This document shows positions 1 to 33,586 of a DNA stretch of 33,586 bases, piece by piece. Made by a program: the position numbers and the translations under genes. A model generated the notes under the pieces. That model saw only the letters and a program-made list of their open reading frames with translations, searched no databases and was not told the DNA's origin. Position 1 is the stretch's first letter. Every line of letters begins with the position of its first letter. Source of the stretch: Coriobacteriia bacterium (GTDB taxonomy: Bacteria > Actinomycetota > Coriobacteriia > Anaerosomatales > JAENZW01); assembly GCA_029858605.1 (NCBI GenBank), contig JAOUET010000003.1, positions 1 to 33,586 of the forward strand, in the 5' to 3' direction.

Positions 1-139
1 CGTACCCCAGGTCATGTCGCCTCGAAGGAACGTCGAGGTCGACGGCGTGCCGCTCGTGCCGATGTCGGTAGCGGCGACCGCGGCGACGCTGACGGCTGCT
101 CCGGCCGAGGTCTGCTTCAGGAAGTGGACCGCTCCTCCG
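1..139. repeat. Terminal direct repeat, left copy (assembly overlap of a circular or circularly permuted genome)
   Basis: 1-139 matches 33448-33586 except one mismatch (g127 vs a33574, synonymous Val codon); the reading frame continues across the join. Confidence 0.95.
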
Positions 140-837
140 GTCGTCGAGATGTCGGCAGCGAGGCCGCCGATCGACAGCGCCAGCGTGCCGCTCGTGATGT
201 TGCTCGCGACGTGGTTGTGCGTCGGGAGATCGGTCGCCGCGATGGCTGCGACGCTGACCGCTGCTCCGGCCGCCGTCTGCTTGAGGTAGTGGACCGCTCC
301 GCCCGTCGTGCTGATGTCAGCGGCGAGACCGCCGACGCTGAGCGCAAGGGTTCCGCTCGTGATGTTCGAGGCGACGTGATTGTGCGTCGGAAGATCGGTC
401 GCGACCAGAGCCGCGACGCTGACCGCGCCGCCGGCGCTCGTCTGCTTCAGGACGTGACCGGCTCCTCCGGTCGTCGAGATGTCAGCGGCGAGACCGCCTC
501 GAGCGAGCGCGACGGTCCCGGAGTTGATGTAGGACGCCGCGTGCGTCCCGATCGCGATCGTCAGAGCCGCACCGGCTCCGGCATCGGTCGACGCGAGGCC
601 GGTTCCGATCGTCAGCACGCGCTCGGCCGAGAGGCTCGTCGAGGCCGTGAGGACGAGGTAGGAGAGGTTCGTCGGCGCTCCGCCTCCTCCGCCGCCGCCG
701 GTGATCTCGATGCCGCCGGCGGTCGAACCGTCGCCGACGTACAGCGCCTGCGTGTCTGTCACCCAGATCGGTTCGCCTGCGGCCGGCGTGATCGCGGTCC
801 GCTGAGCATCCGTACCTCGTCTGAACTGAAGCGGCAT
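1..837 (-). CDS. Tail fibre protein, N-terminal part (continues across the junction into 33447-32929; ~451 aa in total)
   Basis: Hand translation, absent from the ORF track: ATG at 837, MPLQFRRGTDAQRTAITPAAGEPIWVTDTQALYVGDGSTAGG (Mtd_N/hyaluronidase-like N-terminus), poly-Gly, three ~55-aa repeats and a FLRGDMTW fibre motif; no stop down to position 1. Confidence 0.85.
   Translation of the reverse strand, partial: MPLQFRRGTDAQRTAITPAAGEPIWVTDTQALYVGDGSTAGGIEITGGGGGGGAPTNLSYLVLTASTSLSAERVLTIGTGLASTDAGAGAALTIAIGTHAASYINSGTVALARGGLAADISTTGGAGHVLKQTSAGGAVSVAALVATDLPTHNHVASNITSGTLALSVGGLAADISTTGGAVHYLKQTAAGAAVSVAAIAATDLPTHNHVASNITSGTLALSIGGLAADISTTGGAVHFLKQTSAGAAVSVAAVAATDIGTSGTPSTSTFLRGDMTWGT
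61..522 (-). repeat. Three imperfect 165-bp (55-aa) tandem repeats within the tail fibre gene
   Basis: Unit SGT(V/L)AL..GGLAADISTTGGA.H.LKQT.AG.AVSVAA..ATDLPTHNHVASNIT; the segment tcgtcgagat recurs at 141 and 471 (2 x 165 bp apart). Confidence 0.9.
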
Positions 838-840
838 GGC

Positions 841-1068
841 CTAGATCGTACCGAAGTCGATCGGCAGTCTCGACGGCGACGTGATCGAGCCGAAGTCGAA
901 GGTCACGTTCTCGAACGCCGCGGTAATCGAGCCGGCGTCGTAGCCGATCCCGGTAAAGCCGAACGGCATCGCTCGCCCGTCCTCGACCATGATCGCCAGG
1001 TACTGCGGAGCCTGGACGATCTCGTCCTCGCCGAGCGTCGACGGTATGCGACGCAGCGTCGGATTCAC
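841..1068 (-). CDS. Small hypothetical protein, probably virion or fibre associated
   Basis: GTG at 1068 overlaps the upstream TGA; 75 aa ending in YDAGSI/FDFGSI/IDFGTI repeats; lies directly before the fibre gene. Confidence 0.55.
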   Translation of the reverse strand: MNPTLRRIPSTLGEDEIVQAPQYLAIMVEDGRAMPFGFTGIGYDAGSITAAFENVTFDFGSITSPSRLPIDFGTI

Positions 1069-1325
1069 CGCTTCGGCTCCGACCAGTCGTATTGTACGAC
1101 CGTGAAGCCGGGCAGTGTCGATGCGTCCTTCCAGCCGAGGTCGATCCACTCTCCTTTCGCGTTCATCGCCGCGAGGCGAACGCGACCAGATCCCTCCATG
1201 ACGAGCATCGGCTCACCGGTCGGAACGATCATCGGATCGCGGCCTGAACTTGTCGAGCAGCAGCCGGACGGCATGAGCATGACCATAGCCGCCGCCGACG
1301 CGAGGCTGAGCCGGGCGATCTGCAC
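1065..1325 (-). CDS. Putative lipoprotein (o-spanin-like)
   Basis: Basic then hydrophobic stretch ARLSLASAAAMVMLMPSGC (imperfect lipobox); start uncertain (GTG 1325 or 1394); lies in the lysis-like cluster. Confidence 0.45.
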   Translation of the reverse strand: MQIARLSLASAAAMVMLMPSGCCSTSSGRDPMIVPTGEPMLVMEGSGRVRLAAMNAKGEWIDLGWKDASTLPGFTVVQYDWSEPKR

Positions 1326-1389
1326 GGTCAAGCAGCGCGACCATGAGCGCCACGAAGAACGGAACCAGAGCCGCGAGGATCTCGACCAC
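1213..1389 (-). CDS. Small single-TM protein (i-spanin-like), overlapping the lipoprotein in another frame
   Basis: Hand translation, 58 aa: (M)VEILAALVPFFVALMVALLDRADRPAQPRVGGG...DDRSDR; GTG begins 2 nt after the holin stop. Confidence 0.5.
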   Translation of the reverse strand: MVEILAALVPFFVALMVALLDRADRPAQPRVGGGYGHAHAVRLLLDKFRPRSDDRSDR

Positions 1390-1390
1390 G

Positions 1391-1600
1391 TCACGGCTCG
1401 ACCTTCGGGCCGCCGGGCAGGCCGGTGACCTTGGCGTCCTTCGCGAAGAGCAGGCCGATACCAGCCGAGATCGCGGCGACGAGCGCGGCCATGTCCGGCT
1501 CGGTCGTCGGATCGCCGTCGATGGTCGCTTTCACGAAGCCGGCGACGGCGGTCACGATCGCAAGGATGCCGAGGGTAGTCGTTCTCCAGCTCTTATTCAT
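1391..1600 (-). CDS. Putative holin (2 TM)
   Basis: MNKSWRTTTLGILAIVTAVAGFV...MAALVAAISAGIGLLFAKD: two hydrophobic helices and a charged C-terminus, 69 aa. Confidence 0.6.
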   Translation of the reverse strand: MNKSWRTTTLGILAIVTAVAGFVKATIDGDPTTEPDMAALVAAISAGIGLLFAKDAKVTGLPGGPKVEP

Positions 1601-1865
1601 GCCCGTTCTCCTGCCGCTGCTCGCGGCCGTTTCGGTGTCCGACATGGTACGCGAGCCGGTTGAGTTCGCTCTGTACCTGGCCGAGGCTGATCTCGAGCTG
1701 CCGGATGCGATGCTCGACGTGCTCGCGGTCCTTTCGGATCTCGGTCGCGAGGCTCTCGATCCGTCCCTCGAGCCGTGCCATGCGAGTCGAGACGGCCGCG
1801 ATCGTGCCGCCGATCGTAAGCAGGACGCTCGCCAACTGAAGGACGATCGGCATCCAGTCGTTCAC
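1593..1865 (-). CDS. Membrane-anchored coiled-coil protein (lysis cluster)
   Basis: N-terminal TM (WMPIVLQLASVLLTIGGTIAAV) followed by a heptad-rich helix; stop/start overlaps with both neighbours. Confidence 0.6.
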   Translation of the reverse strand: MNDWMPIVLQLASVLLTIGGTIAAVSTRMARLEGRIESLATEIRKDREHVEHRIRQLEISLGQVQSELNRLAYHVGHRNGREQRQENGHE

Positions 1866-2197
1866 GTCGTACTACTCCCGGTCGCGATCTGTACCGCTGG
1901 CGTCCATTCGCCGTATCCGTCCGCGTTCTCTCGACGCAGACGCACGCTGCAATCCCGCGTGACAGTCAGGGCCGCGATGCTCAACGTCGCGGCGACGGCA
2001 GTGCCGGCAGCGGTGACGGCGCTTGTACCGCTCGACGGGCTGAGCAGCTCGTACTCGATGTGCGTCGTGATCGCCGAGTAGGCGCCGGGAGGTCCGTTCC
2101 TCCATGCAACGTCGACGCTGTCGAACGAGGTCGAGATCAGCGACACGTCATAGGACGGAAACGGCAGCGTATGGCACTTGAAGTACCGGATCGGCAT
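1862..2197 (-). CDS. Fibronectin type III-like small protein
   Basis: S.TS.DSVDVAW ... YEL ... VRLRRENADGYGEWT resembles the FnIII pattern; GGAG-like spacing is absent but the ORF tiles with its neighbours. Confidence 0.5.
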   Translation of the reverse strand: MPIRYFKCHTLPFPSYDVSLISTSFDSVDVAWRNGPPGAYSAITTHIEYELLSPSSGTSAVTAAGTAVAATLSIAALTVTRDCSVRLRRENADGYGEWTPAVQIATGSSTT

Positions 2198-2211
2198 CGC
2201 AGGAGTTTACC

Positions 2212-3126
2212 TTACGTCGCCTCGTCGATCCGCGTCTCGATTCGGCATCGCTGCCCGTGCTGATACGACAGCGTCAGCCATGCGGCTCCTCGCGGCTTTG
2301 GAGGCATGCCGCGCTCGATCGCCCAGCCTTCGCCGTCGAGGAACTCGCCCTTGTAGCCGGCGATGCGTACGTGCGTCTGCCGGTCCTCGCGGACCTTGCC
2401 TTGATCGGTGACACGCGCTCGAGCGATCGGCATCGTCCAGGCGTCATGCGTATGACCGCTCACGACGAGGTCGGCGTCGGGCAGGTAGAGACCCATGCGC
2501 GCGGTCTGGATGACGCCGCGAGTCACCGGGCCGCCGCCGCCGTAGCCATGGTGGTAGTAGATGCGGAACGTCGACGACTTCTTCGGGTCTCGCTCGTTGT
2601 GGAACCGGACGAGAATCCAGCCTGCGTACGTGCCTCGATGCAGGAGCGGAGCGCGGCCGGCGGTCTTGAGCGACCGGACGAGCCGATCGGTGAGGTCGAT
2701 CTCGTGCCGCTTGCCGACGCTCGTCTCGTGGTTGCCCGGCGACATCATCACCCAGCGATCGGCGAACGGCGCGTACCGCTCGGCCGCGACATCGACGAGC
2801 CGATCGAGGTAGTGGCCTTCCCAATACTCGGGCCGCAGGTCGCTTCGGTCAGGTCCGCGTCGCGGATCGAACTTGCCCTGCATGGCGTCGAACAGGTCGC
2901 CGAAGTCGAGGATGTACGCGTCGCTCTCGACGGCCTCGCGGAGATGCCGTTCCTCCATCGAGCGGTCGGCGTGCGTGCTGTCGTGATGCGCATCCGACCG
3001 CATCAGGAACCGCAGCTCGTCGCCTGGTGCGACCTTGGCGCGAACGATCAGGACGGAGGCATCGGCACGCTCGACGGTGACGCTTGGCACGCGGTCGCTC
3101 CCTGACCCTCGGAGCCGATCGTCCAT
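2212..3126 (-). CDS. Calcineurin-like metallophosphoesterase
   Basis: Motifs SDAHHD, DFGDLFD, GNHE, HHG and GHTHD in canonical order; start may be GTG 3090. Confidence 0.85.
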   Translation of the reverse strand: MDDRLRGSGSDRVPSVTVERADASVLIVRAKVAPGDELRFLMRSDAHHDSTHADRSMEERHLREAVESDAYILDFGDLFDAMQGKFDPRRGPDRSDLRPEYWEGHYLDRLVDVAAERYAPFADRWVMMSPGNHETSVGKRHEIDLTDRLVRSLKTAGRAPLLHRGTYAGWILVRFHNERDPKKSSTFRIYYHHGYGGGGPVTRGVIQTARMGLYLPDADLVVSGHTHDAWTMPIARARVTDQGKVREDRQTHVRIAGYKGEFLDGEGWAIERGMPPKPRGAAWLTLSYQHGQRCRIETRIDEAT

Positions 3127-3500
3127 AGATCGACTTCGACCCTCGGTCGATCTCGATCGTATCCGATGACGGCCGGCCAGTGGACGAACGTGCGGTCGTC
3201 GACCTTGAGCGCCTCGGCGATGCCGTCGAACGCGTGCTTCATCGAGGCGAGCAGGTTGTCGGCGTCGCGTCGTCGGCGGTCACGGAAGAACCATCGGCAT
3301 CGGACGCCGAAGTTCTGGTCAGTCGTAAGCTGCTGGTTTGGCATTGTCCCGAGCGATACGCCGGGCATTTCGAGAACCTCAACGGTCTCGAAGAACGCGA
3401 CAGCGTGCTGACGCTTTGCGGCCTTCGAGCGAACCGCCCAGTGCGAACGGGCGTTCGGCGAGAGGCAGCGGTCCGGGAGCGGAAGCGAGACCGTCACCAT
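3048..3500 (-). CDS. rusA: RusA-like Holliday junction resolvase
   Basis: LPLP...SPN, RRRRDADNLLASMKHAFDGIAEALKVDD, PRVEV. Confidence 0.8.
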   Translation of the reverse strand: MVTVSLPLPDRCLSPNARSHWAVRSKAAKRQHAVAFFETVEVLEMPGVSLGTMPNQQLTTDQNFGVRCRWFFRDRRRRDADNLLASMKHAFDGIAEALKVDDRTFVHWPAVIGYDRDRPRVEVDLWTIGSEGQGATACQASPSSVPMPPS

Positions 3501-3519
3501 GTGAAGAGGCTCGCGTCCT
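3494..3519. repeat. 26-bp direct repeat, copy 1
   Basis: TCACCATGTGAAGAGGCTCGCGTCCT, identical at 4645-4670. Confidence 0.95.
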
Positions 3520-4651
3520 TTGCGAAGGCGCTGATCCTTGCTCGTGCTATCTCAACGTACTCGGCTTCGCGTTCAATGCCGATGAACCGAAAGCCTTCAA
3601 CGACTGCCGCCTTTCCGGTCGAGCCGCTGCCGCAGAACGGATCGAGGATCAGTCCTCCCGGCGGCGTGACGAGGCGGCAGAGGTAGCGCATCAACTCGGT
3701 AGGCTTGACGGTCGGATGCGTGTTACGAGCCATCTTCGTAAAGCGGTCGCTTACGGGATCGCCGTCCGCGTCATTTCCGTTATTCATCTTGACTCGAACG
3801 ACAGGGCGCGCCTCTAACCCTTCATCCCGATCTGCCTTGCTCGCCTTCGCGCAGTAGAAGAAGCGAGCGGCGGAACCAGTGAGCGACTCCACCTCATCGC
3901 TGCCGTCGTGGATAAGGTTTGCAGGCCAGCGGCCTTGAAGGGCAGAATCGTCCATGCTGCCACTTGTCGGCGAGCCGATGCACCAACCTTTCGAGGGGTC
4001 TGCCTTTCGCCTGGTGTCGTCTGCGTCGCGGTCGTAGCCAACTCTGCACCCATCCACGTTGATCCCGCCCGTGCCGTGCTTGACCACGTTCTCCGCGACA
4101 GTGCCGATGAGCGACTTGCGAGCGACAATGATCGGCTCCCACGCTGGCTTCAACGCAGTTCCCCAGCCGGACCACTGACGAGCCGCTTCAGTGGCGGGAA
4201 CGGTAAGTAGTCCGCTGCTGCGGTCTTGGAACCACTCGGGATCGGCAATGGCTCCGCTGTTCGGCCTGTAGTTGCGGTTTGGCCCAATCACTTCTCGCTC
4301 TGCTCCCGCCGCCTTGTCTATCGCCTTGCTAACATCGTGCGACTTCGGGAAGCCGCTGCCGTAGACCCACATAACGCAATCGCGGATCTCCCAGCCTGAA
4401 TCCTCGATGGCACACGCGAGCCGGTGATAGGTCCGCGTGCCGCCGAACGCGAGCAAGTGCGATCCCGGCTTCGCGACTCGCAAAGCCTCCATCCAGAACT
4501 CGACGCCGGGAACGCCGTGATCCCAGCCCTTGCCCATGAAAGAGAGACCGTACGGCGGATCGGTGACGATCGCGTCCACGCTCTCGGCATCCATCGAGGC
4601 CATGACCTCGCGACAGTCTCCAAGCCTGACCTCTGCCGCTCGCTTCACCAT
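3494..4651 (-). CDS. DNA N6-adenine/N4-cytosine methyltransferase (beta class order)
   Basis: DAIVTDPPY near the N-terminus; HPTVKP and ILDPFCGSGSTG near the C-terminus. Confidence 0.95.
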   Translation of the reverse strand: MVKRAAEVRLGDCREVMASMDAESVDAIVTDPPYGLSFMGKGWDHGVPGVEFWMEALRVAKPGSHLLAFGGTRTYHRLACAIEDSGWEIRDCVMWVYGSGFPKSHDVSKAIDKAAGAEREVIGPNRNYRPNSGAIADPEWFQDRSSGLLTVPATEAARQWSGWGTALKPAWEPIIVARKSLIGTVAENVVKHGTGGINVDGCRVGYDRDADDTRRKADPSKGWCIGSPTSGSMDDSALQGRWPANLIHDGSDEVESLTGSAARFFYCAKASKADRDEGLEARPVVRVKMNNGNDADGDPVSDRFTKMARNTHPTVKPTELMRYLCRLVTPPGGLILDPFCGSGSTGKAAVVEGFRFIGIEREAEYVEIARARISAFAKDASLFTW

Positions 4652-4670
4652 GTGAAGAGGCTCGCGTCCT
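4645..4670. repeat. 26-bp direct repeat, copy 2
   Basis: Identical to 3494-3519; both genes ending in it finish with DASLFTW*. Confidence 0.95.
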
Positions 4671-4983
4671 CGGAGTCGTCGGCGTCAGGCTCGACCGGCG
4701 GTCGCTGGTGCTTCCGCTCCTCGCTCACGACGGCATCGCAGGCGCAAGCGACTATCGCCTCGACGGTATTCGGGCCGTCGCCGCCGACCTCGGCTTCGGC
4801 TCCTGCATGACAGACGGTGGCGGTCCCGATCCGCAGGATGCGAACCTCGCCGTGCCGGACGAGGATCGCGTCGAGCACCTGGAGCGCTACGGCGAGCTCG
4901 CCGCCGGTCTCGGGCCTCAGATCGAGCATCCGTGCCGCGGCTGCGGCTCGGCGGTCCTGAGGCTCGTCCGGCTGTCTCAACAT
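4645..4983 (-). CDS. Hypothetical protein
   Basis: ATG 4983 (MLRQPDE...) overlaps the upstream stop region; 112 aa. Confidence 0.6.
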   Translation of the reverse strand: MLRQPDEPQDRRAAAAARMLDLRPETGGELAVALQVLDAILVRHGEVRILRIGTATVCHAGAEAEVGGDGPNTVEAIVACACDAVVSEERKHQRPPVEPDADDSEDASLFTW

Positions 4984-5228
4984 GGCGGTTCGGTTCGGCC
5001 GGTCACGTCGCGTAACGGTAGCACTTTCGCGAGTTTGCAGAAGAACTGCGACGCGTCGAGGACCGGCTCGACCGCCCGGAAGATCCACTCGGAGCCGTCC
5101 GTCAGGAAGATCGAGGCGGAGCCGCTCTCGGCGGTCTCGACGAGGACGACCTCGTCCCAGTCGTACGCGAGAGCGCCCCTGGCATCGCCGGCGAGCCAGC
5201 ACGGGAACTCCTCGCGGTCGCGGCTCAT
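4977..5228 (-). CDS. Hypothetical protein
   Basis: ATG 5228 (MSRDREEF...) overlaps the upstream TGA (ATGA). Confidence 0.6.
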   Translation of the reverse strand: MSRDREEFPCWLAGDARGALAYDWDEVVLVETAESGSASIFLTDGSEWIFRAVEPVLDASQFFCKLAKVLPLRDVTGRTEPPC

Positions 5229-5734
5229 ATCGAGATCCCGAACTGACGCTGGTAGACGCGGACGCAGAGCGCGCCGATGTCCTGATCGAGCACGGCTCCG
5301 GGAATCCACCTAGCCGGCGGATGACCGCGGTCCGTTCGGAACGGGAACCGGTCGTCGTTGTTGATCTCCTCGGGCGTGATCCAGCCGACGAGCCGGACGA
5401 ACCTCCGCTCGGGCGACACGACCGCGAGGACGTGGTCGGCGGTCGCCTGCGGCTGTCGGATGATGAGATGCCCGTTCGCATGCGTCGTCGTCCTGACCTC
5501 GACGCCGCAGACATCCGGCTCGGTCGGATCGTCCTTGAACATCTCGACCATCGGATCGACTCCGAGCAACTGGCAGAGCGCGGCCTCGCCCCAGGCTCCG
5601 ATCTCGTCTGGATCGTCGACGACTTTCCACGCTCGCCGCTCCTTGCGTTCGATCGCTCTTGCCCGTTGCCAGGCCGGCTTCTGCATGGCGGCGTCGCGCC
5701 ACTTTCCGACGATCTCGATCGGTTCGCGCATCAT
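5225..5734 (-). CDS. PD-(D/E)XK nuclease-fold protein
   Basis: GAWGEAA...EPDVCGVEVRTT...HLII...VLAVV...VRLVGW; similar to 6235-6870. Confidence 0.6.
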   Translation of the reverse strand: MMREPIEIVGKWRDAAMQKPAWQRARAIERKERRAWKVVDDPDEIGAWGEAALCQLLGVDPMVEMFKDDPTEPDVCGVEVRTTTHANGHLIIRQPQATADHVLAVVSPERRFVRLVGWITPEEINNDDRFPFRTDRGHPPARWIPGAVLDQDIGALCVRVYQRQFGISI

Positions 5735-5991
5735 TCCTCGGGATCTCCAAGGAGCGCCTGCGACCGCTCGAGCGCCTGGAACGCTCCGGTCTTCTCGGCG
5801 TGCAGGGCGACGAGCTCGTCGGCTGCGGTCCGCATCGTCCGGGCGTGCGCTCGCATGGCCGGGCAGGTCTCGTCGATCCGGTCAGCGCCTGCCCGTAGCA
5901 GGACGGCGAGTACGCCGATCGGCTCGCCGCGTCGCCAGATGTCGGACGCGTCCGCAGGCGAGACCTTCGAGGATCTCGGCGACGGGTTCAA
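5731..5991 (-). CDS. Hypothetical protein
   Basis: Probable TTG start at 5991 after GAGGAGG; stop overlaps the next ATG. Confidence 0.5.
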   Translation of the reverse strand: MNPSPRSSKVSPADASDIWRRGEPIGVLAVLLRAGADRIDETCPAMRAHARTMRTAADELVALHAEKTGAFQALERSQALLGDPEE

Positions 5992-6055
5992 ACCATTCCT
6001 CCTCGTCGAAGTCGATCGGCAGCATCGCGACACCTCCGAGAGCGAAGGTATCCGG

Positions 6056-6238
6056 TCACTTGGCGGCCTCCTCAACGAGGTCTCTTAGCCGCTCGATCTC
6101 AGCTTGAGCGCCTCTAAGCACTCTTACCGCGGCGTTGCGTTCCCTCGTGAGCCGCTCGATCTCGTCGGCGGCGTCGGTGCAGACGTTCGGCACGATCGGC
6201 CCGGCCATCGCTCGCAGGCGGTCGACGATGTCGGTCAT
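6056..6238 (-). CDS. Small phage protein (DIVDRLR...DAADEIERL family)
   Basis: MTDIVDRLRAM...CTDAADEIERLTRER...AEIERLR; ATGA overlap with the upstream gene. Confidence 0.7.
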   Translation of the reverse strand: MTDIVDRLRAMAGPIVPNVCTDAADEIERLTRERNAAVRVLRGAQAEIERLRDLVEEAAK

Positions 6239-6870
6239 GGCTGGATCCCTTGAAGGTTGCGCCTGAGTTCTGAAACGTTCTTCAGGTGCTTCGGCTGAAT
6301 CCTCCATTCGGGCCGGTTTGATTCCGGCTCGAATCGTTCGCAGTCTGATCCATGGCGCCAGCCGACGATCCAGATATCGCGATATTGCACGAGGAGTTCA
6401 TCGTTCGATGACTGCTCGCTCCCGTACTCCATCGGCTTTACCGGAGTTGTCAGGACGTATGGACGGCCAAGGATCTTCCGGTCCCGATCCTTCATGGCGA
6501 TGCGAAGCCGAGGATCGGCCCTGCTGCAAAACTTGACCTCGATCGGTCCGACATCGGCCTCATCGAGCGGATCGCCAAACAGGACAGACCGCGGAGCTCC
6601 GAACCAGACCGCTACCGCAGCCTCGCCGAGCTTGCCTTTCATTCTGTCCCAGTAGTTCTCGCTTCGTCCGTCGAGCGGTTGTGCGCCGCACATGACGCGA
6701 TCGAGATGCTCGGCAGCCGCTCGAACGGCGCTGAGCCATTGATCGTCGAGCGTGATCTTGCAGTGACCGGACGGCCATGACTGCATCGATTCGGCTCGCG
6801 GCCCGAGCGAAACCGAAGCCTCTGGCTTGTCTTGATTGTTCTTTACGAACATCCATCCACTCAGGTTCAT
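6235..6870 (-). CDS. PD-(D/E)XK restriction-endonuclease-fold protein
   Basis: GKLGEAAV...EADVGPIEVK...RLRI...YVL...IWIVGW; GGAG upstream of the ATG. Confidence 0.6.
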   Translation of the reverse strand: MNLSGWMFVKNNQDKPEASVSLGPRAESMQSWPSGHCKITLDDQWLSAVRAAAEHLDRVMCGAQPLDGRSENYWDRMKGKLGEAAVAVWFGAPRSVLFGDPLDEADVGPIEVKFCSRADPRLRIAMKDRDRKILGRPYVLTTPVKPMEYGSEQSSNDELLVQYRDIWIVGWRHGSDCERFEPESNRPEWRIQPKHLKNVSELRRNLQGIQP

Positions 6871-6882
6871 GCGTCGACTCCG

Positions 6883-7275
6883 TTACAGGCTGTTGAAGAG
6901 ATCCCGAAACTCGATCCGCCCCAGAGCGATCAGATCCTCGATGTCGTCGCTGTTCAGATGCGAGAGGCTCGTGGAGACCGCGTAGTAATCGCCACGATGC
7001 TGATCGGTTCCCGCCTCAACGACGCCGATCGCTTCGAGTTCTCTAAGCGCCCTGCGTGCGACCTGCATCGTGCAGCCTGCATGTCCGGCAAACCAAGACA
7101 GCGTTGCGGAGTCGCATGAGTACGCGTAGAAGTGCAGTCGATCGTCAATGACCTGGCAGGCCACGGACCTCGCGCGCAACCGATCCCAAAGCACCTGGGC
7201 AGCAAAACTGACATTGCGCCACCGCTGGTTTTGCGAGATCTGCTCAAGGATGTGTGCCAGTCTTTCAGGTTCCAT
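6883..7275 (-). CDS. Putative winged-helix DNA-binding protein
   Basis: ATG 7275 after GGAGG; SATLSWFAGHAGCTMQVARRALRELEAIGVVE is wHTH-like. Confidence 0.55.
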   Translation of the reverse strand: MEPERLAHILEQISQNQRWRNVSFAAQVLWDRLRARSVACQVIDDRLHFYAYSCDSATLSWFAGHAGCTMQVARRALRELEAIGVVEAGTDQHRGDYYAVSTSLSHLNSDDIEDLIALGRIEFRDLFNSL

Positions 7276-7576
7276 CGGGAGCCTCCGTTGCGTCGTGCCG
7301 CTCAATCTGGTCACGCATGCCGACCGCGTCTGCTTCGGCGAGGCGCTTCCGCATCGAGGCGAACTCGCCGTACATGGTCGGCAGGTGCGAGTCGTCGTCG
7401 AGCATGTGGAACGCGATGTCCGTCGCGAGGTAGTCGAACCGGTACGCCTCGCGGTTGTAGGCCGCGATCAGCCTGCGGACGGTCTCGCGATCGAACTGCA
7501 TCGTGCCGCCGGCGAGTTCGGCCTGCACGCTGGCGACGAACGCGCGCTCGCGCTTGGTCGGACTGGTGTCGCTCAT
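7265..7576 (-). CDS. Hypothetical protein
   Basis: GAGGTG RBS, ATGA overlap, 103 aa. Confidence 0.65.
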   Translation of the reverse strand: MSDTSPTKRERAFVASVQAELAGGTMQFDRETVRRLIAAYNREAYRFDYLATDIAFHMLDDDSHLPTMYGEFASMRKRLAEADAVGMRDQIERHDATEAPDGT

Positions 7577-8100
7577 GCAGCACCTCGCGCGAGGATCTCG
7601 GCCCGTACCTCGGCCGGCTGCATCGCCGCCCAGATCATGCCCAGCCGGAACGCGCCCCAGGCACGCGGATCGTCCGGCAGGTTCTCGACGACGACTGCGA
7701 CCATCGACCGCGACAGGTACTCGCGAGCGGCCGGCAGCCGCTCGAGGTTGCCGAGAACCCAGGCGAGCATCCGCTCGCGGTCCTGCTCGGCCTCGATCCG
7801 CATCCGCTCGAACGCTGCGGCCCGTTCGGCCGCTCGCTCGTCCGGCGTCTTCGCGGCACGCTCACCGGCCGAGGAGTTGCCGCGCTTGATCTCGTGGAAC
7901 TCGTTCCAGAACCACGACATCTCCGGCACGTGCGACGCACGCCGGAGCTTCACGCGGTTGATCGCCTCGGCGAGCCATTCCTGGTTGAGGTTGCGGAACG
8001 TGTCGCGGAAGAGGTCGATCCAGTCGACCGAGAGTCCGGCGCTCGGCCAGAGTCCGAGGATGCGCTCGATGTTGCGACCGATCGTGAGCGGTTCAGACAT
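7573..8100 (-). CDS. Hypothetical protein (possibly replication-associated, helicase-loader-like position)
   Basis: GGAGGTGACCGATG start; lies downstream of the initiator; no diagnostic motif. Confidence 0.65.
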   Translation of the reverse strand: MSEPLTIGRNIERILGLWPSAGLSVDWIDLFRDTFRNLNQEWLAEAINRVKLRRASHVPEMSWFWNEFHEIKRGNSSAGERAAKTPDERAAERAAAFERMRIEAEQDRERMLAWVLGNLERLPAAREYLSRSMVAVVVENLPDDPRAWGAFRLGMIWAAMQPAEVRAEILARGAA

Positions 8101-8356
8101 CGGTCACCTCCTCGGGCAGCATGTCGCGGAGTTCGGTGATCTGCTCGGCGCGTTCTCCGGCGATGCGCTCGAGCTCCGCGACGCGTTGACGGAGCGCGAG
8201 GATCGTCTCGACCGCCTCGCAGGCGATCGGCAGGTTCAGGCTCACGTCCTGCCGGAGCAGCCGGCAGCAGATGTCGGCGCGATCGAGGCGGCTCAACCGG
8301 AACTCGCGCTGGAGCATGTCGATCCGGCGTCGCGTGTCGTTCCAGGTATCAGGCAT
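8093..8356 (-). CDS. Small coiled-coil protein, paralog of 8349-8669
   Basis: DICCRLL...CEAVETILALRQRV. Confidence 0.7.
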   Translation of the reverse strand: MPDTWNDTRRRIDMLQREFRLSRLDRADICCRLLRQDVSLNLPIACEAVETILALRQRVAELERIAGERAEQITELRDMLPEEVTDV

Positions 8357-8669
8357 TCGCGACCGCCTTTCGCATCGGTCCGAGGATCATCTCGAGCCGG
8401 ATCTTGATCTCGTCGACCTCCTGCCGTGCGGTCTCGATCGCGGCCTGGAGCCGCGCGTTCTCGGCGTCGCTGGCCTGGACGATCGTGCGATAGGCGACGA
8501 TCTGATCGCGAAGCGCGAGGATCGTGTCGACCGCCTCCATGCAGTCGAGGTCGACCGCTCGCGTGTAGTGATCGACGCGATCGAGCAGTCGGTGCGTGAT
8601 GTCATTCGCCGGCACGCCGAGAGCGGCGAGTTCGGCCCGTAGTTGCGTTGCGCGTTCATCCGGTGTCAT
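8349..8669 (-). CDS. Small coiled-coil protein, paralog of 8093-8356
   Basis: DITHRLL...CMEAVDTILALRDQI; start motif GGAGATGACCGATG. Confidence 0.7.
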   Translation of the reverse strand: MTPDERATQLRAELAALGVPANDITHRLLDRVDHYTRAVDLDCMEAVDTILALRDQIVAYRTIVQASDAENARLQAAIETARQEVDEIKIRLEMILGPMRKAVANA

Positions 8670-9544
8670 CGGTCATCTCCTGTCATTCCAGGTCGGTACA
8701 TCCGAGCGCCGCTCGCCGTTCGAGCGACGCCATCGGCGTCGATCCAGCATCCGAGCGGCAGTGTGCGCTCGGCGTTTCGTTTCGTCAACTCGGGACCGCT
8801 CGAGCGGCGGTCCGCGTAGGCCTGACCTCGTGCCATCCATCGCCGCAGTCCGGCCCGTACGTTTCGCCAGCGGCCGGACGGCGACTCGGCCGCGAGCCAT
8901 GCGTGCGCCCTGGCGAGCTCGGCGTCGACATCGACCGCCGGATACGCCGCCGCCCAGGCTCGCCGGTCGGCGTCGGTGACGCCTGCGAATCCGGTCTCGG
9001 GATGCCACTCGATCGGAGAGGTTCGCGAGGCTTTCGGCTCGTTGGCGGTCCCGGTCGATGGCGTTTCGACATCGACAGGGACAAGACTGGAACCGCTAGG
9101 TTCCAGTCCTTGGTTTTCTGTCTTGGTCTTACTCTTACTCTTACTCTTGGCATTGCAGTCGGAATGCGGTCGCATTGCATCCGCATCCGCCTGCTCGTCT
9201 GGATGCCATCGGGCGGAGGCTGCCCGGCGAGCCGACGCCGACCGCCGCTCGCGGATCTCCGCCAGCGTCTCGCCCGGCCACGAGAACCGGATCGTGCCGG
9301 ACCGGCGATTCGCTGTAGCCCAGCCAGAGGCGATTAGAGCGTCCGTCGTGCCTGGAGGTACGCCGGTAGCCTCGTCGACCGCGGACGCGTCTAAAGCCGT
9401 CTGCGGCCCGTAGGATTGAACCCAGCACCAGATCGCCAGCACGCGACCGGCTCCCTCGAACCGTCCTACTTGCAGAGTCCGGCAGAATGCCACAAAGCGA
9501 GGCTTCCGGAACAGGTCGACATCCACGGGAATCCATCGTTCCAT
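8666..9544 (-). CDS. Putative replication initiator protein
   Basis: N-terminal WIPVDVDL..KP.F...AGRVLAIWCW, then ASARW and a SKSKSKTKTE linker, C-terminal AAYPAVDVDAEL..A..WL domain; typical phage initiator layout. Confidence 0.7.
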   Translation of the reverse strand: MERWIPVDVDLFRKPRFVAFCRTLQVGRFEGAGRVLAIWCWVQSYGPQTALDASAVDEATGVPPGTTDALIASGWATANRRSGTIRFSWPGETLAEIRERRSASARRAASARWHPDEQADADAMRPHSDCNAKSKSKSKTKTENQGLEPSGSSLVPVDVETPSTGTANEPKASRTSPIEWHPETGFAGVTDADRRAWAAAYPAVDVDAELARAHAWLAAESPSGRWRNVRAGLRRWMARGQAYADRRSSGPELTKRNAERTLPLGCWIDADGVARTASGARMYRPGMTGDDR

Positions 9545-9567
9545 CGGTCATCTCCGATCATCCGGTC

Positions 9568-9613
9568 GAAGAACCGGCCCGGCCGCCGCCAAGGAGAGCG
9601 ACGACCGGGCCGG
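9568..9613 (-). terminator. Stable hairpin / possible intrinsic terminator or attenuator
   Basis: CCGGCCCGGTCGTCGC-TCTCCTTG-GCGGCGGCCGGGCCGG followed by TTCTTC; 16-bp stem whose two G-U pairs work only on the minus strand. Confidence 0.6.
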
Positions 9614-9624
9614 CGTGAGAGGAG

Positions 9625-10134
9625 TCAGCGGATCGCGAGGCGCTTGCCTCGCTCTCCCAGTCTGGCGAACGGTAACGCCTGCCCGGCCTCGATGGCAAGC
9701 CGGATGCGTTCCTTATCCGGCTCCGTCCGCGTGACGGTCTTCGTCCAGTCGGCCGGAACCTCGCCATCGAGCAGCAGCGGAGCCTTCCCGCCGTTGCCGA
9801 CGACGCTCACCGCGTACCGGTCCGTCTCGAGCTTCTTCATGCCTCGAGCGTCCAGAGCGGCGAGCAGCCTCGCCGCGAGCCAGTCCGCCGACGCCTCGTC
9901 GACCTGGGCGCGACGGGCGAGGCGCTCGGCCTCGGCACGCCGGATATCCGCCCGAGCGCGGATCGACGTGATGAGCGCGGCGTAGTTGTCGACCTTGCCG
10001 GTCAGGTTCGCGTCGATCTCGGCGAACCACGCGTCGACGATCTCGGACACCTTCGGATCGGTAACGTCGCCGCCGACCTCGGCGAGCAGGTCGTCGAGCG
10101 CCTGCATGTCATCGGTGATCTGTAGCAGCCTCAT
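9625..10134 (-). CDS. Siphovirus Gp157 family protein
   Basis: L.QIT.D...L; KVDNYAALI; RAEAERLARR; PDKERIR.AIEAG..LPFARL...G.RL.IR. Confidence 0.85.
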   Translation of the reverse strand: MRLLQITDDMQALDDLLAEVGGDVTDPKVSEIVDAWFAEIDANLTGKVDNYAALITSIRARADIRRAEAERLARRAQVDEASADWLAARLLAALDARGMKKLETDRYAVSVVGNGGKAPLLLDGEVPADWTKTVTRTEPDKERIRLAIEAGQALPFARLGERGKRLAIR

Positions 10135-10391
10135 CGGTTCACCTCGTTTCGGTTTGACCAGGCCGTGCCTGGGTTCTCGTCAATGTGCGTGTATTGCGTC
10201 TCGCGCTTCGGCTCGTTGATGAACGCCTCGACCTGCGACGGGCGGAACCGCCAGACGCGAGGACCGATCGCGACCGGAGAGAGCCGGCCCTGCTTGATCC
10301 AGCGGTAGACGGTGTCGCGGCTGATGCCGAACCTCGCGGCGAACTGCTCGGGCGAGATCGACGGCGAGTCATCAGAAGGGGATCTCGACAT
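10131..10391 (-). CDS. Excisionase-like / MerR-type HTH DNA-binding protein
   Basis: SPEQFAARFGISRDTVYRWIKQGRL..V.IG...WRF....VEAFI. Confidence 0.85.
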   Translation of the reverse strand: MSRSPSDDSPSISPEQFAARFGISRDTVYRWIKQGRLSPVAIGPRVWRFRPSQVEAFINEPKRETQYTHIDENPGTAWSNRNEVNR

Positions 10392-11154
10392 CGTCGTCCT
10401 CCTTCGCGACCGGCTTCGCATGCGACTTCGCGCCGCGGATGTCGAGCAACTCGATCCCGCGGCCGCTCTCCTTCACCAGCACGTCGGCCTCAACGCCGAC
10501 GAGCTCGAGCGCCCGTCCGCCGTGCGTCGCGGAGAACGTCGAGAATCGCTCGCCGCCGGTCGTGAACACCGAGTAGAGACGCCACGGGCCTTTCGCCGAC
10601 TGGCCGTCCTTCGTCTCGACTTTCTCGACGGTCACGCGTTCCCAGCCGTCGTCGAGCGTGACCGGCTCGACCGGCTTCGCCGCCGGCTTCGCCTGCGGCT
10701 TCGGAGCCGTCGCCGCGTGAGCCTGCGGCATCGAGACCTGCCGCTGCGGCTTCGGCTCGTTCGTCGCGTTCCCGTCGTCGTCCTCGTCGCCGACCACGCC
10801 GAGAGCGGCCGACAGGCTGTACCGCCTGGCGTACGTCATCGCCGAGCCTGTCGCCTGAGGCTTCGCGAGGTCGACGCGGACTGGCACGGGCGCGAGCCGG
10901 ATCGTCTCGCCGCTTGCGTCGCGGATGACGGTCCAGCACATCAGGTTCCCGTCCGGCATCGGCTCGAAGTCGCTCGCGAGCGCGAGGCCGAACCGGGCGA
11001 GGTGCGGTCGGCACGTTTCGAGGAACGAGCCGAGGCTCGCGTACTTGAACCGGCCGAACGCGGTGTTGACCTTGTCGAGCGCCGGCGACGGCATCTCGGC
11101 AAGTGCCGCGGCGAACGCCGCCGCGATCGTCTCTGTCTTCTTCTCAGGCTTCAT
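10372..11154 (-). CDS. ERF family single-strand annealing protein
   Basis: KYASL...RPHL..GL; PQATGSAMTYARRYSLSAALGVVGDEDDDGN. Confidence 0.92.
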   Translation of the reverse strand: MKPEKKTETIAAAFAAALAEMPSPALDKVNTAFGRFKYASLGSFLETCRPHLARFGLALASDFEPMPDGNLMCWTVIRDASGETIRLAPVPVRVDLAKPQATGSAMTYARRYSLSAALGVVGDEDDDGNATNEPKPQRQVSMPQAHAATAPKPQAKPAAKPVEPVTLDDGWERVTVEKVETKDGQSAKGPWRLYSVFTTGGERFSTFSATHGGRALELVGVEADVLVKESGRGIELLDIRGAKSHAKPVAKEDDDVEIPF

Positions 11155-11341
11155 CGACGACCTCCTCGATCTTGCCGTCCCGGATCAGGTTGGCGAGCTC
11201 GTCGAGCTCCGCGACCCTCCGCTCGATGTTGAGGGCGATGTCGTATCGCTTCTCCTCGGCGGCCATCTTGCGGACTTGGTTCAACTCGAACGCGGCGCAC
11301 TCAAGCGCAAAGCAGAACATTCCGACTCGTTCAGGTGTCAT
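11144..11341 (-). CDS. Hypothetical early protein
   Basis: Start motif GGAGATGACCGATG; 65 aa. Confidence 0.7.
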   Translation of the reverse strand: MTPERVGMFCFALECAAFELNQVRKMAAEEKRYDIALNIERRVAELDELANLIRDGKIEEVVDEA

Positions 11342-11469
11342 CGGTCATCTCCATGGCCGGTCTTGATGGTTCCGTCCCGCTTGCCGGCCTCGATCACGAA
11401 CGGGAGGAAGACGCCGGGGATCACGATGATCCCGGCGAGGATGCAGCACGCAAGGTCAAGCCACGACAT
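11338..11469 (-). CDS. 43-aa single-pass membrane protein (absent from the ORF track)
   Basis: MSWLDLACCILAGIIVIPGVFLPFVIEAGKRDGTIKTGHGDDR*; GGAGGG RBS; fills the gap exactly and its stop overlaps the next ATG. Confidence 0.65.
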   Translation of the reverse strand: MSWLDLACCILAGIIVIPGVFLPFVIEAGKRDGTIKTGHGDDR

Positions 11470-11656
11470 CGACGGTCCCTCCGATGCGAGCGGTCCGCTT
11501 GGCCATCGCGAGATCGTTTCGCAGGCTGTCGAGGTCGACCCTGAACTGATCGAGCTGCTCGGCGAGCCGATCGCGTCCGGCCACGCGTGCCTGTTCGGCC
11601 TGCTGCCCGAGGTTGTAGATCGCGTAGTGAAGCGCGGCAGATTGTCGGTTTGTCAT
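11456..11656 (-). CDS. Hypothetical early protein
   Basis: Start motif GGAGATGACCGATG; 66 aa, helical. Confidence 0.7.
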   Translation of the reverse strand: MTNRQSAALHYAIYNLGQQAEQARVAGRDRLAEQLDQFRVDLDSLRNDLAMAKRTARIGGTVDVVA

Positions 11657-11700
11657 CGGTCATCTCCTACGGTGCGAGCCTGCGACGTTCGCAGGCGAAG

Positions 11701-11730
11701 CGGCCCGGTCGCGTTTCCGCGGCCGAGCCG
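11701..11730 (-). other. Intergenic RNA hairpin with GAAA tetraloop
   Basis: CGGCTCGGCCGCG-GAAA-CGCGACCGGGCCG just after the stop of the first early gene; no U tail. Confidence 0.6.
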
Positions 11731-11737
11731 TGAGCGG

Positions 11738-11977
11738 TCAGCCGTACTTCAGCGACCAGCCGAGCTCCTTGAAGAGCGGCCGAGCATCGTCCGAGATGAC
11801 GAGCACGTCGTTCCCGCGGCTCCGGCGAATCGACGCAAGCCCGTGCTTGACGAGGATGCGAGCCTGCATCAGGACCGCGCCCGAGATCATGTCAACTTGG
11901 TTGACCTCGTTGCGAGTGTCGATGTCGCGCATCGACTTGGCCACGGCGTGAATCGCGTTCTTGAGTTCGCTGTCCAT
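11738..11977 (-). CDS. First early gene, hypothetical
   Basis: Start motif AGGAGATGACCGATG; directly downstream of the promoter. Confidence 0.75.
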   Translation of the reverse strand: MDSELKNAIHAVAKSMRDIDTRNEVNQVDMISGAVLMQARILVKHGLASIRRSRGNDVLVISDDARPLFKELGWSLKYG

Positions 11978-11988
11978 CGGTCATCTCC
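11975..11988 (-). promoter_or_regulatory. Conserved translation-start motif GGAGATGACCGATG
   Basis: Exact copies at 11975-11988, 11654-11667, 11339-11352, 9542-9555 and 8667-8680; one-mismatch copy at 8098-8111. Confidence 0.9.
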
Positions 11989-12037
11989 TGCTTCGCCGCG
12001 AACCCCGCGGCGGTCAGCTCATCAGGCCGACAGGTGG

Positions 12038-12065
12038 AGGATACAGCCTCCTTCGGCCCTGTCAA
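12038..12065 (-). promoter_or_regulatory. Sigma70-type early promoter
   Basis: TTGACA-16 nt-TATCCT in the main intergenic region, ~60 nt upstream of the first early ATG. Confidence 0.75.
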
Positions 12066-12195
12066 CCCCTACGCCGCACTAAATCGGCCTAGATTCTGAC
12101 AGGTCCGGATAACCAGCCTTCTAGAACGTCGTAGGACGCGTCCGAGCCGGGCCGGACCGGACAGGCTCCCGGCTGCTACCAACGTGTCCCAGCGG

Positions 12196-12233
12196 AAGTA
12201 AACCGGCCCCGCGCCTAGAGGACGCGAGGCCGG
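12196..12233 (-). terminator. Intrinsic terminator at the end of the late operon
   Basis: CCGGCCTCGCGTC-CTCTA-GGCGCGGGGCCGG followed by TTTACTT. Confidence 0.7.
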
Positions 12234-12332
12234 GAGATGACTGCTGCCTGAGGCAGCACCGGAGGGGATGAGGCTCCGGGATGGATGGTCGGCGCAAGCG
12301 CCGGTCGGCTCGGGAATCCTACCGGCTCGGCA

Positions 12333-13748
12333 TCACGAGATCAACGCATCCGCGACGGTGACGTTCGTCCCGGTTCCGCTCGGCAGGAAGATCCCGCTCT
12401 CGTACAGGCCGAACATGCGGTCGAGCTCGAGGTTCATCTCGCCGACCGTGTTGTTCGAGATCGCGACCGTCGCGAGATCGCCGCGACGGCTATCCGTCGA
12501 GCCTGCCACGATCGCGACACCAGGACCGCCGGCCGCGAGTCGCTGCATCTCGCAGACCGTTACCTCGTCGATGAGGATCGAGCCGGTCGCGGTGAGCGCC
12601 GTCGTCAACTCGATGACGAGGTCGGTCTCGTCTGGAATGTTGACCGGCGAGACGACCGCGAAGCCGTGCCTGACGTAGGACGTTGTCAGGCTACCCCAGG
12701 CGACCGAGACCGTCATCGAGCCGAGCACCGTATCGGTCTGATCGCGGAACGAGATTCGCAGCGTGCCGGCAACCGCGGTCCCTTCCTGCCGAAGCCACGC
12801 CGAGAGCAGGTAGAGCGTGTCGCCCTTGAGCTTGCCGTAGGTTCCGCTCCCGTAGTTCATCCGCTGTCGGACCTTCGTCAGCGTCGAGCCGTCGCCGATG
12901 AACTTCAACGCGTACGATCCGCGCTGGGCGGTCGTGCTGCTCGCCACGTGAGTCGTCGCCGTGCCGGTCACGAGTTCCCAGCTCACCGGCACGTCGGACG
13001 CGAATACCTCGAAGTCGCTGTTCGTGAGCAGGTTCAGGCCGGGCGAGCCTCCGGCGTCCTGATCGCCGCAGGTCGCGGTCATCCGCATTGCGGTCCCGCT
13101 GCCGGCTCGCCATCGCCGATCGAGGTTCGGGAACGAACGGTCGCCAGTCACGGTCCAGACCTCGGAGCCGCTGGCGACGCCGGCGGTCTTCGTGTCCTCG
13201 GCGCATGAGAACGTCAGCGTCTCGGCCCGGAGGTACGGCTGGCCTGCGACCTTCGTCGCGAATACCACGTTGTTCTTGATGATCTTTGGAGCCTCGTCCG
13301 AGACGATGACGACCGCGTTCCCGGTGTTCGCCGCGTTGTACGAGGTCGCTCCGATCGTGAAGGACGACACCGCAACCTTCTCGCCGTCTCGGTTCATCTG
13401 AAACGCGAGCTCGCGCATCGCCTCGGGTACGGTCTTGGTCGGGAGCTTCGTGTCGGCGTCGACCATCTCGATGAGCGTCCGCTCGGCTGCGGCCTTGATG
13501 CCGACCAGCGTCCCGAGGCTGGCGTCGGCGACGATGTCCTCGTTGGCGACGGCCTGCACGAGATCGGTCGCCATCGGAAGCGTTCCGGTCGTCGAGGCGA
13601 ACACCGAGTAGATCGTGCGGACGCCGCTGGTCGCGGTCGCCGAGGTCGGCGCGATCGCCTGCTGATGCGTCCGGATCGTCTTCGCCAGGCCGAAGAGCTT
13701 CCCGAGACGCGTGAAGAGACCGCCGGTTCCCGTGAGCGTGACTGCCAT
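12333..13748 (-). CDS. Virion protein with a carbohydrate-binding-like beta-sandwich
   Basis: 471 aa, Thr/Gly-rich; NLLTNSDFE.F....P.SW, YLLSAWLR and ILIDEV resemble a galactose-binding-like domain; last gene of the tail block. Confidence 0.6.
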   Translation of the reverse strand: MAVTLTGTGGLFTRLGKLFGLAKTIRTHQQAIAPTSATATSGVRTIYSVFASTTGTLPMATDLVQAVANEDIVADASLGTLVGIKAAAERTLIEMVDADTKLPTKTVPEAMRELAFQMNRDGEKVAVSSFTIGATSYNAANTGNAVVIVSDEAPKIIKNNVVFATKVAGQPYLRAETLTFSCAEDTKTAGVASGSEVWTVTGDRSFPNLDRRWRAGSGTAMRMTATCGDQDAGGSPGLNLLTNSDFEVFASDVPVSWELVTGTATTHVASSTTAQRGSYALKFIGDGSTLTKVRQRMNYGSGTYGKLKGDTLYLLSAWLRQEGTAVAGTLRISFRDQTDTVLGSMTVSVAWGSLTTSYVRHGFAVVSPVNIPDETDLVIELTTALTATGSILIDEVTVCEMQRLAAGGPGVAIVAGSTDSRRGDLATVAISNNTVGEMNLELDRMFGLYESGIFLPSGTGTNVTVADALIS

Positions 13749-13757
13749 GCGACTAGC

Positions 13758-14006
13758 CTACCAATGTCCTTTCGGGCATCGCTCGGAAGCGATGCGCCAC
13801 TTGGCCGAGAGGAAGCAGCCGCAGCCGCCTTTCGCGAGGTCGCAGCGGCTCGGCCGCTCGAGGTAGCAGCCGGACGGGCAAGCCTCGCAGATCGCGATGC
13901 GTCGAGCGACTTCCGCCGGCTCGGCCGGCTCGACTCTCGCGACCGCCTTCGCGATGCCGATCGCGCCGCCGACCGCTCGCAGCATCAGGCCGGGCCGATC
14001 GCTCAT
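13758..14006 (-). CDS. Small Cys-rich protein (DUF6171-like pattern)
   Basis: RRIAICEACP...RC...GCGCFLSAK.R...ERCPKGHW; ATG 14006. Confidence 0.7.
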   Translation of the reverse strand: MSDRPGLMLRAVGGAIGIAKAVARVEPAEPAEVARRIAICEACPSGCYLERPSRCDLAKGGCGCFLSAKWRIASERCPKGHW

Positions 14007-14812
14007 GTGACATGCACCGTCCCAGGCGACCATATGAGCGTCTCGTTCGCGGCTTGGTACGTCTGCACGTTGAACGGCAGGTAGTCGCCGACGCGTGACC
14101 GGTAGTCGATTCGGCCATCGGCGCAATATGCGACCTGCGGACCCAAGTACAGCACGCCGCTCGCGTCCGGCGTGCCGACTCGACTCACGCCGCCAGTTCC
14201 GCTCCCTGGATCGTTGTGGCAGTAGTCGTAGCCGCTCGACGCGTAGCAGCCGTCACGAATGATCCCGAGGAACCGGATCGGCAGCACGACGTACCAACGT
14301 CCCGCGGTCGGACCTTGCGACGCGGTGTCGGCTCCGAACTCGACGATCGGCACGAACTGCACGTCGCAGACGCCTCCGCTCGCCGTGAGTTCGCCGATTC
14401 CCGAAAGGCACTGATACGCACCGCAGAAGTCCGGCGCTACCTGCTGGCAGGTGTAGAACTGTCCTGAGCCGGGCGGATCTTGCCATTGACACGCACACGG
14501 GCAGTTATAGAAGCCTGTCCCGAGGTTCGCCACGGCTTCGAGTTCGATCCCACACTCGCCGCACGGCGCGAACGGATTCGGATCTGTCCTCGTGATCCGA
14601 CCTCGGCCGACCTGGCCGGAATCGATCGTCGTCTGCCCGTAGCACGGACAGATGAAGTTCGGCACGTCAGGCAGGCACTCGCACGGGTTGAACAGGATCT
14701 GGAACGATCCGCTCCAGTAGATGCCGAACTCGGTCACGCCCGGCTCGCAGCAAGGCGAGCCGCACGGGTTCGCGCCGCAGCAGCACGCCATCGCCGCGAC
14801 GATGGCAGACAT
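14003..14812 (-). CDS. Cysteine-rich protein of the tail block
   Basis: 22 Cys in 269 aa by hand count; begins ACCCGANPCGSPCC. Confidence 0.75.
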   Translation of the reverse strand: MSAIVAAMACCCGANPCGSPCCEPGVTEFGIYWSGSFQILFNPCECLPDVPNFICPCYGQTTIDSGQVGRGRITRTDPNPFAPCGECGIELEAVANLGTGFYNCPCACQWQDPPGSGQFYTCQQVAPDFCGAYQCLSGIGELTASGGVCDVQFVPIVEFGADTASQGPTAGRWYVVLPIRFLGIIRDGCYASSGYDYCHNDPGSGTGGVSRVGTPDASGVLYLGPQVAYCADGRIDYRSRVGDYLPFNVQTYQAANETLIWSPGTVHVT

Positions 14813-15117
14813 CAGGCCGGCACTCCGTGAAACGTGACGGTGACGCCGGCCGCGTCTGCCTTGCCGCGAATCACGTCGCCCTCGTACATCGGGAACCGCG
14901 TCGAGTCGATGAGCGTCCCGTTCGGCGCGATCGCCACGTCGTAGAGGATCGCGTTATCCGTGCCGCTTGCCCTGCCCTGCGTGCAGTGATGCAGCCGGAC
15001 GCGTCGCGTAGCCGCGGTCGTGTTCGCGATGTAGATCGCGTGCATGACCTGCCGCGAGCCGCTCGGCACGACGTAGAGCCGCTCGTCGTTCGTCGTGAGC
15101 GCAAGACTGAGCGCCAT
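14812..15117 (-). CDS. Small beta-rich virion protein
   Basis: ATG 15117 (TGATG overlap); LYVVPSG..., IYIANTT, GDVIRG.AD..GVTVTFHG. Confidence 0.7.
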   Translation of the reverse strand: MALSLALTTNDERLYVVPSGSRQVMHAIYIANTTAATRRVRLHHCTQGRASGTDNAILYDVAIAPNGTLIDSTRFPMYEGDVIRGKADAAGVTVTFHGVPA

Positions 15118-15911
15118 CAGATGCCTCCGTTCAAGAGCGTTCCGAACGTGCCAGGCGTCGGACCGATGCACTCCGGCCCGAGCGGCGACGGCGCCTCGAA
15201 GGTCCAGACGACATCACCTCGCGGATCGCTCGACAGTACGCCGACGACCGGACCTTTCACCGGACCGAGGATGCGAAGCCGCGACGGTGGATCGTCGAAC
15301 TCGAGCGGCTGGTCGTGGTTCCCGCTCAACTCGTAGACGTTGAACGCGACGCCGATCGGCTGCGTCGGGTTCGGCGACAGGAAGCCGCTCGCGTTGATGT
15401 ATTGCGGCGCGACCTCGTATCGGTACATGCCCGGCACGATCTCGCTCGTGCCGGTGATCGCGAGCAGCGACGCAGCACCGATCGCCGCCGACCGGCCGGA
15501 GAAGCAGAACAGCGGCGTACCGTCCTTCGCCATCATTCGGAAGAGGATCACGGTCTCGCCGACCGCGGCAGTTCCGCCGAGCTGGATCGCACGTCCTGCC
15601 GGCGAGTCGCCGAACTTGGTCGCCTGCTTTCCTCTCTCGGCGATCTCGATCCGCTTACGTTTCGCTCCCTGTCCGACCTGCACCTGCTTCCAGTTCCAGA
15701 TCCTGTAGGTGACGTTGCCCGTACCAGGCTCGAACATCTGGTCGCCAAGATCCTCGGTCAGCCGCGCGACGATCGGCCTCGGGATCTCGATGCGTTGCCG
15801 CTTCCCGTAGTCGCCGAAGCGGCCGACCATCGCGTCCGCGGCGTCGAGAGTCGCGTTCGCCTCGTCGAAGCCGAACCGGCCGACGCCTCCGCTCGTGAAC
15901 CGTACGCTCAT
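15117..15911 (-). CDS. Putative minor tail protein
   Basis: ATG 15911 (ATGA overlap); position after the tape measure gene. Confidence 0.6.
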   Translation of the reverse strand: MSVRFTSGGVGRFGFDEANATLDAADAMVGRFGDYGKRQRIEIPRPIVARLTEDLGDQMFEPGTGNVTYRIWNWKQVQVGQGAKRKRIEIAERGKQATKFGDSPAGRAIQLGGTAAVGETVILFRMMAKDGTPLFCFSGRSAAIGAASLLAITGTSEIVPGMYRYEVAPQYINASGFLSPNPTQPIGVAFNVYELSGNHDQPLEFDDPPSRLRILGPVKGPVVGVLSSDPRGDVVWTFEAPSPLGPECIGPTPGTFGTLLNGGI

Positions 15912-16312
15912 GGGCTGAAGATCTGGAACGAGACGAACGCCTGCGTATTCGTGCCGCTCGTGATCGCCTGGGCGTAGATGTTCGTCGTCGCCGCTCGAGC
16001 GATGCACGATTCGCCGGCGTTCAGCCGGAAGAGCGATATGAGCTGCGTCATGCCGGGCGGCGCCTGCGACGTATAGCCGGTCACGCCGATCTCGATCGGA
16101 ATCGCGGTCGACAGGTTCTGGAAGTACGCGATGCCGTTCGCGGATACGTCGGTGTTCAGGTCGAGCGCCTCGGGCGTCGAGCCGATGACCTGGTTCCCGC
16201 CGGCCGAAGCCTCGCTCGCGAGATCGGCCTGGAGGGTGCTTGGCGCGAAGTAGAACTGAAAAGCGCCCTTCGCGATCTGGAGTCGATGCGTGATTGAGAT
16301 CTCGTTCGCCAT
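15908..16312 (-). CDS. Putative minor tail protein
   Basis: MANEI start, beta-rich, 134 aa, in the tail block. Confidence 0.65.
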   Translation of the reverse strand: MANEISITHRLQIAKGAFQFYFAPSTLQADLASEASAGGNQVIGSTPEALDLNTDVSANGIAYFQNLSTAIPIEIGVTGYTSQAPPGMTQLISLFRLNAGESCIARAATTNIYAQAITSGTNTQAFVSFQIFSP

Positions 16313-16313
16313 G

Positions 16314-17201
16314 TCAGGTCACCTTCAAGAAGAGCGTATCGATGTTGCGTAACTCGGTCAGGTCTGGGAACGGCTGGACGAACCGGACATCCTCGGCGGA
16401 TGACATGCCGGGCGATCCCGGTCGCGGCCCGAGCAGCGCCTCGCCGTTCATGTCGCGCATCGGAACCTGCCGCATGTGGAAGAACTGGTCGTAGACGAAC
16501 TTGTGCGCATACTGGAACTTCCGTTCCCCGATGCGGTTGACGGCCGCACCGCAGTAGAGCACGCTGCCCGGCTCGCAGTCGAGGAAGTCAGTCTCGTTCC
16601 GCTTCCAGACGAACGCGAGCAGGTTCCGCGGCTTGAACCTGCCGTCGCGGACGAGCGTGATGTTGACCTCGAACTGCCGGAGGATCATCGATACCGGGTG
16701 TCCTCCGGCGTCGATATGGGTTCCTCCGATGTTGAGCTGATCCGGGATTCCGCGAGCGTGCCGGCCGCCCGTAGCGCACTGCGCGATTATGGTCGCCCTG
16801 TCGAATGCGCGCCACGTGTCGACGTGCGACGCCGAGAGCGACGCGTTGACCTCGATGTATCCGTGAACGGCCGCATCGGTCGGCTCGTCCGGCGCCGGCG
16901 GCGGCGGTTGAACGATCGTTCCGCCTCCGGTGACCTCCTGATATTCCCAGGTCACCGACCATAGGTCGTTCTGCCCGTCGACGCGTGCGATGCTCCAGTC
17001 GGTCGCTCCGAGGCTCGTCGTGCCTGGGAACGGCTCGCCGAAGTACGGCAGACCGTACGCGCCGAAGAGTTGCGAGATCTCGTTCGGCGTCGTGAGCGGC
17101 GTCGCGGAATCCCAGACATGGAACGTACGCGTCGCCTTGAGTTTGCCCTGCGTCCTCGAGACGCTTCGGCTGCCGAGCTGTTCTACGACGTTGACGCTCA
17201 C
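16314..17201 (-). CDS. Putative distal tail / hub protein
   Basis: Immediately follows the tape measure gene; 295 aa, beta-rich. Confidence 0.6.
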   Translation of the reverse strand: MSVNVVEQLGSRSVSRTQGKLKATRTFHVWDSATPLTTPNEISQLFGAYGLPYFGEPFPGTTSLGATDWSIARVDGQNDLWSVTWEYQEVTGGGTIVQPPPPAPDEPTDAAVHGYIEVNASLSASHVDTWRAFDRATIIAQCATGGRHARGIPDQLNIGGTHIDAGGHPVSMILRQFEVNITLVRDGRFKPRNLLAFVWKRNETDFLDCEPGSVLYCGAAVNRIGERKFQYAHKFVYDQFFHMRQVPMRDMNGEALLGPRPGSPGMSSAEDVRFVQPFPDLTELRNIDTLFLKVT

Positions 17202-18109
17202 GTGATGACCGTCCCTTGGTTCCTGAGTATCTGGAGGATCTCGCGCGCGGTGAGGACGAGGTTCGCCTGGTATCCGGCCTGCTGCATCGCCGCAGTCTGC
17301 AAGCCGCGGAGGATGTTGTTCTGCGCGAAGTTGAACATGCCTCCGATGCTGGTCGTCACGGAGTTCGCGAGACCGATCCCGGCCGCGCTCGGAGCCTGCA
17401 TCGCCGCCTTCCGTCGCGCTTCCTCCTCGGCCAGCCTCGCGGCCTCGTCGGCCTGCTTCGCCCGTATCGCCTCGACATCCTGCCTCGCCTTCTCGATGAG
17501 CAGAGCTTCCCTCGCGAGATACAGGTTGCGGCTCGTCTTCGCGTCGATCTGGTCGGCCATCTCGAGCATCTCGCTGCGCAGTTGTCGCTTCTCGTATTCG
17601 AGTTGCAACTCGCGCTTCCGGATCGGGTCCATCTCCTTCTCTATGGCCAGCATGTCGCGCAGGTTGCGCACCTCAAGCGACGCCGCTTCGGTACGGTCGT
17701 CGACCTGCTGCTTCATGGCGCGGAACCGCTCCTCTTCCGCCTTGACCGCTTCGAGCACCGCATCGCGATATCCGAGCGCCTGGCCGGTCAGGACGCCGGC
17801 GAGACCGATGATCTTCAGATATGGCGTCGGAAGCATCGCCATCGCCGTACTGACGCTCGTCACGGCGTTCGCCGTCGTCGAGTAGTCGCCCTGCGTCGCG
17901 ACTGCGACCGCCGAAAGACTTCTCGCGAACTTATTCAGTACGGCCGGATCGGTCGCGGCCGCGAACGCTCGCGACAGGCCGGACCGCTGTACGGTCTGGG
18001 TCATCCTGTCCGTCGACCGCGCGACGCTCGATTCGGCCTGGCGTAGGTTGGCCTCCAGTTGCGCCAGATCCGCCGAGATGAGGACCGAGATGAATGCCGC
18101 GTCAGTCAT
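17198..18109 (-). CDS. Short tape measure protein
   Basis: ISVLISADL.QLE..L N-terminus, Ala-rich and helical, follows the frameshifted chaperone pair. Confidence 0.7.
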   Translation of the reverse strand: MTDAAFISVLISADLAQLEANLRQAESSVARSTDRMTQTVQRSGLSRAFAAATDPAVLNKFARSLSAVAVATQGDYSTTANAVTSVSTAMAMLPTPYLKIIGLAGVLTGQALGYRDAVLEAVKAEEERFRAMKQQVDDRTEAASLEVRNLRDMLAIEKEMDPIRKRELQLEYEKRQLRSEMLEMADQIDAKTSRNLYLAREALLIEKARQDVEAIRAKQADEAARLAEEEARRKAAMQAPSAAGIGLANSVTTSIGGMFNFAQNNILRGLQTAAMQQAGYQANLVLTAREILQILRNQGTVIT

Positions 18110-18329
18110 TGAGTAGCCGCCTCATCTCGCGATCGACGGCCGCGCGACCGCCTTCGGAGTTCTCGCCACGCAGCATATCGCACACGGCGTCGCAGACCTC
18201 CGCGAACATGTCGACCGGCATTCCCAGCGGATCGCCGAAGCCGGGCGCGTGCTTCGCGACGAACGCCGCGCTTCCGATGTAGTCCGGCCGAGTCAGGTCG
18301 TCGAACTCGCCGGACCTTTGCCGTTTCCC
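18102..18329 (-). CDS. Tail assembly chaperone -1 frameshift extension (gpGT-like C-terminal part)
   Basis: The -1 frame is open from the slippery site to TGA at 18104-18102: RQRSGEFDDLTRPDYIGSAAFVAKHAPGFGDPLGMPVDMF...RRLLND*. Confidence 0.8.
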   Translation of the reverse strand, partial: GKRQRSGEFDDLTRPDYIGSAAFVAKHAPGFGDPLGMPVDMFAEVCDAVCDMLRGENSEGGRAAVDREMRRLLND

Positions 18330-18691
18330 GGTTGCGGTTCCTCGCTCATCTCGTAGCCGACCAGCCGTTGCGCCGTGCGGATGATCTCGGCCGGCGTCAT
18401 CGAGCCGAGCGCGACCTCGACATCGGTCCCGGCATTCTTGCCGGCTCGCCTGATGATCTCGGCCGCGAACTCAAGTCGCATCGTCGCCAGCAGGAGCACT
18501 ATCGCGGTCCCGCGTCGAGTCGAATGCTCGCGAAGCGCCGCGAGCCGCTGCTCGGGCATGGCCTGCGACGTGTCCAGATCCTCGAGCACGGAGCGCCGTT
18601 CCGCGTGCCATGCCTGCTCCGTCAGGTCGATCATGTCGCGGATCGTCAGGAGTCGCAGGCAGACGCCGCCTCCGATGTCTACGGTCTTCAC
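18293..18691 (-). CDS. Tail assembly chaperone (gpG-like)
   Basis: Between the tail tube and tape measure genes; carries the slippery site. Confidence 0.8.
   Translation of the reverse strand: MKTVDIGGGVCLRLLTIRDMIDLTEQAWHAERRSVLEDLDTSQAMPEQRLAALREHSTRRGTAIVLLLATMRLEFAAEIIRRAGKNAGTDVEVALGSMTPAEIIRTAQRLVGYEMSEEPQPGNGKGPASSTT
18323..18329 (-). promoter_or_regulatory. Programmed -1 frameshift slippery heptamer G GGA AAC
   Basis: X XXY YYZ pattern in the correct codon phase (ccG GGA AAC), near the end of the chaperone gene. Confidence 0.85.
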
Positions 18692-18942
18692 TTCGTGAGC
18701 CTCCCTCGGTTCTCGACGTGCATCTCGGCGACCGAGCCGAACGCATGCACGCGTCGCCGTAGCCTAACGTCGACAAGTTGTCGCGTCCTGTTCCGCCAGC
18801 CGACGACATGCCGAACGCGCTCGAGCGCCTCGGACTCGCTGAGATGCGGCGAGATTCCAAGTCGAGATCGCGTGCCGTCGCTGAACACGACCTCCGCGAT
18901 CCAGTCGTCTGGCGTGAGTACCGTCGTCGGCCAGAGCCTCAA
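18688..18942 (-). CDS. Hypothetical protein between tail tube and chaperone
   Basis: TTG start overlapping the tube gene stop (TTGA); 84 aa; GTGA overlap with the next gene. Confidence 0.55.
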   Translation of the reverse strand: MRLWPTTVLTPDDWIAEVVFSDGTRSRLGISPHLSESEALERVRHVVGWRNRTRQLVDVRLRRRVHAFGSVAEMHVENRGRLTK

Positions 18943-19361
18943 GTCTCGTCCCAAGTCTCGGTCGGAACCGCGCCGCCTGCTAGCGCCCAGTTGAACGATA
19001 TCGCAGCCTCGCCGGTCTTGGTGCTGCTGAGCGCGACCTCGGAAATGATTGCCGTCATCGACATCGTACAAGCGGTCGCAGCCGTAGCCGCGCCGCTGCC
19101 GCGAGCGTGCAGGTAGATCGCGTTTCCGTCCGTCTGCCAGTTCGTGACGTTGATGCCCGGCTTATTGCTCGCGGCATCCGCAAGCATGAAGCCGCCGGCC
19201 GAGCCGTTCGCGTCCCAGACGCCGAGCTTCCGACGCCGACCGGCATCGCCGAAGCCGGTGATGTCCGAGACCTGTCGCGAGAACGTGCCGTTCCAGGTGT
19301 TGAACTGCGCGAAGTGCGAGCCAAGATGTACGCCGCCGTCATTGCCAACGAGGTAGCCCAT
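18939..19361 (-). CDS. Tail tube (major tail) protein
   Basis: GNDG.V, W......SDIT.FGD..RR...G..D..GS and ISFNW patterns; follows the terminator gene. Confidence 0.75.
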   Translation of the reverse strand: MGYLVGNDGGVHLGSHFAQFNTWNGTFSRQVSDITGFGDAGRRRKLGVWDANGSAGGFMLADAASNKPGINVTNWQTDGNAIYLHARGSGAATAATACTMSMTAIISEVALSSTKTGEAAISFNWALAGGAVPTETWDET

Positions 19362-19362
19362 G

Positions 19363-19767
19363 TCAGGAACCCTTGATAGCGGTCAGTCGGAACCGCGAGG
19401 TCGTCGAGATCGCGTCGTCCTCCATCGCGGGAACGCCCCGCGATTCGGCCCGGATCACGATTCGATCATAGCCGGTAGCCGTCAGCGCCTTATCGTCGAG
19501 CAGCGTATGGAGCTTCTCGGCCGATGCCAGCGCGACGGCGACGCCGGACGTGTGAGGATGGTACTGCGTGAACTCGATCGAGAACGCCTCGCGATCGGTC
19601 CCGAACGTCTGCTCGATCCGATGGTCGACGACGCCATATACGGCCAGCGGCAGCGCCGTATCGCCCGGCGCCTCGTTGACGTAGACGCGTCCTCCGAGAC
19701 CTTGGAACCACGAGGTCGACGCGGTATCCGCGATGCCGGCCGCGATGGTGTCGAGTATCGCTTTCAT
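19363..19767 (-). CDS. Tail terminator / completion protein
   Basis: LGGRVY..EAP....LP.AVY pattern; synteny. Confidence 0.75.
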   Translation of the reverse strand: MKAILDTIAAGIADTASTSWFQGLGGRVYVNEAPGDTALPLAVYGVVDHRIEQTFGTDREAFSIEFTQYHPHTSGVAVALASAEKLHTLLDDKALTATGYDRIVIRAESRGVPAMEDDAISTTSRFRLTAIKGS

Positions 19768-20219
19768 CTGATCGCACCCGTTGCCCGTCGTAGCGCCTGG
19801 CCGATGTATGCCTTCATCACGCGATCGACTCTCGGCCTGATCCTGTCAAGCGCCGGACGCAGATACGGCCGCGGAGCGATGAAGCCGCCTCCGAACTCCA
19901 GTCGCCGAGCGTATCGCAGGTTCGAGCCGAGCCGCCAGCCGAGCCGCATTCCGGCCGCGACCTTTCGGACCGTGCCTGTCTGCCACGACCGGCGGAGCGT
20001 CCCTGTCTGAACGGCCGGAGGCTGTCCCGGAGCGCTGCTCGTATACCGCAGGCCTGGATGCTTCCTGCCCGAGCCGGCATGTGAGAGGTTCTTCTTGACC
20101 TCGATCTGCGCCTCTAGGATGAGCCGCTGCGTTCCTCGAGCCGCGCCATCGATCACGGCCCGTACGAGCGTCTGCGTCGGCAGCGACCATCGAGAACCGC
20201 CAATGGAGCCGCTAGCCAC
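19764..20219 (-). CDS. HK97 gp10-like neck protein
   Basis: SAPGQPPAVQTGTLRRS, YARRLEFG, PRPYLRPAL. Confidence 0.85.
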   Translation of the reverse strand: MASGSIGGSRWSLPTQTLVRAVIDGAARGTQRLILEAQIEVKKNLSHAGSGRKHPGLRYTSSAPGQPPAVQTGTLRRSWQTGTVRKVAAGMRLGWRLGSNLRYARRLEFGGGFIAPRPYLRPALDRIRPRVDRVMKAYIGQALRRATGAIR

Positions 20220-20586
20220 GAGGCAGATCCTCCTCGAGCGTCGCGATCAGGTGATACAGGTTGTCGGCCGTCGACCGGTCGTCCGGCACGCGAACCGAGT
20301 CGACGCGATACGTGCGGACCTCGCTCGCGATCGTGACCGTGAGCACGTCGTTCGCCTTCAGATCCTGCGAGCCGTCGCAGTAGAGCGTCGCGCCGAAGCG
20401 GACGTTCTCGCGTCCGTACCGGAGCGACACGCCGCCTCCGCCGATCTGGAGGTAGCCGGTGATCGTCGCCGTCGTCGTGCCTGCCGTGGTCGATTGAGCC
20501 GCGCCGCCGCTCTCGTCGCGAATCCAGACCGGACGCGTCCTGGTCATCGTCCGACCATAGGCCGAGATCAGCGAGCCGATGGTCAT
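20212..20586 (-). CDS. Head closure / head-tail adaptor (SPP1 gp16-like)
   Basis: RDESGG, DLKANDVL, YRVDSV..PD, HL...LEE; synteny. Confidence 0.7.
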   Translation of the reverse strand: MTIGSLISAYGRTMTRTRPVWIRDESGGAAQSTTAGTTTATITGYLQIGGGGVSLRYGRENVRFGATLYCDGSQDLKANDVLTVTIASEVRTYRVDSVRVPDDRSTADNLYHLIATLEEDLPRG

Positions 20587-21437
20587 CGGATGCGTACCCT
20601 TGCTCCGAGCATGCCGCGAATCTGCTGCACGATGCGACCGGTCGCGGCGACGCTGTACGAGTAGTCGCCGAGGCTCTCGCTCGTCACGCCGAGATCCTTC
20701 TTGCGGTCACGGTACAGGCTCGCAGCCGTTTCGAGGCACGCCTGCTCGATGTCGAACGGGACCGTATCGTGACCTCCGTTGTAGGCCACGAGGACCGAGC
20801 GGTATTCGGCAGGGAACTCGGTCGCCCAGTGATCGCTCGGGAACGCGTCCGAGACCATCGAGATGATGCCGGCCTCCTGATCGACGCGAAGGTCCGCGGT
20901 CGTGTCCCAGGCTGCCGAGAGGTAGGCCGTCGTCGTGAGCACGTTCACGCCGGCCCGAGGATGCAACTGGTACGCGGAGAAGTCCTCGATGGCCGACGCC
21001 TCGAAGCCGGTCACGCCGTTGATATGTGTCGCGAGTTCCGCAGTCGTCTCGTGGTTCGTGAACTGGACCTGCTCGGTCGATTCCGAGCCGGTCGAGGTGA
21101 CGCGGAAGAGCCTGATATGACTCGGCGTGACCTCGACCGTCGCGAGGATGTCCGTCGAGCCTGACGCCGCCGACACGCTGAGCGCGTTCTGCGAGCCGAA
21201 CGCGACGTACTTCACGTGGTTGATCGGCCGCACCTTGACGCCGATCTGATCCGTGCCGAGGCTGTCGTGCCACTCGTACAGGTTCCGCGCCTTGATCGGC
21301 CTTCCGAGGATGGCCTCGATCAAGGCCGAAGCACGGTCGATCGAGCGCTCGAGGATCGTCTCGTCTACGCCGGCAGAGATGCCGAGGTACGACTGGAGGT
21401 TCGCGAGCGTGGTCAGTGAGTTCGCGTCGACGGCCAT
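20583..21437 (-). CDS. Head-tail connector (HK97 gp6/SPP1 gp15-like) with a large insertion
   Basis: LTTLANLQSYLGI, I.RASA.IE..LGR, Y.GG...VP.DI.QACL, SESLGDYSYS; 284 aa. Confidence 0.85.
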   Translation of the reverse strand: MAVDANSLTTLANLQSYLGISAGVDETILERSIDRASALIEAILGRPIKARNLYEWHDSLGTDQIGVKVRPINHVKYVAFGSQNALSVSAASGSTDILATVEVTPSHIRLFRVTSTGSESTEQVQFTNHETTAELATHINGVTGFEASAIEDFSAYQLHPRAGVNVLTTTAYLSAAWDTTADLRVDQEAGIISMVSDAFPSDHWATEFPAEYRSVLVAYNGGHDTVPFDIEQACLETAASLYRDRKKDLGVTSESLGDYSYSVAATGRIVQQIRGMLGARVRIR

Positions 21438-22541
21438 TCAAGTCCTCGCGTATGCCGGCTTCCCGCTGGTGACGTACTCGTTATGGTACTGGTGTCGCGC
21501 GGCGAACCTCTCGTCCGGCCACGAGATCATGACCTGCATGTGACCGATGCGGACGCGGTTCGCCTGCCAGACCTTGTAGCCGGATCGCTTCCACTGCCGC
21601 CAGAACTGGATATCGTCGTCGACGCGGCCCTCGCCCCAGGTTCCGTCCGGCGCAGGCTGGCCATGGAACCACGGCTTCGGCAGGTTCCGCAGCGCCTCCG
21701 CCCGGATCAGGGTCAGGCCGAAGTGCGCGGTCGCGACCTCGAGCGCCGGCGCGTTGACCTCCTCGGACGTGAGCGATGTACGCGCGTTGCCTTCGGCGTC
21801 CTCGCAGGTGATGAGGACGGTCTGCCGCTCGCGGCCGATCTGCATCGCCGCGACCGCGTCGAGGTTCCGCTCGGTCGCCAGCCGGTACAGAGCGACCACG
21901 TCCTCCTTCTGGAAGATCGTGTCGTAGTCGAGCGTGAGCACCCATTCGCAGGTCGGCTTCTTGATCGCCTCGGCCAGCAGCCGCGACAGGCACTGGCCCC
22001 AGAATGCGCCCGTGTGTTTCGTGATGTTGATCTTGAGCGGGATGAGAGCGCCGATCGCGCAGAACATGTTCTCCGTCCAGGCGAGCCGCGGCATCGATAT
22101 CAGCGCTTCGACGTTCGGTAGCGTGTGTATCGGAGGAACCTTCCGGGCCGCGATACCGATCGTCCACTGGCCTTCTCCGTCCGGCCATGGCTGGCAGTCG
22201 TCGAGACCGGCTTTCCGAAGCGTCTCGATGACCTTCGTCCGGTTCCAGAGCGAGCCGTGCTCGCCGGTCTTGCCGCAGACGATCGGCTCGATCTCGTGGC
22301 TCGTGCCGTTCTTGTACGCGTCGACGGCTCGATCGAAGTCCGGCACGCTGACACGCAACTCCGCTCCCTCGCGGAGTTTCGCTGTCCAGCGCATAACGGC
22401 TTGCGTAGCGGCCTCGCCGACGAACCGCTCCAGACCTTCCCGCACCTCGATCGCGTCGCAGGAGCCGTCCTCGACCGGCAGGTTCCCGGCCTGCTCGATC
22501 GGATACTCGGTGGCCTGCCCTTCTTTCCAGACGCTGAGCAT
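21438..22541 (-). CDS. Fusion of a degenerate SAM-methyltransferase-like domain and a GT-A glycosyltransferase-like domain
   Basis: N part LPVEDGSCDAI...LER...KLREGAELRVSVPDF; C part VLTLDYDTIF (DxD), HFGLTLIR, DDDIQFW, RIGH; ATG 22541. Confidence 0.75.
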   Translation of the reverse strand: MLSVWKEGQATEYPIEQAGNLPVEDGSCDAIEVREGLERFVGEAATQAVMRWTAKLREGAELRVSVPDFDRAVDAYKNGTSHEIEPIVCGKTGEHGSLWNRTKVIETLRKAGLDDCQPWPDGEGQWTIGIAARKVPPIHTLPNVEALISMPRLAWTENMFCAIGALIPLKINITKHTGAFWGQCLSRLLAEAIKKPTCEWVLTLDYDTIFQKEDVVALYRLATERNLDAVAAMQIGRERQTVLITCEDAEGNARTSLTSEEVNAPALEVATAHFGLTLIRAEALRNLPKPWFHGQPAPDGTWGEGRVDDDIQFWRQWKRSGYKVWQANRVRIGHMQVMISWPDERFAARHQYHNEYVTSGKPAYART

Positions 22542-22555
22542 GTTTCCGCTTCCCT

Positions 22556-22596
22556 GTAAGAGACACGGCCGAGCGCCAACGTGACGCCCGGCCGTG
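22556..22596 (-). terminator. Hairpin / weak terminator after the capsid genes
   Basis: CACGGCCGGGCGTCA-CGT-TGGCGCTCGGCCGTG followed by TCTCTT. Confidence 0.6.
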
Positions 22597-22623
22597 CCGT
22601 GATCCCGTGCGGTGCGGATCGTA

Positions 22624-23076
22624 TCAGCCGGCCGCGTTGAAGAGGAGCGCGCCGGCAGCGGTCGCGTTGACCGGAGCCTGTCCGGGATTGTCGAGGATGC
22701 AGACTGCATCCATCGTCGGCGTGTTCGACGACGCGCGGAGGCCGAGGCGCAGATAGCGCTTCTTGCCGCGGAGGTCGACGTTCACGACGGCGAATGCGTC
22801 CTGGTTCGTAAGCGCCGTGCTGTTGATCTGCGTCGGAAGGCCCGACGAGATGGTGGTGATGGCAGCGAACGACGTGCTATTCGTGTCGTCGGCGTGCTCG
22901 ATGATGACGTGCGATGGGACGCTCGTCGCGGTCGCCGAGCGAGCGCCGATGATGAAGGTCGCCGAGTCGAAGCCGCGCACGTCGAGCGTGTTGCCGTAGA
23001 CGTTATTCGTGGACGAGCCGACCGTCTGCGGGACGAGAGCGACGCGAGCCTTGATGTTCTGAGCAGGAACGGACAT
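22624..23076 (-). CDS. Capsid decoration / cement-like protein
   Basis: Directly after the capsid gene; LDVRGFDSA.F and DLRGKKRYLRL patterns; 150 aa. Confidence 0.65.
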   Translation of the reverse strand: MSVPAQNIKARVALVPQTVGSSTNNVYGNTLDVRGFDSATFIIGARSATATSVPSHVIIEHADDTNSTSFAAITTISSGLPTQINSTALTNQDAFAVVNVDLRGKKRYLRLGLRASSNTPTMDAVCILDNPGQAPVNATAAGALLFNAAG

Positions 23077-23095
23077 GGGTAGAGGATCCTTTCAA

Positions 23096-23124
23096 GGCGG
23101 AGCCGGCCGAAGCCGGACTCCGCC
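23096..23124 (-). other. cUUCGg hairpin after the major capsid gene
   Basis: GGCGGAGTCCGGC-TTCG-GCCGGCTCCGCC (one bulge). Confidence 0.7.
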
Positions 23125-23144
23125 GAGGGAAGAAGGCTGATGTA

Positions 23145-24527
23145 TCAGAGCTTGAGCGCGACGATCGGACCGGCGTCCGTGGCGTCGCCGAGGTTGGCGC
23201 ACTTGATGTCGAACCGCTCAGTGCCGCGGACGGCGACCTCGTCCTGCTCGAACGCGTTCAGCGCCGAGTCGGAGAAGGCGATCGAGGTCTGACGGCGGTC
23301 GCCGAAGTAAGCGGCCATCGCCAGATCGCCGAAGAGACACTGAATGGTGTCGGCGGTAAAGGTCTTACGCATGACCTGCACGTACTCGACCGGGTATCCG
23401 AGCAGGGTCGGAGTCGCGGTCCCGTCCTTGAGCTCGCGAGCGGTCACGCCGCCCGAGGCGTAGACGAGCCGCTCGAGGCAGGCGTGATAGAACGCCTTCG
23501 AGCAGTAGAACTTGCAGTTCGGCGAGTCGGCGTAGGCCGGCAGTTTGGCGACGAACGCCATGAGATCCGCCATGTCGAAATCCGAATAGGCGCTCGTCAG
23601 AGCCGCATCGCTGATTCCAGCCGCCGACGAGATGCCCTCGATCTCGGGAATGACGCCGACGATTCCGCCGTAGGTCGACGTGCCGTCGCCGTTGAAGCCG
23701 CACTCGTCCTCCTTCAGCGCGAACGCGTACGCGATCTCGTTCGCGATGTCGTCGCCGAGGTTCACGATGGCGTCCTCGTTGAGCTCGTTGCTCGCTGTCG
23801 TGAGGACCATGAACTTCTGCGCGACGAGGTTGACCTGGTCGAACACCTGCTGCGACTCGGTTCCGGCAGCAGCCTCGCCGACCGCGTAGGCGGTGAGCGT
23901 GGTCTTGCGACGCGGCATCCGCCTGGTGTCGCTGGACATCGGGACGTTCTTCGCGTTCCGGCGGAACACGCCGTAGCGCTCGCGGAGCGAGATCAGCGAC
24001 GACTCGAACTCGTCAGGGACGAGGAAGCCGCCGGCGCTGTTCACGCTCTCGGTGTGGCCCTTGGTGACGATGCCGTTCGACTGACACCAGTCGAGGCTCT
24101 TGCGGTGGCCGCGAGCGGCCATGATGAAGCGGCCGAAGCGATAGGCTTCCTCGGCCGACTTGAGGTGACGGGCGCGGCCGTCGATCTTGATCTGGTCGGG
24201 CATGGTGATCCTCGGTGCAGCGGCGGCCTTGACCTCCGCGGCGATGGTCTTCTGGACGGTGTTACGAACGGCCTTCTCGGCGTCCTCGATCGGCATCTCG
24301 TCGGACGGCTTGACGGCGTCCTCCTCGACTTCGACCTCGGCAGCCGTGGCCGGCATGAGCTTGACCTCGTAGGCGATCTGATCCGGCGCGAGAGGGTTGC
24401 CCTCTGCATCGGTCACGAGCACGCCCTCGAGGTAGAGCGCCTTCGCCTGCTCAAAGCCGGCGGCGCCTTTCTGGTCGGCGATCTTCTGGAGATCGGCCTG
24501 GACCTCGGAAACGGACTTGGTCTTCAT
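23145..24527 (-). CDS. HK97-fold major capsid protein with an N-terminal extension
   Basis: AGGFLVPDEF, SNELNEDA, GDGT...GGI, TLLGYPV, FGDL, R.TERFD; ATG 24527. Confidence 0.95.
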   Translation of the reverse strand: MKTKSVSEVQADLQKIADQKGAAGFEQAKALYLEGVLVTDAEGNPLAPDQIAYEVKLMPATAAEVEVEEDAVKPSDEMPIEDAEKAVRNTVQKTIAAEVKAAAAPRITMPDQIKIDGRARHLKSAEEAYRFGRFIMAARGHRKSLDWCQSNGIVTKGHTESVNSAGGFLVPDEFESSLISLRERYGVFRRNAKNVPMSSDTRRMPRRKTTLTAYAVGEAAAGTESQQVFDQVNLVAQKFMVLTTASNELNEDAIVNLGDDIANEIAYAFALKEDECGFNGDGTSTYGGIVGVIPEIEGISSAAGISDAALTSAYSDFDMADLMAFVAKLPAYADSPNCKFYCSKAFYHACLERLVYASGGVTARELKDGTATPTLLGYPVEYVQVMRKTFTADTIQCLFGDLAMAAYFGDRRQTSIAFSDSALNAFEQDEVAVRGTERFDIKCANLGDATDAGPIVALKL

Positions 24528-24614
24528 GGTGAATCCCGGTTGGTGCGAATGTGACGACTCAGCGCCGCCGCACCGATCCGGCATTCAGCCACTCGTCCGG
24601 GCAAGGCTACGCGA

Positions 24615-25280
24615 TCATAGCACGATGCGACCGCGTGCCTTCGCGATCTCCTCGCGAGCGATCCTCGTGGCGATCTCGCGTCCGATCGCCGGCACGCTTA
24701 CCGCGATTGAGAACTTCCTGACAGGCGGTCGCTCGATCTTCGCCGGAACGTCGACGCGACCGAAGCGCTCAACAGCGGTTCGCGTCACGTAGCCCTTCTG
24801 GACCGCCGTGATGAGCGCGTCCTGATTCGCCGGCACGCTCACGACCGAGACCTCGAGCAGCTTCCACTTGGAGTAGACGCGTCGCACGTCCGGCCCGTAC
24901 TTGTCAACGTCGCCCTTCGTCGCGAGCCGCTCGCCGCCGTCCATCGGCACAAAGCCGATCGAGACGCCGCGGAGCACCTTCGCCTGTACCAGGCCGCGGA
25001 CGTAGTCGGGGAACCAGTCGCCGTCGAAGTCGTCCGGTCGCTTGGCGAACTCGAAGTCGGCGACGATCTCGCGATCGGCGCGCTTGAGCGTGACGGCCCG
25101 TCCGACAGGCTGCGACGTGTCGTGATTCCAGAGGAGGACCGGGTTCCGCTCGTAGTCCTTCGCGTTCATGCCGGCCGGAACCATCACCTCGCCGTCGCGG
25201 TCTACGCTGTCGGTGGAGATGGTCGCCTTGAACATGCCTCCGACGATCTCGCCTTCGGCCTTGAAGTCTTTACGGTTCAT
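24615..25280 (-). CDS. HK97-family prohead protease
   Basis: VDRDGE, NPVLLWNHD..PVGR, GVSIGF, LLEVSVVSVPAN; ATG 25280. Confidence 0.95.
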   Translation of the reverse strand: MNRKDFKAEGEIVGGMFKATISTDSVDRDGEVMVPAGMNAKDYERNPVLLWNHDTSQPVGRAVTLKRADREIVADFEFAKRPDDFDGDWFPDYVRGLVQAKVLRGVSIGFVPMDGGERLATKGDVDKYGPDVRRVYSKWKLLEVSVVSVPANQDALITAVQKGYVTRTAVERFGRVDVPAKIERPPVRKFSIAVSVPAIGREIATRIAREEIAKARGRIVL

Positions 25281-28267
25281 TCGGGCAGATCCTCGAGGAC
25301 GGGAATGATGTCGCAGCGGCAGTTCGGATGCAGAGGCGGTCCGGTCACGTTGTCGAAGTCGACGACGAAGCGCGAGCCGTCCGAGGCCGTTATGACGTCG
25401 CCGACCTTGTAGAACGCGTCGTTCATGCCTTTCGTCTGGTCTTCGCGTCCGACAGCCTCGCAGAAGGGACATGCCTCGGGCGCGACGAGCCACTTCTTGC
25501 CCGTGACCATGTCGGTCTGCTTCCAGGCCTGAACCTGCCCCTCGACGTAGGCTCGTGCCGACTCGGTCCTAGCGATGGTCTGGGCGCGAGCCGGATCGAA
25601 TCCCTTCGCCTCGATGTCGTCGGCGATCTCGTCGATCGTCTTGCCTTGCTCGAGGCCGCGACCGAGGATCGACTCGACGCGACGTACGGTCGTTCCGCCG
25701 ACGCTGTTCGCGAGTCGCGTCGTCGACCTGTTGACCCAGCGCTGCACCTCGTCGTTCGCGAAGTCGAAGCCGATAGCCTCGGCGACGTCGCGATCTGCAC
25801 GACGCAAGGCCGCCTCGATCGATGAGATGCCGCGATCTCCGCCGAGTTTCATGACCTGCTCGATATGCGGCTTCGCCGCGTCCTTCAGGTCTTGCGAGAA
25901 CTTCGCGATCGCGAGTTCCTGCCGTGCTCGATCGAAGAGCGCCGATCCCTCCAGGCCGCTCCCGCGAAGCGCCCTCACGACCGAGCCGATGCGATCGCGT
26001 CCGACCTTGACGAGCGTCCTCTCCAGTTGCCGGATGATCCGCATCTCGTCGCGGCTGTAGCCTGCGGCCTTCGCGTGGAAGCCGTCGTCCTGCCACGCCT
26101 GCGATTGTGTAATGGTCTCGCCTTTCACGTGCGAGCAGCCGCACTTCTTACTCTTCGACTCGCAGTAGTCGATCGCGATCGCGACCGCTTGGTCCTGCGG
26201 ATAGCCTTCGTCCATTAGCGTTCGGACCTTGTCCGAGACGCAGTCGTCAGCCTGCTTCGTGCCGTCCGTCTCGTCGTCGGCACGGTCCATCCTCTCGACG
26301 ACGCGAGCCGACCAGTCGCGGCCGTCGTCGCCGCCCCAGAGCAGCCACGCGATGAACCCGGCCGAAGGATCGCTCGGATCGTCCCAGCCGGGCCGCTTGT
26401 CGACCGCGTGCCTGGCGAAGTAGGACGCCATGCGACGGACGGTGTCCGGCGACAGTACCTCGCGGTTCTTGAGCTGCGTCGCTCGAGCGACTCCGACCTC
26501 GGTCCCGCCTCGGTTGAACTCGCCGCGGAGCCTGAGACCGCGATCGGCCGCCTCGGACATCTCCTCGGTCGGCGTGAAGTCTATCGCCTCGTACCGGGCC
26601 GGAGCGTCCGCCGTAATCGCCTTTACGGCCTCCTGAGGCGCTTCGGCCGCAACCGTGGCCTCCGGGACCGGCTGCACGTCCGAAGGTTGTATCGTCGCCT
26701 GAGCAGCCACCATACGAGCCGCCTGAGCCGGCGATAGACCAACCGCTACGAGGAGCGCCTCGCCAGCCTGAGGAGCCAGAGATCCGGCCGTGATCGCGAG
26801 CAGGATCTCTTGTGCCGCTTGGATCTGGGCGCCGTTGAGTGGCTCGACCTTCTCGACCGGAGCCGCCGGCTGCGTCGGCTCGACGGTCGGAGCCGTCTCG
26901 GGAGCGGCCTGCGTCGGCGCGTCCGTCAGGTCGCCGCCGAGATCGAGGCCGCTGCCGAGCGGCATCCCGCCGACGATCGGTGCGTCGGCGTCTGGATGGT
27001 CTATGGGATCGAAGCCGCGGAGCTCGCGAACCTCGTTGATGGTCAGCACGCCGGACGAGATGAGTCCCTGATGCTCCTGCAAGTCGAGCGCCCGGTTCGC
27101 CGGGACCGGATCGTCGTACGCGAGGACCGCCTCGTCCTGTAGGCCGAACATCGGAAGCAGCTTCTGGTTCAGCGTTTCCTCGTCAAGCCGCAGGAGCGGC
27201 AGGATCGTCGACTCGCGCCACTGCGCGAAGCCGGTCGTGCTGCTCGCGAGGTTCGGATCGTTCGCCTTGAGCATCGTGACCGGCACGCCGAAGATCGCCG
27301 CGATCTCCTCCACGATCTCGTCGCGACCGCCAAGATCCTTCGGAGGGAACGCCATCGGCTTTAGGTCGACCTGTCCGGTCAACGCGATGAACTTGCCGGC
27401 CTTGCCTGGACCGCGGAGCCGCTCGTTCACGGCTCGCTCGAACTCGGCGATCGCGTCCTCGGATGCGTCCTCGTTCTTGATCGTCGCGAGGTAGTCGGGC
27501 CGAGCGTGATTCGCCGCGAACGCAAGGTCCATCTCGTGGAACGCGTCGTTCAGGTCGACCGCGCCCCAGGCCGCTTCAACCTTGCCGAGACCGTAGAACA
27601 GGTCAGCCGGGTTCGGGCGCTTGAAGTGCAGCACCTCGTCGGGCGCGAGCGTGACCTTGTTCTGAGTCTCGCGGCCGTACAGGTAGCCGGCGATGAACTT
27701 CTGCGGATCAGGAATGATCTCGACCCACTGCGGAGGCATCGGCCAGAGTTCGGCCGGCACGCCGAGCGTGTTCGGGATCACGTGGAGATACGCGTTCCCG
27801 GTCAACTCCTGCCAGAGCGTACGAGTCGCGGCCAGGTCAAACCCGTTCATCGCCGGATTCACCTTGCGGAGCAGGTCGAGGACCGGATGCGCCTCGGTGA
27901 CCTCCTCGAAGTCGGCTCCGAAGTCATGCATTTTCGTCATCACGGAACGAGATGGCGTGCGAGCGGCATCGCCGAGGAGGTACGCCTTTCGTCCCTTGGC
28001 AGGCTTCGCCGTCCGGTACAACTTGCGGCCCGTGCCTCCCTTGACATACAGCCGCAGCGGCACGGCCGAGACGCCGAACGCGTTTATCTGGGCAGCCGCG
28101 TACACCCACGAGCGGTACTTGCGGACGGCTGCGGTCGCCGTGTAGACCGGCCGATGATCGATGCCCGAACCGCCGGAGATGATCCCGAGCGACGCCCGAA
28201 GGTAGCGGTTGACCTGCTGCTGCTCGGCCTGCTTGCGTCGGAAGAGGGATCGGATTCGATCGAGCAT
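25277..28267 (-). CDS. Portal protein fused to additional domains and a C-terminal MuF (SPP1 gp7-like) head morphogenesis domain
   Basis: Portal motifs LTGNAY, ELWPM.P, EVLHFK, IAAIFGVP, LTINEVR; MuF motifs RAQTIARTE, K.W...C..C, PPLHPNCRC; 996 aa from ATG 28267. Confidence 0.92.
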   Translation of the reverse strand: MLDRIRSLFRRKQAEQQQVNRYLRASLGIISGGSGIDHRPVYTATAAVRKYRSWVYAAAQINAFGVSAVPLRLYVKGGTGRKLYRTAKPAKGRKAYLLGDAARTPSRSVMTKMHDFGADFEEVTEAHPVLDLLRKVNPAMNGFDLAATRTLWQELTGNAYLHVIPNTLGVPAELWPMPPQWVEIIPDPQKFIAGYLYGRETQNKVTLAPDEVLHFKRPNPADLFYGLGKVEAAWGAVDLNDAFHEMDLAFAANHARPDYLATIKNEDASEDAIAEFERAVNERLRGPGKAGKFIALTGQVDLKPMAFPPKDLGGRDEIVEEIAAIFGVPVTMLKANDPNLASSTTGFAQWRESTILPLLRLDEETLNQKLLPMFGLQDEAVLAYDDPVPANRALDLQEHQGLISSGVLTINEVRELRGFDPIDHPDADAPIVGGMPLGSGLDLGGDLTDAPTQAAPETAPTVEPTQPAAPVEKVEPLNGAQIQAAQEILLAITAGSLAPQAGEALLVAVGLSPAQAARMVAAQATIQPSDVQPVPEATVAAEAPQEAVKAITADAPARYEAIDFTPTEEMSEAADRGLRLRGEFNRGGTEVGVARATQLKNREVLSPDTVRRMASYFARHAVDKRPGWDDPSDPSAGFIAWLLWGGDDGRDWSARVVERMDRADDETDGTKQADDCVSDKVRTLMDEGYPQDQAVAIAIDYCESKSKKCGCSHVKGETITQSQAWQDDGFHAKAAGYSRDEMRIIRQLERTLVKVGRDRIGSVVRALRGSGLEGSALFDRARQELAIAKFSQDLKDAAKPHIEQVMKLGGDRGISSIEAALRRADRDVAEAIGFDFANDEVQRWVNRSTTRLANSVGGTTVRRVESILGRGLEQGKTIDEIADDIEAKGFDPARAQTIARTESARAYVEGQVQAWKQTDMVTGKKWLVAPEACPFCEAVGREDQTKGMNDAFYKVGDVITASDGSRFVVDFDNVTGPPLHPNCRCDIIPVLEDLPE

Positions 28268-29472
28268 CAGATGACTCGGAAGCGGAACGTGGCCGGCCGG
28301 TTCGCCGCTCGACGTACGGCCAGGGCGAGCGCCATAACGCCGTCGTCGTGCATACTCGCTGGTGCAGTGTATCGAACGCCGGTACGCGTCGACTCCCACT
28401 CGAACGCCTCGAGCTCGACTCGAAGGAAGCCGTCAGGGAACCGGACCTCGCTCCGCTGGATCGCCGCGGCCAGTCCTTCGAGCAGTTGCTGACGGCTCGT
28501 CGCGGTGAACTTGAACCCCTCGACGTTGGGCCTGCCGCGCTGGAGATCCTCGACGATCGGATCGCCGACGCCGGTCGAGTCGATCATCGTCGGAACCTTG
28601 CCGATGGTGGACGCGATCCGCTCGCGTGTCGCCTGCCAGTCGAGCCGGAAGCGATCGAGGTAGCAGACCGTGCCGGTCGCATCGAGGCCGAGGATCACGG
28701 TCCAGTCTGTCGTCTTGGCCAGGTCGATCCCGAACGCAGCCGGCTCGGCCGTGCTGAGCGGTCGGATCGCCGCACGGATCGCGTCGAGGCCGAACGGGTT
28801 CCCGCCGTCGTCCGACGCCTCGACGAGGTAAAGCTCGCGGAACACGTGGTCGGGCAGTTGCCGCTTCGCCGCCTCGACCTCGTCCGAGGCGAGCACGCCG
28901 CCGGCGACCGCGTCGGCTGCGGTCAACTTGTGGTACGCGCAGTCCGGCTCCGCTCCGGCCTCGGCAAGCCTCGCCAGCCGGTACGCCCAGTTCTTCCGGC
29001 CCTTGAGGTTGCCGATGATCCGGCACGGGCCGCGTGTCGCCGACAGCGTCGACCTGACCGCGTGCCACGACTCCTCCGGGCAGCGTGTCGCCTCGTCGAT
29101 GACCGCGGCGTGAACGTCCTCGCCGTAGAGCGTGTCGGGGTTGTCTGCCGACTTGAACGCGACCTTCGAGCCGTTCGCGAGCTTGATGACGAGACGCGAC
29201 GTGTTCTCTTCCCAGATCCGCTTCTCGGGATCGGCGTCCCGGAGCATCGCCGCGAGCCGCTCGAAGCCGACCGTCTTGGTGACCTCGAACGTCGGCGCGA
29301 CCCACCAGCAGACCGAGTTCGGGCGGTTCCAGGCGAACTCCAGTACCCAGAGCAGGCAGCCAACGGTCTTGCCGCTCTTGGTGCTCGCCTCGATGATGAC
29401 GAACCGGGCCGGATCGCAGATCGCGTCGTGCTGCTTCCGGTACAGCGGCGGGAGTTCGATCGCGGCCTGCAT
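28267..29472 (-). CDS. terL: Terminase large subunit
   Basis: Walker A-like ASTKSGKT, Walker B AVIDEA, nuclease motifs GIDLA..D and HDD.V.ALALA; ATG 29472. Confidence 0.95.
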   Translation of the reverse strand: MQAAIELPPLYRKQHDAICDPARFVIIEASTKSGKTVGCLLWVLEFAWNRPNSVCWWVAPTFEVTKTVGFERLAAMLRDADPEKRIWEENTSRLVIKLANGSKVAFKSADNPDTLYGEDVHAAVIDEATRCPEESWHAVRSTLSATRGPCRIIGNLKGRKNWAYRLARLAEAGAEPDCAYHKLTAADAVAGGVLASDEVEAAKRQLPDHVFRELYLVEASDDGGNPFGLDAIRAAIRPLSTAEPAAFGIDLAKTTDWTVILGLDATGTVCYLDRFRLDWQATRERIASTIGKVPTMIDSTGVGDPIVEDLQRGRPNVEGFKFTATSRQQLLEGLAAAIQRSEVRFPDGFLRVELEAFEWESTRTGVRYTAPASMHDDGVMALALAVRRAANRPATFRFRVI

Positions 29473-29477
29473 GGATG

Positions 29478-29828
29478 CTAGTCGCGCACTCCGATTCGGA
29501 CCGGTGCGAGTTCTATCCGCTCGGTCGCCTCGCCGCCCTCGAGCCGCTCGATCTTGTCCAGCGTCGCGAGCGCGTTGATGTTGTCGCGGTCGAGCGCCGC
29601 GAGCAGTTCGATCGCTCGCAGCTTCTCGCGGTCGGTCTTGCCCGTGAGCGCGATCCGCTTCGCGATCAGCGGTGCGGCCGATCGGATGTCGTCCGGGATC
29701 GGCCAGCGGTTGCGTACCGCACGTATGAGCATCTGGAGCGTCTGCCGGTCGTGACCGGCGTCGCGCTCGATCTGCCGTGCGAGCGGCACGATCGCGGACG
29801 CGTCGACGGTTGGCTCGGTGTCGCTCAT
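29478..29828 (-). CDS. Putative terminase small subunit
   Basis: Helical 116-aa ORF directly upstream of terL. Confidence 0.55.
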   Translation of the reverse strand: MSDTEPTVDASAIVPLARQIERDAGHDRQTLQMLIRAVRNRWPIPDDIRSAAPLIAKRIALTGKTDREKLRAIELLAALDRDNINALATLDKIERLEGGEATERIELAPVRIGVRD

Positions 29829-30607
29829 TGAGTGTCAAGCGCCGGGATCGGAGTTGAACCGTCCCTTCCGGACTGGATGCCCGGCGTGCCGCCCTCAGCA
29901 CTTCCGGCGCGCTTGGCTCCGCGATACATGCTTGCGCCTATATCGCGAATCTTGGCGAATGGTATCTCCGGAACCGATAGCGCGCGACGCGCGTCGCGGT
30001 CTATGAAGAAAATGTAACGGAGTTGAAATCCTGGCAATGGCTTTGCGTCGGCCGCTTTCATCAATGCCTCTACCGAAGCGGAAGGCATCTTCAATCTTGC
30101 TCGCAAGATTCTTTGTTGCGGAGTTGGCCTTGCCGTCTTATATGTCATCTTGTGCGCAATCGTTCCATCTCCGAACTTGAATAGTTGGCTGTTCTTTTTT
30201 ATGGCCGTTAGCACAAAGCCTGACGCTCGATAGATCGCTCCGTCTCCGCATTGTGTCGCGTCAGCAAACGAGATTACCCACCGGAGTTGCGGATACGTCG
30301 CCTTCAGCCATCGCATCGCAAAGCCGATTGCGCGACTCTCGCTGTTCCGTGGAAGCCAATCCGCGAACGCCATGCGATTCAACTCGATGAACTCATGCCA
30401 TCGCGTGCCGCGTACGAGACCCTGTATCTTCCGCTTGTCCAAGGACGGGCCGAACTGCATCGCTCCTCCGCATCGTCCGTTCATGAATACGCCGAGATGG
30501 ACCTGCGAGTTCTGGACGATCTTTCCGGAGTAGTGCAGGTCTTGAATGATGCGGTTTCCGTCCGCCGCGGAAATCGGTTTGACGATGATGGTCTTAGCGT
30601 CACCCAT
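29825..30607 (-). CDS. mom: Mom-family (GNAT-fold) DNA adenine hypermodification enzyme
   Basis: HYS, G...FG, ELNRM, PRNSES.AI...MRWLK, VISFAD..Q...GAIYRASGF motifs; ATG 30607 overlaps the ParB gene end; locally AT-richer. Confidence 0.85.
   Translation of the reverse strand: MGDAKTIIVKPISAADGNRIIQDLHYSGKIVQNSQVHLGVFMNGRCGGAMQFGPSLDKRKIQGLVRGTRWHEFIELNRMAFADWLPRNSESRAIGFAMRWLKATYPQLRWVISFADATQCGDGAIYRASGFVLTAIKKNSQLFKFGDGTIAHKMTYKTARPTPQQRILRARLKMPSASVEALMKAADAKPLPGFQLRYIFFIDRDARRALSVPEIPFAKIRDIGASMYRGAKRAGSAEGGTPGIQSGRDGSTPIPALDTQ
29838..29910 (-). tRNA. Non-canonical tRNA-Gly(TCC)-like element embedded in the 3' end of the mom-like gene
   Basis: GCGCCGG AA GTGC TGAGGGCG GCAC G CCGGG CATCCAG TCCGG AAGG GACGG TTCAACT CCG(A)TC CCGGCGC T: 7-bp acceptor stem, 4-bp D stem, 5-bp anticodon stem with TCC at 29877-29875, T loop TTCAACT, discriminator U; no encoded CCA. 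Confidence 0.8.
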
Positions 30608-31211
30608 TGAGATAGGCCGCACATATGAACGTCAAGGCGTTGGCGTTGCCGTTCTCGTTGAGGTCTCCGGTATCGCCTCCTGACTGCTTTGCCTTGCGAA
30701 TCGCGGCGTCCACTGTTTCGGCTTGCTCGTCATGCAGCACGAACGTAACTTGCCGGAACGGTTCTCGATCATCGCTCGGCAGTTGCGGCGGCTCTACTGC
30801 GTCGATGTCGTACGATCCGGACAGGTCGTCGATCATCTGCCGCAACGCTTCGCTGTCCGTCTCGACCGTCGCAACCAGAGACGCGAGCGCGTCGGCATCG
30901 ACCGTCGCCATCGCCGCCAGCGGATCGAGCGTCGCGAGCAACTTGTCGGCCTCGGCCTCGTCAACATCGAGAACCAGGACCGGCACGGCCGTATCGCCGA
31001 CAGTCTCGGCGCGTAGGTGTCCGTCGATCAGTTCGAGCGTACCGTCCTCAAGTTCGCGAGCGACGAGCGCCTCGGCGAAGCCGATCTCGGCGAGCGTGCC
31101 GCGGAGCGCGTCGGCCTGCTCCTTCGGATGCGTACGCCAGTTCTTCGGGTTCGGTCGCAGGCTAGAAGCCGGTACGCGACGCAGTTCCTTGATGCGGTCT
31201 CGGATGTTCAC
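30600..31211 (-). CDS. ParB/Srx N-terminal domain protein
   Basis: L.PNPKNWRTH...Q...L...L.EIGF, LIDGHLR, VPVLVLD; GTG 31211 after GGAGG. Confidence 0.85.
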   Translation of the reverse strand: MNIRDRIKELRRVPASSLRPNPKNWRTHPKEQADALRGTLAEIGFAEALVARELEDGTLELIDGHLRAETVGDTAVPVLVLDVDEAEADKLLATLDPLAAMATVDADALASLVATVETDSEALRQMIDDLSGSYDIDAVEPPQLPSDDREPFRQVTFVLHDEQAETVDAAIRKAKQSGGDTGDLNENGNANALTFICAAYLNG

Positions 31212-31807
31212 TCGGTGACCTCCAGCAGCTCGAAGAACCGCGTATGCAGTTCCTCGACATCGAAGACCTGCGGATCGACCCACCAGTCATCATGAGCGAC
31301 CTCGGCGAACAACTCGTAGCCGTTGGCCTCCATAAAGGCACGCATACGCTCCTGCCGAGCCGGACCGCCTTCGCGGTACGAGTCGTGCTCAAGCGCCACG
31401 ATGCCGAACCGGATCGCGTCCCACGGCAGGATACGCATCGCGTACTCGGTCAGCGTCGGAGGCTCCAGGTCGAGCGACAGGAAGTCGCAGCGGCCGCTCG
31501 GGAACACGGTCGAGACCAGCGTCCTCCAGTCGACGAGCAGAGCGTCAGGCAGCACGAAGCCGGCGCGTCGTTCGCGACGGAGCGCCTCGTGGTGCTCGAT
31601 GTCGCAAAGGACGCCGGTCCAGTTCAGGCCGCGTTCAAGCGCGAGCGTGTTCGAGAGTCGGATCGGCTCGCCGGCTCCGATGTCGAGGAACGTCCCGTGC
31701 TGCTTCCGGTTGTACGCCTCGATCACGAACCGATCCGCGCCGAGTTGACCGCGTAGCAGTTCGGGATCGATGCCGGAACACGGCAGATCGATAAAGGTTC
31801 TTCCCAT
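31208..31807 (-). CDS. FkbM-family (Methyltransf_21-like) methyltransferase
   Basis: GQ.G.D, GTFLDIGA......SNT..LE...NW.G, DFLSLDLE, EHD, GY, DDWWV; ATG 31807. Confidence 0.85.
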   Translation of the reverse strand: MGRTFIDLPCSGIDPELLRGQLGADRFVIEAYNRKQHGTFLDIGAGEPIRLSNTLALERGLNWTGVLCDIEHHEALRRERRAGFVLPDALLVDWRTLVSTVFPSGRCDFLSLDLEPPTLTEYAMRILPWDAIRFGIVALEHDSYREGGPARQERMRAFMEANGYELFAEVAHDDWWVDPQVFDVEELHTRFFELLEVTE

Positions 31808-31817
31808 GCCCGGCAGT

Positions 31818-32288
31818 CTAGCGGCCGAGCACCTCGTTGACACGAGCAAGCGTGAGGATGCCGATCGCCGAGAGGTAGTTCACGCCGGCGACCGTACGCG
31901 GATCGTCCGAGACGACCTCCTGCGCCGCCAGCGCCGCACGGTAGAACGACTGCACGATCTCGTCGCTCTCGCGAGCCGTCTCGATCTGCGCCATTTCGGC
32001 CGTGCTGAACCGTCCGAGGAAGTCGAGCGCGGTCCAGACCTGCCGCAGCTCGTCGGCGGTCTTCGGACGTACCGTCCAGGTGCGGACGATTCCAACCGAT
32101 GAGACCATTCCCCAGCCGGACACGAGCACCTCGCGAGCGGCGTCGTAGGTCGGCTTCGGATCGTCAATGATCCGCAGGTAGACATCGGCCTTCGGGTTGC
32201 CGGCCGCGATCCACGCGTACCGCACGGCCGGATCGAGGTCGACGATCTCGGCGACGGTCCCGTTCTCCATGCGAGCGTGTTCGGCCAT
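31818..32288 (-). CDS. Tail-fibre-associated / assembly protein
   Basis: Follows the fibre and LamG genes; PTYD...EVL, T.LDF..RF...E, DDPRT.AG...L...GILT..R..EVL. Confidence 0.6.
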   Translation of the reverse strand: MAEHARMENGTVAEIVDLDPAVRYAWIAAGNPKADVYLRIIDDPKPTYDAAREVLVSGWGMVSSVGIVRTWTVRPKTADELRQVWTALDFLGRFSTAEMAQIETARESDEIVQSFYRAALAAQEVVSDDPRTVAGVNYLSAIGILTLARVNEVLGR

Positions 32289-32929
32289 TACCCGTACCTC
32301 CGATGATGCGGCGTGACTGTCGTCGCGTTCTGGTTCAGCGTGACGCCGCGAGCGTAGTCGGCGATCTCGCGGATGATCGGCGCGTAGAACACGAGCGCGT
32401 TCGGCCTGATCTGCGTCGGCTTGAAGCCTTCAGACAGTGCCTTGATCTCGGCAGCATCGAGCGCGACGTTCCAGATCGCCGCCTCCATGACCTCGCCATC
32501 GAAGTAGTTCGACCGTGTCGCTCCAGGCCTGACTCCGATGCCGAGCGTGTCGATGCCCGACATCGTGAGCGATGTCGTGTTGGCGGTCCCAGCCACTCCA
32601 TCCCGATATGCAAGCCGGTTGTTGGCAGCCGAGAACACGGCAGCTCCGTGGAACCAGTTGTTCGCCGTGAATGCACCGGCCGCGGATGTCGCGTTCGTCG
32701 TTGCTCCCGAGGTGACTCTCGTCTGCGCCTGTACCGGATCGCCGGGCGAGGCTCCTCCTGCGATCAACGCGAACGAGTTGTCGACGGTTCTGGCGGCGAC
32801 CGACAGCATGACGATATTCGTCGTGGCTAGATCTGCGTTGAACCACGCCGCTAGCGTCAGCGGAACGTCGGTCACTGGAGCACTTGTCGCCTCGATGTAC
32901 GAGGTCGTTCCGTTGAAGTCGCGTGACAT
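32288..32929 (-). CDS. LamG/concanavalin A-like lectin-domain protein
   Basis: DFNGTTSYI, LTLAAWF, W.H.AAVF, YFDGEV.EAAIWNVAL...EI..L; ATG 32929 (TGATG overlap). Confidence 0.85.
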   Translation of the reverse strand: MSRDFNGTTSYIEATSAPVTDVPLTLAAWFNADLATTNIVMLSVAARTVDNSFALIAGGASPGDPVQAQTRVTSGATTNATSAAGAFTANNWFHGAAVFSAANNRLAYRDGVAGTANTTSLTMSGIDTLGIGVRPGATRSNYFDGEVMEAAIWNVALDAAEIKALSEGFKPTQIRPNALVFYAPIIREIADYARGVTLNQNATTVTPHHRRYG

Positions 32930-33586
32930 CAGGTCGCGTCCCGGATCTCGACCGCGACGAGGCACGCGTCGTTGGTGAGCGTGTCGCTGGCGTTCGTGCC
33001 GTCGCGGCTGATCTTGATGCGGTAGAAGTCGCCGGCGACGATCGAGTCGAGGTTCGCCGTTCCCGTGATCGTTATCTCGGTTATGACCGGCACGCCGGCC
33101 GTGCCGCTCGCGGCTGCGGTCGCCGTGACCGTGTTCGAGAACGCGTCGGCGTCGAGGTCGGTAGCCGTGTCGATCCTCTGCCACTGGATCGCCCATACGA
33201 CCGCGTCGGTGTTCGTCACGGTGTCGGCGGTCCAGGCGAGCCGTACCTTGAGGCCGCTTGTCGTGACGGCGGCCTCGGGCAGGCAGCCGACGAAGATCGC
33301 AGACTCGAGCGCGGCTTGGTCATAGTCGAGCACGGCGACGCCGCTCGTCCTGGTATCGAGCGTCGCATACGCCGAGGTCGGCGGCTGGTTGTCGAGCGGC
33401 GTGAACGCGGCGTAGGTCTTCGTCCCGCCGCCTCCTCCGCCTGCCGGCGTACCCCAGGTCATGTCGCCTCGAAGGAACGTCGAGGTCGACGGCGTGCCGC
33501 TCGTGCCGATGTCGGTAGCGGCGACCGCGGCGACGCTGACGGCTGCTCCGGCCGAGGTCTGCTTCAGGAAGTGAACCGCTCCTCCG
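32929..33586 (-). CDS. Tail fibre protein, C-terminal part (in frame with 837-1 across the terminal repeat)
   Basis: ...FLRGDMTWGTPAGGGGGGTKTY... followed by a ~160-aa beta-sandwich-like tip; the ORF-track start at 33462 is internal. Confidence 0.85.
   Translation of the reverse strand, partial: GGAVHFLKQTSAGAAVSVAAVAATDIGTSGTPSTSTFLRGDMTWGTPAGGGGGGTKTYAAFTPLDNQPPTSAYATLDTRTSGVAVLDYDQAALESAIFVGCLPEAAVTTSGLKVRLAWTADTVTNTDAVVWAIQWQRIDTATDLDADAFSNTVTATAAASGTAGVPVITEITITGTANLDSIVAGDFYRIKISRDGTNASDTLTNDACLVAVEIRDAT
33448..33586. repeat. Terminal direct repeat, right copy
   Basis: Matches 1-139 at 138 of 139 positions. Confidence 0.95.

What the first reader, a model, noticed from the sequence alone, without database searches (positions are those of the whole stretch)
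29838..29910. tRNA-Gly(UCC)-like cloverleaf hidden in the last codons of the Mom-family DNA modification gene: a candidate dedicated glycyl-donor system
Seen: the odd C-terminal peptide of the mom-like ORF (RAGSAEGGTPGIQSGRDGSTPIPAL) is encoded by a 73-nt sequence that folds into a full cloverleaf, with acceptor GCGCCGG/CCGGCGC, D stem GTGC/GCAC, anticodon stem CCGGG/TCCGG around CA-TCC-AG, and T arm GACGG-TTCAACT-CCG(A)TC. It has the bacterial GlyRS identity set (G1-C72, C2-G71, G3-C70, C35, C36, discriminator U73). It departs from canonical tRNAs at U8 (A), U33 (A), a bulged A in the T stem where EF-Tu binds, and no encoded CCA. Established: phage Mu Mom makes N6-carbamoylmethyl-adenine, whose side chain is a glycinamide unit; GNAT-fold enzymes such as FemXAB use aminoacyl-tRNA donors; staphylococci keep non-proteinogenic tRNA-Gly with altered T arms that evade EF-Tu. 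I also recall recent work reporting that Mom uses Gly-tRNA-Gly, which should be verified. Inference: the phage encodes, inside the enzyme's own gene, a chargeable but translation-excluded tRNA-Gly mimic that supplies glycine for DNA hypermodification. Excising it would also truncate the mom mRNA and cut 10 nt before the putative terS start, giving built-in regulation.
Basis: partly seen in the sequence, partly recalled or inferred. Interest (0 to 1): 0.95.

Follow-up and report, generated by a model that had tools for sequence, protein, structure and literature searches.

The report
Mom-linked glycine tRNA-like RNA gene
The end of a phage DNA-modification gene (mom) carries a real, widely conserved but non-standard glycine-tRNA look-alike that probably gives the enzyme its own private supply of activated glycine.

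Summary
Observation confirmed and generalised. The same 65-74 nt element lies beside Mom genes in 95 of 107 related loci (86 distinct sequences), including two tandem copies in cultured Psychrobacter phage vB_PmaS_Y8A, whose paper reports no tRNA genes. All four helices covary (91.6-98% of cells paired against about 70% in shuffles). The near-invariant bases are the bacterial GlyRS identity set: G1:C72 and C2:G71 86/86, U73 85/86, CC at the centre of the anticodon hairpin 85/86. Features needed for decoding are relaxed: U33 30/85, U8 26/86, G at position 55 in 55/76, short D region in 36/85. A bulged A in the T stem is a family hallmark (76/86). The mom stop codon lies before, inside or after the element, in all three frames. 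The element can also sit on the opposite strand or upstream of mom, so conservation is at the RNA level, not the peptide level. In an inverse search using the RNA motif alone, 72 of 80 loci held Mom. Best explanation, untested: a GlyRS-charged, translation-insulated glycyl donor for Mom, which is published to use Gly-tRNAGly. My searches found no prior description.

The parts
29838..29910 (-). tRNAGly-like RNA element (73 nt). Acceptor 5' strand 29904-29910, D arm 29886-29901, anticodon arm 29868-29884 with UCC at 29877-29875, T arm 29846-29863 with bulged A at 29848, acceptor 3' strand 29839-29845, discriminator U at 29838. No encoded CCA.
   Evidence: Sequence; RNAfold; Rfam tRNA-clan hit E 4.4e-5; own covariance model R1 84.6 bits; family covariation.
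29825..30622 (-). mom-family ORF (265 aa from GTG 30622; the ATG at 30607 fits the family N-terminus better). The Mom domain ends with the motif G-A-S-M-Y-R-G at 29918-29938. The last 30 residues are read through the RNA element.
   Evidence: Pfam PF25680 E 2.3e-52, residues 12-224; PDB 8BV8; alignment A2.
29478..29828 (-). Small ORF (116 aa) in the terS position. Its ATG overlaps the mom stop (ATGA) and starts 9 nt after the element's discriminator base.
   Evidence: ORF list; no Pfam hit. Position before terL as in phage Y8A, where a terminase small subunit is annotated at that place. No sequence homolog in the related loci.
28267..29472 (-). Terminase large subunit gene.
   Evidence: Pfam Terminase_6N E 2.7e-7 and Terminase_3 E 7.1e-5.
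30600..31283 (-). ParB N-terminal-domain-like gene directly upstream of mom; a conserved partner of this Mom clade.
   Evidence: Pfam ParB_N E 0.0012, below the cut-off. tblastn finds a homolog upstream on the same strand in 84 of 106 clade loci, of which 91 have room upstream. Annotated ParB/sulfiredoxin in phage Y8A.

Best explanation
The 73-nt element is a member of a large, previously unannotated family of tRNAGly-derived RNA genes that travel with one clade of Mom-family DNA glycyl-transferase genes in phages and prophages. The proposed mechanism has four steps. (1) The RNA is transcribed with, or beside, mom in the late region, and host tRNA-processing enzymes trim it. The CCA end is encoded in 53 of 86 distinct members and must be added by the host enzyme in the others, including the window. 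(2) Host GlyRS charges the RNA with glycine, because it keeps the whole bacterial glycine identity set. (3) It is a poor substrate for EF-Tu and the ribosome. It has a bulged A in the T stem, usually lacks U33, U8 and U55, has a shortened or closed anticodon loop, and often lacks a D arm. It therefore forms a private pool of Gly-RNA. (4) The neighbouring Mom enzyme uses that pool to glycylate adenine N6 in phage DNA without competing with translation. Shown here: the existence, structure, conservation pattern and genomic linkage of the element. Inferred: steps 1 to 4.
For: Linkage. All 25 IMG/VR Mom homologs found with the window protein carry the element 28-55 nt after the start of the C-terminal Mom motif. 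Model R1 finds it in 95 of 107 clade loci, giving 97 hits and 86 distinct sequences. Of the rest, 2 are cut by contig ends and 10 lack it. Cultured phage vB_PmaS_Y8A, which was not used to build the model, has two tandem copies in the mom-terS gap (E about 1e-7).

Inverse test. A 26-nt RNA-only pattern searched in IMG/VR returned 80 loci on other contigs. Of these, 79 hold a full element and 72 encode Mom on the same strand. Another 5 have no room upstream to judge.

Structure. On the MAFFT-only alignment A1, 91.6% of cells pair against 70.3% in shuffles, and 16 of 21 pairs change on both sides. On A4 the figures are 98.0% against 68.7%, and 19 of 21 pairs. Slid controls give 36-42%.

Identity set. 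G1:C72 and C2:G71 86/86, G3 83/86, U73 85/86. CC is centred in the anticodon hairpin in 85/86, with N34 = U 43, A 34, C 4, G 4, so always a glycine anticodon. These are the determinants listed for bacterial GlyRS in PMC10464925 (passages read). Wherever ARAGORN types the element it calls Gly: 8 of 11 detections in the clade set and 3 of 7 in the pattern set. The rest are untyped, and no other amino acid is ever assigned.

Relaxed decoding features. U33 in 30/85, U8 in 26/86, nt 55 is G in 55/76, a 10-14 nt D region in 36/85, and a bulged A in 76/86, where the bulged base is A in all 76.

RNA-level rather than peptide-level conservation. Among 82 same-strand distinct elements the mom stop lies before the element in 14, inside it in 17 and after it in 51. 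Read-through occurs in all three frames (22/22/7). Four distinct elements are on the opposite strand, and 9 loci have the element upstream of mom.

Biochemical premise and precedent. Mu Mom transfers Gly from Gly-tRNAGly, and Gly-tRNAAla does not serve (PMC13219725, sections 10 and 14 read). Staphylococcal non-proteogenic tRNAGly bind EF-Tu poorly and carry UGC/UGU instead of UUC in the T loop (PMC7826273, abstract and introduction read).

Feasibility in the host bin. The MAG holds a GlyRS beta subunit and a PolyA_pol/CCA-family gene.
Against: There is no expression, processing or charging data. No RNA run on record holds the stretch.

In the window, and in 51 of 82 same-strand distinct cases, the mom ORF runs right through the element; in 17 more the stop lies inside it. 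Cutting the RNA out at its 5' end would then leave a mom message without a stop codon, which is awkward for a simple 'separate tRNA gene' model. The element is also stop-free in the mom frame more often (56/82) than in the other two frames (76/164).

The window copy has no encoded CCA, although the three tRNA-Gly genes of the MAG that I compared encode it.

Mu Mom works with all three ordinary E. coli tRNAGly isoacceptors (PMC13219725), and Mu-type and other distant Mom loci have no such element (0 of 10 adjacent). A dedicated donor is therefore not required for Mom chemistry.

Ten clade loci lack the element.

This clade has an invariant Gln where Mu Mom has the essential R151, so its chemistry or co-substrate binding may differ from Mu's.

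PMC10464925 reports that GlyRS needs the arms and the L-shape of the tRNA. Members without a D arm might therefore charge poorly.

R1 also scores ordinary host tRNAs at 41-45 bits, so R1 scores alone are not specific to this family.
Confidence: 0.6

Rival explanations
1. An uncharged tRNA mimic that acts by binding. It could be a regulator or decoy that binds Mom (limiting a toxic enzyme, like an RNA antitoxin), or that binds GlyRS or EF-Tu. It could also be a cis-acting element of the mom-terS message, whose folding or cleavage sets the Mom and terminase levels.
For: The element is tightly fused to the mom 3' end; its start lies -1 to 91 nt after the Mom motif in 84 of 86 distinct cases. The ORF reads through it in 51 of 82, and it is stop-free in the mom frame more often than in the other frames. 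In the window there is an ATGA overlap with the next gene. Silva et al. speculate that Mom recognises the acceptor end, which a mimic would also need (PMC13219725, section 14).
Against: The opposite-strand copies (4 distinct) and upstream copies (9 loci) cannot act in cis on the mom 3' end. C35-C36 are conserved in 85/86 together with U73 and an encoded CCA in 53/86. That is the signature of synthetase recognition, which a pure Mom-binding mimic would not need.
Confidence: 0.15
2. An ordinary phage-encoded tRNA-Gly used in translation, either for codon supply or to replace host tRNAs destroyed by anti-phage nucleases. On this reading it merely happens to sit near mom.
For: Some members are close enough to canonical for ARAGORN to call them tRNA-Gly(UCC) (L041, L042, L065, L096, L104/105, L167, L183, L189). 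One reaches 50.3 bits on Rfam tRNA (L064). R1 places host tRNA-Gly genes among its best canonical hits.
Against: ARAGORN misses the element in 96 of 107 clade loci. Only 2 of 20 sampled loci reach the Rfam tRNA cut-off. U33 is absent in 55 of 85. The anticodon is ACC in 34 of 85; that ACC is not a normal bacterial anticodon is recalled, not tested here. Maximally paired anticodon hairpins leave loops of 3-6 nt in 82 of 85, the T stem is bulged in 76/86, and 36/85 have no D arm. Linkage to Mom is near-obligate in both search directions.
Confidence: 0.1
3. The RNA is the target of this Mom-clade enzyme rather than its donor. GNAT toxins such as TacT act on Gly-tRNAGly in this way. Alternatively, this clade performs a different reaction from Mu Mom.
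For: The clade has an invariant Gln at the position of the essential R151 of Mu Mom, plus its own C-terminal motif. GNAT enzymes that modify tRNA are known (PMC13219725, Fig. 5 legend, read).
Against: R111, S124 and D149 equivalents are invariant (R83, S96, D121 in A2). The gene sits between a ParB-like DNA-binding gene and the packaging genes, the place expected for a modifier of virion DNA.
Confidence: 0.08
4. No RNA function at all: a chance fold, a conserved C-terminal peptide of Mom, or a relic of a tRNA-gene integration site.
For: The single-sequence fold is only marginally better than shuffles (z -2.05). The tails of several homologs look alike as peptides.
Against: Compensatory changes occur in all four helices. 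The element sits in all three frames, on both strands and on either side of mom. It lies inside the late region of a complete virion genome (Y8A) and not at a prophage end. Tandem duplicates occur in L026, L103 and L157.
Confidence: 0.02

Closest known systems
Non-proteogenic tRNAGly isoacceptors of Staphylococcus, the glycine donors for the FmhB/FemA/FemB peptidoglycan transferases (Rietmeyer et al., PMC7826273; abstract and introduction read)
   Same: Both are extra tRNAGly(UCC)-type RNAs that keep glycine identity but have altered T and D regions. The staphylococcal ones have UGC/UGU instead of UUC in the T loop; here nt 55 is G in 55 of 76. The staphylococcal RNAs bind EF-Tu and ribosomes poorly and feed a GNAT-fold aminoacyl-transferase outside translation. 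That is the working model proposed here.
   Different: Those are chromosomal genes of one bacterial genus with intact cloverleaves, and they are not gene-linked to the transferase. Here the RNA is phage-borne, physically fused to or abutting the enzyme gene, and far more degenerate (bulged T stem, shortened loops, D arm often lost). The acceptor of the glycine would be DNA. Descent from the staphylococcal lineage was not tested and is unlikely.
Phage Mu Mom using host Gly-tRNAGly (Silva et al., PMC13219725 and bioRxiv 10.1101/2023.03.24.534169)
   Same: The same enzyme family (PF25680; 8BV8, E 2.4e-25), with R111, S124 and D149 equivalents conserved. The same co-substrate class is expected.
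   Different: Mu relies on host tRNAGly and has no such element next to mom. The window's clade is about 35% identical to Mu Mom over the tblastn match. It has its own C-terminal motif, Gln in place of R151, a ParB-like partner gene and the linked RNA. The terms 'tRNA-like', 'phage-encoded tRNA' and 'C-terminal' occur 0 times in the main text of that paper. I could not see its supplements.
Ordinary phage-encoded tRNA genes
   Same: tRNA-derived genes carried in phage genomes. A minority of members would pass as tRNA-Gly(UCC).
   Different: Most members fail standard tRNA finders. They lack the near-universal U33, U8 and U55. They are bound to one enzyme gene rather than to tRNA clusters or codon usage.
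3' tRNA-like structures of plant RNA viruses, and tRNA-mimic operators such as the thrS leader (both recalled, not searched here)
   Same: A tRNA-like fold embedded in a messenger. The viral ones are aminoacylated by host synthetases.
   Different: Those sit at a genome's 3' end or at a ribosome-binding site and act in cis. This element also occurs as a separate gene, on the other strand or upstream of mom.

Membership tests
Canonical elongator tRNA (Rfam RF00005 / ARAGORN) | Reaches the curated Rfam gathering score, or is called by a standard tRNA finder | tested here: not met
   Window: 0 Rfam matches at gathering. The best tRNA-clan hit is 33.6 bits against a cut-off of 47, at E 4.4e-5. ARAGORN finds 0. 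Family: 2 of 20 sampled loci reach RF00005. ARAGORN calls the element in 11 of 107 clade loci.
Canonical elongator tRNA (Rfam RF00005 / ARAGORN) | Four-helix cloverleaf with a 7-bp acceptor stem | tested here: met
   Window sequence. Acceptor 7/7 paired in 84 of 86. All helices covary.
Canonical elongator tRNA (Rfam RF00005 / ARAGORN) | U8, U33, a 7-nt open anticodon loop, T54-U55-C56, a regular 5-bp T stem (feature list recalled) | tested here: not met
   Window: A8, A33, C32 and G38 able to pair, bulged A in the T stem. Family: U8 26/86, U33 30/85, U55 21/76, bulge 76/86.
Bacterial glycine identity (substrate of alpha2beta2 GlyRS) | G1:C72, C2:G71, U73, C35, C36 (PMC10464925); G3:C70 (recalled from the older literature) | tested here: met
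   The window has all of them. Family: 86/86, 86/86, 85/86, and CC centred in 85/86; G3 in 83/86.
Bacterial glycine identity (substrate of alpha2beta2 GlyRS) | Actually aminoacylated with glycine; has a CCA end | not testable with these tools
   CCA is not encoded in the window and is encoded in 53/86. The MAG has PolyA_pol/CCA-family and GlyRS-beta genes. There is no charging assay.
Mom-linked tRNAGly-like RNA (family defined here) | Lies within about 100 nt of a Mom-family gene | tested here: met
   The window element starts 7 nt after the Mom C-terminal motif. In the family the start lies -1 to 91 nt after that motif in 84 of 86 distinct elements.
Mom-linked tRNAGly-like RNA (family defined here) | GCG...CGC-U acceptor end, NCC in the anticodon hairpin, T arm of 5 bp with a bulged A after the third 3'-strand base | tested here: met
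   The window is a top-scoring hit, tied with L003 at 84.6 bits, with model R1. By construction it was in the seed alignment. Independent members: L026, L031-L110, L125-L204.
Staphylococcal non-proteogenic tRNAGly | Weak EF-Tu and ribosome binding; preferred by the transferase | not testable with these tools
   There is only indirect sequence evidence.
Staphylococcal non-proteogenic tRNAGly | UGC/UGU instead of UUC in the T loop; membership of the staphylococcal lineage | tested here: not met
   The window T loop begins UUC, although nt 55 is G in 55 of 76 family members. The loci come from many phyla and none from staphylococci. The resemblance is in how it works, not in descent.
Mom protein family (PF25680) | Pfam gathering score; similarity to the solved Mu Mom; catalytic R111, S124, D149, R151 | tested here: met
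   178.1 bits against a cut-off of 27.1. 8BV8 at E 2.4e-25. R83, S96 and D121 are invariant in A2. The exception is Mu R151, which aligns with an invariant Gln (Q124).

The most novel reading that the evidence does not exclude
Many phages carry a private, translation-insulated aminoacyl-carrier RNA. It is a stripped-down tRNAGly that keeps only what GlyRS and Mom need, and it acts as a dedicated cofactor for hypermodifying their own DNA. In about two thirds of cases the carrier is written into the enzyme's own message. Releasing the carrier would then consume the message, so enzyme level and donor supply would be coupled.
Probability: 0.5. Interest if true: 0.95.

Novelty: new variant of a known kind. 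Interest (0 to 1): 0.9.

Why it matters
Mom was shown only recently to take glycine from charged tRNA (PMC13219725). That leaves open how a late-expressed phage enzyme competes with EF-Tu for Gly-tRNAGly. A dedicated phage-encoded donor RNA would answer this for a large clade. It would be the first gene-linked pair of enzyme and tRNA-like cofactor for DNA modification. It would also be a natural example of a minimal orthogonal carrier recognised by GlyRS but not by the translation machinery.

It provides a ready-made mutational map of what GlyRS, and presumably Mom, require.

There is also a practical point for annotation. Standard tools miss the element; the Y8A genome paper reports no tRNA genes (PMC10434257). 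Gene callers therefore extend mom ORFs through it, producing spurious C-terminal tails.

Tried and rejected
Recent copy of a host tRNA. The element shares only 41-45 identical columns (of 76-80) with the three tRNA-Gly genes of the MAG. Rejected.

Close DNA relatives among named phages. blastn found only a 7% match to phage Y8A, so I moved to protein-guided loci.

Expression. The look-up of sequencing runs listed no RNA holder: 4 runs of one study, shares 0.06-0.08, probably DNA. Laying them showed only short contig pieces of relatives over the terS-like ORF and two small pieces of mom. None spans the element, so this says nothing about expression.

Element in more distant Mom loci. R1 with filters off on Mu, JD024, pAEv1818, PAN70, Melnitz-2, RaK2, Stockyards, a Porphyromonas phage, Darwin and the second Mom gene of Y8A found none adjacent. 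The single hit was an odd tRNA 930 nt upstream in Melnitz-2.

R1 as a family-specific detector. Rejected, because it scores host tRNA-Gly and tRNA-Thr genes at 41-45 bits. Adjacency to Mom and the bulged T stem carry the specificity instead.

Clade loci without the element after a filters-off search: L047, L048 (only a 10.9-bit degenerate tRNA-like stretch), L051, L067, L079, L084, L087, L088, L089, L110. L032 and L098 end too early to judge.

One R1 hit was dropped as spurious before counting: L039, minus strand, 21.6 bits, 88 nt, not next to mom.

Prior description. Searches and reads found no mention of a mom-linked tRNA-like gene.

Full report
What is at the coordinates. There is a 7-bp acceptor stem, a 4-bp D stem, and a 5-bp anticodon stem around C-A-UCC-A-G. 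The T arm has a UUCAACU loop and one bulged A in its 3' strand. The discriminator is U, positions 8 and 33 are A, and no CCA follows. The stretch encodes the last residues of a 265-aa ORF (29825-30622, minus strand). That ORF is a clear Mom-family protein (PF25680, 178 bits; Mu Mom structure 8BV8, E 2.4e-25). The mom stop codon overlaps the start of the next ORF as ATGA. Then come a terminase large subunit and a portal-MuF fusion, and a ParB-like gene precedes mom.

How the element looks on its own. Taken alone it is marginal. The RNAfold z-score is -2.05. ARAGORN finds no tRNA in the window. Nothing in the window reaches an Rfam gathering score. A permissive Infernal run does give a full-length tRNA-clan match at E 4.4e-5.

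Relatives, first set. The window's Mom protein retrieved 25 IMG/VR loci at 45-71% identity. In every one, a 67-73 nt stretch begins 28-55 nt after the start of the conserved C-terminal Mom motif (G-A-G-M-Y-K-G). It has a fully paired 7-bp acceptor stem that starts GCG and ends CGC followed by U. ARAGORN itself calls a tRNA-Gly(ACC) there in L011 and an untyped tRNA in L024 and L025. I aligned the 19 distinct sequences with MAFFT (A1), wrote the cloverleaf on the alignment and built covariance model R1. The window's whole contig is the MAG contig C205. The element is not a recent copy of the MAG's tRNA-Gly genes, sharing only 41-45 identical columns with them.

Relatives, wider set. A Mom protein alignment (A2) retrieved 80 loci from species-representative genomes of many phyla. 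They include Bradyrhizobium, Limnohabitans, Gallibacterium, Larkinella, Clostridia, Bacteroidota and candidate phyla. With default filters R1 finds the element next to mom in 59 of them. With filters off it finds 9 more. Ten loci lack it and two end too early to judge.

The cultured Psychrobacter phage vB_PmaS_Y8A was not in the model. It has the same gene order: ParB, Mom, gap, terS, terL, portal. It carries two tandem copies in the 165-nt gap, each ending in U-CCA. Its GenBank record annotates nothing there, ARAGORN finds nothing, and the genome paper states that no tRNA genes were identified (PMC10434257, passages read).

In total there are 97 hits in 95 of 107 clade loci, giving 86 distinct sequences.

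Structure. On the MAFFT-only alignment A1, 91.6% of cells form standard pairs against 70.3% in shuffles. Sixteen of 21 pairs change on both sides, and slid controls give 39-42%. On the model-fitted alignments the figures are 95.2% (A3) and 98.0% (A4), where 19 of 21 pairs change on both sides. Acceptor positions 4-7 show four to five pair types each, whereas positions 1-3 hardly vary. G-U pairs occur, which places the structure on this strand.

What is fixed and what is free (86 distinct sequences).

Fixed:
- G1:C72 and C2:G71 in 86/86, G3 in 83/86, U73 in 85/86.
- A CC dinucleotide centred in the anticodon hairpin in 85/86. The base before it is U in 43, A in 34, C in 4 and G in 4, so the anticodon always reads glycine.
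- A 5-bp T stem with one bulged base after the third 3'-strand nucleotide in 76/86. That bulged base is A in all 76.

These fixed bases match the determinants reported for bacterial GlyRS: G1:C72, C2:G71, C35, C36 and U73 (PMC10464925, abstract and passages).

Free or lost:
- U33 is present in only 30/85 and U8 in 26/86.
- Nucleotide 55 is G in 55/76.
- Maximally paired anticodon hairpins leave loops of 3-6 nt in 82 of 85.
- The region between the acceptor and the anticodon stem is only 10-14 nt, with no D arm, in 36/85.
- CCA is encoded in 53/86 and is not encoded in the window.

RNA-level, not peptide-level, conservation. Among 82 distinct same-strand elements, the mom stop codon lies before the element in 14, inside it in 17 and after it in 51. 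The read-through cases use all three frames (22, 22 and 7). Four distinct elements (L091, L092, L104/105, L106) are encoded on the opposite strand just downstream of mom.

One oddity remains. The element is free of stop codons in the mom frame in 56/82, against 76/164 in the other two frames. These counts are of related sequences, not independent events.

Inverse test. I searched IMG/VR with an RNA-only pattern made of the bulged T arm, the CGC of the acceptor 3' strand and U73. None is on a contig of the first set.
- R1 finds a full-length element in 79 of the 80.
- A Mom homolog lies on the same strand in 72.
- In 62 of those the element follows mom, and in 1 it lies 1.3 kb downstream.
- In 9 it lies immediately upstream of a more distant Mom (28-43% identity in the best-scoring matched segment).
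- Five of the other eight have under 200 nt upstream and cannot be judged. L140, L202 and L180 have none.
- The two sets together hold 164 distinct element sequences.

Limits of the association. Ten more distant Mom loci show no adjacent element with filters off. They are Mu, JD024, pAEv1818, PAN70, Melnitz-2, RaK2, Stockyards, a Porphyromonas phage, Darwin and the second, Mu-like Mom gene of Y8A. The system therefore belongs to particular Mom clades. In the clade studied here a ParB-like gene is a third conserved partner (84 of 106 loci). Equivalents of Mu R111, S124 and D149 are invariant, but the essential R151 of Mu aligns with an invariant Gln (residue roles from PMC13219725, section 13).

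Literature. Silva et al. show that Mu Mom transfers glycine from Gly-tRNAGly to N6 of adenine in double-stranded DNA. All three E. coli isoacceptors serve and Gly-tRNAAla does not. The authors suggest that recognition is at the acceptor end (PMC13219725, abstract and sections 10, 13, 14, 38 read; bioRxiv version, abstract and outline only).

Rietmeyer et al. describe staphylococcal non-proteogenic tRNAGly (PMC7826273, abstract and introduction). These bind EF-Tu and ribosomes poorly, have UGC/UGU in place of UUC in the T loop, and are preferred by the Fem transferase FmhB. That is a close functional precedent.

Eight full-text searches turned up no description of a mom-linked tRNA-like gene.

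Most likely mechanism. I put about 60% on a dedicated glycyl donor. On this model the RNA is made from the late transcript or from its own strand. It is trimmed like a tRNA, given CCA where this is not encoded, charged by host GlyRS and handed to Mom. Its bulged T stem and crippled anticodon and D regions keep it away from EF-Tu and the ribosome. That the T-stem pairs 49:65 to 51:63 are the EF-Tu contact region is recalled, not tested here. The MAG encodes a GlyRS beta subunit and a CCA/poly(A)-polymerase family enzyme, although assignment of a phage contig to a bin is not proof of its host.

The main difficulty is the read-through arrangement in the window and in most relatives. Excision would leave a mom message with no stop codon. 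Either only part of the transcripts is processed, or this is a built-in limit on a toxic enzyme, or the RNA sometimes works while still attached to the message.

Rivals. These are an uncharged mimic acting as a regulator or decoy (15%), an ordinary translational tRNA (10%), the RNA as target rather than donor of the enzyme (8%), and no RNA function at all (2%).

Verdict. The biochemical steps remain to be shown. I found no prior description within the searched library.

Noticed in passing
window 29900-30800: The body of the mom gene and the start of the ParB-like gene form a low-GC island (0.46-0.59 in 200-nt windows), against 0.65-0.72 in the flanks. The tRNA-like part itself is 71% GC. This suggests the module was acquired from a lower-GC source, or that composition constraints differ between the RNA and the protein parts.
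   Followed up: no
window 30600-31283 (-); L026 1897-2508: A ParB N-terminal-domain-like gene sits directly upstream of mom on the same strand in 84 of 106 clade loci. The conserved module is therefore ParB-like + Mom + tRNAGly-like RNA. The role of the ParB-like protein is unknown.
   Followed up: partly
window Mom residue Q124 (alignment A2): The residue aligned with Mu Mom R151 is an invariant Gln in this clade, while R111, S124 and D149 equivalents are kept. In Mu, R151A abolished activity (PMC13219725, section 13).
   Followed up: partly
L026 3162-3226 and 3234-3299; L103 1499-1564 and 1574-1639; L157 4378-4444 and 4454-4519: Three loci carry two tandem copies of the element. Phage Y8A also has a second, Mu-like Mom gene at the other end of its genome (L124 1394-2158) with no element beside it.
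   Followed up: partly
L170, L165, L182, L181, L195, L191, L130, L175, L177: In a second arrangement the element, here more canonical and with an encoded CCA, lies immediately upstream of a more distant Mom homolog. The stop-to-stop frame of that mom gene runs over the element.
   Followed up: partly
L119 497-570 (Methylophilales phage Melnitz-2): An odd tRNA lies inside an annotated hypothetical CDS, about 930 nt upstream of a distant Mom homolog. ARAGORN calls it Trp(CCA), but the loop reads A-U-U-C-C-A-A-A and could present UCC. It lacks the GCG/CGC-U end and the bulge, so I did not count it as a member.
   Followed up: partly
L048 3240-3296: A low-GC locus from a bin labelled Tenericutes has only a degenerate tRNA-like stretch after mom (10.9 bits). 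It has a T arm and a CCA but a different acceptor end and no clear anticodon arm. It may be a further-reduced variant.
   Followed up: no
window 29828 and 29916: Contigs of relatives in four aquatic metagenome runs match the terS-like ORF and stop matching exactly at its start (29828). Short pieces match 29883-29916 and then diverge. This hints at mosaic joints flanking the element. Only one study is involved and the contigs are short.
   Followed up: no
window 25277-28399 (-): A single 1040-aa ORF appears to fuse a portal protein with a Mu F-like head-morphogenesis part. In phage Y8A these are separate genes (PMC10434257 table passage). No domain search was run on this ORF.
   Followed up: no
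82 same-strand elements (all loci): The element is free of stop codons in the mom reading frame in 56/82, against 76/164 in the other two frames. Read-through of mom into the RNA may therefore itself be favoured. The sequences are related, so this is not a formal test.
   Followed up: partly
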